Shown here: positions 1 through 64,000 of the stretch, piece after piece
Position numbering within the stretch: the stretch's first letter is position 1
Layout of the letters: each line of letters begins with the position of its first letter
Assembly (NCBI GenBank): GCA_963695545.1
Contig: OY968796.1
Location: 1,984,001-2,048,000, forward strand
Length of the DNA: 64,000 bases
Reading direction: 5' to 3'
DNA from: Terriglobia bacterium
GTDB taxonomy: Bacteria; Acidobacteriota; Terriglobia; Acidiferrales; UBA7541
The notes under the pieces: model-generated
What the model was told of the DNA's origin: nothing
What the model saw: only the letters and a program-made list of their open reading frames with translations
Database searches by the model: none
Program-made: the position numbers and the translations under genes

Positions 1-1505
1 AAACCATCATCGGTTTCCGCGGCGATGAGCCCGACTACTCCATCGGCGGCATTCCGTGGACGCCCGCGTTCTTCGATCGCTTCCAGCAGATCAAGGGTTA
101 CGACGTGCGTCCCTACGTCGCAGGTTTTTTCGCGCCCAACATGACCGACGAGCAAAAGCGCGTGAAAGCCGACTATTGGGATGTTTTTTCGCTGATGTTC
201 GCCTCGGCATTTTTTAAGCAGCAGGGCGATTGGTGCGCCGCCAACGGACTGGCCTATCAAGTGCACATCAATCATGAAGAGTTGGAAATGCAGCTGGTGC
301 GCAGCGAAGGCGATTTCTTCCGCGACATGCGCTACGTGCAAGTCCCCGGCATCGACGCGATCTGGCACCAGATCTGGACCGACACGATCTCGGATTATCC
401 GCGCCTCGCGTCTTCCGCCGCGCATTTGAACGGCTGGCAGAGAGCTTTCGTCGAAACTTTCGCGGCGTATCGCCCTATTCCCAACGTCGATCAGGCGCGC
501 TACGTCCTAAATGAAGAGATGGTTCGCGGAGTCAATCAAGTCGAAATTATGTTTTTTCCCGCCAGCAGCGCCGTTTCGCTGAACGGGAACACGCCGAACA
601 CCGGCGCGGGCAAACCCTCCGCGTTCATGAACGAGCCCGGTTTCCCCGACCTGATGCAGTACGTGCGCCGGCTAAGTTATCTGATGTCCATGGGACGGCC
701 CGCCGCGTCCGTCGCGCTCTATATTCCTTCGAGTTCGATGTGGCTTGGCGATGCAGCCGCCGATCGCGCCTTCGTTTCCACCGAACGGCTGCTCTCCGAA
801 CATCAGATCGATTTCGATATCGTAAGCGAAGACGCACTCGCCACGGAACTCATTCCCGGCAACGGCACTCTGACAACGCTCAGCGGAAACACGTATCGCA
901 CGGTTATTCTCCCCGGCGAATCGCTTCTGTCGCAAGCCGCTCTCGATCGCCTGCACACCTTCGCCGCCGGCGGCGGCCGCGTTCTGTTTCTCGATCACAC
1001 GCCAAGCCTGATCTCCGGCCGAACGATTCGCGATGCGCGCGCCGCCACTCCCGCCGATTTTTCCTGGGCGCCCACTTTCCAATGGTGCGCGACCAAACCC
1101 TCTGACTTCTCTTGGCTCACCGACGAGGTGTGCCCCGAGCTTTCCCTGACGCCAACGCCCGGACAGTTTGCCCCTCCCGCCCCGCCGGCTCCACAGGACG
1201 TCCCTCCCACGTTTGTGGCCGCCCTCAGCGTCGTTACGCCACGCGATCTCGCACTCGACACGCCCGACACCTCTCTCCGCTACATGAAGCGCCAGCTCAA
1301 AGACGCCGCCGTGTATTTGTTCTTCAACGAAAGCGATCACGCTTTCTCCCGTCCCGTCACATTGATATGCAAAGGCAAGAGAACCGAAGTGTGGGACCCA
1401 CAAACCGCAAACATTCAGCCGATGCATTCGACGAGAGCGAAGAATTCCCTAAAGATCGACTTGGCGCTGCAGCCCTACGAAACGCGAGTCGTCGTGGTCC
1501 GCTAA
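1..1505 (+). CDS. Glycoside hydrolase, GH106/alpha-L-rhamnosidase-like (5' partial)
   Basis: Frame is open from the window start (TIIGFRGDEPDYS...). Motifs VPGIDAIW, SSAAHL.G...AFVETFAAY and C-terminal YLFFNE...WDP resemble the GH106 family. Confidence 0.65.
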   Translation, partial: TIIGFRGDEPDYSIGGIPWTPAFFDRFQQIKGYDVRPYVAGFFAPNMTDEQKRVKADYWDVFSLMFASAFFKQQGDWCAANGLAYQVHINHEELEMQLVRSEGDFFRDMRYVQVPGIDAIWHQIWTDTISDYPRLASSAAHLNGWQRAFVETFAAYRPIPNVDQARYVLNEEMVRGVNQVEIMFFPASSAVSLNGNTPNTGAGKPSAFMNEPGFPDLMQYVRRLSYLMSMGRPAASVALYIPSSSMWLGDAAADRAFVSTERLLSEHQIDFDIVSEDALATELIPGNGTLTTLSGNTYRTVILPGESLLSQAALDRLHTFAAGGGRVLFLDHTPSLISGRTIRDARAATPADFSWAPTFQWCATKPSDFSWLTDEVCPELSLTPTPGQFAPPAPPAPQDVPPTFVAALSVVTPRDLALDTPDTSLRYMKRQLKDAAVYLFFNESDHAFSRPVTLICKGKRTEVWDPQTANIQPMHSTRAKNSLKIDLALQPYETRVVVVR

Positions 1506-1567
1506 AAAATCCTCGCGAGCGCCTCGCCCTCGCCGAACCAGACGCGTGTGGTATTCTCCGCGCTGCG

Positions 1568-2107
1568 ATGAGCGCTCCATCCGCCACGATCAGGATAAGT
1601 TTTCAACTGAGTCCGCGCGAGTGGTACCGCGCAAACGTCGCCATCGCCACCGTCAATCTCCGCACGCTTCGCATTTTCGCGTGGGTCAGCGTGGCCCTGC
1701 TGCTCGCGTGTGTCGTGGTCAAGGCCGCAGGCACTGGCCGTCCGGCCGCGGCCGCAACGAACCTCTTGCCGCTCTTTGTGATTTTGCCGATCGCCGTGAT
1801 AATCGGAACTTACCTGGCGCCCTACCCCGGTTCGAGATCCGTGTATAAAAACAGCGCAAGCCTGAAGAACACCATCCAATACTCGTTCTCTGGCGACAGC
1901 GTCACCCAGAAATCCGCCGCCGGCCGCTCCGAAGTTCTGTGGACCGCCTATCCCAAAGCGCGGGAAACTCGAGATTGGTTTCTTCTCTACACACAAAAGC
2001 GCTTGGCCCATCCTTTGCCGAAGCGCGCCTTTGCGAACGAAAATGAGATCACGGAATTCCGCGACCTCGTTCGACGCCGCGTAAAAAATGCTTCTCTGCG
2101 CGGTTGA
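1568..2107 (+). CDS. YcxB-like membrane protein
   Basis: ATG at 1568. Two TM helices followed by W..Y.KARETRDWFLLY...PKRAF, a YcxB-type C-terminal motif. Confidence 0.7.
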   Translation: MSAPSATIRISFQLSPREWYRANVAIATVNLRTLRIFAWVSVALLLACVVVKAAGTGRPAAAATNLLPLFVILPIAVIIGTYLAPYPGSRSVYKNSASLKNTIQYSFSGDSVTQKSAAGRSEVLWTAYPKARETRDWFLLYTQKRLAHPLPKRAFANENEITEFRDLVRRRVKNASLRG

Positions 2108-2116
2108 TCGCGCCGG

Positions 2117-3439
2117 TCAGTCGCTCGTCGCCGGAATTTGATCGGACGCTTCGCGCGTCATCATTCCCGAGGCCACCAACAATTCCCGCGCCGATTCGCG
2201 CAGCCCCGGCCAGCGCCGCCAGAACCAGAACGCCCCAAACACGCAGGCGACGCCCCCCAGCGCCACAGCCACAGGCGCGCCAATCCGGTCGGCCGCGGCT
2301 CCCGCGATCAGCGCGCCGAGCGGCGCCATGCCTCCGGTCATCATCGAGTAGAGCGACATCACGCGCCCGCGCAGTCGATCGGGTGCCATGGCTTGCAACA
2401 GCGTGTTCGTCGCCGCCATGTCCACCATCATGAAAAATCCCGATGGCACAAGCACGGCCACCGAAACCCACATCCAGCGCGAAAACGCAAACAGCACGAG
2501 CGATGCGCCGAACCACGCCGCCGACACAAAGACCCAGCGCCCCAGGCCTCTCACGTCCCTCCGCGTCGCCAGCGCCAGCGCGCCGAACAGAGCGCCGACG
2601 CCCGTGGCTCCCATCAGCCACCCGAGCCCTTGCACGCCGCCGTGTAGAATTCTGTCGGCAAAAATCGGCATCAGCACCGTCACCGGCATGGCCACGAAAC
2701 TCACCAGGCCTACCAACAGCAGCAGCGCCCCCACCGGCCCGGTCTGCCGGGCGAATCGAAACCCTTCGATCACGTTTTCGATGGCCGAATCGTTTTCTTC
2801 GAGCGCGGCCGGTTGATCGATGCGCATCAGCGCGAGGCCGACGATCACGGCGATGTAACTCACCGCGTTCGCAAAGAAGCACCAGCCGACTCCCAGCGCG
2901 GCCACCAGAATTCCCGCAATCGCCGGTCCCGCGACGCGCGCGCCGTTGAACATCGAAGAGTTCAGCGCCACGGCGTTCATCAGATCCTCGCGCTCCACCA
3001 TCTCCACCAGAAACGCCTGCCGCGCCGGAATGTCGAACGCGTTCACCACGCCCAGCATCGCCGCCAGCGTGATGATCTCCCAGACCGTCAGACGGCGCGC
3101 CAGCGCTAGGCCGGCCAGCGTGAACGCGACAATCATCGACGCGCTCTGCGTGGCGATCACCACCTTGTGCCGTTTCCAGCGATCGGCCACCAGGCCGCCC
3201 AATGGCGCGAGCAGAAATATCGGGATTCGGCTCGCGAATCCCACCACGCCCAGCAGCAGCGACGATCCCGTCAGCCGGTAGACCAGCCAGGCCTCCGCGA
3301 TCGTCTGCATCCACGTGCCGATCAGCGATATGAATTGCCCGCCGAAGAACAGCTGGAAATTGCGGTGACGCAACGCGCGGAAGGTCGTTTTGCTCCAGTG
3401 AGGTTGCTTGGCCGCTTGCGATTGGGAACTGTCGTTCAT
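2117..3439 (-). CDS. MFS transporter (MFS_3/EntS-like)
   Basis: About 12 TM segments; FRALRHRNFQLFF, GGLVADRW, PARQA and LRGRVMS motifs. Confidence 0.9.
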   Translation of the reverse strand: MNDSSQSQAAKQPHWSKTTFRALRHRNFQLFFGGQFISLIGTWMQTIAEAWLVYRLTGSSLLLGVVGFASRIPIFLLAPLGGLVADRWKRHKVVIATQSASMIVAFTLAGLALARRLTVWEIITLAAMLGVVNAFDIPARQAFLVEMVEREDLMNAVALNSSMFNGARVAGPAIAGILVAALGVGWCFFANAVSYIAVIVGLALMRIDQPAALEENDSAIENVIEGFRFARQTGPVGALLLLVGLVSFVAMPVTVLMPIFADRILHGGVQGLGWLMGATGVGALFGALALATRRDVRGLGRWVFVSAAWFGASLVLFAFSRWMWVSVAVLVPSGFFMMVDMAATNTLLQAMAPDRLRGRVMSLYSMMTGGMAPLGALIAGAAADRIGAPVAVALGGVACVFGAFWFWRRWPGLRESARELLVASGMMTREASDQIPATSD

Positions 3440-3587
3440 CTTCGATGGATGTCTATATTCTAGCGCAGCCGGCCTTCTCCGTGCCGCACGCGAAATCGCG
3501 CGTTGCGAAAACCAAACGCGAAGCGCAGTGGGGCGGCGGATTGTCGGTGCGTTCTTAGATGCTGTTTTGCGGAATGCTTTCGAGCCG

Positions 3588-4310
3588 TCAGGCCTGCAGC
3601 TTCTGCCGCTTGCTCGCTTCGCGCAGCCGGAACCAGATTCCCGGCACCAGGCTCAGGTAGAAAACCGCCCAGTAAATTTTCATGTTGAATGTGAATGCGT
3701 AAAGGAGTCCTCCCAGCGCGATGGCCCAGTGAAACACTTCTCCCAAAATTCCATTCAGCCAGTGCGCCTTGTTTCCTGCCGCAGGAACCCGCGGAAAGAT
3801 CGAATACCACAAGCGCGGCGCGCGCGCGCAATAGGCGCGGTAAGTTTCTCCCTGCGTCGCGGAAAGTTCCGCTTCTTCTCGCAGAATCAATCGGTAATGA
3901 AACACCACGATGGCCATGAACAGGAAAACGAAGCCCGCGCGGCTCGCCACCAATCCCACCCCCACGGCCATCAATATATTTCCGAGATAAAGCGGATTGC
4001 GCACATGGCGAAAAGGCCCGTCGGCCAGTAGGCGATCCGTCACTACCGTCCGCGATTGCATCACCGCGGTTTGCAAATACGCCGTGCCCCAGCTGCGCAG
4101 CGCCGCCGAAATCACCAGCACCGCCGCCGCGAACACAAACACGGCGCGGGTCCACGCGAAAAGGCTCATCTGCGGAAAATGCAGCGCCAGCAATTGAGCC
4201 ACCCACTCGCCCGCCTGTACGTGGTCCAGCCAGTAGAATTCAAAGCCGATCAGGAAAATCGAGATGATGAACCAGCGGCGATTCCGAAATTCAAACAGCG
4301 TGGCCTTCAT
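3588..4310 (-). CDS. Isoprenylcysteine carboxyl methyltransferase/PEMT-family membrane protein
   Basis: GPFRHVRNPLYLG and EE..L....G..Y..Y motifs. Confidence 0.85.
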   Translation of the reverse strand: MKATLFEFRNRRWFIISIFLIGFEFYWLDHVQAGEWVAQLLALHFPQMSLFAWTRAVFVFAAAVLVISAALRSWGTAYLQTAVMQSRTVVTDRLLADGPFRHVRNPLYLGNILMAVGVGLVASRAGFVFLFMAIVVFHYRLILREEAELSATQGETYRAYCARAPRLWYSIFPRVPAAGNKAHWLNGILGEVFHWAIALGGLLYAFTFNMKIYWAVFYLSLVPGIWFRLREASKRQKLQA

Positions 4311-4408
4311 CGAATCTCCGTCGGCCTCTGCCGTCGCGTCGCGCTTTTAGCCGCGCGCGGCCGCAAGCGCGTGCTCTTCTTGAATTACGCAAGGGAATCA
4401 ATCGAAGT

Positions 4409-5572
4409 TCAATCGGTGAAGACGATGCCTACCGCGGTTTCATCCTTGTTGCGCGCCGGCTCGATGCGCACCACGGTGCCGCGCAGCCGCATCGGCGCGT
4501 TGCCGGAATCCCCGCCGCCGGGGCTGTCGATCAAAACCTGCAATTCCGATTGCAGCTTGGGGCTGTGCGCCAAATTCACCAGCGCTCCGTGCAAACTGAG
4601 ATCGCGAATCACAGTTTCTTCCTCAAAAGCTTTTCCTTCGCCGGTAAACCCCGTGATCCGCGCGCGGAAGTGCGCTTCGCGCCGCAGTCCTTCGGCCACG
4701 TTCGGAATCACCACGCCGAATTCTTTTTGCCCAACCGTGAGCACCATTCCTTCCGTCGCCGCCCACACGTTCGCAAAACTCCCGCGCGCCGCGCGCAAAA
4801 TCGCGTCGATGGCTTTGTCGGACGAATCCGGGTCGTGGTGAAAAAGCACCAAGTTGCGCACGCCGGCCTCTTCCGCAATACGCACGCCTTCGAGCCAGCT
4901 CGAATGTCCCCATCCCTTGCGCGTCGAGGCCAGTTGTTCGGGCGTGAATTGCGCGTCGTTCACGAACACGTCCGCGCCGGCGGCCAGCTCGCGAAGGTTG
5001 CGGTCCAGCTTCGCGTCGCCCGGCTCGTTGTCCGTCGCATAAACGATCGTGCCCGCCGGCGTCTCGAACCGAAATCCCAGGCAGCCCTGCGGATGATTCA
5101 GCCAGCACGCCGTCACGCGCGTGCCTTTCACATCGAGCGTTTCGCCGCCGCCCACTTCCGTAAATTCGCGCCCCGCCGACATGGCGCTCAAATCCACCGG
5201 AAAATATGGATGCGCCATCTGCGCTTCAAAAACGCGCTTCAAACTATCGCGCCCCAGGAATTCCGAGCGGAAACTGTAAAAATGGAACCGATTCTGCGGC
5301 GCGTAGAGCGGCGAAAAAAATGGCAACCCTTGAATGTGGTCCCAGTGATAGTGCGTGACGAAAATGTGCGCGCGGACCGGATCCTCGCCGCTCGCCCACT
5401 GTTTCCCCAGCATGCGCAGCCCGGTCCCGCAATCCAGAATGAATCGCGTGCCGTCCGGCGCGGTCAGCTCAAGGCAAGGCGTGTTTCCGCCATAGCGCCA
5501 AGTGTCGCGGTCCACGGTCGGCGTCGAACCGCGCACTCCCCAGAAACTCAGCGTGGCTGCGGATTTGGGCAT
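4409..5572 (-). CDS. MBL-fold metallohydrolase with C-terminal PilZ-like domain
   Basis: WGVRGS, YGGNT, DCGTG, HYHWDH (HxHxDH), GWGHS and FHHDP motifs; C-terminal DLSLHG...GTVVR...VGIVF beta-barrel. Confidence 0.85.
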   Translation of the reverse strand: MPKSAATLSFWGVRGSTPTVDRDTWRYGGNTPCLELTAPDGTRFILDCGTGLRMLGKQWASGEDPVRAHIFVTHYHWDHIQGLPFFSPLYAPQNRFHFYSFRSEFLGRDSLKRVFEAQMAHPYFPVDLSAMSAGREFTEVGGGETLDVKGTRVTACWLNHPQGCLGFRFETPAGTIVYATDNEPGDAKLDRNLRELAAGADVFVNDAQFTPEQLASTRKGWGHSSWLEGVRIAEEAGVRNLVLFHHDPDSSDKAIDAILRAARGSFANVWAATEGMVLTVGQKEFGVVIPNVAEGLRREAHFRARITGFTGEGKAFEEETVIRDLSLHGALVNLAHSPKLQSELQVLIDSPGGGDSGNAPMRLRGTVVRIEPARNKDETAVGIVFTD

Positions 5573-5801
5573 CGAGTCGGGTAGGAGCCCGCTTTCGGCC
5601 GCGGCGAGCGAGCTCGCGAGAGGGTTCGCGGCGGAAAATCGGCACCTTTTGAATCGTAAGCAGCGCCCGAAGTGAAGTCAATTAACATTGCAATCGCGCG
5701 TGCGCAACGCGCATCGCCGCTCCCGCACACGACGTTGCGCCCACGCCTCGCCGCGTTCCGAGATTCGTGCACTTCCGCCCGGGCCTCGCTAGAATGTGCT
5801 C

Positions 5802-6761
5802 ATGCACGTTCACGCTGCCGGCGAACGCCACGCTCAGGGTCACACTCATGCCCATGCGCATGATGCAGCCTCCATGAGCCGCGGCCTGCTCGTCGGCGCG
5901 ATCACTTCGACGCTCGCGCTGATTGCGCTTGAAATAGTTGGCGGCACGCTCGGCCACTCGATCGCGCTCGTCAGCGACGCCGTTCACAACCTCGCCGACG
6001 TCCCCATGCTTTTCATTTCCTGGCTCGCCGCGCGCCTGGCTGAGCTGCCCGCTGATTCGCATCGCACCTTCGGTTATCGCCGCGCCGGAATTTTGGGCGC
6101 GTTCACCAACGGAGTTTTGCTCATTCTTGTGGCTGCGGGCTTGCTCTACGAGGTGTACCAGCGATTTCTGCATCCCGCCGCCGTCGGCGCCGGCTGGATG
6201 ATCGGCGTTTCGCTTGTCGCGCTCGCGGTCAATGGCGGCATCACGCTTGCGCTCGTCCGCGGCCGCCGCGATCTCAATCTGCGCAGCATCTACATCCACA
6301 ATTTGGGCGACTCGCTCTCAAACATCGGCGTGCTCATCGGCGCGGTGATTCTGCATTACACCCGCGCCGCCTGGATCGATCCCGCCATCGCCGCCATCAT
6401 CGGCCTTCTCGTGCTCTGGTCCACGATCGGTATTCTGCGCGAATCCGGCAACATTCTTCTTGAAGGTTTGCCCGCGGGCCTCGAGGTCGAGCGCGTCGCC
6501 CGTTCCATCCTGAAAGTCCCCGGCGTCCGCGAGGTCCACGACATTCATATCTGGACGCTCGGCACCGACATGCACGCTCTCTCCTGCCACGTCCGCGTCC
6601 CCGACATGCACATGGACGAAAGCGAAAAAATCGTCACCGCCATCTGCAAGCAGCTCGATTCCGAATTCCACATCTCCCACATCACCGTGCAAGTCGAACG
6701 CGCCGGCCTCCCCGCCGACGCCGGCTACTTCATGCCAGAACCCTTCGAGAGCGCGAAGTAA
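5802..6761 (+). CDS. Cation diffusion facilitator (CzcD/ZitB-like Zn/Co/Cd exporter)
   Basis: His-rich N-terminus; SDAVHNLAD, TFGY.R, HNLGD and VHDIHIW motifs. Confidence 0.92.
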   Translation: MHVHAAGERHAQGHTHAHAHDAASMSRGLLVGAITSTLALIALEIVGGTLGHSIALVSDAVHNLADVPMLFISWLAARLAELPADSHRTFGYRRAGILGAFTNGVLLILVAAGLLYEVYQRFLHPAAVGAGWMIGVSLVALAVNGGITLALVRGRRDLNLRSIYIHNLGDSLSNIGVLIGAVILHYTRAAWIDPAIAAIIGLLVLWSTIGILRESGNILLEGLPAGLEVERVARSILKVPGVREVHDIHIWTLGTDMHALSCHVRVPDMHMDESEKIVTAICKQLDSEFHISHITVQVERAGLPADAGYFMPEPFESAK

Positions 6762-6827
6762 CTCGCCTCTGCACAGCTCGGCTTGGCTCCCCATACGATG
6801 TTCGGCGCCAGGAGGCGAAGAGGAACG

Positions 6828-7013
6828 ATGAGAGCGACGCTGAATATCATCGCTGTTCTTATGGTTCTAGGGGGCGCCGTGTGGTTCCTGCAAGGAATCA
6901 ACGTGATACCCGGCAGTTTCATGACCGGACAGACTCGCTGGGCCATCTACGGCGGCATCGCCGTCGCAGCAGGCATCGTTCTATTTCTGTTGGCTAATCG
7001 GCCGCGAAAATAA
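6828..7013 (+). CDS. Small two-TM membrane protein
   Basis: AGGA upstream of the ATG; W.LQG....PGSFM.G...W motif between two hydrophobic helices. Confidence 0.7.
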   Translation: MRATLNIIAVLMVLGGAVWFLQGINVIPGSFMTGQTRWAIYGGIAVAAGIVLFLLANRPRK

Positions 7014-7044
7014 TCGTGATCAAGAAAATACCCATCACTGTGGC

Positions 7045-7728
7045 TCAATACACGTACGGAATAAATTTCCTCGTATGCGCGGCGTAGGTATCAAATTGGC
7101 CGCCGTATTTTTTCTTCAGGTATCTGTCGAGCATCGGGATGTTTGCAAATACGAATCCGAACGCCATGAGCGCGGGAATTGCGAGCCCCCAGAGTGACCC
7201 GGCGATCAGCGCGTATCCCAGGAATAGAAGTTCATCTCCGAAATAATTGATGTGCCGGGAATAGCGGAAAAGCCCTCCGGTGTACAGCCGGCCTTTGTTG
7301 CCGGGATTTTCCTTCCATCGATAGCGCAAGTATTCCGATCCAGTATTGAAGTACGAACCCAGAACATACAAAAGAATGCCCGCGACCTGACCCCATCCGA
7401 ACGGTTTCGCGTTCGTGCGTCCGAAAAAAGCAAACAGCGCATGGATGAAGACAACCCACACGCCTATGCCCAACGCCTCGCCGTAACCGACCTTGCGCTT
7501 ATACAAATGCAGAGTGCCGTAGCATATCCTCGCGAAATAGATCGCTGCGCATGCGAATACCAGCGCGCGCGTCAAGATGTGATCGGGTGCGGCGGTTTTG
7601 CCTGTCCACCGAAAAAGGGCCCCAAAACCGGGGCCAAAGAGGATCCATGCTGCGGCGCACACAGCAATCGCGTGAATCACCGTGAGAACGATCTTGGCGC
7701 CGAGCGACCTGTCATATTCACCATACAT
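7045..7728 (-). CDS. DUF1295/steroid 5-alpha-reductase-family membrane protein
   Basis: GLFRYSRHINYFGD and Y...T.KFIPY motifs; visibly lower GC than its neighbours. Confidence 0.8.
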   Translation of the reverse strand: MYGEYDRSLGAKIVLTVIHAIAVCAAAWILFGPGFGALFRWTGKTAAPDHILTRALVFACAAIYFARICYGTLHLYKRKVGYGEALGIGVWVVFIHALFAFFGRTNAKPFGWGQVAGILLYVLGSYFNTGSEYLRYRWKENPGNKGRLYTGGLFRYSRHINYFGDELLFLGYALIAGSLWGLAIPALMAFGFVFANIPMLDRYLKKKYGGQFDTYAAHTRKFIPYVY

Positions 7729-7923
7729 GTAGCGATCATAATACTGCCGGGTACACGGTCGATGTGAGAGACGTGCCCGACTCTCAATCACGGCATTTCA
7801 CACTGGTTGATAGACTCAGTCGGCCGACATTTTCCCATTTTGAGATTGTCCCGCCACGCGCATTGGCCGACGCGGCGGCAACTGTTACAATTCTCAATTC
7901 GATTGATCTTGCCGAGGCTGCTG

Positions 7924-9255
7924 ATGGCTCGCATCTTTCCGTTCCAGGCGTATCGCTACAATCCGGGGCGCGTCAAGCTTGAAGACGTCGCCACGCAGCC
8001 CTACGACAAGATTTCCCCGGCCATGCAGGAGCGCTATTACGCCTCAAATCCCTACAATTTGATTTCGGTGGAGAAGGGCAAGGCGCGGCCCGATGATTCG
8101 CCGTCAGACAACGTGTACACACGCGCCGCGCAAACGCTCGAAGAATGGATCGCGGCAGGCGTGCTGCTTCGCGATCCCGTTGCTTCTCTCTACGCCTACA
8201 TCCAGAAATATACGGCGCCCGGCGAAACAACAGAACGCACGCGCAAAGGGCTGATCGCCATCGGTCAGATTGAAGATTATTCCGCCGGCGTGATTTTTCG
8301 CCACGAGCAGACGCTCTCCGGCCCCAAAGCCGATCGCCTCGAATTGTTGCGCCACACCAAAACGCACACCGGCCAGCTCTTCATGCTTTACACCGATCCC
8401 GCGCTCCGTGTGGAGGCGCAGCTCGACCGAATCTCCGCGCTTCCGCCCACGGCCGAAGCGCGCGACGACCTCGGCGTGCTGCACCAACTCTGGGCCATCA
8501 CCGATCCCGCCGTGATTCCATCGATCCAAAGCGATCTCGCCGATAAAAAACTCGCGATCGCCGACGGTCACCATCGCTACGAAACCGCGCTCGCCTATCG
8601 CGATGAATGCCGCGCACGAACCGGAAGCACCGATCGATCTGTGCCGTATGAACGCGTGATGATGACGCTATTCAACACGGCCGGCGAAGGGCTGATCGTT
8701 CTGCCGACGCATCGCGTGGTTTCCCACTTGCCCGATTTTTCTTTCGACCGCTTTCGCGAGCGCGTGCAGGCTCAATTCGATTGCCGATCGTATTCTTTCG
8801 CTGGTAGCGCGGCGCGCGCCGCGGCCTGGGGAATTTTCCGCAGTCACCTCGCGCAGTCGGTTGGCGAGCGGCCCGGCATCGGCGTGTACGCCGGCGGCGA
8901 CGCCTTCCATCTGTTCACGCTGCGCGCCGATGCGAATCTTGACGCGCTGTTGCCGGACGTCTCCGCCGCGCAGCGGCGCCTCGACGTCGTGCTTCTGCAC
9001 AGATTGCTGATCGAGCGCGGCTTGGGAATCACCGCCGAAGCCGTTAAAGGCGAGCGCAATCTAACTTACGAGCGGGAAATGGAAGCGGCCATCGCCGATG
9101 TGGATCGCGGCGACGCCCAACTTTGTTTCTTGCTGAACGCGATTTCCGCCGAGCAGGTCGCGCAAATTGCGTTCGCCGGCGAAGTGCTGCCTCAGAAATC
9201 GACCGACTTCTATCCAAAACTTCTGAGCGGATTGACGCTCTATCGTTTGGATTAA
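7924..9255 (+). CDS. DUF1015 family protein
   Basis: PYDKIS, HEQT, IADGHHRYETA, PTHR and PQKSTDFYPK motifs. Confidence 0.9.
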   Translation: MARIFPFQAYRYNPGRVKLEDVATQPYDKISPAMQERYYASNPYNLISVEKGKARPDDSPSDNVYTRAAQTLEEWIAAGVLLRDPVASLYAYIQKYTAPGETTERTRKGLIAIGQIEDYSAGVIFRHEQTLSGPKADRLELLRHTKTHTGQLFMLYTDPALRVEAQLDRISALPPTAEARDDLGVLHQLWAITDPAVIPSIQSDLADKKLAIADGHHRYETALAYRDECRARTGSTDRSVPYERVMMTLFNTAGEGLIVLPTHRVVSHLPDFSFDRFRERVQAQFDCRSYSFAGSAARAAAWGIFRSHLAQSVGERPGIGVYAGGDAFHLFTLRADANLDALLPDVSAAQRRLDVVLLHRLLIERGLGITAEAVKGERNLTYEREMEAAIADVDRGDAQLCFLLNAISAEQVAQIAFAGEVLPQKSTDFYPKLLSGLTLYRLD

Positions 9256-9340
9256 ACCGCTGGAATAATCGGCGAGCGAAAAATAATTCGCGGCCAGGCC
9301 GCTGCGGCTCGGCCCGGCCGCGAATTGAAATTCCAAGCGG

Positions 9341-9685
9341 CTACCTGAAGCTCGCGATGGCCGCGGTCTCCGTGTCGTGCACTTCAAAAACGGTGAGCAA
9401 TTTCGTCACCTGCAAAACTTCCTGGAATTTCGCTCCGAGGTTCGAGAGGCGCAGCGATGCTCCCTGCGTGCGCGCGCTGTGGTGCGAGGCCACCAGCGTG
9501 CCAAGGCCCGCGCTGTCGATGTAGGTCACGTTCGCCATATTCAGAACTATTTTCTTCTTGCCCGCGGCCAGCAGTCGCTTCACCCCTTCACGCAGCGCGT
9601 TGCTTTCTTCGCCCAGCACGATGCGTCCGTCAAGCGACAATATCGAAATCCCGTTCTCTTCGCGTTCCGTGATTTTCAGGGCCAC
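9341..9685 (-). CDS. STAS-domain anti-sigma-factor antagonist
   Basis: GTG start with GAGGAGG RBS; YIDSAGLGTLV phospho-Ser motif. Confidence 0.92.
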   Translation of the reverse strand: MALKITEREENGISILSLDGRIVLGEESNALREGVKRLLAAGKKKIVLNMANVTYIDSAGLGTLVASHHSARTQGASLRLSNLGAKFQEVLQVTKLLTVFEVHDTETAAIASFR

Positions 9686-9744
9686 AGTACTTCCTCCTCT
9701 TTCAATCCCGCAGGGCGCGCGTTCAAGCCGCGCGGCCGATGGGC

Positions 9745-9972
9745 TCAGTAGAAATCAGAACATGACATGTAATACCCGCATCGCGTGCAGATCATCTTGC
9801 ACCGTTGCGGCTCGAGCTTTGCCGAACACGAAGGACAGAAACTCGCGGGCACTTCATCGCCCAGGCGCGCTCGCTCTCTCGCGCCGGCTCGCCCAGAGTT
9901 CACTCCCGATATTGCTTTGTTTTCGAGCAACGCGAAATCCGTTTCAGCAACGCGCTCCGCGCGGACCGTCAT
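9745..9972 (-). CDS. Small Zn-ribbon protein (start uncertain)
   Basis: CPSC-x7-C-x3[10 protein letters not shown] motif at the C-terminus. Confidence 0.6.
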
Positions 9973-10153
9973 GAGCGAGCGGAACGTCGCTTATAACACA
10001 ACCGTATCCGCTCTGGGAAGCGCTTCTCCCCGCATCGCCGCGCCGTCACGTCGCTCGCGATGCTCCGGCGCGTTGCTGGCGGCACGAAGGCACCTTGTTC
10101 GCGCCGCGGCAGGCGCGGCCTCGGCGTGTACAATAGTGGCGAGGTGACGCCCG

Positions 10154-10558
10154 ATGGCAGGCTACACGGATGAGCACGCCCGCGCCGGAATCCGCACGCG
10201 GCTGCCCAAGCTCGAAACCTGGCCGAATCAATTCCCCGGCTACACCATCGTGACGCGCATTCCGGAATACACTTCGATCTGCCCGAAGACCGGCATGCCG
10301 GATTACGGCGCGATCTCGATCGAGTACCAGCCGCGCAAACTGTGCCTCGAACTCAAGTCGCTCAAGATGTATATGCTCGCGTATCGCAATCTTGGCATCT
10401 TCTACGAGAACGCCGTGAATCGGATTCTCCGCGACATCGTGGAAGCGGCGCGCCCGGTGTGGTGCGTGGTGCGCGGCGACTTCACGCCCCGCGGCGGCCT
10501 CACCACTTCGGTGGAAGCGCGCTGGCCGCGATCGCCGCAGCGCGCGCGGCGCGCGTAA
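10154..10558 (+). CDS. queF: NADPH-dependent 7-cyano-7-deazaguanine reductase (preQ1 synthase), short form
   Basis: EYTSICPKTGMPD, ELKSLKMY and FTPRGG motifs; GAGG RBS. Confidence 0.95.
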   Translation: MAGYTDEHARAGIRTRLPKLETWPNQFPGYTIVTRIPEYTSICPKTGMPDYGAISIEYQPRKLCLELKSLKMYMLAYRNLGIFYENAVNRILRDIVEAARPVWCVVRGDFTPRGGLTTSVEARWPRSPQRARRA

Positions 10559-10695
10559 CGCGACGATCAGCAGGTTAGCCGCGGCGCGAGCGCTACGCGG
10601 CGCGCGAGCGTAGACAACCCCTGCGGGCTTCGAGATAATCATAGTGGTGTCGCGCGGCAACCCAGTCGCCGCCAAGCGCAGAGGAGGCAGTAAGC

Positions 10696-11622
10696 ATGAG
10701 CACGATTCCAACCGGGCCCGCATCCACCGAATCCAAGGAGACGTTTGTCTACGAAGCGGCCCCTCTTCCGCGCTGGATTTATGTAGCGTTCGTCGCGCTT
10801 TTGCTTTTGGTGGCCTACCTCTTTTATGCCGGCTACACGGAGCGCGACAAGCTGCAATCCGATTTGACGGCGGCCACCAACCAGGAAGCCGTGCTCTCCG
10901 CCGAGATCGACCAATCCAATTCGCGCGTCGCCGATCTGCGCGCCAAGCTCGAGGTGACCTCGCAAAAGCTAGGCCTGACGCAGGATGAACTCGCGCGCGC
11001 CAGCACGCTGGCCGAAACCATCAAGCAGCAGCAGAAGGACAGCGACGCGCAACTCGCGGCGCAGATCGGACAAGTGCAGCAGCAATCCGATCAGAAGATC
11101 GGCGCGGTCTCGACCGATCTTTCCGGCACGAAGTCCGATCTTTCCGCAACCAAGCAGGATCTTGCGGCGACCAAGGCTCAGCTGACAACCGCTGTCGGCG
11201 ATCTGGGCGTGCAGAGCGGATTGATCGCGCACAACGAAGGCGAAGTGCAGGAATTGCAGCGCCTCAACGAGCGCAACATTTTCCAATTCAACCTCAAGAA
11301 GGAAAAGACCGCCTCGCGCGTCGGACCGATCGAAGTGAAGCTTGAAAGCATGGACCCGAAGCGCAACAAATACACGATCCTGGTGGTTGCCGACGATCGC
11401 ACGACCGAGAAAAAAGATAAGACCGCCGAAGAGCCGGTCCAGTTCTACGTGAAGGGCGCAACCCAACCTTATGAAATCGTGGTCTTCGACGTTGCCAAGG
11501 ACCACATCGCGGGCTACCTTTCGACTCCGAAAGGTGAGGGCACGTCAGCGGCGGCGCCCGCCTCCGCCGCTCCTGCTTCTGCTCCGGCTTCGTCCTCCGC
11601 GCCCGGGACCACCACACCCTGA
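10696..11622 (+). CDS. Membrane-anchored coiled-coil hypothetical protein
   Basis: GAGGAGG RBS, one TM helix, long heptad region, C-terminal beta domain and Ala/Pro tail. Confidence 0.8.
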   Translation: MSTIPTGPASTESKETFVYEAAPLPRWIYVAFVALLLLVAYLFYAGYTERDKLQSDLTAATNQEAVLSAEIDQSNSRVADLRAKLEVTSQKLGLTQDELARASTLAETIKQQQKDSDAQLAAQIGQVQQQSDQKIGAVSTDLSGTKSDLSATKQDLAATKAQLTTAVGDLGVQSGLIAHNEGEVQELQRLNERNIFQFNLKKEKTASRVGPIEVKLESMDPKRNKYTILVVADDRTTEKKDKTAEEPVQFYVKGATQPYEIVVFDVAKDHIAGYLSTPKGEGTSAAAPASAAPASAPASSSAPGTTTP

Positions 11623-11646
11623 ATTCTTATCTGCCGCAAAACGGGC

Positions 11647-14100
11647 TCAATCGAACTGCTTGAGCGCTTGAGCCCACTCCCGCAGTCGCTTATCCACCAG
11701 CGCGAAAACCGTGTCGGGCTCGAAGGCGCCATCGGCGCTGCGCGTTCCGGCTTTCACGCCGGTGAGAATTTCTATGCCCTGTTCGACCGTGGAGACGGGG
11801 AGAATCTGAAATTGGCCGCGGGCCACGGCGTCAATGGTGTCGTCGCGCAGCATCAAGTCCTCGATATTTTCGGACGGAATGATCACGCCTTGTTTGCCGG
11901 TGAAGCCGAGAACGCGGCAGACATCGAAGAATCCTTCGATCTTCTGATTGACGCCGCCGATCGGCTGGATATCGCCCTGTTGATTCACGGAGCCGGTGAC
12001 GGCGATTTCCTGCCGAATGGGCAGGCCGGAAAGCGCGGAGAGCAGAGCGAACACTTCCGTTGAGCTGGCGCTATCGCCATCGACGCCGGAATAGGATTGC
12101 TCAAAGCACAGGCTGGCGGCCAGCGAAAGCGGCTTATCCTGCGCGAAGCGCGCGCGAAGGAATCCGGCGATGATCTGCATGCCCTTATCGTGCAGGCGGC
12201 CGCTCAGGCGGGCTTCGCGTTCGATATTGATCAGGCCGGATTTGCCAAGCGACGCGGACGCGGTGATGCGAATGGGCTTGCCGAACGAGTAGCCGCCGAT
12301 TTCGGCGACGGTCAGGCCGTTGACCTGGCCGATGCGCGTGCCGGCGACGTCCATCAGCAGCGTGCCTTCTTCGATCATTTCGCGGATTTTGGTTTCGATC
12401 AGGTTGTGGCGTTCAATGCGCGCTTCGCGGGCGGAGCGCACGTGCGCGGCGGTGACGAGTTTTTGGCCATCCTCGCGCGCGGCGTAGCACGCTTCGCGCG
12501 CGAGATCGGCAAGATCGGCAAAGCGCGCGGTGACTTTGTTGCGGCGGCCGGCGAGGCGCACGCCGAATTCGAGCATGGCGGCGACGGCCGAGCGATCGAA
12601 CGCGAGTAGATTTTCTTTTTCGGAAAGTTTCCGCAGCCGGCCGCCGTACTGGTGGATCACAGTGTCGTTCAGGCCCATTTCCTCGTCGAACTCGACGCGC
12701 ACTTTGAAAATCTTTTTGAAATCCTCGTCGTTCTCATAGAGCAGCTCGTACATTTCCGGATCGCCGATCAGAATGATCTTCACATTGATATCGATCGGCT
12801 CGGGCTTGAGCGCCGAGGCGCCGAAGGGAAAGAAAAGATCGAGCGGCTGGCTATCGAGCTTGGCGTGATTGAGCGTGCGCTTGAGCGTGCGCCAAACGCC
12901 GGCTTCGCCGAGCGCATCGAGCGCGTAGATGATCAGATAGCCGCCATCGGCGCGGAGAATCGAGCCGGCGCGCAGATCCATGAAATCGGAAGTCCAGCCG
13001 CCGCGGGAATCATAGGCGCGCTGGATGGTGCCGAATAGGTTCGCGTAGGTCGGCGTGGTTTCAAAAATCACGGATGAGGCTTCGAGATCGTCGTGCGCGA
13101 GTAGCGTATTGACGTTGTAAACGCGGAACGGATCGCGCTCGGGCATCTGCAAGCGGGAGATGCCGTCCACTTGCGGCGAGCCGCCCGGTTCGGTTTCTTC
13201 GCCTTCACGTTCCTTGAAAGGATCGAGATTATCGAGAATGTTGTGGCGAACTTCCTCGAGATATTCGGCGATGTGCGCTTCGGGATATTTTTCCTTGAGC
13301 TCCTCGATCACGCCGTCAACGAGCACAGAGGCGGCTTCCTGCTCGAGGTAGGAAAGTTCGCTCGCGAGTTCGCGCGAGAGCGTGAGCGTGCGGCGATAAA
13401 CCACGGTGAAATCCTGGCGAAACACTTCGTACTTGCGCTCGAGGTCTTCGGCGATGGCGGTTTCGAGTTTCCCTTCGTTGACGAGCTTGGGCATGTCCTC
13501 GATGGGCACCATTTGGCCTTCGAGAACGGGGAAAATTTCCGGCAGCGCCACGGCGCCGACTTGCATGTGGCCGAGCGCGAATTGATCGCGCGCGATGCGG
13601 CGCGTGAAGTCGTCCATCAATTCTTTTTCGCGGATGGTGAAGCGCTCGACGATGCGATTTTTTTGGCGCTGGAAGGGCTCGCCCTCGAAAACCTGCGGAA
13701 TGCGGCGGCGCAGAAATTCGATGCCGGACTGAATGTCCTTGCGGAAATTGGTGGCCTGGCCCGGCGGAAGGGTGATGAGGCGCGGGCGATCGGGAATTTT
13801 GAAATTATTGACGTAGCAGCGATCGAGCGACATTTTTCGCGGCGGATCGAGTTCTTTGATCATGCGCGCGATCATGCCGCCGCGGCTGGTGCCGGCCATG
13901 CCGCAGACGAACATGTTGTAGCCGCGCGCGTCGAGTTCGACGCCGAGTTTGAGCGCGCGCAGGGCGCGATCCTGGCCGATCATGCCTTCGATCTGCGGCG
14001 CATCGGCGGTGGTCTCAAAGGGAATGCGCGAGGGATCGCAGCGCCAGCGAAGCTGATCGGGCGGAAGCGGAACGGCGGTCGGTGGTGATTTCAGGGCCAT
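11647..14100 (-). CDS. Lon-like S16 protease, LonC-type with degenerate AAA+ module
   Basis: IGQ.RA, GQVNGL, FEQSYSGVDGDSAS (catalytic Ser) and IGGVNQKIEGF (catalytic Lys). Confidence 0.92.
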   Translation of the reverse strand: MALKSPPTAVPLPPDQLRWRCDPSRIPFETTADAPQIEGMIGQDRALRALKLGVELDARGYNMFVCGMAGTSRGGMIARMIKELDPPRKMSLDRCYVNNFKIPDRPRLITLPPGQATNFRKDIQSGIEFLRRRIPQVFEGEPFQRQKNRIVERFTIREKELMDDFTRRIARDQFALGHMQVGAVALPEIFPVLEGQMVPIEDMPKLVNEGKLETAIAEDLERKYEVFRQDFTVVYRRTLTLSRELASELSYLEQEAASVLVDGVIEELKEKYPEAHIAEYLEEVRHNILDNLDPFKEREGEETEPGGSPQVDGISRLQMPERDPFRVYNVNTLLAHDDLEASSVIFETTPTYANLFGTIQRAYDSRGGWTSDFMDLRAGSILRADGGYLIIYALDALGEAGVWRTLKRTLNHAKLDSQPLDLFFPFGASALKPEPIDINVKIILIGDPEMYELLYENDEDFKKIFKVRVEFDEEMGLNDTVIHQYGGRLRKLSEKENLLAFDRSAVAAMLEFGVRLAGRRNKVTARFADLADLAREACYAAREDGQKLVTAAHVRSAREARIERHNLIETKIREMIEEGTLLMDVAGTRIGQVNGLTVAEIGGYSFGKPIRITASASLGKSGLINIEREARLSGRLHDKGMQIIAGFLRARFAQDKPLSLAASLCFEQSYSGVDGDSASSTEVFALLSALSGLPIRQEIAVTGSVNQQGDIQPIGGVNQKIEGFFDVCRVLGFTGKQGVIIPSENIEDLMLRDDTIDAVARGQFQILPVSTVEQGIEILTGVKAGTRSADGAFEPDTVFALVDKRLREWAQALKQFD

Positions 14101-14276
14101 GGATTCTCGATTAGGCGGCTACTCTAGCATAGGGCGTTGCATGCGCGCACAAAGGTGAAACGTGGGGTTTCCAGATCGCGTTTCGAGTGCGCCGGCGTGG
14201 CACGCGCCGTCGGCGACCAACGGCAGCCAAACAACGTCTTTCGGGAAGCATCGAAAAAATCGATGCGAGGGAGGAT

Positions 14277-14611
14277 GGGGTGCCCCTGCCCCCCGGGTGT
14301 TTTTCGGAAGTGTTGAAATGATTCGACTTTAAGTCCTTTGCGCCAGAACTGGTGATTCTAAAAGGCTTAAAATGCAATTTTTCAGAACTGTTGATTCTGG
14401 AAGGGTTACGGGCGAAAAACCGGCGGATTGGAGAGACTGCTGGCAGGTTTTGGCCTCCGCGCGGTGAAGAGGCCAATCCGGGGATTGGCGTTCCCGGGGC
14501 GGCTTCGGTCGGGAGTGGGTGCTTGCGAGTCATTCCGCAGCATAACACATTTATTGGCTGGATGTCAACAGATACTCTGTGGATATCTATTCGAAGAGAG
14601 TTTTCGAATAG
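14277..14611 (-). other. Dispersed promoter-plus-motif-array element, copy A
   Basis: CTATTCGAA-N7-TTCGAATAG inverted repeat (14587-14611). TTGACA (14563-68)-18 bp-TATGCT (14539-44) on the minus strand, ATG at 14533. Three 26-bp motifs start at 14305, 14344 and 14383. GGGGTG...CCCCCCGGGTGTTTT end. Similar to 43090-43491. Confidence 0.65.
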
Positions 14612-14776
14612 TTCGTCACGATCAGCCCGGGGGAAGCAGCCGATGCCGAGAACAAAAGGAGCGCGCTCCGGGCACGCGTCGTTCGCCGGGCGTGGTCGGA
14701 ATTGAGGGGCGAGAGAGTGTGGTAATCTCCGTCGTCGGTCATAATAGATACATTGGAATTGCGGAGAGCTGGCGAA

Positions 14777-15838
14777 ATGAACTGTCTAAATTGCGGGACC
14801 GAGATGATGAACAATCAGGTGAGCACGAAGGACGAGGTGATCTCGTACAATATGTGCGAGAAGTGCGGGAGCTTGTGGCTAGATAAGGGCGAGCTGGACA
14901 AGATGGCGTTTCAGGTGGACGGCGACATTGAATATTGTTCGCAGGAGGCGGTGGAGGGGAGCGCGGAGAAGATTCGGAAGTGTCCGCGCTGCGACAATTC
15001 GGATTTGTATGCGGTGCGGTTCCTCGAAGCGACCGACATTATTCTGCACCATTGCAAAGGATGCGGGGGATTTTGGCTGGATGGCGGGGAGCTGGATTTA
15101 ATTGATAAGGAACTGGCGAAGCTGATGCCGGTGAGCGGGAAGGGATTTTCGGATTTCGTGAACAATGTGCATGTTCCGTACTGGTATAAGCGGGTGAAAA
15201 GAAACAGCAGCGAGACGGATACGCCGGTGCCGGCGCCGCCAATCGAGGGCGCTTCGATGCAGAGCGCGACGACGGATGTGTGCCCGGCGTGCGGGAAGCT
15301 TCTGAATGGATACACGGCGTACACCATGAAATTCGAGGGCTGCGCGGCGTGCAAGGGAATTTGGTTGTTCAAGGATGAATTGCGCGGGCTGAAGAATAAG
15401 GTGGAGCACGGGTCGCTGCGCTGGCTGAACGACGAAGTGAATAACGTCGAGAAAACGAGCGCGCTGGCGACCAAGCGCGCGTGCCCGAAGTGCAAGAGCG
15501 TCGCGCTGGTTTCCGTGCTTTTCGGGAAATCGTCGATTGTGATCGATTGGTGCCCGCAATGCTTTGGAATGTGGCTCGACCACGGTGAATTTGTCGCGGT
15601 GACCGATTATTTGAAGCAAGAGTCGGAGGTCGTGCACTCGAAGGACCTGGAAAAGAAGGCGCTCGAAGAGGTGAAGCTGCTGGTGAAGGGCGGGCCGGAA
15701 AGCCGCCTGGAAGAGTTGAAAGATTTGAGAGCCACGATTTCGGCGCTGACCAGCGCCACGGTGTTTGAGCATCCGTGGCTGTTGAGGCTGTGCAAGGAAG
15801 CGGCGCTGGCGAGTTACGGGCTGGGATTCGGGGCGTAG
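14777..15838 (+). CDS. Protein with four tandem zf-TFIIB-like Zn-ribbon modules
   Basis: Four CxxC...CxxC-G-x-W-L-(D/F)-x-x-E units: CLNC/CEKC, CPRC/CKGC, CPAC/CAAC, CPKC/CPQC. Confidence 0.85.
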   Translation: MNCLNCGTEMMNNQVSTKDEVISYNMCEKCGSLWLDKGELDKMAFQVDGDIEYCSQEAVEGSAEKIRKCPRCDNSDLYAVRFLEATDIILHHCKGCGGFWLDGGELDLIDKELAKLMPVSGKGFSDFVNNVHVPYWYKRVKRNSSETDTPVPAPPIEGASMQSATTDVCPACGKLLNGYTAYTMKFEGCAACKGIWLFKDELRGLKNKVEHGSLRWLNDEVNNVEKTSALATKRACPKCKSVALVSVLFGKSSIVIDWCPQCFGMWLDHGEFVAVTDYLKQESEVVHSKDLEKKALEEVKLLVKGGPESRLEELKDLRATISALTSATVFEHPWLLRLCKEAALASYGLGFGA

Positions 15839-15871
15839 GCGCGCGCGTCAACTCGCGGTGACGGCAAGACC

Positions 15872-15962
15872 AAAAACCCCACACGCAAGACCGGCGTGTG
15901 GGGCACACGCCGAACAGCGAACGTCAAAACCCGCACCCTTGAAACCGAACGGTGCGGCACCC
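15872..15962. repeat. Two REP-like hairpins of the CAC(CC)-tailed type
   Basis: CCCCACACGC/GCGTGTGGGG (15877-15903) and CCGCACC/GGTGCGG-CACCC (15931-15962), each preceded by AAAAC, between convergent genes. Confidence 0.6.
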
Positions 15963-15982
15963 GCGGCACAACTGCAAAAACA

Positions 15983-17116
15983 TCAGGACGTGTGCGCGAC
16001 GGCGGGGCCTTCGCCTGGCGGCGACGAGGCGGAGGAGTGCGACGCGGCGGTGAAGAGGCTTGTGGCTGTGGCGACCACGATGGGGCCGAGCACGAGGCCG
16101 AGCGGGCCGAAGACCGCGACGCCGCCAAGGACGCTGATGAACACCACGAGGCCACTTAGTTCCGAGCACTTGCCGACCATGATGGGGCGAACTACGTAGT
16201 CGGTGGTGCCGATGACTACGAGCGCGATCGCGAGCAGCACAATGGCGCGCTCCCAGTGGCCGGACGCGAATAGATAAATCGTGGCGGGCAGCCAGACGGG
16301 CCAGGCTCCGACGACCGGCAGCATCGAGAGGAAAGCCATCACCGCGCCCCAGAATATGGGCGCTCCCAAACCGAGCACGGCAAACGAAATGCCTCCGACC
16401 ACGCCGTAGATCGCGGCGATCACGAGGCTGGTGGTGACGCTGGCGTTGATGAGCTCGCGCGCCTGGGAGAGGATGCGTTCGCGCGCCGCGGGCGAGAACG
16501 GGAGCAGGCGGCGGAAATTGGCGACGATCCAATCGGCGTCGCGGAAAATGTAGAACAGAGCGAAGAGCGTGACGAAGAGATCGAAGACGAACACGATGGC
16601 GTTGCGGAAGATCGAGCCGAGTTTCGAGCCCAGGAAACTTGCGCCATAGACGACGGCTCGCTGAACCATGGCCACGATGTTCACCGCGTGTTGCGCAGGG
16701 AATTTTGAATCGAGCCACGCGCCGGCCCGGCCGATCGGTCCGGGCAGGCTTGAAAGATCGGTGACGCCGGAAAAATTCGAGAGATCGGTCAGTGTGGGCC
16801 AGCCTGTGCCGAAGCTGGGCGCGATCGCGTGGACCACGCCGGCGGCTTCGTGCACCGAGAGCGTCACGAGCGCGAGCACGGGCACGATCAGAATCAGCGT
16901 GACGCCGAGTGTGGAAACCAGAGCGGCTCGGCCGGGAGGCATGCGGCGCTCCAGACGCTTTTGAAATGGATAGAAGACCACGACCATCACGCCGGCCCAT
17001 CCGAGCGGCGCAAGAAACGGTTCGAAGATGCTGAAGACGAAATAGGCCAAGAGCGCAACGACAACGTAGAAGAGCAGGTTGTCGAGGCGGGTGCGGTTTG
17101 TGTGAGCGTCGGGCAT
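15983..17116 (-). CDS. AI-2E family transporter
   Basis: Multi-TM; LFYIFRD, PVVG and FGPLGLVLGP motifs. Confidence 0.9.
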   Translation of the reverse strand: MPDAHTNRTRLDNLLFYVVVALLAYFVFSIFEPFLAPLGWAGVMVVVFYPFQKRLERRMPPGRAALVSTLGVTLILIVPVLALVTLSVHEAAGVVHAIAPSFGTGWPTLTDLSNFSGVTDLSSLPGPIGRAGAWLDSKFPAQHAVNIVAMVQRAVVYGASFLGSKLGSIFRNAIVFVFDLFVTLFALFYIFRDADWIVANFRRLLPFSPAARERILSQARELINASVTTSLVIAAIYGVVGGISFAVLGLGAPIFWGAVMAFLSMLPVVGAWPVWLPATIYLFASGHWERAIVLLAIALVVIGTTDYVVRPIMVGKCSELSGLVVFISVLGGVAVFGPLGLVLGPIVVATATSLFTAASHSSASSPPGEGPAVAHTS

Positions 17117-17229
17117 TTTGAGCGCCGCAATAGGGCGAGCTATTGTAATCCGGACGCGGGCTTTGCGGGATGGCGCGACGCAAAATTCGCGCGAGCGGTG
17201 GTAGGATCAGGCTACGGGCGGCGACGAAG

Positions 17230-17394
17230 ATGACGGAAGCTAAAGCTCCTTGCGTACACGCGCGCACGCAACTCGTGGCGCAGGATTCGGACGCGACTTA
17301 CGTGGAGTGCCTCGATTGCGGGGCGATCCTCGAAGGCGATGAATTGGCGGAGAAGAAGAAGGACGGATTCAACGAAACATTGTCGGATGCTTGA
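17230..17394 (+). CDS. Small putative Zn-binding protein (54 aa)
   Basis: C-V-H...ECLDCG motif; host-like codon usage; fills the intergenic gap. Confidence 0.6.
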   Translation: MTEAKAPCVHARTQLVAQDSDATYVECLDCGAILEGDELAEKKKDGFNETLSDA

Positions 17395-17417
17395 GAGGGG
17401 CGCGGGCGTTAGCGGAA

Positions 17418-17840
17418 TTAGGAAATGCCGAGCTGGGTCAGGATGCGCAGGACTTCTTCTGAGGTCACGTCGTAAAGATCGCGTTCGTCTTCCTGCTGCA
17501 AGCGCTCGCGGAGATATTCGGCGGCGGCGTAGCTGGCTTCGCGGTCGGTGAGATCGCGCTGGGCGCGTTCGCGGAAAGCGACGAACGCGGGGTGCGCGAG
17601 ACCGACGATCACACCGCGTCCATCCACGATAAATTTTGTGTCGATCGTGTCGCTGTGGCGCGTGGCCACGGCGTTCCACAGGTGCGAGAAGCGCACGTGG
17701 TAGGCCTGATCGGTGAGGCGCGAAGGGACGTCAAACGCGCCGATAAATTCCTTCATCGCGCCGCGATTCAAGATCATCGTCTTGGAAGACGGCTTCGCGG
17801 CGGGCGAAGGTTTTGGGGCCGATGTGGACGATGGCGCCAA
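17418..17840 (-). CDS. Hypothetical protein (start uncertain)
   Basis: Globular-looking ORF directly downstream of the aminotransferase on the same strand. Confidence 0.65.
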   Translation of the reverse strand: MAPSSTSAPKPSPAAKPSSKTMILNRGAMKEFIGAFDVPSRLTDQAYHVRFSHLWNAVATRHSDTIDTKFIVDGRGVIVGLAHPAFVAFRERAQRDLTDREASYAAAEYLRERLQQEDERDLYDVTSEEVLRILTQLGIS

Positions 17841-17861
17841 GATTTGCGTTTGCCTCGCGCG

Positions 17862-19082
17862 CTATTTTCGCTGGCTTACGGCTACGGGCACTCCCTGCGT
17901 GTAGTAGTGCACGGCCGCGCCGGCGCCGGCTCCCTGCGAAACGCGGTATCCCTGATCGAGCAACGTTTTTTCGAGCGCGGACAAGAATTGCAGCACGTGT
18001 CCCTTTTGGCTCGAGAAGCCCATCAGGCCGACGCGCCAGAGTTTGCCCTTCAGCGATTTGATGCCGCCGGCGATTTCGATGTTGAACTCATCGAGCAATT
18101 GGCGGCGCACGCGGTGATCTTCCACGCCTTCGGGAACATGAATGCCGGTGACGGTGGTCATGCGCTCGGCCGGATCGGGGACGAACATTTCCAGGCCCAT
18201 CGCTTCGAGACCGGCGATTAGCGCGAGCTGATTTTGGCGATGGCGCTCCCAGTTGGCTTCGAGTCCTTCTTCGAGCACGATGCGCAACGCTTCGCGCAAT
18301 CCGTAGACCAGCGGAATCGCGGGCGTGTGGTGATAGGTGCGCTCTTTGCCCCAATATTCCATGGTGTGCGTGAGATCGAAATACCAGCTGACGGGTTTCG
18401 ATTTGCGCGCGCGGATCACTTCTTCGACGCGCGTGTTCACGGTGATCGGAGACATGCCAGGCGGCGCGCTGATGGCTTTTTGCGAGCCGGAGAAGCAGAT
18501 GTCGATGCGCGTGCCGTCGACGTCGACTGGATGGCCGACGAGAGACGCGACGGTGTCAACGAGGAGCAGCGCGCCCAATTCATCGGCGACTTTGCGGAAT
18601 GGCTCGATCTTGGTGAGCGCGGACGTGGAAGTTTCGCCGTGCACCATGCCGACGAGCTTGATCGGGCGGCCCTTGGCGGCGCGGCGCACGTCTTCGGGAT
18701 CGACCGTGCGGCCGAGCGGTGCTTCGACGCGAATAATCGTCGCGCCGGTGCGCTCGGCGATGATGGCCATGCGCTCGGAGAACGCGCCGTTCACGCAGAT
18801 GATGGCTTGGTCGCCCGGCTCGAGTGGGTTGACCACGGCGGCTTCGATGCCGCCTGAGCCCGAGGCCGAAACGGGAAACGTGACGCGATTTTCGGTCTGG
18901 AACACTTTGCGCAGAAGGGACTGAATGTCGCCCATCATGGCGGTGAACCAGGGGTCCATGTGGCCGACCAGCGGCGCGGACATGGCGCGATAGACGCGCG
19001 GGTCCAGCATGGAAGGGCCCGGGGTCAACAACATACGCGGGGGCGGAAGAAGCTCTCCGATATCATTCCGATCAATGCTCAT
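17862..19082 (-). CDS. Alanine-glyoxylate/serine-pyruvate aminotransferase (class V PLP enzyme)
   Basis: LLTPGPS, HGETST, DTVAS, SGSQKAISAPPG (PLP Lys), YHHTP and RVGLMG motifs. Start set at MSIDR (GAGG RBS). Confidence 0.93.
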   Translation of the reverse strand: MSIDRNDIGELLPPPRMLLTPGPSMLDPRVYRAMSAPLVGHMDPWFTAMMGDIQSLLRKVFQTENRVTFPVSASGSGGIEAAVVNPLEPGDQAIICVNGAFSERMAIIAERTGATIIRVEAPLGRTVDPEDVRRAAKGRPIKLVGMVHGETSTSALTKIEPFRKVADELGALLLVDTVASLVGHPVDVDGTRIDICFSGSQKAISAPPGMSPITVNTRVEEVIRARKSKPVSWYFDLTHTMEYWGKERTYHHTPAIPLVYGLREALRIVLEEGLEANWERHRQNQLALIAGLEAMGLEMFVPDPAERMTTVTGIHVPEGVEDHRVRRQLLDEFNIEIAGGIKSLKGKLWRVGLMGFSSQKGHVLQFLSALEKTLLDQGYRVSQGAGAGAAVHYYTQGVPVAVSQRK

Positions 19083-19296
19083 TTGGCAGAATCCTCGATG
19101 CCGTGCAGATTTTTGCCCGATCCCAAAACCATGGGAACGGGAAGCGCCGAGCGGGCACGGTTTCTCCAAGCCGAATGGAGCGCCCGGCGGGAAACTATAG
19201 TTTGAAGGATTTGCGAGCTTCGCGCAACCCGCAAGATGGGGAATTATATACATGACTCCCGTAAGGAAACAAGGGACTTTAAGGGCGATTATGGAC

Positions 19297-19344
19297 TTGA
19301 CAAAGTAACGCGAATCTGGTAGCCTCTGTGTAGTGAGGCTGCCA
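19297..19344 (+). promoter_or_regulatory. Transposase promoter and RBS-sequestering hairpin
   Basis: TTGACA (19297-302)-17 bp-TAGCCT (19320-25). TGGTAGCCTC (19317-26) pairs with GAGGCTGCCA (19335-44), which covers the RBS and the A of ATG. Confidence 0.6.
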
Positions 19345-20327
19345 TGAACCTAATAGACGTTACACGAAAGTTCGCCAGCAAGGAATCCTGCTTAGAGTAT
19401 CTCGCCGCGATGCGCTGGCCGAATGGTATCACGTGCACACACTGTGGCGTTGTGGGCGACGATCAATTCCGCAAGTTCACGACACGCGAGACTGAGCGCA
19501 CTCGATTCAGCGCGAAGAAACAGAAGACGGTCACCGTCCGCGTGCCGTCGCGCAGCCTGTACGAGTGCAAGGGATGCGGCTATCAATTCAGCGCGACCAC
19601 GGGCACGGTGTTCCACGATTCACACTTGCCGCTCGAAAAGTGGTTTATGGCGATTGCCCTGATTCTTGAAGCGAAGAAAGGAATCAGCGCCCTACAGGTC
19701 TGCCGCAACCTCGGAATCCCTGAGAGTAGCTACCGGACGGTCTGGTATCTCTGCCATCGCATCCGTGAAGCCACACAAGAGACCGGCTTACTATCCGGCA
19801 TCGTTGAGACGGACGAGACCTATCTGACGCCTAAGAAGCCCCGCAAGGGCGCTCCCAAGGTCAAGAAAGACAAGCGAGACGTGGTGCTCGGAATGATCGA
19901 ACGCGGCGGTCGGCTGCGAATGGTTCCGATGCGAGACGCGAAGATGTCGATAATCGAGCCGATCATTGCGAAGCACATCGCTCCCGATGCCACGCTGCAA
20001 ACCGACGAACATCCCACATACGCGATAATCGGCAAGCGCCGCTTTCCCGGCAGGCACCGCGCGATCAATCACATGCGCAGTTACGCGGACGGCGACAATA
20101 CGACGAACTCAATTGAGAATGCGTTTTCGTTGCTCAAGCGCGGCGTGTACGGCACGTTCCACAAGGTTTCGATAAAGCATCTTGGCCGGTACTGCAACGA
20201 GTTTTCGTATCGGTTCAACCGACGCGGGAATCAGTCGGAGATGTTCGGCGAGACCGTGAAGGGATTGCTAAAGGGCCAGCCGTTGCCGCTCAAGAAGCTG
20301 ACTGCTTCCGAAACATCGGAGTCTTAG
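19344..20327 (+). CDS. IS1595-family DDE transposase
   Basis: RWPNG..CTHC...CKGC Zn ribbon, KKGISALQ HTH, VETDETY, LQTDE, TNSIENAFS and HL.RY..EF.YRFN motifs. Confidence 0.95.
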   Translation: MNLIDVTRKFASKESCLEYLAAMRWPNGITCTHCGVVGDDQFRKFTTRETERTRFSAKKQKTVTVRVPSRSLYECKGCGYQFSATTGTVFHDSHLPLEKWFMAIALILEAKKGISALQVCRNLGIPESSYRTVWYLCHRIREATQETGLLSGIVETDETYLTPKKPRKGAPKVKKDKRDVVLGMIERGGRLRMVPMRDAKMSIIEPIIAKHIAPDATLQTDEHPTYAIIGKRRFPGRHRAINHMRSYADGDNTTNSIENAFSLLKRGVYGTFHKVSIKHLGRYCNEFSYRFNRRGNQSEMFGETVKGLLKGQPLPLKKLTASETSES

Positions 20328-20445
20328 GGCCGCGCTTGCCGGAAGTTTTTATATCGCTTTGCGGCTTCGGCTTTGAGCCGAGCAGCGCCGCGAGCACCGC
20401 GTCAAACTTCTTCTTTTCGACCAGCACGCTTTTCTTTGTTTTCAT
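20290..20445 (-). CDS. Small basic protein (51 aa), convergent with and overlapping the transposase 3' end
   Basis: MKTKKSVLVEKKKFDAVLAALLGSKPKP...; amphipathic helix plus basic tail. Confidence 0.45.
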   Translation of the reverse strand: MKTKKSVLVEKKKFDAVLAALLGSKPKPQSDIKTSGKRGPKTPMFRKQSAS

Positions 20446-20503
20446 GAGTTTTCCACATCCTGAATGGATTTCCACAGCCATGTCGGAAAAATCCGGTAGT
20501 GAC

Positions 20504-20776
20504 TCATTTTGAATTGGGCCTTTGGGACAGGTGGCAGGGAGTCTTGTGGACGCCGGAGACCGGACGTGTGACATAAAACACGGGTTCGACGGCGGAAATC
20601 TGCTTAACCAAGAAGGGGGCCAACTGGAACTGCTTATAGCCCTCCTTCAGGGCATCGTCATACGAAGAAAAGAAGTCCACAATAGTTTCCCCGTGAATAA
20701 GCACGAACTTGCCCTCGTGCGCTTTCAGCTCGGGGAGGTTCTTCCGGTAGGTTTCCAGCTCTTTTTCTAAGGCCAT
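20504..20776 (-). CDS. Small passenger protein, DUF5678-like
   Basis: LEKELETY...HEGKFVLIHG..IVDFF.SY.DAL..GY..F...PFLVKQI pattern; the stop codon lies inside the TIR. Confidence 0.6.
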   Translation of the reverse strand: MALEKELETYRKNLPELKAHEGKFVLIHGETIVDFFSSYDDALKEGYKQFQLAPFLVKQISAVEPVFYVTRPVSGVHKTPCHLSQRPNSK

Positions 20777-20871
20777 CTTGGCACCAGTTGTTGTCACTTT
20801 TATACCTCAGATGCCAGAAGAGATGCGGGGATAGTACAAAACGGTTTCTCTGGGCGCAACACCAATTTGCC

Positions 20872-21720
20872 CTACGCGGCCTTCTCTTTCGACATCTCCA
20901 TTATACGCACCAGCTCCTCAATTGTCCAAACGTGGTCCGAGACTCCCGCTTCCATCGCAGGGGTTACACGTAGTGTTTGATGCACGCGGCAGAAGTTATA
21001 GTGCATAAAGTGGAGTGCCACGGCCCAACGGTGATTGTCTAGCTTCTTAGAGAACGCATTTGTGAGCCGGGTAAAACGGCGCATCTTCATCCGCATAGTT
21101 AGGTTCTGGCGTTCCACGAAGCTGGTAGAAATGTGCTTTGGATTCGGCTGACCTACAATTTTGGTTTGTCTGCACCCGATATAGTCTGCGGGACTATATC
21201 GGACTTCTCCTTGTGCCCGATCTGAGCCGTACATCTTGACGAGCATCGCGTAGTCAATCTCAGTACCGAATGCGAATTCAACCGCCTGCAAATAGGCTTT
21301 GTGACCATCGCTGGTCAACTGCACGCGATTGGCAAGGCGCGAAGCCAAGTCGTACATGAAATGCTGCGCGTGCCAAGCGTTGCGGTCACCGATTCGCCAG
21401 CAGGGAACCAACTTTGTATCCGCGCAAATAGAAACCCAGGTCCACACGTCGCCGAACCCATGCTTGCCGCGCAGATCGTTCGGCACGTTCTTTTCTTTGG
21501 CATAGCAGAAGGACCAGATTTCATCGCACTGGACGCGCTTGCAGGGAAGATTAACCAACACGCGGCGCTGGTATTCTTCGCAAGCTTGGCCAATCGCTGG
21601 CATGAGCTTTAGGACAGTATTAAAAGCCACATCGCACATACGGGCCGTGGCTCGTAGTGAGTTCCCTTCTACGAGTGCCGAGATGATCTGCGCTTGCTTC
21701 TCTTTGTTTAAGCGATTCAT
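20872..21720 (-). CDS. IS1-family DDE transposase (single ORF, HTH plus DDE)
   Basis: EGNSLRATAR HTH, QCDEIWSF, TSDG...Y, TSFVERQNLTMR..MRRFTRLT..FSKK and TPAM motifs. Confidence 0.92.
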   Translation of the reverse strand: MNRLNKEKQAQIISALVEGNSLRATARMCDVAFNTVLKLMPAIGQACEEYQRRVLVNLPCKRVQCDEIWSFCYAKEKNVPNDLRGKHGFGDVWTWVSICADTKLVPCWRIGDRNAWHAQHFMYDLASRLANRVQLTSDGHKAYLQAVEFAFGTEIDYAMLVKMYGSDRAQGEVRYSPADYIGCRQTKIVGQPNPKHISTSFVERQNLTMRMKMRRFTRLTNAFSKKLDNHRWAVALHFMHYNFCRVHQTLRVTPAMEAGVSDHVWTIEELVRIMEMSKEKAA

Positions 21721-21728
21721 AATGTCTG

Positions 21729-21758
21729 ATTATGCTTGAGCGGCTCAAGGTGTGTCAA
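21729..21758 (-). promoter_or_regulatory. IS1 transposase promoter with internal palindromic operator; leaderless ATG
   Basis: TTGACA (21753-58)-18 bp-CATAAT (21729-34). CTTGAG-CGG-CTCAAG lies in the spacer; the ATG is 8 nt downstream of the -10. Confidence 0.65.
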
Positions 21759-21924
21759 GAGAAAAACGCAGAATCTTACGAACACTTGGCGCTCACTAAG
21801 TGCTGTACTGTCAATACGATGTGGATACACCTGCGTAATATCCGCAGGGTGCTCTGCAAGTTCGGCGTGCTAGACTAAGTCTTCTCTGCTAGAATCGGCG
21901 TGTCTGATACGGACATGGAGGTTC

Positions 21925-22446
21925 ATGGTCATGGATGATAAACTAAGTGGCGCTGTCGAAGTGCTGGTCGCGCAATTGAACGATCAAATGAAACAAGTGG
22001 CTGACACAAAAAGCACGATCAACGCGCTATTACGAAGTATGGGGAAAGAGGCGATGTTTCAGGATGTAAACGTGGAACAAGCGTCCGCGATTCGTCCAGA
22101 CCAGTTCTACGGAAAGGGTCTCGCAACTGCTGTTCAGGACTATCTCAAACGGCGAAAGCAAGCGTGCGGAGCGGATGAAATTCTCCGGGGACTAGAACAA
22201 GGTGGTTTTGATTTCCGCTCAGTATCATGGAAGGAAGCTGATCGTCGTCGGAGTCTATCAATCTCATTGGCAAAGAACAGCGTCACATTTCATCGGCTTC
22301 CCAACGGGACATTCGGTCTGCTGAGTTGGTACCCTGAGAATATTGGGAAGCAAGAGCCGCCAGCAAACAAAAAGCGCGGGCGGAAAGCGAAGAAGGCCAA
22401 GCCATCGGCTGAGGACGCTACAAAGCCTGAACAGGGGAAACCATGA
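21925..22446 (+). CDS. Passenger protein: N-terminal coiled coil plus winged-helix (HARE-HTH-like) domain and basic tail
   Basis: GGAGG RBS; FHRLPNGTFGLLSWYP resembles the wing motif of HARE-HTH/RNAP delta N-terminal domains. Confidence 0.6.
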   Translation: MVMDDKLSGAVEVLVAQLNDQMKQVADTKSTINALLRSMGKEAMFQDVNVEQASAIRPDQFYGKGLATAVQDYLKRRKQACGADEILRGLEQGGFDFRSVSWKEADRRRSLSISLAKNSVTFHRLPNGTFGLLSWYPENIGKQEPPANKKRGRKAKKAKPSAEDATKPEQGKP

Positions 22447-22518
22447 CCAGAAGGGATATGTGCCTAGATTGCCGGACGCCGTGCCTACCGAGCAGCCTAG
22501 GCCAAATTAAAGACAAGA

Positions 22519-22557
22519 CCCGCTTCCAGTAACCTTTGCGGGGGAGCTGGAAGCGGG
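22519..22557. terminator. Hairpin between convergent passenger genes
   Basis: CCCGCTTCCAG (22519-29) pairs with CTGGAAGCGGG (22547-57). Confidence 0.4.
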
Positions 22558-22598
22558 CCGTGGTAGGACGCAAAGATCGCGGCCATGAACCGTCGCGA

Positions 22599-22835
22599 TT
22601 ATACCTTTTTTGTTGACCAACGTGCCTTAGCTGCTTTACGGGCGATGGCCTTTCGCTTACTGGCGGAGAGACGCGCCGCTCGCGCCTTTCCGCCTTTAAG
22701 ACCACCTTTGCGCCCGATCTGGGCGAGATACTCTTTGACGGATGCTGTCTGTCTTGGTTCTTCTGTGGATAGCCGTACGATCTCAGCGGCCAGTTGATTT
22801 GGGTCTTTCGGGAGCGGCTTGCTTGAGCGCCTCAT
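22599..22835 (-). CDS. Small highly basic protein of the type found beside IS1-like transposases
   Basis: PKDPNQLA..IV...T and GRKGGLKGGKARA..LS...R..IA.KAA.ARW motifs. Confidence 0.8.
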   Translation of the reverse strand: MRRSSKPLPKDPNQLAAEIVRLSTEEPRQTASVKEYLAQIGRKGGLKGGKARAARLSASKRKAIARKAAKARWSTKKV

Positions 22836-22967
22836 GCATCACATGATGCACAATTCTTCGGGGCGTTTCAAGCCCCCTAAAAGCTCAAAATGAGTCACTA
22901 CCAAAAATCCGCTTGCAATTTCATTCGTATTCTCTTCGCCTACCCCTGACTGAAACGCAAGCAAGGC

Positions 22968-22997
22968 TTGACAGATTTATCCCGAACAGCGTAGATT
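22968..22997 (+). promoter_or_regulatory. sigma70-type promoter of the RNA cluster
   Basis: TTGACA (22968-73)-18 bp-TAGATT (22992-97); no credible ORF follows for about 530 bp. Confidence 0.6.
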
Positions 22998-23003
22998 GCA
23001 CCC

Positions 23004-23105
23004 TAGTAACAGCGACGGCCCACCACCCCAAGGGGTAGTGAGCCGGTTGCTGCTGCCACGCTAGCACGTGGCGGAAGTTCTGGGCGCATGCTACCGAGAA
23101 TTCCG
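23004..23105 (+). ncRNA. Structured RNA, three consecutive hairpins, unknown class
   Basis: CAGCGAC-GGC-CAC-ACCCC/GGGGT-GTG-GCC-GTTGCTG; GCCACG/CGTGGC; GGAAgTTCT/AGAATTCC. Confidence 0.45.
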
Positions 23106-23147
23106 TTCCTCGTCAACGTGGTTTCCGAATTTATTTTTTGTCGCACG

Positions 23148-23214
23148 GGGGGCGCCAGGTAGGGGACGTCGGTTTCCCACCCATTTCCCCTGGGTTCAAA
23201 TCCCAGCGCCTCCA
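23148..23214 (+). ncRNA. D-armless tRNA-like RNA with alanine identity (resembles the tmRNA tRNA-like domain)
   Basis: Acceptor GGGGGCG/CGCCTCC with G3:U70 and A73. T-arm CTGGG-TTCAAAT-CCCAG. Only 35 nt between the acceptor 5' strand and the T-arm; no D-stem; no encoded CCA. Confidence 0.6.
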
Positions 23215-23231
23215 CCCATGCGACTTTCAAC

Positions 23232-23325
23232 GGCGGGATAGCTTTAACGGTAAAGCCCCGGATTTATAATCCGAGGGTCTCCATGCGTACACATGGAGAT
23301 GTCAGTTCGACCCTGACTCCCGCCG
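23232..23325 (+). tRNA. Irregular tRNA, anticodon UAU, long variable arm (Ser/Sec-like body)
   Basis: Acceptor GGCGGGA/TCCCGCC with G73. D-arm GCTTTA-ACGG-TAAAGC. Anticodon arm (C)CGGA-TT-TAT-AA-TCCG(A). V-arm GTCTCCATG-CGTACA-CATGGAGAT. T-arm GTCAG-TTCGACC-CTGAC. Confidence 0.88.
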
Positions 23326-23530
23326 TCAAACTTTTAAGGACACTAGGAGAACGCACCTGATTTCGGATTGGAAACAAAGGTCTGCATCGAGTCTCCCCAA
23401 CCCCGCGTCGCCGGGATTGCCTGACTTGGCTGGTACCAGCCGAGCACCCGGTACCGGCTCTGACTGTATATGGTATCACTATAATTTCGTCAAGGGAAAA
23501 CGATATGTCTCGTATCACACCGAGGTCAAC

Positions 23531-23867
23531 ATGATGAAACGCGTTTTTTTCTCGGCCTTAATCGCAGTTTGCATTGGTCAGGCTCCGCTTCTCGCGCAGG
23601 TGCGGCCTCCGGGTCGGCACCATCGAGACGACTTAGAACAGCGATACAACGATCTCAAATGTGCGCTCGTGATCGTTCAAAATGGGGGCGAATTCGGGAC
23701 AGGAGTTTTCATTGGCTCGGACGGAGATATTGCGACTGCCTCTCACGTCCTGGGCGACCGTACGTTCACATCTCAGGCCGACGGGACGATAACGACAAAC
23801 CTTGCGTTGCCCGCGTCACTCACCGTCATCGACAGCCAAGGAAAATCGACTACGGTGCCGGGAACAT
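23531..23867 (+). pseudogene. Secreted trypsin-like serine protease, 3'-truncated by IS3
   Basis: GAGG RBS, signal peptide MMKRVFFSALIAVC, GTGVFI...IATASHV (catalytic His motif); the Ser motif is absent. Confidence 0.75.
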
Positions 23868-23932
23868 TGACCTGACCGGGGTTTTTTGTACCAGCGGGAG
23901 TGAGAGAGAATTCACTCTGGAGGGAAGCTGGT

Positions 23933-24211
23933 ATGCCGATGAGGAGATACAAGCCGGAGCAGATCGTCACGCTGCTGCGGCAAGTTGAAGTTGAAATCGC
24001 CAACGGAAAGAGCACCCCACAAGCCTGCAAGGAAGCCGAGATCACCGCGCAGACCTACTACCGCTGGCGGAAGGAATACGGCGGCCTGAAGTTGGATCAA
24101 GCGAAACGCCTCAAAGAGTTGGAGCGGGAAAACGCCAAGCTGAAACGGTTGGTGGCGGAGCTTTCGTTGGAGAAGCAAATTCTGAAGGATGTGGCAGAGG
24201 GAAACTTCTAA
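23933..24211 (+). CDS. IS3 transposase OrfA
   Basis: HTH (TYYRWRKEYGG) and leucine zipper (LKELERENAKLKRLVAEL); ends in the slippery heptamer G GGA AAC (24199-205). Confidence 0.92.
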   Translation: MPMRRYKPEQIVTLLRQVEVEIANGKSTPQACKEAEITAQTYYRWRKEYGGLKLDQAKRLKELERENAKLKRLVAELSLEKQILKDVAEGNF

Positions 24212-25077
24212 GCCCTGAGCGGCGACGTAGCGCGGTGGAGCATGCACGCGAGAGCTACCAAGTATCAGAGCGGCATGCCTGCCGGTTGCTGGGGCAGTGG
24301 AGAGGGACACAACGCTACGAGGTGATCCACCGAACGGATGAAGACGCGCTGACGCGAGACATCGTGGCGCTGGCCAGCGAGTACGGGCGCTTCGGCTATC
24401 GGAGGATCACGGCGCTGTTGCAAGCACGGGGCTGGTATGTGGGCAAGGATCGGGTGCAGCGGATCTGGCGGCGCGAAGGGCTGAAAGTGCCGCAGGGACA
24501 AAGGCCGCGAGGAAGGCTGTGGTTGAACGACGGATCGTGTGTTCGTCTCCGGCCGGAACGAGCCAACCATGTGTGGAGCTACGATTTCGTGAGCGCGATG
24601 ACCCACGACGGCCGAACACTGCGAATGCTGACGCTGATCGACGAATACACGCGGGAGTGCCTGGCGATCCGCGTGGCGAGAAGGCTGGGGAGATACGAAG
24701 TGATCGAAGCGCTGGCGGACGTGATGCTTTACCGGGGAATTCCGGAACATATTCGCTCGGACAACGGCCCGGAGTTCGTGGCCAAGGAGCTGAGGAGTTG
24801 GCTGGCGAAGGTGGGAACGGGGACGCTGTACATCGAACCGGGAAGCCCTTGGGAGAATGGCTACTGCGAAAGCTTCAACGGGAAATTGCGCGATGAATGT
24901 TTGAACGGAGAGATTTTTTACTCGCTGAAGGAAGCGCAGATCGTGATCGAGAAATGGCGGATGGTGTACAACACGCTGCGTCCGCACTCAGCGCTGGGCT
25001 ACAGGCCACCGGCGCCGGTGGCCTGTAGCCCCTTGGTGCCGCCAATTCTCGGTTCGCCGTCGACGGCTGTGATGTAG
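24199..25077 (+). CDS. IS3 transposase OrfB, fused to OrfA by a -1 frameshift
   Basis: The -1 frame reads GKLLSPERRRSAVE... into the ORF at 24235; WSYDF, SDNGPEF, PWENGYCESFNG and RPHSALGY motifs. Confidence 0.92.
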   Translation, partial: GKLLSPERRRSAVEHARESYQVSERHACRLLGQWRGTQRYEVIHRTDEDALTRDIVALASEYGRFGYRRITALLQARGWYVGKDRVQRIWRREGLKVPQGQRPRGRLWLNDGSCVRLRPERANHVWSYDFVSAMTHDGRTLRMLTLIDEYTRECLAIRVARRLGRYEVIEALADVMLYRGIPEHIRSDNGPEFVAKELRSWLAKVGTGTLYIEPGSPWENGYCESFNGKLRDECLNGEIFYSLKEAQIVIEKWRMVYNTLRPHSALGYRPPAPVACSPLVPPILGSPSTAVM

Positions 25078-25298
25078 ACTCTCTCATTCACCGTGGTACA
25101 AAAACTCGGGCTGGTCATAAGGACAAGCCTAAATCAAGGGAGTCAACTATATAATTCCCGCAAGATGCGCGCGCGTGACGTGATTCAAAACCAATTTGGT
25201 CGCACGCTGGCGCGACGTGGCTGACGGTCGCCAACCGCGGGCGCGTCCGGTACAATAAATGGCGTGAACCCATCGATAGAAAACGCATAGGAGCTGCC

Positions 25299-27170
25299 AT
25301 GACCGCGACACCGCAAAGCGCCACCCCCACATCGAAAATTTCCGCGCTGGCTGAGAAGGCCCGCATCCTGCGGATCCACTCGCTGCGCATGACCACCGCG
25401 GCGGGATCGGGGCATCCGACGTCGTGTCTTTCGATCGCGGAAATTATGGCGGCGATTTATTTCGACGCGATGAAATTCGATCCGAAAAATCCGTACGCGC
25501 TGGCGGGCGATCGCTTCGTGATGTCCAAGGGCCACGCCGCGCCGATCTTGTACGCCGCGCTGGCGGAAGCGGGCGTGATTCCGGTTTCGCGTTTGATGAC
25601 GCTGCGCACGCTTGACAGCGAACTCGAAGGCCATCCGACGCCGTGGATTCCCGGCGTGGATGCGGCGACGGGCTCGCTGGGACAGGGATTGTCGGTGGGC
25701 GCGGGACTTGCGATCGGCGCGAAACGCCAGGGCTCCGATGCGCACGTTTACGTGGTGATGGGCGACGGCGAAATGGCCGAAGGCAACGTGTGGGAAGCGG
25801 CGGAATTCGCGGCGCACTACGACATCGACAATTTAATTGCGATTGGCGACGTGAACGGGCTCGGCCAAAGCCAGCGCACGATGTATGACCACGACGCCGA
25901 AGTTTATCAGCGGAAATTCGAGTCCGAGGGCTGGACCGCGGGAGTGATCGATGGCCACGATTTGAATGCCGTCCTCGCGGCGCTCGCGCGCGGAAGAGCA
26001 AGCGAAGGCCGGCCGCACGCGATTCTGGCGCGCACGGAAAAGGGCCACGGCGTCAGCTTCCTCGCCGATAAGGACGGCTGGCACGGAAAGCCGCTTTCCG
26101 CCGATCAGCTGGTGAAGGCGCTGGCGGAACTCGAGCCCGTGCCGGCGATTATTCCTGACAACGGCATCTCCTGCGCGCGCAAATCGCTGCCCGTTCCGCC
26201 GGATTTTCCCGCGCCGACCGCGCTCACTTATAAATTGGGGGAATCGATCGCCACGCGTGAGGCTTACGGCACGGCGCTCGCACGGCTGGGCGAAGTGAAC
26301 GAGCAGATCATCGCCATCGACGGTGACGTGAAAAATTCCACGTTCGCCGAAACGTTTCAGAAGAGCTTCTCCGACCGGCTGATTCAAGGATTTATCGCCG
26401 AGCAAAATATGGTGAGCGTGGCCGTGGGTCTTCAGGCGCAGAATCTGGTGCCGTTCGTCGCGACGTTCGCCTGCTTCCTCTCGCGCGCGTTCGATCAGGT
26501 GCGCATGGCGGGAATCAGCCACAGCAATATCAATTTGTGCGGCTCGCACGCGGGGATTTCGATCGGCGAAGACGGGCCCTCGCAGATGGCGCTTGAAGAC
26601 ATCGCGGCATTCCGCGCGATTCCGGGCGCCGCGATTTTGTATCCGTCCGACGCGGTCGCCACGGAGAAGCTGGTCGAGGGCGCGGCGCGCCGGCCGGGAA
26701 TCGCTTACATTCGGACATCGCGGCCGAAGACGGCCGTGATCTACGGGAACGACGAGAAGTTTCCGATTCCCGGGCTCAAGGTCGTGCGGCAGAGCGCGCA
26801 AGATCGCGTCACAGTGATCGGCGCGGGCGTCACGCTGTATGAAGCGCTGAAGGCGGCCGATCAATTGAAGGGCAAGGGCGTTGCCATCCGCGTGATCGAT
26901 CTCTATTGCATCAAGCCGCTCGATACGGCGGCGCTGGTCGAAAATGTGCGCGCCACGGGCGGGCGAGTGGTCACCGTGGAGGATCACTATCCCGAGGGCG
27001 GCCTGGGCGAAGCGGTGCTTGCGGCGCTGGCGGAAGCGGGCGTCGCGGTGCAGGCCGCGCATCTAGCGGTCGATCGCGTGCCGCATTCAGGCAAAGAGGC
27101 CGAGCTGCTCGAAAAATTCGGCATTTCGGCGAGCCACGTGGTCGAAGCCGTCGAGCGTTTGACGAAGTAG
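25299..27170 (+). CDS. tkt: Transketolase
   Basis: SGHPT, SKGHA, EGHP, TGSLGQG, GDGE...N TPP motif, IAEQ and GEDGPSQ. Confidence 0.95.
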   Translation: MTATPQSATPTSKISALAEKARILRIHSLRMTTAAGSGHPTSCLSIAEIMAAIYFDAMKFDPKNPYALAGDRFVMSKGHAAPILYAALAEAGVIPVSRLMTLRTLDSELEGHPTPWIPGVDAATGSLGQGLSVGAGLAIGAKRQGSDAHVYVVMGDGEMAEGNVWEAAEFAAHYDIDNLIAIGDVNGLGQSQRTMYDHDAEVYQRKFESEGWTAGVIDGHDLNAVLAALARGRASEGRPHAILARTEKGHGVSFLADKDGWHGKPLSADQLVKALAELEPVPAIIPDNGISCARKSLPVPPDFPAPTALTYKLGESIATREAYGTALARLGEVNEQIIAIDGDVKNSTFAETFQKSFSDRLIQGFIAEQNMVSVAVGLQAQNLVPFVATFACFLSRAFDQVRMAGISHSNINLCGSHAGISIGEDGPSQMALEDIAAFRAIPGAAILYPSDAVATEKLVEGAARRPGIAYIRTSRPKTAVIYGNDEKFPIPGLKVVRQSAQDRVTVIGAGVTLYEALKAADQLKGKGVAIRVIDLYCIKPLDTAALVENVRATGGRVVTVEDHYPEGGLGEAVLAALAEAGVAVQAAHLAVDRVPHSGKEAELLEKFGISASHVVEAVERLTK

Positions 27171-27252
27171 CCCGGCATAGGCATTTAGAAGCCCACAGAG
27201 GAGCCATCGCGGCGCGGCAAAACGAATCGAAGCGCGTCGCGAAAATCAGCGC

Positions 27253-27528
27253 ATGTCGGAAAAACTTGTGTTCGTCGGCGTGATTCCCGACGTCGCCGTG
27301 ATCGGCCCCGACGAACAGATCGTATGGATTTCAAACGCGGGACATCTGAAGATCGAATTCGATCCGAACCGCTGCCCGTTCCCCTCGAACGTTTATCAAG
27401 CGCCCGCCGGCATGCACCTGCAATCCGGCGCGCCTCGCCCCGGCACCAAGCCCGGCTCGTATCGCTATCGCTTGTGGCTCAACGACCAGCCCGTCGGCGC
27501 CGGCGAAGTGATTTTGAGAGAGAAGTAG
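27253..27528 (+). CDS. Hypothetical protein (91 aa, beta-rich)
   Basis: Clean ORF with host-like codon usage after tkt. Confidence 0.6.
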   Translation: MSEKLVFVGVIPDVAVIGPDEQIVWISNAGHLKIEFDPNRCPFPSNVYQAPAGMHLQSGAPRPGTKPGSYRYRLWLNDQPVGAGEVILREK

Positions 27529-27685
27529 AAGTTCGCGAAGAATCTGCTCCCTCAATTCAGAGGTTGTGCCACTCGGCGGGCTTCGCCGAAGTTTGCCTGA
27601 TGACGAATTGGTTGTGACCAGGGTGGAGGGGAGGGTAGGATGCGCAAGCCAAGCGTCTAAACCGGAAATTCCGGAGGCACATCTT

Positions 27686-28210
27686 ATGACACTGTATTTC
27701 CTGGTTGCCACAATCGTCGTTTTCAGTTTTCACCTGGCAGGACACATCTTCGATGCAATCTCGATTATCCCCAATTGGAAGAGCGGTGAAGTCGAGGATA
27801 TGGAAAGAAACAAAGCCTTTTTTAGAGAAGGACAAATCCGATTTTTCTTTGGATTGATGATATCTTCCTGTTTCGTTGTTTCTCTTGTAACCATGATCCT
27901 GTTACTCGGAGATCGTGGTGCAGCAAGATTATTTGCAATCCTCGCTTTTGCTCTTTCCACCGCAACAAGTATTTGGACCGTTGTATATTTTGTTCCTATG
28001 AACAAATATTTTGAAGGAGGTGAGTATCAAGCCGACCGATTAAAACAGGTAGTCAGGAAATGGATAACTGCAAATCGCCTGCGATTCGTTCTGCTCACGC
28101 TTTGCCTGCTATTTTCGATACTCGCACTAACGCACTATCTGTCGCCGTTGTGCATAGGCGCCCGTTCACGAATATTGTCCGCCGGGATGCACTCTGTTCG
28201 GTTGAAATGA
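27686..28210 (+). CDS. DUF1772/anthrone-oxygenase-like membrane protein
   Basis: GGAGG RBS; IPNW, T..YFVP.N and W...N.LR motifs; markedly AT-rich. Confidence 0.7.
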   Translation: MTLYFLVATIVVFSFHLAGHIFDAISIIPNWKSGEVEDMERNKAFFREGQIRFFFGLMISSCFVVSLVTMILLLGDRGAARLFAILAFALSTATSIWTVVYFVPMNKYFEGGEYQADRLKQVVRKWITANRLRFVLLTLCLLFSILALTHYLSPLCIGARSRILSAGMHSVRLK

Positions 28211-28241
28211 GCGTCACTTCAGAGATTGCGCCGGGCCGCGC

Positions 28242-29525
28242 TTAGTTTTCTTGAACTTCCACCGACATTTGATCTGCCATCGCGTGGTCGCGCGGGAGGG
28301 ACTGGCCCGACCACAGGAGTTGCGAAGTCCACGGCGCGGGCGGGGCGCTCCAGAATTCATCCGAGGGCGGCAGGCCGAGGGGCAGCAGAGCGGCGCTGCA
28401 AAGGTAGAGGCTGCCGGTTGAAATGTAGGACTCCGCCAGAGTGGGCTGGTGGCCGCAGAAACCGATTTGCAGCCAACCGTGGGCGTCAAACGTGCCGGGG
28501 GCTTCGATCATTTTGCGAATCACGGCGGTGATCGCGCAGCGCGCTTGCGCGGGCTTTACCGGCGCGGGCAATTCGCGCATCCAGGCGATCTGCGCGAGCG
28601 CATGAAAGGCGCCGAAGCGATAGGTGGTGGAGCGGCCGAGCGAGGGAAACGAGCCGTCGGGCGCGATCAACCGCTCCAGAATTTGCGCGTAGCGTTTGGC
28701 GCGCGCGAGCTCGACGGCATATACGGATTCGTACTGGCTATCCTTTTGCTTTAGCACCGCGAGTACATCGACGAGCATCGGATGGATCACGAAACTATCG
28801 TAATAGTCCCAGTGAAAGAACGCGCCGTCGCCATACGCGCCATCGCCTTTGTACCAGCCGAGCATGCGATCGACGCAATCTTCAAGGCGACCCTTCAGCG
28901 TTTTTTCGCCGAACGTTCCCAGCGCGGCCTCAATCATCGCCGCGAAGAGCACCCAATTATTGGCGGTCGGCGTGGCGATTGCGCGGGAAGAAAGGAGTGC
29001 TTCGATAATTTGCCGCTGCACGCGCGCATCGAGCGCCTGCCAAAGCACCGCCGGCGCGCGAAGAATTCCCTGGGCCATGAAGGCCGTGTCCACAAGCGGC
29101 TGGCGGCCCTGGTTGAAATTCAGGAAGTCGGGCGAGCGAGGATCCGTTGCGGCATCCAGGCATTCCTGCGCCGTGGCCACGAAATGTTTTTGGCGCGTGA
29201 CCTCAGCCGCGTCGAGCGTTTGCGCCGCGAGCCACGGCGCGATGCCGGTGAGCGTCCGTCCGAAGGCTTCGAGGTGCGAATACGCCGCGCGAGGCGCGGG
29301 ATTCGCGATTTCAACGGGCATGTTTTTTCTTAATTCGCGTCGCGCGAGATTATCCAAAACCGGCGACGCGATTTTTTCGAGCACGTCGATCCAGTAGGCG
29401 CGGTCGTCCGCGACGGAAGCGGTGGTCGCCGGCATTTGCGCCGCGGCGATGGCAGCGGTCACATTCGTTGCGCCAGCCACGCCAAGCGCAGTCACAGATT
29501 TAAGGAAGTGTCGCCGGCTTTGCAC
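28242..29525 (-). CDS. DUF2264 family protein with Tat signal
   Basis: SRRHFLK Tat motif; LEAFGR, Q.LVD.A, NNW.LF, YKGDG.Y.DG and GRSTTYR motifs. Confidence 0.88.
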   Translation of the reverse strand: MQSRRHFLKSVTALGVAGATNVTAAIAAAQMPATTASVADDRAYWIDVLEKIASPVLDNLARRELRKNMPVEIANPAPRAAYSHLEAFGRTLTGIAPWLAAQTLDAAEVTRQKHFVATAQECLDAATDPRSPDFLNFNQGRQPLVDTAFMAQGILRAPAVLWQALDARVQRQIIEALLSSRAIATPTANNWVLFAAMIEAALGTFGEKTLKGRLEDCVDRMLGWYKGDGAYGDGAFFHWDYYDSFVIHPMLVDVLAVLKQKDSQYESVYAVELARAKRYAQILERLIAPDGSFPSLGRSTTYRFGAFHALAQIAWMRELPAPVKPAQARCAITAVIRKMIEAPGTFDAHGWLQIGFCGHQPTLAESYISTGSLYLCSAALLPLGLPPSDEFWSAPPAPWTSQLLWSGQSLPRDHAMADQMSVEVQEN

Positions 29526-29579
29526 GAGGATGATCCTACTATCGTCGCGCCGAGCGATGTGCGGATTGTTTGGCCGCGC

Positions 29580-30128
29580 TCAGTCGCCGGCGGCGATGGC
29601 GCGGACTTGGTTCAGCGATTCGGCGAGAGTGCGGCGCACAGGCGCGAGCGCGAATGCGGGCACGGGGCGATCGGGCAGGACCGCGAAGCTAGGCGAGCGG
29701 TCGGGGAACTGGGCGCGGCGGTCGGGCTCAAGGCCTTCTTCGCGCAGAAGCTCAGCCGAAAGATTCGGGTCGTCGGTGCGGTCGACTCCCCAGAACCACA
29801 GGCGTTCTTCGGATTTTTGCAGGAATTGCAGAACGCTTTCGAGCTTCTTGATGCCGCGATCGAACGTGGAAACCAGGAAATAGACGGAGAGATTCCACTC
29901 GTTTCGCGCGAATCCGGCGCGAATGCGCACGCAGTATTTCCCGTTCTGGTTCAGCTCGATCGAGCAACAATATTCGTTTCGCCCTTCGGTTCTTGCGCGC
30001 ATTGCACACCTCGCTCTGGCTCTATTCGCGCCCGGTGATCGGAGTTTCGGAGGCCTGTTTCCGCTCGCTCCCCGCCGGGCGGCGGGGAGTCCAGATCGGC
30101 CTCGTACGGCATTCGATGACGGTCCCAT
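29580..30128 (-). CDS. Hypothetical protein (start may be 30002)
   Basis: Globular C-terminal ~140 aa; only plausible ORF in the gap. Confidence 0.6.
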   Translation of the reverse strand: MGPSSNAVRGRSGLPAARRGASGNRPPKLRSPGANRARARCAMRARTEGRNEYCCSIELNQNGKYCVRIRAGFARNEWNLSVYFLVSTFDRGIKKLESVLQFLQKSEERLWFWGVDRTDDPNLSAELLREEGLEPDRRAQFPDRSPSFAVLPDRPVPAFALAPVRRTLAESLNQVRAIAAGD

Positions 30129-30346
30129 AACCTTCGGTGACGCTTTGAAGTTACGACTCGCGAAGACGATTGCTCAAACAGCACGATCAGGAATCAGGAC
30201 AAGGTCGGGAGGGCGATGTCCCTTGTTCGTGCCCCTTCTGGCTGAGGGGCAGCAACTGCGGACACAAATATGCTAGCCGAAGTCGAGGACAAAAACAACG
30301 GGGCAGAGAAATATTACTAACGCTTCTATTTTGAGCGAGTTACGAG

Positions 30347-32266
30347 CTAGCCCGGTGTGGTGAGGCGCTTCATCGCGTCGGGCATATATTTGATTTTGCC
30401 CTCTTGCTCAAGGCGCTGTTCGAGGGCGTCGCGGAAGGCATCGTAGGCGGCTTCGCGCTTGCTTTGCAGCAAATCCTGGGTGATGGATTGCTCTTGCTGG
30501 GTGAATTCGTCCTGGGTTGGGACGTCGTGCTCCACGACGCGGTAGACCACCCAATTCGCGCCAAGGAATATCGGATCGCCGGTCTGATTCACCGGCAAAT
30601 CGAAGGCCGCGGCGAGCTGCTTGGCGCTGCCGGCGTCCGGAATTTCGCCGTCGCGCGCAAACGCATCGCTGGTCTTGGCTTGCAGGTCGTCGGATTTGGC
30701 AATCGCGTCGAGCGTCTGGCCGGCCTTGCTGCGCTGCGCGATGTCCGCCGCAAGCTGCTTGGCCTGATCGACCGCCTTATCGTGGCGATAATCCTGCAGC
30801 ACGGTGTCGTGCATCTCGGCGAGAGTCGCGGGGTGCGCCGGCTGGATCTGCTTGACGCTCAGGATCACGTAGCCCGTATCGGTGTGGATCGGCGCGCTCA
30901 CGTCGTCGGCGCGCTCCTGGAGGATCTCCTGCTGCGCTTCGGGTGAGTTGATTCCGGGGAGCGTGTCGTTCGGCCCGAGCGGCTGCGATTCCTGAACCGT
31001 CAGGCCGTATTTCTTGGCGATGTCGGTCAATGGCACGCGCCCGCTGCGGCGAATGTCTTCGGCGATTTCGGAGGAGAGTTGGTCGGCGAGCGCCTGAGTC
31101 TTCTCGGTCTGCAGCGCCGCGGCGATGTCGGCCTTGACTTCGTCAAACGTTTGCGTGCGCGCCATCTGGCGCTCGATCACGTGGATGATATGAAATCCGT
31201 ATTGCGTGCGCACCAGATCCGAGATTGAGCCGACCGGAAGCGAAAAAGCGGCTTGCTCGAATTCCGGGACGGTCTGGCCGCGCACGATCCAGCCAAGATC
31301 GCCGCCCTGGTCCTTCGTGGTGTCGTCGGAATACTGCTTGGCGAGCGCCGCGAAGTCGCCGCCGTGCTTGGCTTTCTGGTCCACCATCTCGGCGGTCTTC
31401 TGGATTTCCGCAATTTCGGCGTCGGTCTTGCCGACGGTCTTGAACAAAATGTGCGCCACATGCACGCGGTCGTCGATGTGGTATTTATCGAGATTGGCCT
31501 GATAGTAGGCGCGCTCTTCGTCGTCGCTCACGGTCACGCGCGAAGCCAGGCTCGCGGGATCCAGCGTGACGTATTGCACCACGCGCTTTTCCGGCACAAC
31601 GTACTTCGCTTTATTTTTCTCGAAGTAGGCGGCCAGATCCGCGTCGCTCGGATCGATTTTGGATTGCAGGTCGTCCGGCTTGATCACGATGTATTCGATT
31701 TTTATTTTCTCGTTCTTCCAGCGAAATTCCTGCTGCACTTCTTGCGGCGTCACGCTGATGCCGTCCGTCACCAGTTGCTCGAATTTCTGCTCGACCAGAC
31801 TTTGGCGCACCAACTCCTCGAATTCCGGCACGCCCATCTGGAATCGTTCCTGCACGGCGGCGGCGTATTGGTCCATGCCCACGAAGGTATCGCCCTGAAA
31901 TGCCGTGGGCACGAGTTGCAGAATGCGATCGCGGCGATCCTCGTCGGTCACGCTTAGGCCCAGACGCTGCGCTTCCAGATCGAGCGCGTGCTGCAGCACA
32001 AGCTGCTTCAGAACTTGCTGCGCGTAAAGCGGAGCCATCGCGGCGGGCAATTGGCCCCCGCGCTCGATGCGCTCAAGCTGCTGCTGCACGTCGGTGAGCG
32101 TGATCGAACTATCGCCCACAGTGGCCACCACGTCGGCGCTGGGAGTGTCCGTGGTGCCCTGGCCCGGCACAAGATATAGCAGCATGCCAATGCCGAGGGC
32201 GCCGACCACGATTCCCAGAACGATGCGCACGCCGACTTTCCGATTGTCAAACCACTTTTTTGCCAA
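30347..32266 (-). CDS. PpiD/SurA-like membrane-anchored parvulin chaperone
   Basis: N-terminal TM, SurA-N region, HILF...FAALAKQYSDD..TKDQGGDLGW...EFE.AAF...TQYGFHII rotamase motif. Confidence 0.9.
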   Translation of the reverse strand: MAKKWFDNRKVGVRIVLGIVVGALGIGMLLYLVPGQGTTDTPSADVVATVGDSSITLTDVQQQLERIERGGQLPAAMAPLYAQQVLKQLVLQHALDLEAQRLGLSVTDEDRRDRILQLVPTAFQGDTFVGMDQYAAAVQERFQMGVPEFEELVRQSLVEQKFEQLVTDGISVTPQEVQQEFRWKNEKIKIEYIVIKPDDLQSKIDPSDADLAAYFEKNKAKYVVPEKRVVQYVTLDPASLASRVTVSDDEERAYYQANLDKYHIDDRVHVAHILFKTVGKTDAEIAEIQKTAEMVDQKAKHGGDFAALAKQYSDDTTKDQGGDLGWIVRGQTVPEFEQAAFSLPVGSISDLVRTQYGFHIIHVIERQMARTQTFDEVKADIAAALQTEKTQALADQLSSEIAEDIRRSGRVPLTDIAKKYGLTVQESQPLGPNDTLPGINSPEAQQEILQERADDVSAPIHTDTGYVILSVKQIQPAHPATLAEMHDTVLQDYRHDKAVDQAKQLAADIAQRSKAGQTLDAIAKSDDLQAKTSDAFARDGEIPDAGSAKQLAAAFDLPVNQTGDPIFLGANWVVYRVVEHDVPTQDEFTQQEQSITQDLLQSKREAAYDAFRDALEQRLEQEGKIKYMPDAMKRLTTPG

Positions 32267-32534
32267 GGGACGACTGCTCCTCAGGAAGGCTGGCGCACGC
32301 CACAGCTTAGCTTAGCTCGAAACTTCGGCCCACTTCCAACCTGCCATTATAGAGGAGTCGCGCTCGGCGGCTCAATGAGTATTCGGCCGGGATGATTTTC
32401 GGCCGGTGCGGCGCGCCGCCGGAGGTGGCGCGCACTCGATAGTGCCTGCCAGGAAAGCGCCCTCCGCGTGCTGTCTTGCGGGGTCTCGGTGCCTATGCTA
32501 CTTTCAAAACTGGCTCTAAATCAGTGTTTTTTCA

Positions 32535-33815
32535 ATGCAAATTCAACCACAAACGCCCGGGTCGCGCACGAAAATCTCACGCGTCGAGGTGTACTGGACG
32601 GCGGTCACCTACAAGACCATCGCCGTATACCTGCTGCTGATTTTCGCCGTGGTCATGGCCACGCTCTATCTGGTTTATCCAGAGTGGTACAGCGTCGCAG
32701 TGACGCGCGTCGAACGCGCCATGGGCGCCAGCGCGAAAAGCGCAGCCGCGCTTTCGCAAAACCAGGCGCGCTTCGTGAATCTTGATGGCCGCGTGCAAGT
32801 GAAGAAGGCCAATTCCGTGCAGTGGGCCGACGCCGATTATCGCGCCACGCTCGACAAGGGCGATTTGATCCAAACCGCCGCGGACGGCGCGGCGCGCATC
32901 ACCTTCATGGACGGCACGACGTTCACCGTGAAATCGAACACCCTCGTGACCGTTGAAGAGAATTCCGTCGACAGCGACAGTTCCACGCGCGTTGGCATGC
33001 ACATCAGTTCCGGCGCCGTGGATTTGACCACCGGCACGTGGCAATCGCCGCGATCGAAGGCTGAAGTTTCTTTCTCGAACGCCGTGGCTTCGGTACGTGA
33101 AGACAGCCGCGCCGCCGTGCGCAGCGATCCATCCACGCACGAAAACGAAATCACGGTCTCCAGCGGCGCCGCCGAACTTTCGCGCGGCGACGAACACGTC
33201 GAAATCGGCAAGTACGAACGCGCTACGCTGCCGGCCGAAGGCGGTCCGATCCTGACGACGAATGTGCTGGCGCCTCCCGATCTGACGGAACCCGTGAACC
33301 TGCAACCGCTGATCGACGCCGATCCGAAACACCTTTCGATTCATTTCGCGTGGACCGCGGTGCCGGATGCGGTCAGCTACGATCTGAAGATCGGTATGAC
33401 CTCGATGTTTTCACGCATCGCCGTGGACAAGATCGTGACGGGGACTTCCGCCGACGTCACCGGTCTCGACGCGGGCGATTACTATTGGAGCGTCACGGCG
33501 ACCGACTCGCACAAACATGAGAGCGAGCCGAGCGAAGCCTATAAATTCACGCTTGTGGCCGAGGGCAAGGGCCAGGACATGCTGCTCGAAGTGGACGGCA
33601 CGGAATTGCACGGCAATGTCGTCGAGATCATCGGACGCACCGATCCCGGCGCGGCGCTGATCATCGACGGTGAATCCGTGGCGGATATCGATCCCGAGGG
33701 ACGCTTCCGCTTCTTTACGCCGCCGATGGCCCGCGGCAGCCAGGTGATCACCATCACGGGACAAAACCGCCGCGGGGGAACGGGCACGACGAGAGTTCCG
33801 ATTGTAATTCCTTAG
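32535..33815 (+). CDS. Membrane-anchored FecR-like plus FN3/Ig-domain protein
   Basis: TM helix; GDLIQT..DG.A.I.F.DG FecR motif; W..V..A.SY...G.YYW.V.A FN3 motif. Confidence 0.75.
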   Translation: MQIQPQTPGSRTKISRVEVYWTAVTYKTIAVYLLLIFAVVMATLYLVYPEWYSVAVTRVERAMGASAKSAAALSQNQARFVNLDGRVQVKKANSVQWADADYRATLDKGDLIQTAADGAARITFMDGTTFTVKSNTLVTVEENSVDSDSSTRVGMHISSGAVDLTTGTWQSPRSKAEVSFSNAVASVREDSRAAVRSDPSTHENEITVSSGAAELSRGDEHVEIGKYERATLPAEGGPILTTNVLAPPDLTEPVNLQPLIDADPKHLSIHFAWTAVPDAVSYDLKIGMTSMFSRIAVDKIVTGTSADVTGLDAGDYYWSVTATDSHKHESEPSEAYKFTLVAEGKGQDMLLEVDGTELHGNVVEIIGRTDPGAALIIDGESVADIDPEGRFRFFTPPMARGSQVITITGQNRRGGTGTTRVPIVIP

Positions 33816-34964
<1,149 letters not shown>

Positions 34965-35075
34965 CTCCGGCGCGATGCGCATGGTCCAGTCCGCGCCGAA
35001 CGTGCTGTTTAGAACGAATCCCGTAACGAATGTCGTAAGCGGCGCAGAGAAGCGCGATACGATGTCCGCACTTCC

Positions 35076-36008
35076 ATGATTCCCGCTCCATCGCGCCACA
35101 AATCGCTCAAATTGCTGGGAGTCGTACTCGCGCTTCAGGTGCTGCTGCTGGCCGTGCAAATCCGCAGCGAGCGCCGCGTGCGCTTGATCCGCGTGTGGGC
35201 CGTCGAACTATTTTCGCCGATTCAGCGCGCCGGCGCGTGGAGCATTGATCTCATCAAGGGCGGCTGGGGCGGATACATCGCGCTGCATCATACGCGCCAG
35301 GAAAATCTCGAGTTGCAGAGCGAGCTCGATCAAATGCGCATGCGCAACCAGGAGCTCGAAGGCCGCGCCGACGAAGCGGATCGCTTGGGGCGCCTATTGG
35401 GATTTCGCCAGGCGCATGGCGAAGTGCCCATGCTCGCGGCGCAAGTGATCGGCGCGAGCCCCGATCCCGGCAGCCACATTCTCTATCTCAATCGAGGCTC
35501 GCGTGACGGCGTGAAGCGCGATATGGGCGTGATCACTCCAGACGGCGTGGTCGGCAAGATCTTGGCCGTTTATCCCGGCACCTCACAGGTGCTCGTTCTG
35601 AACGACAAAGATAGCGGCGTCGGCGCGCTGCTCGCCACGACGCGCACGCAAGGTCCGGTGAAAGGCATGGGCGAGCCGCTGCTTGATATGGAGTACGTGA
35701 GCGGCGATGAGAAGGTCACCGTCGGCGAAGCGGTGCTCACATCCGGGCAGGACCGCATCTTCCCCAAGGATTTGCCGGTCGGCAACGTCGTCGAAGTGCA
35801 GCCTGACCCGCACTCGCCATTCATGGTGATTCGTGTGCGCCCCGCCGCGCAATTGGATCAGCTCGAAGAGGTGCTGATTCTGCTCACGCGCCAGGATTTC
35901 AGTTTGCCGCAAGCCGATCAAGCGCCGGCCGCTGCGGCGCCGCCTGCGCCCGCGCCGGCCGCCGCATCCGGCTCGGGCGACGCGCCCGCGGCCACCACTC
36001 CTCCATAG
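35076..36008 (+). CDS. mreC: Rod shape-determining protein MreC
   Basis: TM, coiled coil, G..DGV...GVVG and TSG...IFP motifs; operon position. Confidence 0.95.
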   Translation: MIPAPSRHKSLKLLGVVLALQVLLLAVQIRSERRVRLIRVWAVELFSPIQRAGAWSIDLIKGGWGGYIALHHTRQENLELQSELDQMRMRNQELEGRADEADRLGRLLGFRQAHGEVPMLAAQVIGASPDPGSHILYLNRGSRDGVKRDMGVITPDGVVGKILAVYPGTSQVLVLNDKDSGVGALLATTRTQGPVKGMGEPLLDMEYVSGDEKVTVGEAVLTSGQDRIFPKDLPVGNVVEVQPDPHSPFMVIRVRPAAQLDQLEEVLILLTRQDFSLPQADQAPAAAAPPAPAPAAASGSGDAPAATTPP

Positions 36009-36027
36009 CGCACAGGAGCGCACTCGA

Positions 36028-36552
36028 ATGGAAGACGTCGAAATTCGCGTAAGTGCAGACCAGCACATCGAGGTGCACCGGTACGCCCCGGGCGCGATTG
36101 CGCTCACGGTTGCGGCGGCGCTGGTGCTGCAGGCATTTCTTCCCGTCCATTTCGCATGGACCAGGATGCTCGAGTTGCCGCTGCTCGTGACGATTTATTT
36201 CGCGCTGAGCCGAAGGAACGCTTCGATTGGTTTGCTGCTGGGGATGACCGTTGGCCTTTTGCAAGACGCTCTCAGCGGCACGCCCATCGGACTTTACGGT
36301 ATCGCCAAAACGCTGGTCGGTTACGCCGCCTCTTCGATCGGCGCGCGGATCGACGTCGAGCACTGGGCCAGCCGCTTCCTTCTGACCGTAGGCTTCTTTT
36401 TCTTTCACCACGCGGTGTTCGCGCTCACACGCCGCTTGCTCCTGGGCCAGCACGAGACGTACCTGACCGTGCCGTTGCTGCTCGCTGCGCTCGTCAACGG
36501 AGCAGTCGCGCTGGGATTATTTCCGTTGCTCGACCGGCTGCGAAAGTCTTGA
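36028..36552 (+). CDS. mreD: Rod shape-determining protein MreD
   Basis: Hydrophobic protein with GLLQD.LS...IG motif; operon position. Confidence 0.92.
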   Translation: MEDVEIRVSADQHIEVHRYAPGAIALTVAAALVLQAFLPVHFAWTRMLELPLLVTIYFALSRRNASIGLLLGMTVGLLQDALSGTPIGLYGIAKTLVGYAASSIGARIDVEHWASRFLLTVGFFFFHHAVFALTRRLLLGQHETYLTVPLLLAALVNGAVALGLFPLLDRLRKS

Positions 36553-36735
36553 ACCAATTTTGGTAATCGGGCGCGCCGGCGGGCGTAGCAAACCCGCGTC
36601 ACGCGCCGCCGCTGCGGTTGCACCAAGTTGGGACGGATGATACCGTGAGCACGTTGAGGCCGGTCCGCGCAGAGCGCGGTGCTTCAGCGGTGTCGGTGCG
36701 TGCGCGGTCGGGCGACGCCCCGGCGCGGAGTGCGC

Positions 36736-38634
36736 GTGTCGATCTGGTTTGAAAACGATAAAAAGTTGCCCCAGATGCGGTTGGCGGCGGTTTCCTACGG
36801 AATCGTCGGGCTGATTGCGTTGCTGCTGTTCGGCTTCTGGAATCTCCAGGTCATCCAAACCACTCACTACGCGGATCTCGCCGAACGCAATCGCATCCGC
36901 TCGATTCCCATCATCGCGCCCCGCGGTTCGATTCTTGATCGCTCCGGCCGGGTTCTCGTCGACAACTATCCCTCGTTCAGCGTGCTGCTGTTGCGCGACG
37001 ATCCGAAGGTCACGGAATCGCTTCTGCCGCAAATCGCCGACGGGCTCGGCATGACGCTCGCCGATTTGCGCGCGCAGATCGACGCGGCGAAGGCGCTCCC
37101 CGACTTCCAGCCCATCGTCATCAAGCCCGAAGCCACTCCGGGCGACATCGCGTTCATCGAATCGCATCGCCCCGACATCCCGGTGCTCGAAATGATGATG
37201 GTTCACCGCCGGCGTTACGGACAAAACGATTTCCTGGCCAACGCCATTGGCTACGTGGGAGAAGTGAGCACCGATGACATTGCCGCAAGCGGCGGCCGTC
37301 TGCGGTCCGGAGACATCACAGGGAAGTCGGGCCTCGAAAAGCAATATAACGACACGCTGATGGGCACCGACGGCTTGCGGCGCTCGATCGTCAATAGCGT
37401 CGGCAAAGAAGTCGGCCAGCTCGAACAACAGGATCCCACGCCCGGCAGGCCCATTCGCTTGACGATCGATTACGATCTGCAGTCGGTGGCCGAGCAGGCT
37501 ATGGCCGGGAAAATGGGCGCGGTTGTGGCCCTCGACCCGCGCACCGGTGAAGTGCTGGCGATGGTCAGCCACCCCGCTTACAACCCCAACGATTTCGCGG
37601 TGCGCATACCGCGCGAAGAGTGGGATCAATTGAACAACGATCCCGATAAGCCGCTGATCAATCGCGCCATTCAGGCGCAGCTCGCGCCGGGCTCGGTCTT
37701 CAAGATTTACGAAACCACGGCGATGCTCGAATCGAAAGCCATCCCCGCGGACTTCAAAGTCTTCTGCCCCGGCTACGCGACGTTTTACGGCCGCGTGTTT
37801 CACGAATTGAATCCTGGAGACTCCGCCCACGGCGAAATGGATTTGCACACAGCGATCGTGAAATCGTGCGATATCTATTTCTATAACGTCGGCCAGCGGC
37901 TTGGCATAGACCGGCTTTCGTACTACGGCACAAGCTTCGGCCTCGGCCGCAAAACTGGCGTCGATCTGCCCGGCGAAGATTCCGGTTTGATGCCGTCGGA
38001 AGCGTGGAAAGAACGCGTCTTTCACGAGAAATGGTATGCGGGCGAAACGATTTCACTCGCCATCGGCCAGGGCGCAACCGAAGTGACGCCGATGCAGATG
38101 GCGTACACGATCGGCGGAATTATTTCCGGCGGCAGATTCAAGCAACCGCATCTCCTCATGAGCGATCAGCCCGTGCCTGAAGTGGATTTCCCGATCTCCG
38201 ATTCGACCGTGGATTTCATCACGCAAGCGATGTGGAGCGTGGTGAATGAAGGCGGCACGGCTGCGGCGTCGAAATTGCCGGGGATCGAATTTTGCGGCAA
38301 GACCGGCACGGCGCAAGTGATCAGCGCCGAGGGGAAGGAGAAAGCCACGAACAAATCGGCATTGAAAAATAATGCCTGGTTCGTGGGCTTCGCTCCGCGG
38401 CGCAATGCGGAGATTGTTGTCGCCGTGCTCGTCCAGGCCGGCGGCTACGGCGCCGAAGCCGCCGCGCCGGTCGCGCGCGATGTGGTGAAAGCGTATTACG
38501 ATAAGAAGGCCGGCACCTATAAAGGCCCGCAGGAATATGCATCGAATCCGCAGAAGCCGGCAGCGGTTCCGACCAGCCCGACCGCGACGGCGCAAGCAGC
38601 TCCGGCCACGGCCAATTCCGCCAGCCGGCCCTAA
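36736..38634 (+). CDS. mrdA: Penicillin-binding protein 2
   Basis: APRG.ILDR, PGSVFK (SxxK), SCD and KTGTAQ motifs; GTG start after GGAG. Confidence 0.95.
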   Translation: MSIWFENDKKLPQMRLAAVSYGIVGLIALLLFGFWNLQVIQTTHYADLAERNRIRSIPIIAPRGSILDRSGRVLVDNYPSFSVLLLRDDPKVTESLLPQIADGLGMTLADLRAQIDAAKALPDFQPIVIKPEATPGDIAFIESHRPDIPVLEMMMVHRRRYGQNDFLANAIGYVGEVSTDDIAASGGRLRSGDITGKSGLEKQYNDTLMGTDGLRRSIVNSVGKEVGQLEQQDPTPGRPIRLTIDYDLQSVAEQAMAGKMGAVVALDPRTGEVLAMVSHPAYNPNDFAVRIPREEWDQLNNDPDKPLINRAIQAQLAPGSVFKIYETTAMLESKAIPADFKVFCPGYATFYGRVFHELNPGDSAHGEMDLHTAIVKSCDIYFYNVGQRLGIDRLSYYGTSFGLGRKTGVDLPGEDSGLMPSEAWKERVFHEKWYAGETISLAIGQGATEVTPMQMAYTIGGIISGGRFKQPHLLMSDQPVPEVDFPISDSTVDFITQAMWSVVNEGGTAAASKLPGIEFCGKTGTAQVISAEGKEKATNKSALKNNAWFVGFAPRRNAEIVVAVLVQAGGYGAEAAAPVARDVVKAYYDKKAGTYKGPQEYASNPQKPAAVPTSPTATAQAAPATANSASRP

Positions 38635-38643
38635 AAGGACGAG

Positions 38644-39732
38644 ATGAGAGAACGATCGGGAATTCGCGATTACGATTGGTGGCTGATGACGCTGGTCTTC
38701 ACGATCTGCGGGATCGGACTGCTCGAGATCTGGTCGGCCACGCATGCCGGCCATCTGAACGGCATGCAATGGCGGCAAGTTTTCTGGATCGCGCTCGGCG
38801 TGGTGATTATGCTCGTGCTTTCGCGCGTGAATTACCACACCATCTTGGATCAGGCGCCGCTGCTCTACGTTATTGGCCTTGTGGCTTTGGTGGCCGTGCT
38901 GCTGGTGGGGCATTCACGGTTCGGGGCCAAAAGGTGGCTGCCGGTGCTGGGCGAATTTTTCCAGGTGTCAGAACTTGTCAAGTTGATTATAATCGTGGTG
39001 CTGGCGCGGTTCTTCAGTGAAGTGCGCACAGACCGGCTTTTGTTGGGAGACCTCGTCAAGGCCGGAGTTTTGGTCGGGGTGCCGGTGGGCTTGATCCTCC
39101 TCCAGCCCGACTTGGGCACGGCGCTGGTGCTGGTGCCGGTAGCGGCCGTAGGCGCATTTCTAGCGGGACTCCAGTGGAAACACGCTTTGTTCGTGGTGGC
39201 TCTCGGAGCTATGTTGCTTCCGGTGGGCTGGCACGTCCTGAAGCCGTATCAGAGATCGCGCGTCACGACCTTCATGCGCCCGGAAGACGATCCCCGCGGC
39301 TCGGGCTATCAGATACTGCAATCGAAGATTGCGGTCGGTGAAGGCGGCTTTTGGGGAAAGGGACTCGGCAACGGCAGCCAGAATCAATTGGGCTTCGTGC
39401 CAGTGCGTTACTCCGATTTTATTTTGGCGGCGCTGGCGGAGGAATTAGGATTTGCCGGCGTCGTGGTCACGCTGGTGCTATACATGGCGCTGCTGTTACG
39501 CCTGGTGCAGAACGCCCAGCACGCGAAGGATCGCGCGGGGATGTTTCTGATCATGGGCGTTACGGCGGCGGTAGGGTTTCACGTTCTGGTGAACGCGGCC
39601 ATGGTGATCGGATTAATGCCGGTCACCGGAATTCCGCTGCCGCTGATGAGCTACGGCGGATCGGCCACGCTGTTCGTATTTTTGGCTTTGGGCCTGGTGA
39701 TGAACGTGCGACTTCGCCGCTTCGTCAACTGA
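38644..39732 (+). CDS. rodA: Peptidoglycan glycosyltransferase RodA
   Basis: GAKRW, Q.SE..K, QPDLGTA and TGIPLPLMSYGGS motifs. Confidence 0.95.
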   Translation: MRERSGIRDYDWWLMTLVFTICGIGLLEIWSATHAGHLNGMQWRQVFWIALGVVIMLVLSRVNYHTILDQAPLLYVIGLVALVAVLLVGHSRFGAKRWLPVLGEFFQVSELVKLIIIVVLARFFSEVRTDRLLLGDLVKAGVLVGVPVGLILLQPDLGTALVLVPVAAVGAFLAGLQWKHALFVVALGAMLLPVGWHVLKPYQRSRVTTFMRPEDDPRGSGYQILQSKIAVGEGGFWGKGLGNGSQNQLGFVPVRYSDFILAALAEELGFAGVVVTLVLYMALLLRLVQNAQHAKDRAGMFLIMGVTAAVGFHVLVNAAMVIGLMPVTGIPLPLMSYGGSATLFVFLALGLVMNVRLRRFVN

Positions 39733-39966
39733 GGCCAAGTTAGACGGTAATGCAAAGAAACACAGCAGGGAAAAATTGTAGTGTCCCGCCAAGCGCCTGG
39801 ATGGAATTCGGGTCGCGGCCGGGAATTCGAGTATTGCGAGGTTTGCATCGCGTGATGGCGAAAACTGCCCAGCGTAGCCGGTCCCATCCGGCCGTTCCGC
39901 ACAGTGCGGAGCGGCGCGCGTGGATGTTGTGCACCGGCGCCCGGCGATGCCCTCCGAGGAGTTTTC

Positions 39967-42933
39967 ATGTCGAAGGATTTGGTGATATCGGCGTCAGCGC
40001 ACGAAACGCGCGTCGCCATTTTGGAAGAAGGACAGCTTTGTGAAATCTACATCGAACGGGAAAAAGAATTTGCGTTAGTCGGAAGCATTTACAAAGGCCG
40101 CGTCACACGCGTGCTGCCCGGCATGCAGTCGGCTTTTGTGGACATCGGACTCGATAGCGACGCATTTCTTTATGTGAGCGATTTCCTCGAGAATCTCGAG
40201 GAGTACGATCACGTCGTTTCGACCGTCGAAAACAAAGTTGAAAAAATGCAGCAGCAGGGCGGCGAAGTTTTTTCGCAGCAAGCCGAAGCGCCTGCTGCGC
40301 CGGCTGGTGCGCCCGAAGCCGCCGCCGAGCCCGGCAATGAGCCGGCAGCCGAAGCGTCGCCGCGCGAATCCGGCGCGGAGCCGGCGTCGGATTCCGCTTC
40401 GGAATTCGCGAACGATCCACCGCAGCCGACCAGCAACGCCGGCAATTCGTTCAGCCAGGCGCCTGGCGCGCGGCCAGGATCTCGCGGCGGTTATCAGGAT
40501 AGGCAGGGCTCGCGCGGACCGGGTGGTCCCGGCGGCGGTCAAGGCGGCTCCGGCAGACCAGGCGGCCAAGGCGGTTCGGGCCGACCCGGTGGATACGGAG
40601 ATCGCGGCGGTTCAGGCGATCGCGGCGGACCGGGCGGCCGGCGCGGCCGCTGGGGACGCGGAGGCCGCGACGATCGGCGCCGCGGCGGTGGCGGGCGAGA
40701 TTTGCCTTCATCGAAATATGCGTCTCCTCGTTCATCCGACCAGGGATCTTCCGAGCGGCGGCCAAACGAATACCGGCCATCGCCGTCGCGGCCGTACGAA
40801 CCGCCGCCGGCCGATTACGTGCCGGTGATTTTGCCGGGCGAATCGCTGGCAAAATATAAGGATCGCATTCCGGGTCAGCCGCCAGCCGCGGCTCCCGCAG
40901 CGACGGAACCGTTGACGGACGCGCGGCTCGATCAAACAACGCCTGCCGCCGGGACGTTTTCCGACGTCGAACCGCCGCAGACGGTTTCCTCCGCGGCTGT
41001 CGAACCTCCTTCGGTCGCGCCCGACGAAATCGATTCGGCGAGCCTGCTCGAAGCGCATCGCGAATCGCCGGCGGAATCGCGCGACGCGGTTCAACCGTTG
41101 TTTGAGCCGCACGCGGCGCAAGATTCCGATCTCTCCGCGGACGAAGTGACTTCTCTTGCCGAGCAACTCGCCGAAGCCAAGCACGAAGAAGCGCAGGCCC
41201 AACGCGAAGAAGCGGCGCAAGACGCGCTCGACGCCTCGCAAGCCGAGCCGTTTTCCGAGAGCGAGAGCCACGAGCCGCCCGAGGGCCACTCGGAATTTGC
41301 CGGATTCGACGTGCACGACCGCGAACACGACGAGCACGGCGAAACCGATTCCGGAGCCGAGTCCGGCGCGGAGCACGAGAGCGAAGCCGGCGCCGAACAC
41401 GACGAAGCCGAACTGAGCGGCGCTTCCGAGCAACACGAACGCGACGAGCAGGAAGCCGAGCAGGCCCACGACGACGCCCACGCCGCGGCCGAAGGCGAAG
41501 CGCAATCCGCCGAAAATTTCGGCGAGCGCCAGCCGGACGCGGCCGCGATTCCCGATGCTCCCGGCTCCTCAAACTTTCCTTCATCGAGCGCACGGTTAAG
41601 CCAGCCGCCGCGCGCGCGTTTCCAGCGGCCCATGCGCCGCGGCGGGCGCAACAATCGCGACCGCGATCGCGGCGGACGCCCGCCGATGCGATCGCACGGC
41701 GGACCGCGCCACGACGCGCCGCGGCGGCCGCAACTGATTTCCGAAATGCTCAAGGCCGGCCAGGAAATCATCGTGCAGATCGCCAAGGAACCGCTCGGGA
41801 AAAAAGGCGCGCGCATCACGAGCCACGTCGCGCTGCCGGGGCGCTTCCTTGTCTACATGCCGACGGTGGACCACATCGGCGTTTCGCGGCGCATCGGCTC
41901 GGCCGAGGATCGCTCGCGTTTGCGGCGTTTGGTTTCCGAGGCCAAGGGCACGTTTCCCGGGGGCTTTATCGTGCGCACGGCAGCCGGCGGCGCAACCGAC
42001 GAAGAGATCCGCGCCGACGTGGAATTTCTGGGCCACACCTGGGACACGATTCGCACGAGTTCCGAGCAGCGCCACGCGCCGGCGCTGATGCATCGCGATC
42101 TGAATCTGGTGGAGCGCATCCTGCGCGATTATTTGAGCCAGGATTACGCCGCGATCTGGATCGACAACGAAGAGGAGTTCGGCAAAGTGGTGGAATTCGT
42201 GAACCGCTTCCAGCCGCGCCTGGTCGGCCGCGTGAAGCTCTACACCAAAGAGACGCCGATCTTCGAGGAATTCGGCATTCAGCAGGAACTCGATAAAGCG
42301 CTGCGTCCGAAAGTGTGGCTGAAATCCGGCGGCTACATCGTGATCAACCACACCGAAGCGCTGGTGGCCATCGACGTGAACACCGGCAAATATGTCGGCA
42401 AGGGCTCGACGCGCCTGGAAGACACGATCGTGAAGACCAACGTTGAGGCCGTAAAGGAAGTGGTGCGGCAAATCCGCCTGCGCGATCTGGGCGGAATCAT
42501 CGTGGTGGATTTCATCGACATGGAGGAGCGGCGCAACCGCGACCGCGTGATGGCCGCGCTCGAGCAAGCGCTGCACTCCGACCGCGCGCCGTCGAAGGTG
42601 ATCCCGTTCAACGAATTTGGCCTCGTGAACATCACGCGCAAGCGCACCAAGCAGGCGCTCGAGCGCGTGCTGTGCCAGCCGTGTCCGTATTGCTCGGGCA
42701 GCGGCATGGTGAAATCCGGGCCGACGATTTGCTACGAGATCCAGGCCGAAGCGCGCAAGATGGCCGAGAATCTCGATTCCGGCAGCATGACGCTGCGCGT
42801 GAATCCGGAAATCGCCAAGGCGCTCAAGACGCGCGAATCGAGCATGATCGAAGAGCTCGAACGCGTAACGAAAAAGAGCGTGATCATCCAAGCCGATCCC
42901 ACGCTGCATTGGGAGCAGTACGACATTTACTAA
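39967..42933 (+). CDS. rne: RNase E/G family endoribonuclease with large disordered insertion in the S1 domain
   Basis: GSIYKGRV.RVLPGMQSAFVDIG, then ~500 aa of low-complexity sequence, then GQEIIVQIAKEP.GKKGAR, IDVNTG, DFIDM and CPYC.G.G; ends without a C-terminal tail. Confidence 0.92.
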   Translation: MSKDLVISASAHETRVAILEEGQLCEIYIEREKEFALVGSIYKGRVTRVLPGMQSAFVDIGLDSDAFLYVSDFLENLEEYDHVVSTVENKVEKMQQQGGEVFSQQAEAPAAPAGAPEAAAEPGNEPAAEASPRESGAEPASDSASEFANDPPQPTSNAGNSFSQAPGARPGSRGGYQDRQGSRGPGGPGGGQGGSGRPGGQGGSGRPGGYGDRGGSGDRGGPGGRRGRWGRGGRDDRRRGGGGRDLPSSKYASPRSSDQGSSERRPNEYRPSPSRPYEPPPADYVPVILPGESLAKYKDRIPGQPPAAAPAATEPLTDARLDQTTPAAGTFSDVEPPQTVSSAAVEPPSVAPDEIDSASLLEAHRESPAESRDAVQPLFEPHAAQDSDLSADEVTSLAEQLAEAKHEEAQAQREEAAQDALDASQAEPFSESESHEPPEGHSEFAGFDVHDREHDEHGETDSGAESGAEHESEAGAEHDEAELSGASEQHERDEQEAEQAHDDAHAAAEGEAQSAENFGERQPDAAAIPDAPGSSNFPSSSARLSQPPRARFQRPMRRGGRNNRDRDRGGRPPMRSHGGPRHDAPRRPQLISEMLKAGQEIIVQIAKEPLGKKGARITSHVALPGRFLVYMPTVDHIGVSRRIGSAEDRSRLRRLVSEAKGTFPGGFIVRTAAGGATDEEIRADVEFLGHTWDTIRTSSEQRHAPALMHRDLNLVERILRDYLSQDYAAIWIDNEEEFGKVVEFVNRFQPRLVGRVKLYTKETPIFEEFGIQQELDKALRPKVWLKSGGYIVINHTEALVAIDVNTGKYVGKGSTRLEDTIVKTNVEAVKEVVRQIRLRDLGGIIVVDFIDMEERRNRDRVMAALEQALHSDRAPSKVIPFNEFGLVNITRKRTKQALERVLCQPCPYCSGSGMVKSGPTICYEIQAEARKMAENLDSGSMTLRVNPEIAKALKTRESSMIEELERVTKKSVIIQADPTLHWEQYDIY

Positions 42934-42968
42934 AAACCGCTTCGCAAACAGCACCATCGTGCATTTCG

Positions 42969-43006
42969 CGGCCTCAGGGGTTAACGCCCCTGAGGCCGTT
43001 GTGTTT
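42969..43006 (+). terminator. Intrinsic terminator-like hairpin after rne
   Basis: CGGCCTCAGGGG-TTAACG-CCCCTGAGGCCG followed by a T-rich tract. Confidence 0.6.
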
Positions 43007-43089
43007 TGGGGAATCGTCCGGGACGCGAGAGCTCCTTTTCGCCCAGAGGTGAGCTGGCGACGCGGCCCAAACGTAGTGGATGGTCTTGA

Positions 43090-43491
43090 GGGGGTACACC
43101 CCCGGGTATGTTTTGCGTAAGAGCGGCAAACAAACGACTTCCAGGAAAAGAGTGACAAAGAGTGCGGAAGAGATTGAGAACAATAGACTTGCGATCGTTT
43201 ATTTTCAACGAGATGCGCACTGTTTTGGATGTCGCTGAAAATGAAAGAATTGGAGGGGTGGTTTGTTGCAGAAGAATGCGACTCGATCGAATTGTACCGA
43301 TGATATTTGGTAGGGCGCGCAAGCCGGGCGGAGGCAAGCTCCGCCCCTACATACGGAAAATTCGTCGCGCGGGCGAGCGGCAAGCGTGTGCGTCTCCAGC
43401 TCATGCGCGAGCATAACACTTCTGTAACCTATATGTCAATATAACTCATGGGGAATATTATTCGAATAGCTGTGGAAATTATTTCGAATAG
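43090..43491 (-). other. Dispersed promoter-plus-motif-array element, copy B
   Basis: TTCGAATAG at 43461 and 43483. TTGACA (43434-39)-18 bp-TATGCT (43410-15), ATG at 43404. Motifs at 43116, 43165 and ~43227. GGGGTACACCCCCGGGTATGTTTT end. Confidence 0.65.
43326..43351 (-). repeat. GTAG-type REP
   Basis: TGTAGGGGCGGAGCTTGCCTCCGCCC on the minus strand. Confidence 0.65.
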
Positions 43492-43522
43492 TGGAAAACG
43501 CAAGAAGCAACCCGGACATTCG

Positions 43523-43683
43523 AAATCCCCACCCTTTGCTGCGCAAAGGATGGGCCACCCCGGGCTGCGCGAAGCGCAGCCCGACGGACGAGCTATGTTG
43601 CCTCGGGATGGAGATCGCCACCGGTCTGACCGATGGGTGCGGGTCAAAAAAAGGGGAAGCCCCAACTGAAGGGTGCGCCACCC
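43523..43683. repeat. CACCC-tailed REP-like hairpin plus a half copy
   Basis: CCCACCCTTTGC/GCAAAGGATGGG-CCACCC (43528-60) and GAAGGGTGCGCCACCC (~43668-83); same type as 15872-15962. Confidence 0.55.
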
Positions 43684-43684
43684 G

Positions 43685-43804
43685 CCATTCTCTTGAGTTC
43701 TTCCAGCGTTTCGGCCTGCGTAAAATGGAATATCCCGGGGCGCGTGCTTCGTATCCGCCCTCCGGTGATTTCTCCACTGCGAAGATAATTTCCCCTTGGT
43801 CCGT
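43685..43804 (-). pseudogene. HicB-like antitoxin-family remnant
   Basis: EIIFAVEKSPEGGYEARAPGYSI, then a 1-nt deletion, then TQAETLEELKRM in the next frame; ACG at the expected start; cut off by a REP. Confidence 0.55.
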
Positions 43805-43862
43805 GCCGAATTCCGACGCTGCATTGCTGAATGTTAGATTGCGAAGTCCGAACCGGCGGCCG

Positions 43863-44570
43863 TCAGGAGCCCGCGTGGGGAGGCTCGAAGACGAATGCGA
43901 TGGCGAGTTTCGACGCGACGGGTTTGCCACGCAGTGTGGCTGCTTGGAATTGCCATTTTGCGAGAGCGTCGGTGGAAAGAGCCGTGAAGGGGCCGGGCCC
44001 GCTCATCTGACGAAGCACTTTGGTGGCGACAACGTCGCCCGCCGGGCCGACGGTCACTTGAACGATGACCGAGCCGAACGTCGAACTGTTTACCGGATAG
44101 TTGGGATAGGCGACGGAAATAATTCCGGCAGGGGCGTAGTCCGGGTCCGCGCTGTCCTCGCGTGCCTCGGGTAGCACGGGCTTGAAATTCCTCGGAGGCG
44201 GAATCTGCGACGCGAAGTACATCGGCGGGCGAACCAAGAACACCACCGTCATTTCAGATGGAATCGGGCCGCTCGGGGCTATCGCCGGACGAAATCCCCA
44301 CTTTCGAACGATCGATTCCGCCGGCGCAACGATAGGCAACCCGCCTCCCGACAGCCCGGGATTCCGCAGATCCGTGATTCCGCTCACCGCGCCTTGGTTA
44401 TCCAATGAGACGTCCAAAACGACAAAGCCATCGTCGACCACCTCGTAGGGACGGTATGCGTCTGTAACGGACGTCACTTCCGGTGGCTTGAAAGAGATTT
44501 GCGCCAGGCCAGTAATCGTCAGCGCCACAAGAACGCAGAGGGTGCTCGCCGCTCTCCGAAGCATTTTCAT
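43863..44570 (-). CDS. Exported protein with two TonB-C-like domains
   Basis: Signal peptide; two copies of Y-P...G.V...V...G.V...W.F.(P/A)A...G.P....V.F. Confidence 0.7.
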   Translation of the reverse strand: MKMLRRAASTLCVLVALTITGLAQISFKPPEVTSVTDAYRPYEVVDDGFVVLDVSLDNQGAVSGITDLRNPGLSGGGLPIVAPAESIVRKWGFRPAIAPSGPIPSEMTVVFLVRPPMYFASQIPPPRNFKPVLPEAREDSADPDYAPAGIISVAYPNYPVNSSTFGSVIVQVTVGPAGDVVATKVLRQMSGPGPFTALSTDALAKWQFQAATLRGKPVASKLAIAFVFEPPHAGS

Positions 44571-44628
44571 GATGCTGAAATTGTAGAGCCTGGCGAATGG
44601 GCCGTACAACCAACCTGTGCTGTGTGTG

Positions 44629-45318
44629 CTACGGCTGAGCGCCGGGCTTTTGAAGCCGGGAGGCGAACGGGAGGGTTGCTACGCTGAAATAGATCGTGGT
44701 GTCGACATCGGTGAAGTCTCGCTCCGGCTTCTTTGGTTTTCCGGTGTCTAGGTCGAGATATTTTTCGGTGATGTCATGGATGCGGCCTCGGCTGTCGAAT
44801 TTCCATTCGCGGCGGCAAATTTCGTTGACGGTGAAATTATCGAGGTCGGAAGTTACCTCGCCGATGGTGCCGTCGGCCTCGAAGCAATAATCGGCGACGA
44901 TCGTTGAACCTGCGGTGGGAAGCGTGATTCTGGCATGGACGACACTGCCGTTGCTGAGCCAGACCAAGGCTTGGTCCTCGAAATTGGCGTACGTGGCGAC
45001 TTTCTGCAAATTCGCGGGCGATGGAAATTGTTGCCACGCGCCGGGACTTCCACCGTCGGGATCGTCACGGCCGAAGGATTCGTCGGGCGCGGCCGCTTTG
45101 TCGCGCGCGAAGATTTCGCCGCAGGATTTTTCGATCGCGGAGGCGGATTCTGAGGACGGCTTCGATTGGGATGGAGCGTCGTTCGGCGGCGAGGGATTGG
45201 CGGCTTGCGCGGCATCGCTGGCAGCAAGAACGAGCGCGGGGCCGGGCGCAAACATGCACGGGAAGCACAACAAGGAAACTTCCGCGACAACTAGAAGCAC
45301 TGCGCGCGTCGTTCTCAC
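44629..45318 (-). CDS. Hypothetical exported protein
   Basis: GTG start after AGGAGA; hydrophobic leader, Pro/Ser linker, globular C-terminal domain. Confidence 0.6.
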   Translation of the reverse strand: MRTTRAVLLVVAEVSLLCFPCMFAPGPALVLAASDAAQAANPSPPNDAPSQSKPSSESASAIEKSCGEIFARDKAAAPDESFGRDDPDGGSPGAWQQFPSPANLQKVATYANFEDQALVWLSNGSVVHARITLPTAGSTIVADYCFEADGTIGEVTSDLDNFTVNEICRREWKFDSRGRIHDITEKYLDLDTGKPKKPERDFTDVDTTIYFSVATLPFASRLQKPGAQP

Positions 45319-45368
45319 TCGAGACTTCTCTCCTGAATTACAAAACGCAGGCCAGCGAGCAGTGCGGC

Positions 45369-45983
45369 TTAATCGCTGTCGAAGCGCTGCTCTTTCCACG
45401 GATCGCCGTACATGTTGTAGCCGTTTTGTTCCCAGAAACCGGGAGCATCGGCGGGCAAGAGCTCGAATCCGCGCACCCATTTCACGCTCTTCCAAAAATA
45501 AAGATGCGGCACAACCAAGCGCAGCGGATAGCCGTGGTCGGGCGCGAGAGGTACGCCGTCGTGCTTGAGCGCAAACAGCGTTGTGGGCCGCATCAGATCG
45601 GCGAGCGGCAGATTGGCGGTGTAGCCGTGCTCGGCGATGATCATCGCGAAATGCGCGGTGGGTTTGGGTGTCGCGAGTTTCACGACGTCGGTGAAGAGCA
45701 CGCCCTCCCAGTGATTGTCGAAGCGGCTCCAGCGCGTGACGCAATGAATGTCGGATAACGTTTCGGTGCGCGGCAGCCTGTTAAATTCGTCCCACGAAAG
45801 GCGCACGGGCGTCTCTACCAAACCTGTGATTTTGAAATCCCAGGTGGCTGGATCGAATCCGGGCACGCTGCCGTACTGCAGCACGGGCCACTTGAGTGTG
45901 GCCGATTGACCGGGCGGCAGGCGGCCCTCTTCGCGCATTTTGTTTTCGAGATGCTTGCGCTCGCTGATTTCGCCGAAAATCAT
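45369..45983 (-). CDS. Sulfite-oxidase-like molybdopterin oxidoreductase (YuiH-type)
   Basis: RLPPGQ, DIHCVTRWS, HGYPLRLVVPHLYFWKSVKW and GFWEQNGY motifs. Confidence 0.92.
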   Translation of the reverse strand: MIFGEISERKHLENKMREEGRLPPGQSATLKWPVLQYGSVPGFDPATWDFKITGLVETPVRLSWDEFNRLPRTETLSDIHCVTRWSRFDNHWEGVLFTDVVKLATPKPTAHFAMIIAEHGYTANLPLADLMRPTTLFALKHDGVPLAPDHGYPLRLVVPHLYFWKSVKWVRGFELLPADAPGFWEQNGYNMYGDPWKEQRFDSD

Positions 45984-46104
45984 GGCGCTGGTCTCCGTTC
46001 CGCACACAAATATTTGGAGGCGCGACTATTCTACTATGCAATTGCTGCGCACGATTGGGGGCGCGATCGGCCGGGCTGGGTCGGCGTGCCGGCTCGTGTC
46101 GCCC

Positions 46105-46124
46105 CCTGCCTACCGGCAGGCAGG
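46105..46124. repeat. 20-bp near-perfect palindrome CCTGCCTACCGGCAGGCAGG
   Basis: Self-complementary except for one mismatched pair; intergenic. Confidence 0.55.
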
Positions 46125-46205
46125 CTAAGGGCTGGTTCTGCGTCGTCCGGGCGATCGCGCGGCGTTGCGTGCGTTCTTGATCGGTGTCGCGGGCGAAAAT
46201 TGTTT

Positions 46206-46278
46206 TGTAGCGGAGGCCTTTAGGTCTCCATCTTGGTGCTGCGTGAAAAATGCTGGAGGCCTAAAGGCCTCCGCTACA
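46206..46278. repeat. GTAG-type REP doublet (REPIN-like)
   Basis: TGTAGCGGAGGCCTTTAGGTCTCCA (46206-30) and its inverted copy (46254-78) match at 24/25, with a 23-bp spacer. Confidence 0.8.
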
Positions 46279-46397
46279 CAAACCGAGGTCTTGCCTCGGT
46301 GTCGGGCGCGCAGCGCGGGGCGCTGGACGGTGCGTGCAACTGGGCGTGATAAGATTGATTACGGCACTATTAAACTTCGTATCTGACCGAGGTTTCT

Positions 46398-47348
46398 TTG
46401 ACCGCGCGAATTCTCAACGGCAACGCCATCCGCGACGAGATTTATGCGGAACTGCAACACGAAATCGCCGCGCTCGCCGCGGAGGGAATCCGGCCGGGGC
46501 TGGCCGCAGTGTTGGCCGGCGACAATCCGGCTTCGCACATTTACGTGAAGAGCAAGATCGCGGCGTGCGAAAAGCTCGGGCTGGGGAGCTTCCAGTTCGC
46601 GTTGCCGTCGACTGTGCAAACCGCCGAGCTTCTCGCGCTCGTGGAAGATCTCAATCGGCGCGATGACGTGGATGGCATTTTGGTGCAATTGCCGCTGCCG
46701 GCGGGCGTGGATTCCAAGCGCGTGCTCGAAGCCGTGGACCCGGCGAAGGACGTGGATGGTTTTCATCCGCTGAATCTCGGCAAGCTCGTAGCGGGGCGGC
46801 CGGGGCTTGTGGCCTGCACACCGGCCGGCATCATGGAAATTTTGCGCCGCAGCGGAATTGCGATCGAAGGAGCTAACGCCGTGGTGCTCGGCCGCAGCGA
46901 CATCGTGGGAAAGCCGATGGCGCTGCTTCTGCTGCACGCGAACGCCACGGTGACTGTGTGCCACTCGAAAACGCGCACACTTCCCGGCATCGTTAGTGGC
47001 GCGGACATCGTTGTCGCGGCGATGGGTCGCCCGGCGATGGTGGAGGCAAGCTGGATTCGCCCGGGCGCGACGGTGATCGACGTGGGGATCAATCGGCTCA
47101 CGGACGCCGTGGAAGTCGCGCGCATCTTCGTGAATCACACCGAGCGGCTGGAGCATTTTCGCGATAAGGGATCGGTGCTCGTCGGCGACGTTCATCCCGA
47201 CGCCGCGGAAGTTGCCGGCGCGATCACGCCCGTGCCGGGCGGCGTTGGGCCGCTGACGATTGCGATGCTCATGAGCAACACCGTGCGCGCGGCGCGGATG
47301 CGGCGAGGCGCCGGCGGCGTGTCGGCGCGAAGCGCGGGGAGGGCCTGA
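46398..47348 (+). CDS. folD: Methylenetetrahydrofolate dehydrogenase/cyclohydrolase
   Basis: YVKSK, GILVQLPLP, KDVDGFHP, GRSDIVGKP and TPVPGGVGPLT motifs; TTG start. Confidence 0.96.
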   Translation: MTARILNGNAIRDEIYAELQHEIAALAAEGIRPGLAAVLAGDNPASHIYVKSKIAACEKLGLGSFQFALPSTVQTAELLALVEDLNRRDDVDGILVQLPLPAGVDSKRVLEAVDPAKDVDGFHPLNLGKLVAGRPGLVACTPAGIMEILRRSGIAIEGANAVVLGRSDIVGKPMALLLLHANATVTVCHSKTRTLPGIVSGADIVVAAMGRPAMVEASWIRPGATVIDVGINRLTDAVEVARIFVNHTERLEHFRDKGSVLVGDVHPDAAEVAGAITPVPGGVGPLTIAMLMSNTVRAARMRRGAGGVSARSAGRA

Positions 47349-47998
47349 TGCTGCGCGTGGGACTCACGGGCGGAATCGCCTGCGGCAAAAGCACTGTGGC
47401 CGCGATGATGACCATGGTCGGATGCCACGTGCTCGAAGCCGATAACCTTGCGCACGATCTGATCGAGCCGGGGCAGCCTGCGTACGACGAAGTTGTGCGC
47501 GAATTCGGCAGCGGAATTCTCGCCGCCGATAAGCGCGTGGATCGGGCCGCGCTCGCGCGCATCGTGTTCGGTGATGGCGCGCGTCTTCTCGCGCTGAACA
47601 GCATCGTTCATCCGCGCGTGCTCGAAGTCACCGACAAAGAATTTGAGCGTCTGGCCGTGGCCGATCCTTCGGGCGTGGCCGTGCTCGCGGCGGCCTTGTT
47701 GATCGAGGCCGGCTACGACGCGCATCTCGATCGCCTGGTGGTGGTGTGGTGCCGGCCGGAGCAGCAGATCGTGCGCTTGACCGACCACGCGTCGGGCCGC
47801 GGCATGACGCGCGCCGAAGCCGAGCAGCGCATCGCCGCGCAAATGCCGCTCGATCGCAAGAAAGCCATGGCGGACGACTTGATCGACGCTTCGGGAACGC
47901 TCGACTCCACGCGGCGGCAGGTGACGGCGCTCGTCGCGCGGCTGAAACGCCTTGCAGCGGAAGGCGCCGCGGCGGGAGAAGAAAGGATATCGCCATGA
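47348..47998 (+). CDS. coaE: Dephospho-CoA kinase
   Basis: GLTGGIACGKST P-loop, LNSIVHP and RIAAQMP; TGATG coupling to folD. Confidence 0.95.
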   Translation: MLRVGLTGGIACGKSTVAAMMTMVGCHVLEADNLAHDLIEPGQPAYDEVVREFGSGILAADKRVDRAALARIVFGDGARLLALNSIVHPRVLEVTDKEFERLAVADPSGVAVLAAALLIEAGYDAHLDRLVVVWCRPEQQIVRLTDHASGRGMTRAEAEQRIAAQMPLDRKKAMADDLIDASGTLDSTRRQVTALVARLKRLAAEGAAAGEERISP

Positions 47999-49149
47999 AG
48001 GGCACGCATTCGATTCCGCGCGCGTTGCGCTTTATCGCGTTGGGCGCGATCCTGGGCCTGGGTTGCTACTGGGCGGGCAGCCGCTGGGGCACGCGCCAGC
48101 CGGATCGCGTCGAAGCGCTGCCGCAACCACCCGCGCCGCCGAATTTAACGGGCATGAGCGAGGACGAAGCCATCAACGTGAAGGTTTACAGCGAAGCGGC
48201 GCCCGCGGTGGCGAACATCGTGACGCGCACGCTTGAGTACGACGTGTTCATGGACCCGGTGCCGGCCGAAGGCGCGGGCTCGGGATTTGTGATGGACCCT
48301 CGCGGCTACATTCTGACCAACAATCACGTGATCGAAAACGCGCAGGCCATCGAGGTGACGCTCGGCGACGGTCAGCGCTTTCCCGCCAAGCTCGTCGGAA
48401 CCGACGTGCGCGACGACGTGGCGCTGATCAAGATCGATCCGGGCGATCACAAGCTGATCGCGTTGCCCATGGGTGATTCGACCACGCTGCAGGTGGGCCA
48501 GCACGTGCTGGCCATCGGGAATCCGTTCGGATTTCAAAGCACGCTGACCACGGGCGTCGTCAGCGCGCTGGGGCGAACCGTGCAGACCAGCGACGAATCG
48601 TTCATCGATGGCGCGATCCAAACCGATGCCGCGATCAATCACGGAAATTCCGGCGGACCGCTGCTTGATTCGCACGGCGACGTGATCGGCATCAATAGCG
48701 CCATCTATTCGACATCGGGAACGACGGCGGGCATCGGCTTTGCGATTCCCATCAACACCGCGAAGCGCATCGCGAACGATCTGATCACCAACGGGCGCGT
48801 TCGTGAGGTTTACCTGGGCATTCAAGCGCTCGCGCTCGATCCGGGGTTCGCGCAGGCGCTTGGCCTGCCGGTTGACGAAGGGCTGCTGATCGAAGACGTG
48901 GACCAGGGAAGTCCCGCGGCGCGCGCCGGACTTCGCGGCGGCGATCGCGTGGTGATCGCCGGAATGCGCCGGATCGAGATCGGTGGCGACGTGCTGACCG
49001 CCATCGATGGACAGAAGATCGCGAGCCAGCTCGATATGGCCGTGGCGCTCGATAAGGATCATCCCGGCGACACGGTCACGCTTGAAATTTATCGCGGCAA
49101 TCAGAAGACGGACGTGCGCTTGACGCTCGGCGAGCTAAATCCGCAGTAG
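47995..49149 (+). CDS. HtrA/DegS-like trypsin protease with one PDZ domain
   Basis: GSGF, LTNNHV, DVALI and QTDAAINHGNSGGPL motifs plus PDZ; ATGA overlap with coaE. Confidence 0.93.
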   Translation: MKGTHSIPRALRFIALGAILGLGCYWAGSRWGTRQPDRVEALPQPPAPPNLTGMSEDEAINVKVYSEAAPAVANIVTRTLEYDVFMDPVPAEGAGSGFVMDPRGYILTNNHVIENAQAIEVTLGDGQRFPAKLVGTDVRDDVALIKIDPGDHKLIALPMGDSTTLQVGQHVLAIGNPFGFQSTLTTGVVSALGRTVQTSDESFIDGAIQTDAAINHGNSGGPLLDSHGDVIGINSAIYSTSGTTAGIGFAIPINTAKRIANDLITNGRVREVYLGIQALALDPGFAQALGLPVDEGLLIEDVDQGSPAARAGLRGGDRVVIAGMRRIEIGGDVLTAIDGQKIASQLDMAVALDKDHPGDTVTLEIYRGNQKTDVRLTLGELNPQ

Positions 49150-49200
49150 GCGCGCGCCGTCACCGTGCAGCAGCAGTGCGGCCGGCGGGATTACAACAGC

Positions 49201-50028
49201 TCACGCGTTCCACTCCGCTCGAGCGCGATCGCGCTCCTTCTCCGAAAGCGCGAACCATGACTCGCCCAAATCGCGCGCGCGTTCAAGCGCCGCTTGCAGT
49301 TCAGCGTGCTTGGCCTCGACTTCGCCGCGCTCGGCGTGCCGCGAGACTTCGATCGGCGGATGTATCACCACGACGGCGCGCGAATATAACTTGGGGATTT
49401 GAAACAGATCCCAGGTTTTCCGGAGCGTGCGCGCCCGCTCCACGCCGATGTGGAACGCAATGATGGGCTGCCCGCTGCGTCGCGCCAGCATCGCCGGGCC
49501 AGGCTTTGCGACGTAACGCGGGCCGCGCGGCCCATCGATCGTGAACGCCACGTCGTGCCCTTGTTCGAGGCTGTTCGCCATTTCGGCCAGACCGCGCAGG
49601 CCGCCGCGCGACGAACTCCCTTGCGCCGTGCCGAAGCCGAAGCGCTCGATCACCCGGCGCGTCCACTGGCCGTCAAAATTCGCGCTGTTCAGCACCACGA
49701 TGCCGCGTTCGCGCCACCACCACGTAGCGCTGAAAATGGCGCGGTGCCAGAACGCCAGGATCGCGCGGCGCCCCGCGGCATGCACGCGCTCGATATTCGC
49801 CGCGCCGAGCACCTCGAAGCGCAGCGTCGGTCCTATCGCGCGGATCAGCGCGTAGCCCGCGAATCCGAGCACGGGCACTTGCAGTCGTCGCCAGGATGAA
49901 AGCGGCGCCAGGTGAACGTCGTAGTGGCGCGCGAGCGCTTGCTCGTCGGCGGGTTCTTCGCCGGAGCCGGTGCCCAGTGCGGTGCGTGAACTTGTCACGG
50001 GCTGAGCGTATTTTGCGGGCTCCGTCAT
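49201..50028 (-). CDS. DUF374 lysophospholipid acyltransferase-family protein
   Basis: FWH, S...DG, GSSSRGG, DGPRGP and WD.F.IP motifs. Confidence 0.88.
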   Translation of the reverse strand: MTEPAKYAQPVTSSRTALGTGSGEEPADEQALARHYDVHLAPLSSWRRLQVPVLGFAGYALIRAIGPTLRFEVLGAANIERVHAAGRRAILAFWHRAIFSATWWWRERGIVVLNSANFDGQWTRRVIERFGFGTAQGSSSRGGLRGLAEMANSLEQGHDVAFTIDGPRGPRYVAKPGPAMLARRSGQPIIAFHIGVERARTLRKTWDLFQIPKLYSRAVVVIHPPIEVSRHAERGEVEAKHAELQAALERARDLGESWFALSEKERDRARAEWNA

Positions 50029-50128
50029 CGGCTCTCGGTATGGTTCGGTTCCGTCACAGGCTGTCGGTGTCGTACGGCGCCGACACGGGCCGTCGGTGTA
50101 TTATAGGTGAATATTTAACGGCCTCACG

Positions 50129-51211
50129 ATGACCTCACGCAACGTTTCCGCGTCTCGGCCCGCCACAGCGTCCACTCGCCGTTGGATCGCGTTCGTGTGT
50201 TTTGTGGCTGCCGGGTGCGCGCTGGCCCTCGCGGCACAGTCTCCGCCTCCCGATGCCATCGGGACGATCGAAGGCGATGATCTGCTGGTGCAAGGCGCGC
50301 CGAACGAAGCGATGGTAGTGCAACAGGGCGTCACGCCGCTCGATAGCGGAGCCAGCATCACGGTTCGATCGGGTCAGGCCCTCGTCCAACTGGCCGCGGG
50401 CGGCGAAATCGGTGTGTGCGGCCCGGCGCACTTCTCGGTACTGCAATCCGGCACCTCGCTCACCGTCGCGCTCGACTATGGGCGCGTTCATCCCAAGCTG
50501 CCGCCATCGGCGAGCATCGTGATTTTCACGCCGCTGATCGCCGCCACTCCCATCGCCATCGGACAGCAACAGCGCGACCTGGATGTGGGCCTGACGTCGA
50601 GCGGCGCGATGTGCGTCGCGTCGACGCAAGGCGCTGTGCGCATCGCGCAGCAATTGTCAGACGAGAGCGTGATCGTGCCGGAAGGAGGCGCCATCAATCT
50701 CGCTGGCGCGGCGCTTGCGCCGGCCGAGCAGGCGGGCACGTGTTCTTGTGAAGTCCAACTGGCCCGCAGTCCTCAGGCACCGCCGCCGTATGAGCCTCCG
50801 CCGGCGGTTGAATCGAGTGAAGCAACGCAGCCCACTCAAACAGTTGCGCAGCTGCCGCCTGTCGATGTGGCGCGGCCGGCGCCCGTCGCGCCCGTCGCTT
50901 CATCCGATAGCGATCAACCGATCTACCAGGTTTTCATGCCGCCGCTGACCTTTAACGCTTCCTCGCCCTCACCGTCGGCCGACCCCAGCCAACAAATAAT
51001 CACGATCGTGCGCCACTCGCGCGTGCAACCGGGGGCGCTTTTCGTCGGCGTCGTCGAAGCCGCGGCGCTGCCGACGCCAAATCCGCTCGCGTCCGCCGCC
51101 CCGGAGGCGCCGCCGCAACGCACAACTGGCCGCCCGGCTGCGCCTGCGCGTGCCGGCGTCTATCAGCGGGTTCGCAGTTATCTACGCAACCTCTTCGGAA
51201 GTCCTTCGTAG
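50129..51211 (+). CDS. Exported hypothetical protein, FecR-like N-terminal domain and Pro-rich C-terminus
   Basis: Signal peptide, beta-rich domain, Pro/Ala-rich tail. Confidence 0.7.
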   Translation: MTSRNVSASRPATASTRRWIAFVCFVAAGCALALAAQSPPPDAIGTIEGDDLLVQGAPNEAMVVQQGVTPLDSGASITVRSGQALVQLAAGGEIGVCGPAHFSVLQSGTSLTVALDYGRVHPKLPPSASIVIFTPLIAATPIAIGQQQRDLDVGLTSSGAMCVASTQGAVRIAQQLSDESVIVPEGGAINLAGAALAPAEQAGTCSCEVQLARSPQAPPPYEPPPAVESSEATQPTQTVAQLPPVDVARPAPVAPVASSDSDQPIYQVFMPPLTFNASSPSPSADPSQQIITIVRHSRVQPGALFVGVVEAAALPTPNPLASAAPEAPPQRTTGRPAAPARAGVYQRVRSYLRNLFGSPS

Positions 51212-51262
51212 TGCGGGCGACGGCTTCCCGAGAAACATTACCGGCAGTTTGACCGTAGCGTA

Positions 51263-51291
51263 TTGACATACATCCGGCAGAGTGGTACTTT
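51263..51291 (+). promoter_or_regulatory. sigma70-type promoter
   Basis: TTGACA (51263-68)-17 bp-TACTTT (51286-91) with TG extension. Confidence 0.5.
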
Positions 51292-51329
51292 GCCTGCGGC
51301 GCCCTCCGAAAAGTGTTTTTTTCCAATCT

Positions 51330-53366
51330 TTGCCCAATCTGTTTCGCCGCCACCTTTGTGAATCGCGGAGCATTTCGAGTGTTGCCAGGCGAGGCGCGCC
51401 CAGCGCCGCACGGGCGCTCGCGTGGGCGGTTCTTGCTGCCGTGCTCCTGCCGTGTCTTGCCGCATGCGGTGGCGGCGGAAGTTCCGGCGCCGCCGATCCG
51501 GTAGATCCGCCTCCGCCCGCGCCGACGACGGTCACGCTCGCGCCTCCGCTCGCAAGCGCGACGACATCGCAGTCGATCTCCTATTCCGCCGGCGGCACAA
51601 ACACCACGAACAGTAACGTCAACTGGACCGTGGACAGCGTGGCCGGCGGAAACTCCACCGTCGGTACGATTTCCGCCACCGGGATTTACACTCCCACGTC
51701 CGCGGCCGCGGGAAAACACACCATCGCGGCCACAAGCATGGCGACGCCAACGGCCTCGGCTTCGGCGACCGTGTGGGTGACAACCTATGCAGGCACGTTC
51801 ACCTGGCGCAACGACGCGCAGCGCTCGGGCCAGAATGAGCTGGAGCAGGCGCTTTCTCCTGCGACGCTCAACAGCACGAACTTCGGCAAATTATTTTCAT
51901 GTCCCGTGGACGGTGAGATTTTCGCCGAACCGCTTTACGTTGCGAATCTCGCGATCTCCGGCGGCACGCACAACGTCGTTTTCGTGGTCACGGAAAACGA
52001 CAGCGTGTATGCCTTCGACGCCGATGCTTCGCCCTGCGTGACCTACTGGAGCGACGCGACCGGAACTCCGACAACCTTGCTGCCTGCCATGGAAATCCCC
52101 GTACCTGATCAAGACGTGAACTCCACCGACATTGCGCCCACGATCGGCATCACCGGCACGCCCGTCATCGATTCCGCCACGAACACGATTTATTTCGTAA
52201 CGAAGACCAAGAACACCGCCAACCTGAACCCAACGTATTTTCAGCGGCTCTATGCTCTTGATATCAATACCGGCGCGGAAGACCCCGGCAGTCCGGTTGA
52301 AATTCTCCCGTCGGCAGCGGGAAATGGCGACGGCAACGGCGGCGGCGGAATGGTGGCGCTCGATGCGCGGACTCAGAATCAAACCGCGGCGCTGCTGCTT
52401 CTCGGTCACACCGTGTACGTCGCATTCGGATCGCTCACCAGCGCTGCGCCGTATCATGGCTGGGTGGTCGCGTACGACGAGACGACGCTCGCGCAGGTCG
52501 GCGCTTTCCTCGACACGCCGAACGGTTCCGCCGGCGGAATCTGGCTCGGCGGCGCCGGCTTGTCGGTGGATCAGGATTCGGGCTACATCTACGGCGCGTC
52601 GGGCAACGGCACATTCGATGCGCACAACGTCGCGCCGCCCAACAACGACTATGGCGAAAGTTTTTTCAAAATCAATCCTGTGCCGGTCGCCGCGCAATTG
52701 GGCCTCGTCGATTATTTCACGCCGTGCAACGAATTCACGCTCTCCAGTGCAGGGACCAACATTGGTTCCACTGGTGTGGTGCCCTTGCCCGACGCCGCCG
52801 GCAGCGCGGCCCATCCGCGCCTGCTGCTCGGAGGAAATGAGGCCGGCACTCTGTACCTGCTCGACCGCTCGAGCCTGGGCCATTTCGATGGCGGCACGTG
52901 CCCGGATACCGCGCCGGTCGAGGAGGTTTCGTTCTCGGGCGCGCTCTCTGGCACGCCGTCCTTCTGGACCGATTCGACGGGCGTGATTCGCGTTTACTCC
53001 GGCGCGAATGGCGCGAAGCTCGGGGCCTATCCGATCTCGAACGCGGTTCTCGCGTCTACGCCAGCATCGCAATCGCCCAGCGTCTTCTCGGGTGACGCGC
53101 CATCACCTGCGATTTCTTCAAACGGCGCGACGGCCGGAATTGTATGGGTACTCGATAGCGCGGGCTATAGCAACACTCCGCCGGGCCCTGCCGTGCTGCA
53201 CGCGTATGACGCAACCAATCTCGCGTCGGAGCTTTACAACAGCAATCAGGCGGGCGCGCGCGATCTTCCGGGCGTGGCGTTGAAATTCACGGTACCGACG
53301 GTGGGCAACGGCAAGGTGTACGTCGGCACGGAAACGGAACTCGACGTCTACGGTTTCCTGCCTTAG
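51330..53366 (+). CDS. Lipoprotein with Ig-like domain and PQQ-type beta-propeller (start uncertain)
   Basis: Lipobox LAAC-GGG, Ig motif W.V..VAGG...GTIS..G.YT, D..RSG.N..E, GITGTPVID and KFTVPTV.NGKVYVGT. Confidence 0.8.
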   Translation: MPNLFRRHLCESRSISSVARRGAPSAARALAWAVLAAVLLPCLAACGGGGSSGAADPVDPPPPAPTTVTLAPPLASATTSQSISYSAGGTNTTNSNVNWTVDSVAGGNSTVGTISATGIYTPTSAAAGKHTIAATSMATPTASASATVWVTTYAGTFTWRNDAQRSGQNELEQALSPATLNSTNFGKLFSCPVDGEIFAEPLYVANLAISGGTHNVVFVVTENDSVYAFDADASPCVTYWSDATGTPTTLLPAMEIPVPDQDVNSTDIAPTIGITGTPVIDSATNTIYFVTKTKNTANLNPTYFQRLYALDINTGAEDPGSPVEILPSAAGNGDGNGGGGMVALDARTQNQTAALLLLGHTVYVAFGSLTSAAPYHGWVVAYDETTLAQVGAFLDTPNGSAGGIWLGGAGLSVDQDSGYIYGASGNGTFDAHNVAPPNNDYGESFFKINPVPVAAQLGLVDYFTPCNEFTLSSAGTNIGSTGVVPLPDAAGSAAHPRLLLGGNEAGTLYLLDRSSLGHFDGGTCPDTAPVEEVSFSGALSGTPSFWTDSTGVIRVYSGANGAKLGAYPISNAVLASTPASQSPSVFSGDAPSPAISSNGATAGIVWVLDSAGYSNTPPGPAVLHAYDATNLASELYNSNQAGARDLPGVALKFTVPTVGNGKVYVGTETELDVYGFLP

Positions 53367-53389
53367 TGATTTAATTCAATCCGGCGCGC

Positions 53390-55066
53390 TCACATTCCTT
53401 CGTAGTTCGGTCCACCTCCGCCTTCCGGTGGAACCCAGGTGATGATCTGGTAGGGATCGGCGATGTCGCAGGTCTTGCAATGCACGCAGTTGGATGCGTT
53501 GATTTTCAAACGCAGCGCGTCGCCAGTGCGCACCATTTCGTAGACCGCGGCCGGGCAGAAATATTGGCAGGGATTCCCGTATTCGGAGGCGCAGCGGTCC
53601 GCGCAGATGTTTGTGTCGGCCACGTGCAAATGGCACGGCTGGTCTTCTTCGTGGCGCGTGCCGGAATGATAGACGTCGGTGAGCCGATCGAAAGTGAGTT
53701 TGCCGTCGCCTACGAAGCGCGGCGGCGCGGCTTGGCCCGCCACGATCTTGCGATATTCCTCGAAGCCGGGCCGAATGCGCATCGGGTCCACCAGGCCTCG
53801 TCCGCCGGTCGCCATTTGCAGCGCGGTGTTCAGTAGGCCCGCGTACAGGCCGTGCTCGAATCCTTGATGGAAATTCCGCACGCGCCAGAGTTCAGGCTTA
53901 ATCCAGCTTTCGTCCACTTTTTTCGAGAATAAAGAAAGCGCGCGCGCCGAGGTGTCGCCGGAGCGCAGCGCTTCGAGAATTGTTTCGGCCGCGAGCATGC
54001 CGCTCTTGATCGCGAGATGAATGCCCTTCAATCGCTGGCCGTTCAAGAAGCTGGCGGTGTCGCCGATCAGCAGCACGCCGTCGGCGTAGGTTCGCGGCAT
54101 CGAATACCAGCCGCCTTCGGGAATGGTTTTCGCGCCGTAGCGCACCAGCGTGCCGCCTTCGAGCACGCGCCGCAAATGCGGATGCGTTTTGTAGCGCTCG
54201 AAGGCTTCGTGGGGATCGAATCGCGGATCGTGATATTCGAGGCTCACGACCAAGCCCACCGAAACGCGGTTGTCGCGCATGCCGTACAGCCAACCGCCGC
54301 CATGTTGCGAAGATTCGAGTGGCCAGCCCATCGTGTGCGCCACGCTGCCCGGCGCAATGCGTCCCGGCGGAACTTCCCACAGTTCTTTGATGCCGATGGC
54401 GTAGACCTGCGGATTCAAACCGTCAAGATGAAGCCGCGAAACCAATTCTTTGGTGAGCGAGCCGCGCGGTCCTTCGGCCAGCACCGTGACTTTCGCGCGC
54501 AATTCGTAGCCGGGCGTGTAGTTTTCTTTTCGCTTGCCGTCTTTGTCGAGACCTTTGTCTTCGGTGCGTACGCCCACCACGGTTTCGCCCGATTCGCCCG
54601 CGTACATCAGTTCGGCTCCGGCGAATTGCGTGAACAAATTCACGTTGGCCTGCTCGACGAGGCCGGCCATCCACTTCACGAGACGATTCAGAGAAACCAC
54701 GTAGTTGCCGCGATTGCGCAGCGGCGGAGGCGTGATCGGAAATTTCAGCGCTCGCGAACGCGTCAGAAAATAGGCCGCGTCGTCCGTGACCGGCGAATCA
54801 AGCGGCGCGTGCTTTTCAAAATCGGGCACGAGCTCGGCCAGGCCGCGCGGATCGAGCACCGCGCCGGAAAGCTGATGCGCGCCCGGCTCGCGCGCTTTTT
54901 CCAGAACGTAAATGTTCTCCGCGGGAAGCGCGGGCTTCGCGCCGGATTCGTTGTGTTTGCGGATCAGGTTCGCAAGATGCAGAGCGCATGCGAGTCCCGC
55001 CGGCCCCGCGCCGACGATCAGCACATCCGCGTCGAGACGCTCGCGTGCGGTGGATTCGAGAGGCAC
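53390..55066 (-). CDS. Electron transfer flavoprotein-ubiquinone oxidoreductase
   Basis: VGAGPAGL FAD motif, KGIHLAIKSG, CPAAVYE and NCVHCKTCDI 4Fe-4S motif. Confidence 0.95.
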   Translation of the reverse strand: MPLESTARERLDADVLIVGAGPAGLACALHLANLIRKHNESGAKPALPAENIYVLEKAREPGAHQLSGAVLDPRGLAELVPDFEKHAPLDSPVTDDAAYFLTRSRALKFPITPPPLRNRGNYVVSLNRLVKWMAGLVEQANVNLFTQFAGAELMYAGESGETVVGVRTEDKGLDKDGKRKENYTPGYELRAKVTVLAEGPRGSLTKELVSRLHLDGLNPQVYAIGIKELWEVPPGRIAPGSVAHTMGWPLESSQHGGGWLYGMRDNRVSVGLVVSLEYHDPRFDPHEAFERYKTHPHLRRVLEGGTLVRYGAKTIPEGGWYSMPRTYADGVLLIGDTASFLNGQRLKGIHLAIKSGMLAAETILEALRSGDTSARALSLFSKKVDESWIKPELWRVRNFHQGFEHGLYAGLLNTALQMATGGRGLVDPMRIRPGFEEYRKIVAGQAAPPRFVGDGKLTFDRLTDVYHSGTRHEEDQPCHLHVADTNICADRCASEYGNPCQYFCPAAVYEMVRTGDALRLKINASNCVHCKTCDIADPYQIITWVPPEGGGGPNYEGM

Positions 55067-55167
55067 GCGGCGATTCTAGCAGGAAAGCGAAATCGCGCGC
55101 GGACGACGCGGGCGCCGCCCGCGCGAATTGGCAACGTCGATGCTTCGAGAGCCTGCGGCGCGGCTGG

Positions 55168-56151
55168 CTATGTTTTTGTTTTTTCCAGTTCGTGCGCGAG
55201 CGCCGGGATCAACTCGAAGATGTCGCCGACGATGCCGTAGTCGGCGACCTCGAAAATGGGCGCGTGCGCGTCCTTGTTGATTGCGACGATCGTGCGCGAG
55301 CCTTTCATGCCGACCACGTGTTGAATTGCGCCGCTGATTCCGAGCGCGAGATAAAGTTTGGGCGCGACGGTTTGGCCGGAGCTGCCGACTTGCCGGTCCA
55401 TCGGGAGCCAGCCTTCATCGCAGATCGGACGCGATGCGCAGAGCTCGCCGCCCAGCGCTTTGGCCAGTTGCGCGGCGAGCGGAATATTTTCCGGCGCTTT
55501 GATGCCGCGGCCGACGGCGACGAGAACTGGCGCCTGCGTCAGGTCCACCGCCTGCTTTGATTCCTGGAAAGGCGCTTCCGGCTTGGTTCGTATCTGCGCC
55601 GTGTCGAGATTCACCGCGACTCGCTTCACCGGTGCTTTCGCCGAGCCGTGCGACACTTTGTCTCCGCGAAACGCGCCCGCTTGCAGCGACGCGAACCACG
55701 GCCCCGCGCCCTCAAAGCTCACGTCGGCCGCGGTGCGTCCTTGAAACATCTGGCGCACGAAAACGAGGCGCCCGTTTTCGAGGCGATATCCGACGCAATC
55801 GCCGATCATGCCTTTGCCGAGCGAAGCGGCGAGTTGCGGCGCGAAATCGCGTACTTGATACGTGTGCGGAAAAAGCACTAGATCGGGCTTCGCCGCGGCG
55901 ATCGCTTGCGAAAGCGCGATCGTGAATCCGTCCGGCGTGTAGGCGTCAAGTAGATCGTGCTCGACAACAAAAACTTCATCAAGCTTCGCGCTCGCCAATT
56001 CTTCGGCGAGCGCCACAACGCCCTTGCCGATCACCAGCGCCGCGAGGCGCCCCTGCGTTTCCGCGGCGATTTGCTGCCCCGCGGCGAGCGCTTCAAAGCT
56101 CGTTTTGTTCCACGCGTCGGAGTGCTGCTCGGTTACGACCAGAATATTCAT
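55168..56151 (-). CDS. etfA: Electron transfer flavoprotein alpha subunit
   Basis: QVGSSGQTVAP.LY.A.GISGAIQH..GM and INKD..APIF motifs. Confidence 0.95.
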   Translation of the reverse strand: MNILVVTEQHSDAWNKTSFEALAAGQQIAAETQGRLAALVIGKGVVALAEELASAKLDEVFVVEHDLLDAYTPDGFTIALSQAIAAAKPDLVLFPHTYQVRDFAPQLAASLGKGMIGDCVGYRLENGRLVFVRQMFQGRTAADVSFEGAGPWFASLQAGAFRGDKVSHGSAKAPVKRVAVNLDTAQIRTKPEAPFQESKQAVDLTQAPVLVAVGRGIKAPENIPLAAQLAKALGGELCASRPICDEGWLPMDRQVGSSGQTVAPKLYLALGISGAIQHVVGMKGSRTIVAINKDAHAPIFEVADYGIVGDIFELIPALAHELEKTKT

Positions 56152-56165
56152 CTGGAGCGGCTCAT

Positions 56166-56936
56166 TTAGATAACGCGGGCTTCGTGGCGCAATTTTTCCA
56201 CCAGCTTCGCCGCCGCTTCCGCCGGTGTGCCGGTGATGAATTCGGTTTTTTTTGTCTTTTGCGGAACGTAAATGCGTTCGACGCGCTCTGTCACCGCGGA
56301 CGAAACGCCCAGCGATTCCTGCGCGATCGTGACGATTTCTTTTTTCTTCGCGGCCATGATGCCCTTGAGCGTGGCGTAACGCACTTTGTTGATTCCGGAT
56401 TGAATCGTCAGCACGGCGGGCCAGGGTAAAGCGATCCATTGGAACCAGCCGGCTTCGAGTTCGCGCTTCACGCGCAGACGGTTCTCATGCACTTCGATTT
56501 GCATGATGAGCGTCGCGTGCGGCAGCGCCAGCAATTGAGCCAGCAGGACGCCGGTTTGGCCCGAACCCTGATCGTCGCTTTGCAGGCCGGTGAGAATAAG
56601 GTCGGGCTTCTCGCGTTCAATCGCCGCGGCCAAAGAGCGCGCGGCGAGCAGCGGATCGAGCGCGAAGAATTTATCGTCGGCGACGTGAATGCCGCGATCG
56701 GCGCCCTTGGCCAGCGCTTCTTTGATGGCTTGCTTCGCGCGCTCGGGGCCCATCGAAAGCGCGATCACTTCGCCGCCGTGCTTTTCCTTCAGGCGCAGCG
56801 CTTCTTCGAGCGCGAAACCATCTGGCTCGTTCATCTCGAAGCCGATGTCGGATTCACGAATCCATTTGCCGTCTTCAGAAATCGCGAGAGGTGCGTCTTT
56901 GGCGGGAACTTGCTTTACGCAAACGAGAAGTTTCAC
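56166..56936 (-). CDS. etfB: Electron transfer flavoprotein beta subunit
   Basis: VCVKQVP, ALEEAL.LKE, ALAKGAD and RYATLKGIMAAKKK motifs; GTGA overlap with fabF. Confidence 0.95.
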   Translation of the reverse strand: MKLLVCVKQVPAKDAPLAISEDGKWIRESDIGFEMNEPDGFALEEALRLKEKHGGEVIALSMGPERAKQAIKEALAKGADRGIHVADDKFFALDPLLAARSLAAAIEREKPDLILTGLQSDDQGSGQTGVLLAQLLALPHATLIMQIEVHENRLRVKRELEAGWFQWIALPWPAVLTIQSGINKVRYATLKGIMAAKKKEIVTIAQESLGVSSAVTERVERIYVPQKTKKTEFITGTPAEAAAKLVEKLRHEARVI

Positions 56937-58186
56937 CGGCCGTTCCAGCGGCGAAAGATCAGCGCGGCGTTGGTGCCGCCAAAACCGAAGGAGTTCGAGA
57001 GCGCGTATTCGACTTCAGCTTTGCGCGCGTGATTCGGAATGTAATCGAGGTCGCACGCAGGGTCGGGATTTTCGTAATTGATCGTCGGCGGCAATGTCTG
57101 ATCGCGCAGCGCGAGCACGCTGATGCCGGCTTCGAGTCCGCCCGCCCCGCCGAGCAAATGTCCGGTCATGGATTTCGTGGAGCTGACGGCAATCTTGTGC
57201 GCGACTTCACCGAAAGCGCGCTTCATGGCTTTGGTTTCGATGGCGTCGCCGAGCGGCGTCGAAGTGCCGTGCGCGTTTACGTAGCCGACCTGGCCGGGCT
57301 CGACTCCGGCGTCGCGCATGGCCCTGCGCATCACGCGAAACGCGCCGTCGCCATCTTCAGAAGGCTGCGTGATGTGGAACGCGTCCCCGCTCATTCCATA
57401 GCCCACAATTTCCGCCAAAATGTTGGCGCCGCGGCGCTGGGCAAGATCCAGCGATTCAAGGATCAACACACCCGAGCCTTCGCCCACCACGAACCCGTCG
57501 CGCTGCGCGTCGAAGGGACGACTGGCGCGGCCCGGCTCGTCGTTCCGCGTGGACAGTGCCTTCATCGACGAAAATCCGCCGATGCTCATCGGAGTGACGG
57601 CCGCTTCGCTGCCGCCGCTGATCATGGCCTCGGCGTCGCCGCGCTGGATCAGTCGAAACGAATCTCCCACGGCGTGAGCCGAAGCCGAGCAGGCCGTCGT
57701 CGTGGAAGAGTTTGGCCCGCGCGCGCCGTAGCGAATCGAAATGTGACCCGAGCCGAGATTGGCGATCGACGCTGGAATGAAAAACGGTGAGATGCGGCCG
57801 GGACCGCCTTGCATCAGTTTGGTGTGCTCGCGTTCGATCACGTCGAATCCGCCGATGCCCGTGCCGATGTACACGCCGACGTCGTCGCGGAGTTCCGGCG
57901 AGATCTCGAGGCCCGACATGCGCATCGCGGAGTCGGCGGCGGCCAGCGCCAACTGAATGAACCGGCCGATTTTCTTGACTTCTTTTTTTTCGAGCCAGTT
58001 CAGCGGATCGAAATTGCGGACTTCGCCGGCGATCTTGCAATCGAACGCCGTGGCGTCAAAATGCGTGATCGGCCCGACTCCGGGCTCGCCGGCGAGCAAC
58101 CGCGGCCACACTTCTGCGGTGCCGATGCCGAGGTCGCAGACGAGGCCGACACCCGTTACGACTACCCGGCGGTTCAACGGAGCCAT
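56933..58186 (-). CDS. fabF: 3-oxoacyl-ACP synthase II
   Basis: TACSAS, NAHGTST, KSMTGHLLG and SFGFGGTN motifs. Confidence 0.96.
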   Translation of the reverse strand: MAPLNRRVVVTGVGLVCDLGIGTAEVWPRLLAGEPGVGPITHFDATAFDCKIAGEVRNFDPLNWLEKKEVKKIGRFIQLALAAADSAMRMSGLEISPELRDDVGVYIGTGIGGFDVIEREHTKLMQGGPGRISPFFIPASIANLGSGHISIRYGARGPNSSTTTACSASAHAVGDSFRLIQRGDAEAMISGGSEAAVTPMSIGGFSSMKALSTRNDEPGRASRPFDAQRDGFVVGEGSGVLILESLDLAQRRGANILAEIVGYGMSGDAFHITQPSEDGDGAFRVMRRAMRDAGVEPGQVGYVNAHGTSTPLGDAIETKAMKRAFGEVAHKIAVSSTKSMTGHLLGGAGGLEAGISVLALRDQTLPPTINYENPDPACDLDYIPNHARKAEVEYALSNSFGFGGTNAALIFRRWNGR

Positions 58187-58222
58187 TCTCGTGCTCCTGC
58201 GTGCAATGCGGGGAGCGGTCGA

Positions 58223-58468
58223 TTACTTTTTGGCAGAGGCGTGCTTTTCGATGTAATCGATCGCGTCTTTCACGGTGGCGATTTTTTCGGCGTCCTCGTC
58301 GGGGATTTCGATCCCGAAGGCTTCCTCAAACGCCATCACCAGCTCAACCGTATCGAGCGAATCCGCGCCCAAATCGTCCACAAACGAAGCCGTCGGAGTC
58401 ACTTCCGCCTCGTCAACCCCCAGTTGCTCGACGATGATCTGCTTGACGCGCTCTTCCGTGCTGGCCAT
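58223..58468 (-). CDS. acpP: Acyl carrier protein
   Basis: [18 protein letters not shown] motif. Confidence 0.97.
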
Positions 58469-58607
58469 TCTGTTTTGCCTCCGCTCTGGCTGGTTTGGGC
58501 TCAGGCTTTCGATTTCGATTCAGACTACCCCTATTGTTTCCCGCCCATTCTATGCAGGCAATGCGGGAAGGTCAACCGCGCGCATTCGCGGCGCGGGGCG
58601 CTGCGGC

Positions 58608-59354
58608 CTAGCCCATCCTCAGGCCGCCGTTGACGTCGAGCACGGCGCCGGTGATGTACGCGGCCTCGTCGCTTGCCAGAAAAACGATCGCCGCCGCGAT
58701 TTCCGCGTCGGTGCCCATGCGGCCGAGAGGGATTCGCTCGAGCAGCGCTTGCTTAACGGCGTCGCTGAGCGGGTCCGTCATCGGCGAAACAATGAAGCCG
58801 GGCGCGACCGCATTCACGGTGATGCTTCGCGAAGCCACTTCGACGGCCAGCGCGCGCGTGAGGCCGATCAATCCGGCCTTTGCGGCGACGTAGTTTGACT
58901 GGCCTGCGTTGCCCGTCTCAGCTACCACCGACGTCACGTTGATGATCCGGCCCGAGCGTTGCCGCATCATCACGGCCAAGGCTTGCTGCGCGCACAAATG
59001 CGCGCCGGTCAAATTCGTGCGCAGCACGGCGTCCCAATCGTCGGCCTTCATGCGCACGGCCAGGCCGTCGCGCGTGATAGCGGCGTTGTTCACTAAAATG
59101 TCCAGGCGGCCGAAGCGCTCGATGGCGCGCTTGAAACCCGATTTCACCTGTTCCGCGTCAGCCACATCCATCGGTACGGCCAGCGCTTCCGCACCGGCCG
59201 CCGTGACTTCGGCTTCGATGGCCGCGAGTTTTTCGGCGTTGCGCGCGGCGAGCGCCACGCGCGCTCCGGCGCCGAGCAGCGCGAGAGCCGTGGCGCGGCC
59301 GATGCCTTGCGAGGCGCCAGTTACCAGAGCGACTTTTCCCGTCAGATTGAACAT
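58608..59354 (-). CDS. fabG: 3-oxoacyl-ACP reductase
   Basis: TGASQGIG, NNA.ITRD, GNAGQ.NY.AAK and VNAVAPGFI motifs. Confidence 0.95.
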   Translation of the reverse strand: MFNLTGKVALVTGASQGIGRATALALLGAGARVALAARNAEKLAAIEAEVTAAGAEALAVPMDVADAEQVKSGFKRAIERFGRLDILVNNAAITRDGLAVRMKADDWDAVLRTNLTGAHLCAQQALAVMMRQRSGRIINVTSVVAETGNAGQSNYVAAKAGLIGLTRALAVEVASRSITVNAVAPGFIVSPMTDPLSDAVKQALLERIPLGRMGTDAEIAAAIVFLASDEAAYITGAVLDVNGGLRMG

Positions 59355-59388
59355 GGAAAATTCAGACTGTCTCCGAATTCGATTTCGA

Positions 59389-60351
59389 CTAAATCTCGGA
59401 CACTTCGGCTCGGGCTTGCGCCAATTTTTCGAGCGTCGTGCCCAGCGATTTTTCGTCTTCGACGTTCGAGCAGTGCACCGAGCGATCCATTTGACGCAGC
59501 AGTCCGCTCAGCACGCGCCCCGGACCGACTTCGACGAACGACGTTACGCCTTCTTCGATCAGCGCGCGAATCGATTGTTCCCAGCGCACCGGCAACGTCA
59601 CCTGGCGAATCAGCGCCGAGCGTGCTTCGTCGCCCGTAGTAATAATCTCGGCGTCGACGTTCGTGACCAGCGGAATCTCGAGGGGGCCGAACTTTGTCGC
59701 GCGCAAATCGCCTTCGAGGCGCTCGGCCGCCGGGCGCATCATTTCGCTGTGAAACGGAGCAGAGACCGCCAGCACCACGGCGCGTTTCGCCCCCGCTTGC
59801 GACGCCAATTCTACCGCGCGCTTCACCGCTGCCGCGCTGCCGGAAATTACCGTTTGATCCGGAGAATTCAAATTGGCCGGCGCGGCCGTTTCTTCGGCCG
59901 ACGACGATTTGCGGCAAATGTCCGCCACCTGCGCAGGCGAAAGTCCCATGATCGCGGCCATCGCGCCTTGACCCTCGGGCACGGCCTCCTGCATGTACTG
60001 GCCCCGGCGGCGCACCAGTCGCACCGCATCGGCGAAATCGAGCGAGCCCGCCGCGACCAGCGCCGAAAATTCGCCTAGGCTGTGCCCGGCGACGTAATCC
60101 GGGCGTATGCCATTTTCCGCCAACAGCCGCGCCGCGGCCACCGATACGGTCAGGATCGCGGGCTGGGTATTGACGGTTTTTTTCAGTGCCTCTTCGGAGC
60201 CATCGAAACAAATCCCGGAAAGCGATTCGCCCAGCGCGCGATCCGCTTCGGCGAACGTGACTGCCGCGGTAGGGAATTTCTCCGCGAGGTCTTTGCCCAT
60301 CCCCGGATACTGGGCGGCTTGACCCGGAAACATGAACGCCAGCTTGCCCAT
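59389..60351 (-). CDS. fabD: Malonyl-CoA:ACP transacylase
   Basis: FPGQ, GHSLGE, VSAPFHS and EVGPG motifs. Confidence 0.96.
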   Translation of the reverse strand: MGKLAFMFPGQAAQYPGMGKDLAEKFPTAAVTFAEADRALGESLSGICFDGSEEALKKTVNTQPAILTVSVAAARLLAENGIRPDYVAGHSLGEFSALVAAGSLDFADAVRLVRRRGQYMQEAVPEGQGAMAAIMGLSPAQVADICRKSSSAEETAAPANLNSPDQTVISGSAAAVKRAVELASQAGAKRAVVLAVSAPFHSEMMRPAAERLEGDLRATKFGPLEIPLVTNVDAEIITTGDEARSALIRQVTLPVRWEQSIRALIEEGVTSFVEVGPGRVLSGLLRQMDRSVHCSNVEDEKSLGTTLEKLAQARAEVSEI

Positions 60352-60564
60352 CTTGCGGCCTGCTTTCTTTCTAGGTGTCTTTGTCCCTCAGACCCTGGGT
60401 GTCCGGGGTTCCTCGCGGTGCCAGCCACTTCGCCGCATCGAGCACAGTCATGCGGCTGGCCGTGCCTCGTCGCCGCTGGCCGTGGTTCACCAGGGAGGCT
60501 TTGGGTCAACTCGCGTGCAGATCGTGTGCAGATACGTTACAGATCGACGAGCGGCTTCCTCGGC

Positions 60565-60744
60565 TCAGGCGGTCGTGTCGACGACTTCGCGTCCCTTGTA
60601 ATAGCCGCAGTGTGGGCAGGCCTGATGCGGCTGTTTCATCTCATGGCAATTCGGACATTCGGCGAGCGCAGGCGCCTTCAGGTGGTCGTGCGCGCGCCTC
60701 TGGTTCTTGCGCCGATGAGAATGACGACGTTTCGGATTGGGCAT
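60565..60744 (-). CDS. rpmF: 50S ribosomal protein L32 (Zn-binding form), absent from the ORF track
   Basis: Manual translation: MPNPKRRHSHRRKNQRRAHDHLKAPALAECPNCHEMKQPHQACPHCGYYKGREVVDTTA; AAGGAG RBS. Confidence 0.96.
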   Translation of the reverse strand: MPNPKRRHSHRRKNQRRAHDHLKAPALAECPNCHEMKQPHQACPHCGYYKGREVVDTTA

Positions 60745-60807
60745 ACAAACTCCTTCGCGGGGCCCGTAGGGGACGGCTGTATTCTATGCCGTTTCGCCGC
60801 TGGATGA

Positions 60808-61341
60808 CTAATGCTTCTTCTGCCAGTTCTGCTTGATTCTCCCGAGCACCGCCAGGCGGGGATCCACGGCGTGTGCGTCGCAGCGGCAATCCTCGCCATT
60901 CAGATTGGCGCCGCACTGCGGACATAAGCCGCGGCAATCGCTGCGGCATATCACCTTCATGGGCAACGCTAACAGCACTTGCTCGGCCAGCACGTCGGCC
61001 AGGAACAGCCCATCGCCCTCGAAAAAGCCGATTTCCGTATCGTCCGTCTTGAGCCGAAGTTCCTCTTCGCGGCTCATGCCCTCCAGCGGCTTGTAGGTCA
61101 GGTCGAAATCGCGGCTGATCTCTTCGACCACCGGCTCAAGGCAACGCGCGCAGACCATCTCAAGGCGCGTGTGCAGGTCGCCGACCAGGCGAATTTGGCC
61201 GTCGAGCAATTCGGCCTTCGCGCTCACCTCAAGTGGCTCAACCTGGCGGAATTCGGCCGAGTGGAAATCCAGCGTTCCCGGAGCGTAGCTCTTGTGGAGC
61301 TGGATCTTGTGCAGCGCGAGCTCTTTGACGTCGATAAACAT
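60808..61341 (-). CDS. yceD: DUF177/YceD family protein
   Basis: CARCL, E...LALP...CRSDCRGLCPQCG.NLN and DPRL motifs; upstream of rpmF. Confidence 0.92.
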   Translation of the reverse strand: MFIDVKELALHKIQLHKSYAPGTLDFHSAEFRQVEPLEVSAKAELLDGQIRLVGDLHTRLEMVCARCLEPVVEEISRDFDLTYKPLEGMSREEELRLKTDDTEIGFFEGDGLFLADVLAEQVLLALPMKVICRSDCRGLCPQCGANLNGEDCRCDAHAVDPRLAVLGRIKQNWQKKH

Positions 61342-61373
61342 CGTGTTTCGTGTGCCTGTTCAGGCAAATGTTA

Positions 61374-61401
61374 ATTATAGGGACCGTCTGGGCCAAGTCA
61401 A
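61374..61401 (-). promoter_or_regulatory. Promoter of the yceD-rpmF-fab operon
   Basis: TTGACT (61396-401)-16 bp-TATAAT (61374-79). Confidence 0.6.
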
Positions 61402-61693
61402 GGAAGGCTCGCGGAGGGCGTGATACTCGTGGCGCGTCCGCTTCGAGCCAGATTGTCGCGCACCAACGGGGCCTATCCATCATCAAACGATCAGGAGCAG
61501 TCAGAGCGGCGGTCGGCGCCGGGTGCGCGTTTTGAGCGGATTTCTGATCCGATGGCGACGCGTTTATGGGTGCCAAAAAGCTAGTACCCGATTGGAGTCC
61601 TACCGAGAACAAGCCGTGTGATTGCGTTCGCGGGGGCGCGTATGTTCGTTGTGTCGGGTGCAAGGACCTCTCAGAACGGATTTGGTGCGAGAC

Positions 61694-62026
61694 ATGATGC
61701 TGATTATTCCGTTGGCGATTTTGGCTGCGGTGGGATTGGTGATATTGCTGCGCCCCTGGCCATTTTTCATCCCACACGAAGAATCGCAGGGCTCGAACGG
61801 GGAAGTGAACAACCGAAACATTGCCATACAATTCGGCAAGTGGGTTGAGCGCCAGGCGCGCGCGCGCGGACTCAGCGTTCGCGGATTTGCGCGAGCCGTG
61901 CCCATCGAATGCCCCAAGTGCCACAAGACTTCCAATTATTTCGTCTACCCCGATGAAGTTTGCGAGCGTTGCTGGCGCGCCACGCTCAAGCCGATCTCCA
62001 CGCCCATCAAAGACGATCGGCACTAG
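61694..62026 (+). CDS. Small membrane-anchored protein with CxxC...CxxC
   Basis: N-terminal TM; CPKC and CERC. Confidence 0.5.
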   Translation: MMLIIPLAILAAVGLVILLRPWPFFIPHEESQGSNGEVNNRNIAIQFGKWVERQARARGLSVRGFARAVPIECPKCHKTSNYFVYPDEVCERCWRATLKPISTPIKDDRH

Positions 62027-62193
62027 ATTCGCGTAACTCCGATTTCGTTTCGGTCCCGCAGCAATTCGCCCCGGCGCCGGTTCGCCTGAACCGGATTCGC
62101 TGCGGAAATGTTAGCTCCATGCCACTCCCGTTTGCGGACGCGACCTTGAAGCTCGTAGTATTTCTCATCGTTCTCCGCTGACGTTTCTCACGA

Positions 62194-62508
62194 ATGACGG
62201 AGACGCGCGTGTCGTCGAAAGGAGTCTTGGCGATGGAAGATCACATTGAATCGAAGCACGGCGATGGTCGCGCCATCGAAAAAAAGGCTGGCGCATTTGG
62301 ATCGGCGGCCATCGGCGCATTCGCGATCGGCGCGTTTGCCGTCGGTGCATTCGCGATCGGGGCGCTGGCCATCGGGCGGCTGGCGATCGGAAGGATGCAA
62401 ATCCGGAAAGCCAGAATCAAGTCTCTCGAGATCGACGAACTTTCTGTGAAGCGGCTGCGCGTCTCGGATCTCGTCGTAAGTGACTCGGTCAGCTTGCCCC
62501 CACGATGA
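62194..62508 (+). CDS. Small protein with (A-I/V-G-x-x) pentapeptide repeats (start may be 62233)
   Basis: Six 15-bp units at 62308-62397 varying mainly at third codon positions, then IKSLEIDEL.V.RLRV. Confidence 0.7.
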   Translation: MTETRVSSKGVLAMEDHIESKHGDGRAIEKKAGAFGSAAIGAFAIGAFAVGAFAIGALAIGRLAIGRMQIRKARIKSLEIDELSVKRLRVSDLVVSDSVSLPPR

Positions 62509-63631
62509 GTTCGCCGTGCAGGCGCAGCAGGAATTGATCGGTCATGCCGGCGATGTAGTCGCAGACGACGCGATGCGGGGCGGTAGTTTGCGCCTGGCGC
62601 GCGTAGTAAGGCGGCATGGCTTCCGGGCGATCGATGTAGTAAGCGAAGAGTTGTTTGAGCGCGGCGACGGAGCGATCGCGGTCTTCCACGATGGATGGAT
62701 GCTCGTAGAGGCGAGTGCGCAGAAATTTCTTGAGCGTGGCGTTGCCCGCGGCGATGGCGGGGCTGAAGCCGGCGAGGCGGCGCGGGAAGCGGCGCACTTC
62801 TTCAACGCTGCCTGGATTCGCGGCGCGAACCTGCTGCGCGGTGTGGTCGATCAAATCGGTCGCGAGAAGATTGAGCAGACGCTTCAATGCTTCGTTGAAT
62901 TTCAGCTGCGCGCGGCCGGTCGGATGGCCGCGCTCGACATTCGCGTAGCATTCGGCGAAGAGCGGCACGTCGGCGCAAATCGTTGTGACGTCGATGAGGC
63001 GCGCTTCGCGTCCGTCGTCCAAGTCCGCGGTGTTGTAGGCGATTTCATCGACGGAATCCATGATTTGCGCTTCGAGCGGTGGACGCTCGTCGAGCAGATA
63101 TTCGGCGAGCGCAGGGAATTCGCGCGCGTCGTAGTCATGCGAATGCTTGACGATTCCTTCGCGCACTTCAAACGTGAGATTCAGGCCGGGGAAATCCAAG
63201 TAGCGCTGCTCGAACTGCTCGACGATGCGCAGAGCGTGCAGATTGTGATCGAAGTGGTCGCCAAACTTCTGCATGAGCGCATCGAGCGCGGCTTCGCCGG
63301 CGTGGCCGAACGGAGGATGTCCGAGATCGTGCGCGAGGGCCAGAGCTTCGGCGAGATCGGCGTTGAGCGAGAGCGCGCCGGCGATGGTGCGCGCGATTTG
63401 CGCGACTTCGAGCGTGTGCGTGAGGCGCGTGCGGAAGTGGTCCGAGTAGCGCGTGGTGAAAACTTGCGTTTTGGCTTCGAGGCGGCGAAACGCGCGCGAG
63501 TGAATCACGCGGTCGCGATCGCGCGCGTAGTCGTTGCGATACGGATGCGGCGGCTCGGGATAGCGCCGGCCGCGCGTGGCACGGACGTCCATGGCGTACG
63601 GCGCGTTCGGAGGATTCGACTCGGCCGTCAT
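62489..63631 (-). CDS. dgt: dGTP triphosphohydrolase (short form)
   Basis: RDRDRVIHSRAFRRL..KTQVF, RTRLTHTLEV, HDLGHPPFGHAGE and DYIAGMTD motifs. Confidence 0.95.
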   Translation of the reverse strand: MTAESNPPNAPYAMDVRATRGRRYPEPPHPYRNDYARDRDRVIHSRAFRRLEAKTQVFTTRYSDHFRTRLTHTLEVAQIARTIAGALSLNADLAEALALAHDLGHPPFGHAGEAALDALMQKFGDHFDHNLHALRIVEQFEQRYLDFPGLNLTFEVREGIVKHSHDYDAREFPALAEYLLDERPPLEAQIMDSVDEIAYNTADLDDGREARLIDVTTICADVPLFAECYANVERGHPTGRAQLKFNEALKRLLNLLATDLIDHTAQQVRAANPGSVEEVRRFPRRLAGFSPAIAAGNATLKKFLRTRLYEHPSIVEDRDRSVAALKQLFAYYIDRPEAMPPYYARQAQTTAPHRVVCDYIAGMTDQFLLRLHGELIVGAS

Positions 63632-63651
63632 CGCGCTGGGTTATAAAAAAG

Positions 63652-64000
63652 CTAAGACTTAGTGTTCAGTAATTCCAACCGCTCGTCGGCCTGATCGGCG
63701 ACGGGCGTGCCGGAATAATCCGTCTTGATCTGGTTGTAAAGCTTGGCGGCTTGCGCGGGATCGCTTTGGGCGTAGTGATCGGCCAGACTCAGCAGGACCA
63801 TCGCCTTGGGCACCAGCACCGAGGGCTTGTCCTCAAGCAGCTGGTACAAGGCGACGGCTTCGGGGCCGCGGCCGTTTTTATCGTAAAACTGCGCGAGCTG
63901 AAAGCGCGCCAGGGCCGCGAAGTCGGGATCGCTGCCGCCGGCGACGGCTTTCAGATTCTTCTCGGCTTGGTCATTGCTGCCGAGCGCTTCAAGACACAGC
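63652..64000 (-). CDS. TPR/YfgM-like protein (5' partial)
   Basis: Frame open to the window end; helical repeats LARFQLAQFY...EAVALYQ and A.KLY.QI..DY. Confidence 0.65.
   Translation of the reverse strand, partial: LCLEALGSNDQAEKNLKAVAGGSDPDFAALARFQLAQFYDKNGRGPEAVALYQLLEDKPSVLVPKAMVLLSLADHYAQSDPAQAAKLYNQIKTDYSGTPVADQADERLELLNTKS

What the first reader, a model, noticed from the sequence alone, without database searches (positions are those of the whole stretch)
19239..25159. IS1595 transposon whose cargo is a self-promoted cassette of irregular tRNA-like RNAs
Seen: TIRs (20/22) and an 8-bp TSD bound one 5,921-bp element inserted between the divergent aminotransferase and tkt genes. Removing the two nested ISs leaves the transposase, a 51-aa basic ORF, a sigma70 promoter, about 460 nt of structured RNA with two tRNA-like genes, and a secreted protease. 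Known: IS1595-family elements can carry passenger genes, usually proteins. Inference: this element mobilises translation-altering RNAs, a candidate undescribed system for mistranslation-based defence or addiction, codon supplementation, or decoying of anticodon nucleases.
Basis: partly seen in the sequence, partly recalled or inferred. Interest (0 to 1): 0.9.

Follow-up and report, generated by a model that had tools for sequence, protein, structure and literature searches.

The report
Transposon carrying its own decoder tRNA
A jumping gene in a soil acidobacterium carries an odd transfer RNA that reads the rare codon AUA, and keeps that same codon at fixed places in its own genes, so it seems to control how its own proteins are decoded.

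Summary
A 5,921-bp IS1595-family element (19239-25159) has 20/22 terminal inverted repeats and an 8-bp target duplication. Two same-genus genomes have the empty site. Two later insertions, an IS1-like element and an IS3, lie inside it.

Its conserved cargo is one long-variable-arm tRNA with anticodon UAU. The tmRNA-like mini RNA, the leader and the protease fragment are unique to this copy.

In a transposase clade of 61, 37 elements carry such a tRNA(UAU). Five carry the same scaffold with anticodon UAA and one has UAC. None of 105 transposases outside the clade carries a tRNA(UAU).

The transposases keep AUA at two fixed codons (4 and 277): 42 and 41 of 54 sequences, against one AUU/AUC in all. 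In the UAA subclade both places are UUA in 7 of 7, and UUA occurs nowhere else in those genes. So the tRNA most likely decodes sentinel codons in the element's own genes, probably inserting serine. The amino acid is not shown.

Allo-tRNA(UAU) and a suspected link to transposons were published in 2017. I found no paper describing the IS1595 link or the codon-anticodon covariation. Earlier sessions of this scan noted the same theme on other DNA, including the second copy in this genome.

The parts
19231..19238 (.). left copy of the 8-bp target-site duplication GCAAGATG
   Evidence: read; present once in the empty sites of G403 and G404
19239..19260 (+). outer left terminal inverted repeat
   Evidence: pair I3: 22 nt, 91% complementary to 25138-25159
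19284..19305 (+). second, internal copy of the clade's terminal motif (GGCGATTATGGACTTGACAAAG); no right-hand partner found in this element
   Evidence: identical to the TSD-flanked left terminus of relative L124; present at both ends of copy 2; no partner
19344..20327 (+). IS1595-family transposase, 327 aa, with AUA at codons 4, 203, 228 and 277
   Evidence: family; AUA positions; codons 4 and 277 are the conserved sentinel columns
19353..19355 (+). sentinel AUA codon 4 of the transposase
   Evidence: alignment column 12: ATA in 42 and ATT/ATC in 1 of 54 clade members; TTA in 7 of 7 of the tRNA(UAA) subclade
20172..20174 (+). sentinel AUA codon 277 of the transposase, between invariant S276 and K278-H279
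   Evidence: alignment column 386: ATA in 41 and ATT/ATC in 0 of 54; TTA in 7 of 7 of the tRNA(UAA) subclade; invariant neighbours
20290..20445 (-). conserved 51-aa basic ORF convergent with the transposase 3' end; AUA at codon 32 (20350-20352)
   Evidence: tblastn finds it next to clade transposases; the Ile of its x-I-K motif is ATA in 17 sequences
20495..22902 (-). nested 2,408-bp IS1-like element with 97-, 173- and 78-aa passenger ORFs; TSD AAAAATCC at 20487-20494 and 22903-22910
   Evidence: pair I4 (18/18 TIR); TSD; weak IS1 match
22968..22997 (+). sigma-70-like promoter match upstream of the RNA cassette
   Evidence: TTGACA-18-TAGATT, 10/12; a consensus match only
22998..23147 (+). structured leader, unique to this copy
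   Evidence: -55.5 kcal/mol, z -2.5; no homologue in the other 171 loci held
23148..23217 (+). mini tRNA-like RNA: acceptor stem with G3:U70 and A73, identical to the host tmRNA acceptor stem; degenerate D and anticodon arms (UCC)
   Evidence: Rfam tmRNA 37.6 bits, below 47; ARAGORN Gly-UCC; host tmRNA ends; unique; lies in the RNA-library contig 23091-23298
23232..23325 (+). class-II tRNA, anticodon UAU (23265-23267), long variable arm, G73, 6-bp D stem possible, 7/5 (Rfam) or 8/5 (ARAGORN) branch, no encoded CCA
   Evidence: compensatory changes against L038
23531..23875 (+). N-terminal fragment of a secreted trypsin-like protein, cut by the IS3; ends within about 4 codons in the IS3-free form
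   Evidence: weak matches to the first 27-75 profile positions only; joint 23860 to 25121; unique
23868..25117 (+). nested IS3-family element (orfA 23900-24211, orfB 24235-25077)
   Evidence: 8 other copies at 99.8-100%; HTH_Tnp_1, rve, pair I1
25138..25159 (-). outer right terminal inverted repeat
   Evidence: pair I3
25160..25167 (.). right copy of the target-site duplication GCAAGATG

Best explanation
This is an IS1595-family transposon whose conserved cargo is a class-II tRNA with anticodon UAU. The tRNA is the element's own decoder for a few sentinel AUA codons. These sit at fixed places in the element's two core genes: transposase codons 4 and 277, and one codon of the small basic ORF.

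AUA is among the five rarest sense codons in this host, so output of these genes, and possibly their amino-acid sequence, depends on the element's own tRNA. The tRNA body has a long variable arm and G73. The same scaffold works with either UAU or UAA. This points to charging that ignores the anticodon, most likely with serine by SerRS.

Shown here: the cargo association, the fixed codons, and the joint switch of anticodon and codons.
Inferred: use of the tRNA in translation, the amino acid, and whether the coupling licenses or limits transposition.
For: (1) Cargo association. Of 172 related transposase loci, 37 have an 83-97-nt tRNA(UAU), and 1 more has an ambiguous anticodon call, within 3 kb downstream of the transposase. 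None has one within 3 kb upstream (420 kb against 363 kb surveyed). Rfam found 3 more that ARAGORN missed. In the tree all lie in one clade of 61 (support 1.0): UAU 37, UAA 5, UAC 1. The 105 transposases outside the clade have no tRNA(UAU).

(2) Position inside the element. TIRs were found in 30 of 61 clade elements. All 23 of those with a long tRNA hold it inside the TIRs, and 9 have an exact 8-bp TSD.

(3) Constant anticodon on different bodies. At least five different tRNA scaffolds all keep UAU, a long variable arm and mostly G73.

(4) AUA and AUU/AUC occupy different alignment columns. The mixing score is 25 against 366 +/- 23 expected, with 0 of 2000 shuffles as low. AUA is the extreme outlier among all codons, z -15.1 and +18.3.

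(5) Sentinel columns. Codon 4: ATA 42, ATT/ATC 1 of 54. Codon 277: ATA 41, ATT/ATC 0 of 54.

(6) Joint switch. The subclade with tRNA(UAA) (7 sequences, 68-88% identical) has TTA at both places in 7 of 7. TTA is used for 0 of its 180 other Leu codons.

(7) One scaffold, two anticodons. The UAA tRNAs share a scaffold with three UAU tRNAs: 81% column identity, 26 pairs, 15 with compensatory changes. They differ systematically only at anticodon position 36. G73 is present in 8 of 8.

(8) Small ORF. Its conserved Ile is ATA in 17 sequences.

(9) Host background. AUA is 2.7 per 1000 codons (5.5% of Ile codons) in the host, against 12 per 1000 in this transposase.

(10) RNA evidence. A metatranscriptome contig from another study covers 23091-23298 with no mismatch.
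Against: No aminoacylation or decoding was observed.

Mukai et al. 2017 changed six allo-tRNA(UAU) to CUA. None suppressed amber in E. coli, and two were toxic.

The host has TilS and three CAU tRNAs. It can therefore read AUA itself, so dependence cannot be absolute.

The UAU-to-UAA switch is one inherited event, and kin are not independent.

A profile-based inference of the amino acid at AUA columns gave no positive score for any residue: A -2.5, T -3.1, V -4.7, S -7.1, I -11.2.

Serine is almost never seen at the sentinel columns in 166 sequences, 3 at codon 4 and 0 at codon 277. That is odd if serine is what the tRNA delivers.

Twelve of 61 clade elements with at least 1.5 kb held downstream have no tRNA found, although several keep the codons.

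The RNA-library contig could derive from contaminating DNA.
Confidence: 0.65

Rival explanations
1. Plain codon supplementation. The tRNA(UAU) is charged with isoleucine through its anticodon and simply speeds reading of rare AUA codons, as phage tRNAs match phage codon usage. Nothing is recoded.
For: In the small ORF the AUA position alternates with Val in relatives. Column 378 (window codon 269) is Ile/Val/Met outside the clade. Anticodon-dependent charging would explain why UAU-to-CUA variants failed in E. coli. AUA is rare in the host.
Against: The same scaffold also exists with anticodon UAA and G73. From recalled knowledge, LeuRS needs A73 and IleRS reads the anticodon, so one body could not serve both. 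Supplementation does not explain why AUA is almost never exchanged for AUU/AUC at the sentinel places: 1 of 43 Ile codons at codon 4 and 0 of 41 at codon 277. It also does not explain why most AUA columns are not Ile-like.
Confidence: 0.17
2. The tRNA-like RNA has a non-translational role. It could be a regulatory or processing RNA, or a partner of toxin-antitoxin modules, riding on the element. This is what Mukai et al. suggested for most allo-tRNA(UAU).
For: Six tested variants were inactive in E. coli translation. The tRNA sits on either strand, 19 plus and 18 minus. In minus-strand copies it lies directly upstream of the small ORF.
Against: The anticodon is the one constant across five or more unrelated scaffolds. 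It co-varies with codons in the transposase. A role that ignores codon-anticodon pairing predicts neither.
Confidence: 0.1
3. The RNAs act on the host through mistranslation-based defence or addiction, or as decoys for anticodon nucleases, rather than on the element's own genes.
For: Two of six variants killed E. coli. The first RNA of this cassette has the alanine identity pair G3:U70 with A73 and the host tmRNA's acceptor stem.
Against: No defence gene, nuclease or toxin-antitoxin pair is conserved with the tRNA in the elements examined; cargo proteins differ from element to element. The first RNA is unique to this copy. A host-directed role does not explain the sentinel codons.
Confidence: 0.05
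4. Chance capture. A host tRNA gene and neighbouring DNA were picked up once, and the association has no function.
For: The cassette ends in a truncated protease gene, and the leader and first RNA are unique. This looks like captured DNA.
Against: The tRNA(UAU) recurs in 37 of 61 clade members on different scaffolds, with compensatory changes. The host's own tRNA set has no UAU tRNA outside the two IS copies.
Confidence: 0.03

Closest known systems
allo-tRNA(UAU) group of Acidobacteria (Mukai et al., Nucleic Acids Res 2017, PMC5389517; review PMC7609411)
   Same: Both have a long variable arm, anticodon UAU on a serine- or selenocysteine-like body, and an acidobacterial soil origin, with a suspected tie to transposable elements. 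Scaffolds C and D of the relatives are 8/4 forms; the start of scaffold D matches the 'major' UAU type listed in their supplement.
   Different: The window's tRNA has a 7/5 (Rfam) or 8/5 (ARAGORN) branch, not 8/4 or 9/3. An 11-mer from it is absent from their table. The text and the one supplementary file I could search name no IS family and say nothing about matching codons; 'transpos' occurs 0 times in that supplement. Their figures were not visible to me.
IS1595 family insertion sequences with passenger genes (ISfinder description, recalled)
   Same: DDE transposase with an N-terminal zinc ribbon, short TIRs, an 8-bp TSD, and some members carrying passenger genes.
   Different: Here the passenger is a tRNA conserved across a whole clade and matched to codons of the transposase. 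I found no paper on that.
bldA tRNA-Leu(UUA) and TTA-codon control in Streptomyces (recalled)
   Same: A rare codon at a few places in target genes makes their translation depend on one dedicated tRNA.
   Different: bldA is a chromosomal, cognate leucine tRNA controlling host regulators. Here the tRNA and its targets travel together on a transposon, and the tRNA body does not fit its anticodon.
Phage-encoded tRNAs matched to phage codon usage (recalled)
   Same: A mobile element brings a decoder for codons that it uses more than its host does.
   Different: Here the match is position-specific, two or three fixed codons rather than a general codon bias, and the carrier is a 2-3.6 kb insertion sequence.
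tmRNA tRNA-like domain (Rfam RF00023)
   Same: The first RNA (23148-23217) has the host tmRNA's acceptor stem, G3:U70, A73 and a T arm.
   Different: It has no mRNA-like domain or tag ORF, scores below the gathering score (37.6 against 47), and is found only in this copy.

Membership tests
IS1595 family (insertion sequence) | DDE transposase of the IS1595/ISXO2 type with an N-terminal zinc ribbon | tested here: met
   NF033547 174.9 bits (cut-off 75); PF12762 at 112.5 bits and PF12760 at 39.4 bits
IS1595 family (insertion sequence) | terminal inverted repeats and an 8-bp target duplication (feature recalled from ISfinder) | tested here: met
   20/22 TIR; GCAAGATG on both sides; empty site in G403 and G404; 9 relatives with an exact 8-bp TSD
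allo-tRNA (Mukai 2017) | 12-bp acceptor branch in 8/4 or 9/3 configuration | tested here: not met
   The window tRNA has a 5-bp T stem with a 7-bp (Rfam) or 8-bp (ARAGORN) acceptor stem. Relatives L025, L026, L029, L042, L050 and L073 do look 8/4 by eye.
allo-tRNA (Mukai 2017) | long variable arm, tRNASec-like D arm (long stem, tetraloop), non-serine anticodon | tested here: met
   9-bp variable-arm stem and a 6-bp D stem with a 4-nt loop in the minimum-energy fold; anticodon UAU. In L038 the D stem keeps 5 of 6 pairs (read).
bacterial tRNASec (selC) | 8/5 branch, anticodon UCA, Rfam tRNA-Sec match | tested here: not met
   The anticodon is UAU. The best Rfam family is tRNA, not tRNA-Sec. An 8/5 branch is possible only if C-1 pairs with G73.
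tmRNA (for the RNA at 23148-23217) | tRNA-like domain plus mRNA-like domain with a tag reading frame; Rfam gathering score | tested here: not met
   37.6 bits against 47; 17 nt stand in place of 312 model positions; ARAGORN finds no tmRNA here. The host's real tmRNA lies at G000 4087382-4087736.
rare-codon/dedicated-tRNA control (bldA-like), compared by mechanism only | target genes keep the rare codon at conserved places, and the tRNA's anticodon matches | tested here: met
rare-codon/dedicated-tRNA control (bldA-like), compared by mechanism only | target expression depends on the tRNA | not testable with these tools
   needs expression and transposition assays

The most novel reading that the evidence does not exclude
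The element runs a private reading of the code. Its serine-type tRNA reads the sentinel AUA (or UUA) codons as Ser, while the host's own tRNAs read them as Ile (or Leu). One transposase gene would then give two protein forms whose ratio follows the dose of the element's tRNA. That would be a diffusible sensor of copy number or activity built from programmed ambiguous decoding: either licensing (only the Ser form works) or multicopy inhibition (the Ser form poisons).
Probability: 0.3. Interest if true: 0.92.

Novelty: new variant of a known kind. Interest (0 to 1): 0.8.

Why it matters
The natural role of allo-tRNA(UAU), the most abundant group of irregular bacterial tRNAs, has been open since 2017. 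This element and its relatives tie that RNA to a defined carrier: one clade of IS1595 elements with verified ends. They also tie it to defined targets, two or three fixed codons in the carrier's own genes. The question therefore becomes directly testable.

If the tRNA really inserts serine at Ile or Leu codons, this would be a natural case of a mobile element keeping its own deviation from the genetic code to control itself. It would also give a compact natural tRNA-and-codon pair for synthetic biology.

Even on the plainest reading, rare-codon licensing, I found no paper in the library searched describing an insertion sequence that carries the decoder for its own sentinel codons.

Tried and rejected
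- A 713-bp 'MITE' at G000 3843140-3843852 with similar ends was rejected. Its left arm has 5 mismatches and the interior is a PEP-CTERM-type ORF, so only a solo right-end-like sequence remains.
- I looked for homologues of the leader, the first RNA, the region after the tRNA and the protease fragment in the 172 loci and the genome. None was found.
- I looked for a conserved companion tRNA. ARAGORN at a lowered threshold finds one upstream in only 5 of 18 elements, with unrelated sequences. Rfam finds a single tRNA in each of the close relatives it hit.
- Inferring the amino acid at AUA columns from alignment profiles was inconclusive, although control codons came out right.
- The IS3 has no clean target duplication: CAT on the left, TAA on the right. 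The IS3-free contigs differ from the filled site by 10 extra bases, which I did not explain.
- For copy 2's ends I found no 8-bp TSD, only a 16-bp imperfect direct repeat a few bases outside the inverted repeats.
- Weak Rfam hits in the cassette (Pxr, P31, mascRNA and others) are far below their gathering scores and were treated as chance.
- ARAGORN calls at G000 419492 and 3061455 look like false positives in GC-rich sequence.
- RNA contigs cover only 23091-23298 and 23495-23644. The lack of cover elsewhere says nothing.
- L147 has tRNA(UAC) and GTA at codon 277. L058 has GTA with a UAU tRNA, and L031 has GTA with no tRNA. This is too thin to count as a second switch.

Full report
**What is there.** The window lies in a 4.16-Mb, 60.6% G+C genome. 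The closest public relatives of its transposase are labelled Candidatus Acidoferrum/Acidiferrales, Acidobacteriota.

Between a class-V aminotransferase gene and tkt lies a 5,921-bp element, 19239-25159. It has 22-nt terminal inverted repeats (20/22) and the 8-bp duplication GCAAGATG on both sides. Two same-genus genomes, G403 and G404, have the uninterrupted site: CAACCCGCAAGAT runs on into the tkt leader and start codon. So this is an insertion, and the RNA cluster is not native to the locus.

**Anatomy.**
- The transposase (19344-20327) is IS1595-family: NF033547 174.9 bits against a cut-off of 75, plus PF12762 and PF12760.
- A 2,408-bp IS1-like element (20495-22902) came in later. It has perfect 18-nt TIRs and the TSD AAAAATCC.
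- A 1,250-bp IS3 (23868-25117), one of 9 copies in the genome, also came in later.
- Contigs of two soil DNA runs, possibly the source sample, join 23860 to 25121. A form without the IS3 therefore exists or was assembled.
- Without the two inserts, the element holds the transposase, a convergent 51-aa basic ORF, and a promoter-like site (22968-22997, 10/12). After these come a 150-nt structured leader, a 70-nt tRNA-like RNA, a tRNA(UAU), and a 114-codon fragment of a secreted trypsin-like protein.

**The two RNAs.**
- The second RNA (23232-25, Rfam tRNA 50.2 bits) has anticodon UAU, a 9-bp variable-arm stem and G73. It can form a 6-bp D stem with a 4-nt loop. Its branch is 7/5 by Rfam or 8/5 by ARAGORN.
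- The first RNA (23148-23217) has an acceptor stem with G3:U70 and A73 that is identical to the host tmRNA's acceptor stem, plus a good T arm. Its middle is degenerate.
- Rfam tmRNA gives that first RNA 37.6 bits, below the gathering score of 47, and ARAGORN calls it tRNA-Gly(UCC).

**What is conserved.** A second copy of the IS in the same genome (transposase 93% identical, G000 343647-344624) also carries a tRNA(UAU) with a long variable arm and G73. Its sequence is quite different, with a tRNASer-like D arm, and it lies on the other strand.

Against the nearest tRNA homologue (L038, transposase 53% identical), only the tRNA aligns. It shows compensatory changes in the anticodon, variable and T stems. 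The leader, the first RNA, the region after the tRNA and the protease fragment have no counterpart in the other 171 loci or elsewhere in the genome. A companion tRNA-like gene upstream of the tRNA(UAU) was found in 5 of 18 elements, and these companions are unrelated to one another.

**Survey.**
- I collected 172 loci with an intact relative of the transposase. They comprise the window, copy 2, 12 from 400 genomes of the phylum, 79 from genome contigs and 80 from metagenome contigs, less those with internal stops.
- Within 3 kb downstream of the transposase, ARAGORN finds 37 tRNA(UAU) of 83-97 nt, one with an ambiguous call, and 5 long tRNA(UAA).
- Within 3 kb upstream it finds 6 tRNAs, none UAU (420 kb against 363 kb surveyed). 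Rfam found three further UAU tRNAs of about 105 nt that ARAGORN had missed.
- In a FastTree of the 166 full-length transposases, all carriers fall in one clade of 61 (support 1.0). The tally there is UAU 37, UAA 5 and UAC 1.
- No tRNA was found in 12 clade members with at least 1.5 kb held downstream, nor in 6 with less. Outside the clade, 0 of 105 carry a tRNA(UAU).
- Terminal inverted repeats (consensus GATTATGCACTTGACACAGA) were found in 30 of 61. All 23 of those with a long tRNA hold it inside the repeats. Nine have an exact 8-bp duplication, and several others have one shifted by a base or two.
- The tRNA lies on either strand, 19 plus and 18 minus, 94-2904 bp from the transposase stop.
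- At least five unrelated scaffolds occur, some of them 8/4 forms like those of Mukai et al. What they share is UAU, the long arm and mostly G73.

**The codon side.**
- The window's transposase has AUA at codons 4, 203, 228 and 277, and the small ORF has it at codon 32. The flanking host genes have none.
- In the host, AUA is 2.7 per 1000 codons and 5.5% of Ile codons. Four or more in 327 codons has P of about 0.012 at that rate.
- In a first set of 17 tRNA-bearing transposases, AUA and AUU/AUC almost never share an alignment column. The mixing score is 25 against 366 +/- 23, with 0 of 2000 shuffles as low.
- Among all codons AUA is the outlier, z -15.1 for mixing and +18.3 for sharing a column. 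Apart from AUC, whose score mirrors AUA's, all other codons lie within z -7.5 and +1.4 for mixing.
- In the full clade, codon 4 is ATA in 42 and ATT/ATC in 1 of 54. Codon 277 is ATA in 41 and ATT/ATC in 0 of 54. Further AUA-only columns exist: 16/0, 18/0 and 11/0.
- The small ORF is conserved next to clade transposases. The Ile of its x-I-K motif is ATA in 17 sequences. The only ATC-coded Ile nearby is in L031, two residues off, in an element with no tRNA found.

**The joint switch.** One subclade of 7 transposases (68-88% identical) carries tRNA(UAA) in the 5 members with enough sequence. There, both sentinel places are TTA in 7 of 7, AUA falls to 0-2 per gene, and none of the other 180 Leu codons is TTA.

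These UAA tRNAs are the same scaffold as three UAU tRNAs (L123, L129, L159): 81% column identity and a cloverleaf of 26 pairs, 15 with compensatory changes. The only systematic difference is at anticodon position 36, and G73 is present in all eight. This is one inherited event, not seven. But two codons followed one anticodon change, and the new codon is used nowhere else in those genes.

**How it most likely works.** The anticodon is the constant across scaffolds, and it co-varies with fixed codons of the element's own genes. The tRNA is therefore most likely used on the ribosome to read those codons.

One scaffold serves both UAU and UAA, and it has G73 and a long arm. Charging is therefore probably blind to the anticodon. 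From recalled knowledge, SerRS, LeuRS and AlaRS ignore the anticodon, LeuRS needs A73, and AlaRS needs G3:U70, which these tRNAs lack. Serine is therefore my best guess, at roughly 0.6 given that the tRNA is used in translation.

The host can read AUA itself, since TilS scores 180 bits and three CAU tRNAs are present. The element's genes may therefore be read in two ways.

I cannot tell whether the coupling licenses transposase synthesis or limits it. Several results count against a simple serine reading:
- Serine codons are almost never seen at the sentinel columns.
- The profile-based inference was inconclusive.
- Relatives have valine at the small ORF's AUA position.
- Mukai's six altered tRNAs were inactive in E. 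coli.

**Expression.** A metatranscriptome contig from a different study covers 23091-23298, spanning the end of the leader, the first RNA and the first two thirds of the tRNA, without a mismatch. Another covers 23495-23644. This is presence in an RNA library, not proof of transcription or of a single transcript.

**Comparison with what is known.** Mukai et al. 2017 described allo-tRNAs and found UAU to be their most abundant anticodon. [quoted passage not shown] I read the passages and section 16 and the 2020 review passages.

Their supplementary table lists 186 UAU rows, never uses a word beginning 'transpos', and does not contain the window's tRNA. Their figures were not visible to me.

Searches gave nothing on an IS-borne tRNA matched to its transposase. 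I searched for IS1595 with tRNA and passenger, for 'transposon-encoded tRNA' with transposase and rare codon, and for all papers with 'allo-tRNA' since 2018. The later papers listed appear, from their titles and abstracts, to use allo-tRNAs as engineering parts or to be reviews.

The window's tRNA fails the defining 8/4 or 9/3 test. It works like an allo-tRNA(UAU) without strictly being one.

**Earlier notes of this scan.** Other sessions had already noted the tRNA of copy 2 in this genome and its transposase's AUA codons, IS1-type carriers of allo-tRNA(UAU) in other phyla, and a transposon tRNA matched to its transposase in a soil phage. My calls confirm the first independently. They add the clade-wide census, the sentinel columns and the UAU-to-UAA switch.

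**Verdict.** It is a new variant of known kinds (passenger-carrying IS, allo-tRNA(UAU), rare-codon control) and has a strong, testable mechanistic lead.

Noticed in passing
window 20495-22902: A 2.4-kb IS1-like element with perfect 18-nt TIRs and an 8-bp TSD carries three unassigned passenger ORFs (97, 173 and 78 aa, the last very basic). No tRNA was found in it. Earlier scan notes describe IS1-type carriers of allo-tRNA(UAU) elsewhere.
   Followed up: partly
window 19239-19305: The left end has two copies of the terminal motif: the outer TIR used in the last transposition, and 45 bp further in the motif that forms the true terminus in relatives such as L124. No inner right-hand partner exists, so the element may be a hybrid of two related ISs.
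   Followed up: partly
G000:C1:343540-346885 (L007 about 2050-5351): Copy 2 of the IS carries a DUF3800 protein and a 138-aa ORF as further cargo. It has 33-nt inverted repeats but no 8-bp TSD. A 16-bp imperfect direct repeat (AGAATCA[A/G]CACTTCTG) lies a few bases outside each end.
   Followed up: partly
G000:C1:2260191-2260283: A 93-nt tRNA-like gene with a serine-type acceptor stem and encoded CCA. ARAGORN gives it a two-base 'anticodon'. It could be an unusual selC or another irregular tRNA.
   Followed up: no
L027 5453-8237 (G189:C1): A 2,785-bp clade member with perfect 25-nt TIRs and the TSD CCCAATTT carries a 74-nt tRNA with anticodon GUC. Its acceptor stem has G3:U70 and A73, an alanine-type identity on an aspartate anticodon. 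Its transposase still has ATA at codon 277.
   Followed up: partly
L131 1297-1342: An Acido-Lenti-1 RNA motif (Rfam RF01687, 51.6 bits against a gathering score of 37) lies about 250 bp upstream of the transposase start in a metagenomic relative.
   Followed up: no
G000:C1:3843831-3843852 (L008 1332-1353): A solo sequence with 2 mismatches to the element's TIR overlaps the 3' end of a 177-aa ORF with a signal peptide and a PEP-CTERM-like tail.
   Followed up: partly
window 23860-25121: The IS3 copy has no matching 3-bp duplication. The IS3-free contigs of the soil DNA runs differ from the filled site by 10 extra bases around the IS.
   Followed up: partly

Follow-up and report, generated by a model that had tools for sequence, protein, structure and literature searches.

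Tandem arrays of irregular tRNAs, including allo-tRNAs, were described from acidobacterial mobile DNA by Mukai et al. 2017 (PMC5389517). These polycistrons combine an anticodon-independent identity with variable, non-cognate anticodons and a long-arm partner with UAU, UAA or UAG, and are represented in peat metatranscriptomes. Their RNAs possess an 8/4 or 9/3 acceptor branch, a long variable arm, joined in allo-tRNAs by a long D-stem, and an E-loop or G-1. Allo-tRNAs with G3:U70 insert Ala in E. coli, G-1 tRNAs of the first slot are charged but non-decoding, and suppression was seen with none of the six allo-tRNA(UAU) variants. Tag-less tmRNAs have also been published (PMC11915505), namely those of phage DS6A, of a Mallomonadaceae plastid (about 65 bp) and of mitochondria. 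In the mammalian mt-tRNA-Ser(UGA), an extra anticodon pair compensates for the shortened core (PMC10412605), and in Streptomyces tRNA-ProX the body of one amino acid's tRNA is combined with another's anticodon, with proven mistranslation (PMC10404621). For articles cited by PMC number, here and below, statements refer to the portions of text available.

The unit at 23148-23214 and the element carrying it

A tRNA-like unit was located on an IS1595-family element in the window, i.e. the whole 64,000-nt stretch of DNA analysed. The features of the element, with strand where assigned, are as follows.

19239..25159: IS1595-family element carrying tRNAs, 5.9 kb, 22-nt terminal inverted repeats at 19239-19260 and 25138-25159
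19344..20327, +: IS1595 (ISXO2-like) transposase (PF12762, E 2.3e-32; PF12760)
20495..22902: IS1-like element nested in the IS1595 element, with perfect inverted repeats of 18 bp and a target duplication of 8 bp
20872..21720, -: transposase of the nested IS1-like element
22968..22997, +: promoter-like site of sigma-70 type preceding the two tRNA genes, identified solely by its consensus, with which it agrees at 10 of 12 positions
23010..23052, +: strong leader hairpin after the promoter-like site (z -3.1)
23140..23145, +: 5' arm of precursor flank stem, complement of 23219-23224
23148..23214, +: compact tRNA-like gene (the unit), 67 nt up to the discriminator, CCA not encoded
23148-23154/23207-23213, +: acceptor stem of the unit, 7 bp, with G3 (23150):U70 (23211) and A73 (23214)
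23155-23163, +: micro D-stem of the unit, 2 bp, 23155-23156 with 23162-23163
23164-23189, +: extended anticodon arm of the unit
23173..23179, +: anticodon loop, with U33 at 23174, UCC (reads Gly GGA) at 23175-23177, C37 and A38
23190-23206, +: T-arm of the unit, 5-bp T-stem and canonical 7-nt loop
23219..23224, +: 3' arm of precursor flank stem, complement of 23140-23145
23232..23325, +: second cargo tRNA, anticodon UAU, 7/5 fold, long variable arm, G73 (tRNA model 50.2 bits, z -5.5)
23533..23875, +: trypsin-like ORF, weak PF13365 match (E 0.006 on the longer start at 23417), truncated by the IS3 insertion
23883..25104: IS3-family element nested in the IS1595 element, with 8 more identical copies elsewhere in the genome

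The IS1595 element was flanked by an 8-bp target duplication, and the empty site was found in a congener (G007). Without the nested insertion sequences, its cargo consisted of a small ORF, the promoter-like site, two tRNA genes and the cut trypsin-like ORF, the unit lying 2-4 kb from the ends of the element. The arrangement typical of the polycistrons, in which irregular tRNAs stand in tandem and a partner has a long arm, was thus present on this acidobacterial mobile DNA; the original prediction, which dealt with the 67-nt unit and its flanks, had mentioned neither the downstream tRNA(UAU) nor the promoter-like site nor the transposon. The tRNA(UAU) lies directly downstream of the unit and appears to be like allo-tRNA(UAU). 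When 200 family genomes were searched at the DNA level, one copy of it was returned, 86% identical (G066; L010:1506-1692), in which the flank stem was the same and the first slot was occupied by a different irregular tRNA with a CGU-type loop; therefore, the slot is exchangeable. A sister IS1595 element in the same genome (G000:C1:343572-346850), with a transposase 92.7% identical, lacked the unit, its long-arm tRNA(UAU) being a different one enclosed by a perfect flank stem; in both transposases, AUA is kept in the same four columns of Ile. The three small ORFs of the nested IS1-like element gave no Pfam match. ORFs at 21925-22446 (+) and 22599-22835 (-), likewise without Pfam match, had look-alikes, judged by eye, adjoining such transposases in L015, L017, L026, L137 and L119, and inspection by eye showed hairpins resembling the leader hairpin in the upstream regions of L011, L020, L023 and L028.

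The host encodes SmpB, AlaRS and two CCA-family genes, and possesses a complete ssrA (174.8 bits) 2 Mb from the unit. Two genes of the PolyA_pol family were located (G000:C1 1908847-1909212 and 3330272-3330655), perhaps a split pair of enzymes, one adding CC and the other A; the host also has additional or odd tRNA genes at G000:C1 2260191-2260283, 1625451-1625526, c366041-366115 and c3387331-3387405. Part of the stretch was contained in six RNA runs, four of which (X1, X2, X3 and X5) were compared in detail. X1 had a 208-nt contig identical to 23091-23298, covering the tRNA pair partly into tRNA(UAU); X2 and X3 had a relative matching from 23148 onward, with triplet UCG and G37; X5 had partial relatives. 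All of these are at the level of contigs and may be DNA, and the metatranscriptome contigs give a weak indication that the unit and tRNA(UAU) are transcribed.

As predicted originally, the unit has an acceptor stem with G3:U70 and A73, a T-arm with a 5-bp stem and canonical 7-nt loop, and flanks that are complementary. CCC, not CCA, comes after the discriminator. ARAGORN labelled the unit tRNA-Gly(tcc), and of the traits of a canonical tRNA, the four-pair D-stem, spacer bases 8-9, 5-bp anticodon stem and 4-5-nt variable loop were all absent. In the model comparison suggested with the original prediction, the best Rfam match was to the tmRNA ends (RF00023; E 1.8e-12), not to the tRNA model (RF00005), but the 37.6 bits were below the gathering score of 47, and in the alignment the consensus UCGAC and GAC were both gaps. 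Other Rfam families, Y-RNA/YrlA included, gave no match at E up to 10, and no TROVE neighbour was seen among the ORFs scanned, so that a Y-RNA/YrlA assignment was rejected. The folding z of the unit was -2.3 to -2.6, and its score on model R1 (built with the unit included; see below) was 78.4 bits. The unit is not a chance sequence because of its Rfam tmRNA score, its folding z and its homologues.

A family of compact tRNAs

Twenty-seven distinct relatives with a unit length of 66-70 nt were gathered from Acidobacteriota, metagenomes and phage contigs. The alignment, A3, has 27 sequences, 22 of which were not hand-picked; five (L132, L137, L141, L155 and L049), from a looser scan of viral contigs, were chosen by eye. 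The DNA search of the 200 family genomes yielded two copies of the unit (L011 and L012), and a strict pattern yielded four loci in genome contigs with Acidobacteriota titles, ten in metagenomes and none in viral contigs. Model R1, built from 13 sequences, added L030, with two of 150 family genomes matched, and, with 32 candidates scored in each genome, matched 0 of 150 in a sample of the phylum apart from the own genome. Looser patterns added L040, then L162 and L167 (five of 400 class genomes matched besides the own one), and L169, L171 and L172; in the looser viral-contig scan, with at least 120 loci, L078 and L075 had the top R1 scores among the matches listed and were added too. The plasmid collection gave no match to the family, the annotated phage collection gave T-arm fragments only, and the unit was present in none of five congeners. 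This class of compact tRNAs is rare and patchy. The 15 core members scored 64-96 bits on R1 and ordinary tRNAs at most 36, 13 of the 15 being the training set.

Duplicates were merged (L016 with L012, L018 with L011, L024 and L027 with L023, L168 with L078, and L170 with L040). G354 and G358, ordinary tRNAs by sequence, L033 and L036, chance matches in coding sequence, and L039 (tRNA-Lys) and L041 were dropped, and L119, which has a family-type anticodon loop but a 4-nt variable loop, was kept out of A3. A parse of 111 units missed the members L023, L075, L078, L132, L137, L155, L167 and L172, for which other folds were chosen. Annotation tools name the family RNAs by their anticodons as Gly, Asp, Glu, Leu or Trp, which is mislabelling. 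A partner tRNA was found at most 20 nt downstream in 7 of the 15 core members (UAU in four, UAA in two and UAG in one), and an IS1595 or IS1-type transposase was found within the fetched flank at 7 of the 15 core loci (based on a scan of 72 of 114 ORFs, several of the contigs being short).

The family fold is predicted to be a compact four-way junction made up of a 7-bp acceptor stem, a 2-3-bp micro D-stem, an anticodon arm of 9-10 layers, a variable loop of 0-1 nt and the T-arm. Of 16 counted pairs in A3, nine changed on both sides, a number reached in 0 of 500 shuffles (kinship inflates this figure). Unguided RNAalifold recovered the acceptor, the T-stem and two D pairs from position 8, the latter with compensatory changes in 7 and 4 of the 27 sequences, and omitted the anticodon arm, the columns of which are offset by bulges. 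In single-sequence parses, a 2-3-bp stem at position 8 followed by an arm ending 0-1 nt before the T-stem was obtained for all 27; this junction rule held for 22 of the 22 members not hand-picked and for 10.6% of shuffles, and a looser form of it for 2 of 19 TLD-only units (see below) and 6 of 65 other units. The term D-armless used originally therefore gives way to a 2-bp micro D-stem. The central hairpin proposed at first is in a register that, by inspection, pairs the triplet varying in homologues, the shared fold being the 9-10-layer arm with the 7-nt loop 23173-23179; U33, which had been reported as lacking, lies at 23174 and is kept in 26 of the 27 relatives. On the unit sequence alone, the family fold had an energy of -24.1/-26.0, the hairpin proposed at first -27.7 and the minimum -32.1 kcal/mol, i.e. 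for this single sequence the family fold sits 6-8 kcal/mol above the minimum, and the former hairpin is energetically competitive on it.

In canonical tRNA the anticodon branch has about 12 layers (Steinberg's rule). The anticodon arm of the family had 9-10 layers in 26 of 27 members, and D-stem plus arm had 11-13 in 26 and 12 in 17, the unit with 11 being at the short end. The loop had U33 and A38 in 26 members each, and the triplet took 16 values among the 27, Ala once. While a purine at position 37 is the rule in decoding tRNAs, this position was C in 12, A in 9, G in 4 and U in 2 (pyrimidine in 14 of 27), and most core members had a pyrimidine mismatch two pairs below the loop. The alanine identity set (G1:C72, G2:C71, G3:U70 and A73) was conserved in the relatives as the original prediction would have it. 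G3:U70 and A73 occurred in 27 of 27, though most search patterns fixed both and the constancy of acceptor and T-loop is partly a product of the patterns; both were retained in all four relatives found without a fixed acceptor (L011, L012, L030 and L040). A flank helix of at least six pairs was present in 9 of the 27 versus 3.5 expected, and the flank stem is thus only modestly general. The tRNA cut-off (RF00005) was reached by one of nine relatives tested (L049).

Compact phage tRNA-Ala(UGC) with a 3-4-bp D-stem, missing spacer bases and a 7-9-bp anticodon stem occurred in viral contigs (L053, L063, L068, L090, L143, L145 and L150), and in L053, L063, L068, L090, L143 and L150 (6 of 29 rows) a D-stem of 4 bp and the anticodon stem summed to 12; these tRNAs may be intermediates. 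L099 and L070 had G3:U70, non-Ala triplets and a longer D-stem. L030:1400-1690 (G029) is a three-gene cassette of long-arm tRNA(GUU), a compact unit (ACG) and a degenerate tRNA(UAU). L169 (2500-2568) and L171 (2500-2567) repeat their anticodon stem-loop, with 12 of 13 positions matching, some 130 nt upstream, next to a hairpin resembling a terminator and ahead of the promoter (0 of 100 shuffles), and a similar copy was seen by eye at L070:1501-1569; such a copy could be an antisense guard RNA. The ORF start after the copy in L169 and L070 we take to be RadC-like. At the unit's own locus a copy of this kind was not significant (36 of 100 shuffles), and among 21 loci only L169 and L171 were significant, L040 being borderline.

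Relation to tmRNA and possible roles

The original prediction likened the unit to a free-standing tRNA-like domain (TLD) of tmRNA that could bind SmpB; in such a role it would damp trans-translation like the DS6A phage RNA. In favour of this reading are the best Rfam match, the host-encoded SmpB, a phage TLD-only RNA (L083) having its first 12 nt in common with several family members, and the acceptor, which is identical to that of the host ssrA. However, SmpB contacts A15, U17, C18, G19 and A334 of E. coli tmRNA (PMC8363625), residues that would map onto the Rfam UCGAC and GAC motifs, and both regions are deleted in the unit. A stemless D-loop ending in UCGAC was found in none of the 27 relatives, which have a 2-3-bp D-stem instead, nor was the 3-nt GAC-type connector before the T-stem, in place of which there is a variable loop of 0-1 nt; the anticodon-type loop is conserved, whereas in tmRNA SmpB takes the place of this loop. 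The nine relatives tested, like the unit, all fell below the tmRNA gathering score, which was passed by two of three TLD-only RNAs (L083 and L128, not L067). A role as free TLD is quite improbable, although the 12 nt in common with L083 would allow a tmRNA origin of the family, which may alternatively stem from tRNA-Ala. A permuted two-piece tmRNA was rejected, as the acceptor halves are in standard order and the host ssrA is complete elsewhere.

Defined by a YCGAY D-loop and an xAY connector, TLD-only units numbered 19 among the 111 parsed from the loose scan, mostly with encoded CCA. There are at least 19 distinct mini-tmRNAs of this kind, 64-70 nt long with SmpB motifs intact, in viral contigs (L046, L064, L067, L073, L076, L083, L085, L087, L093, L098, L107, L108, L114, L115, L128, L129, L130, L159 and L052), and variants with GGAAG/AAC motifs were found in L045, L111, L133 and L161. 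The DS6A type of tag-less tmRNA looks widespread in phages.

We favour the interpretation that the unit is a compact Ala-accepting tRNA with a non-Ala anticodon, carried as IS1595 cargo and decoding as a low-level missense adaptor; the probability of this whole chain is put at about 0.45. Its first four steps, i.e. transcription, processing, folding and charging with Ala, are quite probable as a description. Transcription would start at the element's own promoter, with tRNA(UAU) behind the unit, in line with the consensus match and the contig-level RNA hint, and host enzymes would excise the unit and add CCA, the flank stem possibly slowing this step. In the spacer-free four-way junction, whose secondary structure is borne out by covariation, the 2-bp D-stem would stack on the 9-10-layer anticodon arm, and the anticodon branch would thus come to about 12 layers and be tRNA-sized in the presumed three-dimensional shape. 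Host AlaRS would charge the RNA via G3:U70 and A73 with no need of the anticodon, as expected from known identity rules: Ala identity sits in the acceptor stem and A73 (PMC9976931), and therefore the anticodon is free to vary. EF-Tu would deliver the charged RNA, and GGA would be read at low efficiency, placing Ala at Gly codons; alternatively, the unit may fill in where the cognate tRNA is missing. Both the charging by AlaRS and the binding to EF-Tu are plausible. The gain for the element may lie in toxin-like or stress- or phage-related mistranslation, as proposed for allo-tRNAs.

Non-Ala triplets were borne on the Ala acceptor by 26 of the 27, and what faces EF-Tu and the ribosome was kept, namely the T-stem (G51:C63 in 25 of 27), the T-loop, the branch length and the U-turn loop. 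We interpret the persistence of these features, while the triplet wanders, as selection in favour of a charged molecule that has the shape of a tRNA and carries a foreign anticodon, be it an adaptor or a decoy. C37 of the unit is evidence against efficient decoding. The GGA codons of the element's own transposase occupy positions that are invariably Gly (in 119 and 120 of 120 homologues), and efficient decoding would therefore harm the element. C37 and the invariant GGA glycines argue that any decoding by the unit would be weak or conditional. For targeting of rare codons the picture was mixed: GGA makes up 19% of host Gly codons, and the target codons of some relatives, GAU, GAA and GAC, are common in the host at 26-31 per 1000. 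More generally, and tentatively, minimal four-way-junction tRNAs may be widespread on transposons and phages, an anticodon-blind Ala chassis whose anticodon changes freely serving as mobile missense or stall-bypass adaptors that would decode with essentially no tertiary core.

A somewhat unlikely alternative is that the RNA is charged but non-decoding, a decoy or ligand that distracts tRNA-targeting toxins or defence nucleases, the triplet matching nuclease specificities, or titrates EF-Tu or AlaRS; the modulator or decoy role foreseen originally survives in this form, as a tRNA decoy, and not as an SmpB decoy. The pyrimidine at position 37 together with the stem mismatch, the 16 triplets with no single codon kept, members in viral contigs, antitoxin or defence neighbours at some loci (HicB at L018, Panacea at L162 and AbiJ at L022), and the charged but non-decoding G-1 tRNA1 (PMC5389517) would all suit a decoy. 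However, no toxin or nuclease gene was common to the loci (72 of 114 neighbouring ORFs scanned), and the 12-layer length and strong T-stem would exceed the needs of a one-loop decoy. Decay of a tRNA or tmRNA, also considered originally, or an attachment-site remnant of an integrating element would accord with the patchy occurrence, the CCA not encoded and the likeness of the 3' part of the unit to the 3' end of host ssrA, which in the comparison proposed at the outset reached 82% over 34 nt (E 0.48), but is quite improbable in view of the compensatory changes in the acceptor, D, anticodon and T stems, the host ssrA intact 2 Mb away, and the position of the unit inside an element whose ends, 2-4 kb off, bear their own repeats and target duplication.

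Non-ribosomal donation of Ala to a Fem/MprF-type transferase, a known role of odd tRNAs (PMC7826273), is very improbable, since no transferase was seen among the neighbours scanned and the strong G51:C63, canonical T-loop and anticodon loop are all kept; a weak A51:U63 is found in the non-proteogenic tRNA-Gly of the same article, versus G51:C63 in the family. Scarcely credible is a private code in which the transposase would write Ala as GGA (and Ser as AUA) and need the cargo tRNAs for its reading. The tRNAs do travel with the transposase, in which AUA makes up 4 of 19 Ile codons versus a 6% share in the host, but in the column test on 120 transposase homologues, which led to rejection, none of five GGA codons stood in Ala-majority columns and four of four AUA codons stood in Ile-majority columns; among the matching codons of seven other transposases, Ala was the commonest residue (39 of 120) at the column of a single one (AUA, L025).

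Comparison with described systems

The tag-less tmRNAs of PMC11915505 have about the same size and share the acceptor and T-arm with the family and, likewise, no tag frame, but the family is without UCGAC and GAC, has a micro D-stem and a U33 loop, and lies below the Rfam tmRNA cut-off. Streptomyces tRNA-ProX, in which the mismatch of body and anticodon is like that of the unit, has Pro identity, an apparently ordinary cloverleaf and a synthetase next door, according to the portion of PMC10404621 available; no synthetase was seen beside the unit. In mammalian mt-tRNA-Ser(UGA) and mt-tRNA-Ser(GCU) and in tRNA-Pyl (PMC10412605), a shortened core is balanced by a longer anticodon stem, as in the family, which differs in being bacterial and mobile and in having an Ala acceptor, no spacer bases, a 2-bp D-stem, a 10-layer arm and a canonical T-arm.

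The systems of PMC5389517 share with the unit the acidobacterial mobile DNA, the tandem odd tRNAs and the other properties given at the outset. In contrast to their acceptor branches and long variable arms, the family is 7/5 (covarying) and 66-70 nt long, with a D-stem of just 2-3 bp, a 9-10-layer arm and a variable loop of 0-1 nt, and compared with the tRNA1 type (E-loop 8/4 or G-1 His) the unit has A73, 7/5 and no E-loop. Signature strings of the unit were not found in the available text of the PMC5389517 supplement, figures aside, nor was the family fold found in Rfam 15, that supplement text, the available text of the review PMC7609411 or the open-licence literature (figures and bioRxiv supplements being outside this scope).

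A bacterial tRNA of 66-70 nt whose D-stem has 2 bp and which lacks a variable loop probes the minimal core for EF-Tu and the bacterial ribosome, a question until now mostly tied to mitochondrial tRNAs. If decoding is true, the family would represent natural compact missense suppressors; the sequences suggest that mobile DNA spreads small RNAs that may misinsert amino acids deliberately or act as decoys. Irregular tRNA cargo on acidobacterial mobile DNA is a known setting, the compact fold appears to be new in the sources searched, and an Ala chassis joins the Ser-, Leu- and His-type cargo tRNAs of acidobacterial mobile elements.

Follow-up and report, generated by a model that had tools for sequence, protein, structure and literature searches.

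A predicted serine tRNA with the anticodon UAU is carried by an IS1595 clade in Terriglobia and may set how often its own element moves

Comparison across related elements indicates that the tRNA gene with the anticodon UAU at 23232..23325 of the window (by which we mean the whole stretch of 64,000 nucleotides of Terriglobia DNA analysed here) is part of a transposon-borne codon-anticodon system, which is without description in the literature that we searched. By this comparison the tRNA is cargo of a clade of IS1595 elements, here in a member of the Terriglobia; it travels with the element, and its anticodon covaries with in-frame codons of that element which are not treated as isoleucine codons. 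Our preferred reading, which we consider rather probable, is of a private and switchable code, in which the element's serine tRNA would reread AUA (or UUA) codons that are locked into the genes for the transposase and a small antisense protein, setting the rate of jumping.

The features of the element and its surroundings, in window positions except for the last, are these:

19239..25159, no strand: outer MITE-like shell, with 22-nt inverted repeats (19239-19260 and 25138-25159) and an 8-bp target duplication
19284..19305, plus strand: left terminal inverted repeat of the tRNA-bearing IS1595 element
19344..20327, plus strand: IS1595-family transposase, 327 aa, with ATA at codons 4, 203, 228 and 277 (NF033547, 174.9 bits, cut-off 75)
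20290..20445, minus strand: small Lys-rich antisense ORF, 51 aa, with ATA at codon 32 and no family match, overlapping the 3′ end of the transposase gene
20495..22902, minus strand: nested IS1-like element between the transposase and the tRNA cassette, with 18-nt inverted repeats and an 8-bp target duplication
22968..22997, plus strand: putative sigma-70-like promoter of the tRNA cassette, TTGACA-18-TAGATT, 10/12 consensus matches
23004..23147, plus strand: hairpin-rich leader (z -1.9), not conserved in the related elements L095 or L183
23148..23218, plus strand: degenerate tRNA-like unit directly upstream of the tRNA (z -2.2), with acceptor and T arm kept and D and anticodon arms rearranged
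23232..23325, plus strand: 7/5 long-arm tRNA (ARAGORN, Rfam), anticodon UAU, G73, CCA not encoded; predicted serine acceptor
23531..23867, plus strand: truncated passenger gene, weakly trypsin-like (E 4e-4, below cut-off)
23868..25117, plus strand: IS3-type element with nine copies in the genome, here without a target duplication
G000:C1:344769-344860 (L001:7770-7861), minus strand: second long-arm UAU tRNA of this genome; its D arm is tRNA-Ser-like, and the IS1595 copy around it is intact, both ends being present

The transposase combines a Zn-ribbon (PF12760) with a DDE domain (PF12762) and scores above the NF033547 cut-off, which places it in the IS1595 family. The right terminal inverted repeat was not found within the 64-kb window, and paired terminal repeats are present in the genome's second copy and in 62 relatives; a deletion adjoining the IS3-type element probably removed the right end here. 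The repeats at 19239 and 25159 were considered as the ends of the IS1595 element and rejected, as they belong to the outer MITE-like shell. At many loci a CTTTAAG-like sequence, duplicated on insertion, often adjoins these elements, suggesting a preferred target; in the window it lies at 19273-19283, within the shell. Within the IS1595 element the order is promoter, hairpin leader, degenerate tRNA-like unit and UAU tRNA, and the promoter search found four sigma-70-like sites versus 0.4 in shuffles. The slot of the degenerate unit varies among elements, a same-strand partner tRNA being called within 250 nt in 14 of 80, with many anticodons. The nested element, whose match to the IS1 model falls below the model cut-off, carries three passenger ORFs without a family match; ATA occurs once in its transposase, at codon 273, and the element itself yielded no tRNA call.

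The second IS1595 element of this genome has a transposase 93% identical to that in the window, and its long-arm UAU tRNA is very different and oppositely oriented. Elsewhere in the genome we saw a tRNA-Ser-like gene with a UUCG-capped hairpin in place of the anticodon loop (G000:C1:2260191-2260283; L002:4192-4284), and a second tRNA-Asn(GUU) (G000:C1:1625451-1625526) and a second tRNA-Gly(GCC) (G000:C1, c3387331-3387405) of atypical sequence, which are possibly mobile cargo.

Linkage of the tRNA to this family was assessed on 161 transposase ORFs (155 after removal of near-duplicates, two loci of unpublished genomes having been left out), beside 80 of which ARAGORN called a UAU tRNA. Together with L167 (from our own scan) and L195 (its anticodon called only as 'ta') these form a set of 82 elements. 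In a tree of 123 rows, where rows without a tRNA were kept only if they had at least 3 kb of downstream DNA, one well-supported transposase clade of 72 rows held 67 with UAU, one with UAA, one with UAC and three with none. In all 62 elements in which both tRNA and repeats were found, the tRNA is enclosed by the terminal repeats; the figure for a later batch was 18 of 20, with three flagged as duplicates. These element counts overstate the number of events, because the relatives are not independent. Searching in the reverse direction, with a model of the tRNA over 101 genomes, we found that 11 of the best 30 loci were UAU tRNAs, of which 10 have the transposase within the 3-kb locus. Named relatives come mostly from Acidobacteriota MAGs; a search with the tRNA region through the DNA of 61 relatives gave short T-arm matches only, plasmid matches were all distant, and two pattern scans of viral contigs found none.

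Both ARAGORN and Rfam RF00005 (50.2 bits versus a cut-off of 29) call the gene as a tRNA, and its fold is stable (MFE -46 kcal/mol, z -6.2), with none of 200 shuffles equally so. The features that the first-pass annotation had read from the letters are all present: a 7/5 cloverleaf (7-bp acceptor stem, 5-bp T stem, 12 of 12 branch pairs) with the anticodon UAU, G1-C72, G2-C71 and C11-G24, a mismatched C27.A43, G73 followed by TCA rather than CCA, and an 8-9-bp variable stem, which we resolve as eight Watson-Crick pairs and one G-U in a variable region of 26 nt. It had also pointed to a D stem extendable to 6 bp with a four-nucleotide loop, as in tRNA-Sec. This copy does have such a stem (loop ACGG), but its three nearest same-subtype copies (L183, L095 and L272) carry a C.A mismatch there, and the Sec-like stem is therefore not conserved. 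The hallmarks of tRNA-Sec given in the available text of PMC9976931 are an 8/5 branch, the anticodon UCA and an EF-Tu-rejecting box C7-G66/G49.U65/C50-G64; the window tRNA has a 7/5 branch, UAU and A7-U66/G49-C65/U50-A64.

The bacterial serine determinants listed in the same text, namely a long variable arm, G73, G1-C72 and G2-C71, are present in full, G73 being there also an antideterminant for LeuRS and TyrRS (PMC9976931). Set against the isoleucine identity set (A73, C4-G69, C29-G41, the U12 pair and an IleRS able to read U34), the molecule fits only in U12-A23, and does not in G73, G4-C69 and G29-C41; A37/A38 are found. The missing CCA is no barrier, because the host's only tRNA-Thr(UGU) is also without an encoded CCA.

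This picture extends to the relatives, whose tRNAs sit in either orientation and at varying distances. Among 79 parsed cargo tRNAs, 67 have a 7/5, 10 an 8/4 and two a 9/3 fold, while a variable region of 16-26 nt and G1-C72 occur in all 79, G2-C71 in 78 and G73 in 70; A73 is found in three, C4-G69 in 10, and an encoded CCA is absent from 42. Within the 7/5 set, for which pairing was itself part of the parse, a single cell of the acceptor and T stems is unpaired and the pairs are of many types; positions 27-43 are unpaired in 23 of the 67 bodies. The C27.A43 mismatch and the absent CCA are common to same-subtype copies, which show compensatory stem changes. The best ordinary matches of the tRNA model are tRNA-Ser, ahead of Tyr, Met and Leu. 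Freely drifting anticodons and broken stems, which the first-pass annotation had named as signs against its reading, are not what we found: the anticodon of cargo tRNAs of this type is UAU except for one UAA and one UAC, and the acceptor and T stems are paired. Judged from these determinants, unrelated tRNA bodies have kept serine identity. The comparative evidence supports the proposal that this is a serine acceptor reading AUA, charging and decoding being predicted.

Some further tRNA calls deserve mention here. Calls of 86-89 nt with the ochre-reading anticodon UUA are carried by these same elements in L095, L114 and L250, in L095 and L250 beside the UAU tRNA. At L275:5553-5737 (G033, minus strand) a long-arm G73 tRNA with the Asn anticodon GUU is followed by a degenerate unit resembling that at 23148-23218 of the window; this GUU tRNA is a possible Asn-to-Ser counterpart.

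The codons of the transposase show the other half of the system. The window copy has exactly four ATA codons, including codon 4, in keeping with the minimum of four counted in the first-pass annotation. Over the 82 elements, ATA makes up all of the isoleucine codons at column 4 (74/74), column 277 (71/71) and column 228 (56/56), while among nine control codons the best columns never rise above 22/32. Five transposase columns together hold ATA 262 times, versus ATC three times and ATT never; at 17 Ile/Val columns of the core (14 chosen by rule and three added by hand) the same elements have six ATA versus 751 ATC or ATT, although GTA makes up 64 of 311 Val codons there. The 40 tRNA-less elements have eight ATA versus 222 ATC or ATT at these core columns. 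ATA is locked at five columns yet nearly cleared from the core, and therefore ATA and ATC/ATT are not synonyms here. Columns 203 and 244 alternate between ATA and Ser codons (18/82 and 21/82) and also Thr codons; standard Ser codons are absent from columns 4 and 277 and occur in 2/82 at column 228. Four of the five locked sites fall in the first turn of predicted helices. In passenger ORFs ATA forms 18% of isoleucine codons versus 25%.

A DNA or RNA motif as the cause of the conserved ATA was considered and rejected: the conserved ATA follow the reading frame (74, 71 and 56 at the top columns, versus 24 and 15 out of frame) and the switch described below occurs at three separate codons. In a column likelihood test isoleucine was rejected for the ATA of the clade, with K, R, A, T and V ranked above S, and the same test on outgroup ATA returned isoleucine. 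The locked sites look tolerant of both readings rather than Ser-requiring.

Codon and anticodon also switch together. L118, nested in the UAU clade, carries a long-arm G73 tRNA with the anticodon UAA, and its transposase has no ATA and instead TTA at 4, 228 and 277. Among 201 protein homologues the residues at these three sites are III in 176, LLL in eight and mixed I/L in three, and column 244 is Leu in four of nine LLL rows and in none of the III rows. The UAA-type codons and anticodon are known as DNA from this one locus, the eight others being protein sequences (P0122-P0124, P0126, P0127, P0129, P0131 and P0192); the genome loci that we examined as DNA contained no further UAA/TTA element. 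ATA is kept at codon 4 without a detected tRNA in L123, L148, L152, L200 and L203. We also observed L139, which has a UAC tRNA of the family with ATA at codons 4, 203 and 228 and ATG at 277 (which may reflect decay or an ongoing switch), and four elements (L180, L136, L133 and L172) in which column 228 is Phe and ATA stands at column 225, as if the codon had moved three positions.

The small antisense ORF looks coding, its third positions being the most variable. Of its 2,668 codons 95 are ATA; they are found in 58 of 60 elements, at columns where V, L, I or M otherwise stand; this is an enrichment of approximately 20-fold at hydrophobic columns. In L118 this ORF has GTA instead of TTA.

The host itself appears to decode AUA in the standard way. 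As the first-pass annotation had supposed from local genes, ATA is rare: 1,684 of 925,551 codons, or 1.8 per 1000, in 2,128 ORFs picked by our own codon model and covering 67% of the genome. The tilS gene, for which that annotation had proposed to look, is present, as are three CAU tRNAs and the SerRS gene serS. The host IleRS has the motif Arg-Cys-Trp, the Trp-type form that rejects UAU according to the available text of PMC3575796. At 942 host ATA codons in paralogue alignments the aligned residues are I in 26%, V in 21%, L in 20% and S in 2.3% (host ATC gives S in 1.5%); a genome-wide reassignment of ATA to Ser is not supported, host ATA behaving as isoleucine in these alignments.

Tree neighbours without a tRNA have ATC at codon 4, and derivatives that lack the tRNA are present in two genomes. 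A 1.3-kb tRNA-deleted derivative is present in G1150 in four copies (L266-L269), 99.8-99.9% alike and with intact ends, a tRNA remnant being visible in the G1150 copy; this hint from copy number comes from one short lineage, whose shortness alone could explain it. A UAU tRNA was not found in G1150 by two patterns (sensitivity 45/78 and 58/78), nor among all 16 model matches (150 of approximately 2,170 candidates scored). In G901 a derivative of 1.3-1.4 kb has three copies (L241, L249 and L274), and a tRNA-bearing element is also present. Since the derivative multiplied in G1150, Ile forms of the proteins seem functional without the tRNA.

We propose that the tRNA would be transcribed from the element's own promoter and trimmed, with CCA added by the host, and that host SerRS would charge it via the long arm, G73, G1-C72 and G2-C71, ignoring the anticodon. 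The serylated tRNA would then vie with the host's lysidine tRNA-Ile2 at AUA, giving Ile or Ser by tRNA dose. The element retains two to six AUA codons at fixed, mostly helix-start positions of a transposase with a nearly AUA-free core, and one to four at hydrophobic positions of the small antisense protein. Reading as Ile by the host would give active proteins; reading as Ser would leave the transposase folded but weaker and the small protein crippled. The Ser-form transposase may be a weak or inhibitory isoform, which would fit the cleared core; as a point against the model, such clearing suits a need to protect the transposase more than it suits a plain kill switch. The tRNA would act in trans, and a UAA/TTA switch would escape the brake of resident UAU elements.

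Self-regulation, which the first-pass annotation had listed among its alternatives, is the better reading, as the selected codons lie in the element's own genes and switch with the anticodon. The comparison shows the linkage, the codon locking, the co-switch and the identity elements; we infer expression, serylation and decoding by the element tRNA and, less surely, the sign of the control. To the specific proposal that AUA-to-Ser reading acts as a dose-dependent brake on the element's own transposition we would give slightly less than an even chance; we favour it over other signs of control because tRNA-less tree neighbours have ATC at codon 4 and the tRNA-less derivative still reached four copies. 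Against this proposal stand the published failure of six CUA-converted allo-tRNA(UAU) to suppress a Ser amber codon in E. coli (PMC5389517), the likelihood ranking of K, R, A, T and V above S, the lack or rarity of Ser codons at columns 4, 277 and 228, the exceptions L139 and the five elements with ATA at codon 4 but no detected tRNA, the single DNA locus behind the UAA type and the GTA of its small ORF.

The sign could be the reverse, the serylated tRNA speeding the decoding of AUA at codon 4, with a fully active Ser transposase and an inhibitory small protein that is crippled by Ser. The swaps with Ser and Thr codons at 203 and 244, the cleared core, the predicted first-turn placing of four of the five main sites, the many ATA codons at V/L/I/M columns of the small ORF and the coexistence in G901 of one tRNA-less lineage with a tRNA-bearing element would all agree with such a switch. 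We nevertheless think it unlikely, given the four near-identical tRNA-less copies in G1150, where the searches above found no UAU tRNA; it also leaves unexplained why none of 74 codons at column 4 has gone from ATA to ATC, though ATC would free expression.

Decidedly less probable is that a poorly charged or poorly delivered tRNA occupies AUA and causes pausing or peptidyl-tRNA drop-off, chiefly at codon 4. Codon 4 is the most invariant site, the ATA columns fit no amino acid well and positions 27-43 are often unpaired (23/67); moreover, when six allo-tRNA(UAU) were changed to CUA, none suppressed a Ser146TAG CAT and two were lethal in E. coli (Mukai et al., NAR 45:2776, PMC5389517). A real change of residue is, however, indicated by the clearing of ATA from core Ile columns and its exchange with Ser codons, the Ser determinants are retained in unrelated bodies, and for a UAA allo-tRNA the available text of PMC5389517 reports insertion of Ser in E. 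coli.

Harm to AT-rich invaders was the main purpose proposed by the first-pass annotation: the tRNA would damage phage or plasmid proteins rich in AUA, ATA in the element itself being tolerated or trapped. We now regard this as very unlikely, since the codons under selection belong to the element, in its genes for the transposase and the small antisense protein. Rarity of ATA in the host, its slightly lower use in passenger ORFs and a co-switch that trapped codons could account for all speak for it, but a weapon would purge the approximately 20-fold ATA enrichment at hydrophobic columns of the small ORF, and codon 4, which takes Ile in tRNA-less relatives, never relaxes to ATC beside the tRNA.

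Supply of isoleucine, with the tRNA charged with Ile and feeding the element's rare AUA codons, was another listed alternative, and is hardly to be expected given the scarcity of A73 (3/79) and C4-G69 (10/79), a host IleRS of the UAU-rejecting Arg-Cys-Trp type, and a host already holding tilS and three CAU tRNAs. ATA is, besides, not interchangeable with ATC/ATT, and the UAA/TTA lineage could not keep Ile by such a route. In favour of this alternative are A37/A38 and U12-A23 in this copy, and the hydrophobic ATA sites of the small ORF. That the window copy is a decayed, inactive passenger, as its lost right end, two insertions, C27.A43 mismatch and missing CCA might imply, is scarcely credible: it has an intact promoter and an uninterrupted transposase frame, same-subtype copies with compensatory stem changes show both the mismatch and the missing CCA, and CCA is likewise unencoded in 42/79 cargo tRNAs and the host's only tRNA-Thr(UGU).

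Several natural tRNAs invite comparison with this one. It resembles the allo-tRNA(UAU) of soil Acidobacteria in its anticodon, long arm and G73, and those too have been recorded next to a transposon-related ORF and within irregular tRNA polycistrons, according to the available text of PMC5389517; the 8/4 cargo tRNAs of L191, L197 and L246 resemble, by eye, the delta9-10 rows of that paper. Allo-tRNAs have there a 12-bp acceptor branch folded as 8/4 or 9/3, a long variable arm, G73 or U73 and a Sec-like long D stem closed by a tetraloop, whereas the window copy and 67/79 relatives are 7/5 and 12/79 are 8/4 or 9/3, and the 5′ ends of the 7/5 cargo tRNAs had no matches in the available supplement sequence table of PMC5389517. 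The available text makes no tie to transposase codons and left the function open in 2017; together with the available part of a review (PMC7609411) it suggests only an association with transposons or toxin-antitoxin systems. Like the Streptomyces tRNA-ProA/ProN/ProT (PMC10404621, available text), the window tRNA joins the body for one amino acid to the anticodon of another, but those have a dedicated ProRS and act proteome-wide, whereas our element has no synthetase and the selected codons are in its own genes. The nematode nev-tRNA-Ile(UAU) shares a long arm, a non-Leu/Ser anticodon and charging by body identity (predicted here), but is eukaryotic, has Leu identity and, in the available text of PMC3333845, comes with no description of mobile-element codon coupling. 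Mycoplasma mobile tRNA-Ile2(UAU) also reads AUA with UAU, but it accepts Ile, and its host lacks tilS and has an IleRS of the Arg type, whereas the window host has tilS and the Trp type (PMC3575796, available text). The window tRNA is close to the allo-tRNA class but by its fold outside it.

Insertion sequences are known to limit themselves with devices that throttle transposase translation, such as RNA-OUT of IS10, Inh of Tn5 and frameshifting in IS1/IS3, and in Streptomyces the bldA/TTA system gates a rare codon by one tRNA. To our knowledge none of these uses an element-encoded tRNA that alters the amino acid at a sense codon, and the literature searched, with most subscription papers outside the search, gave no description of an IS-encoded tRNA tied to transposase codons.

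Sense-codon reassignment is usually viewed as genome-wide or stress-wide. The comparative signal here suggests that two genes of a single mobile element are the target of reassignment, the code of the host being standard. If this is true, two protein forms would be made from one gene, swaps of codon and anticodon would create new exclusion groups, and the most abundant, so far unexplained, class of allo-tRNA would be explained. Our proposal would thus offer allo-tRNA(UAU) a function and insertion sequences a new route of self-regulation, and these elements may supply natural Ser-body tRNAs for the rare AUA codon.
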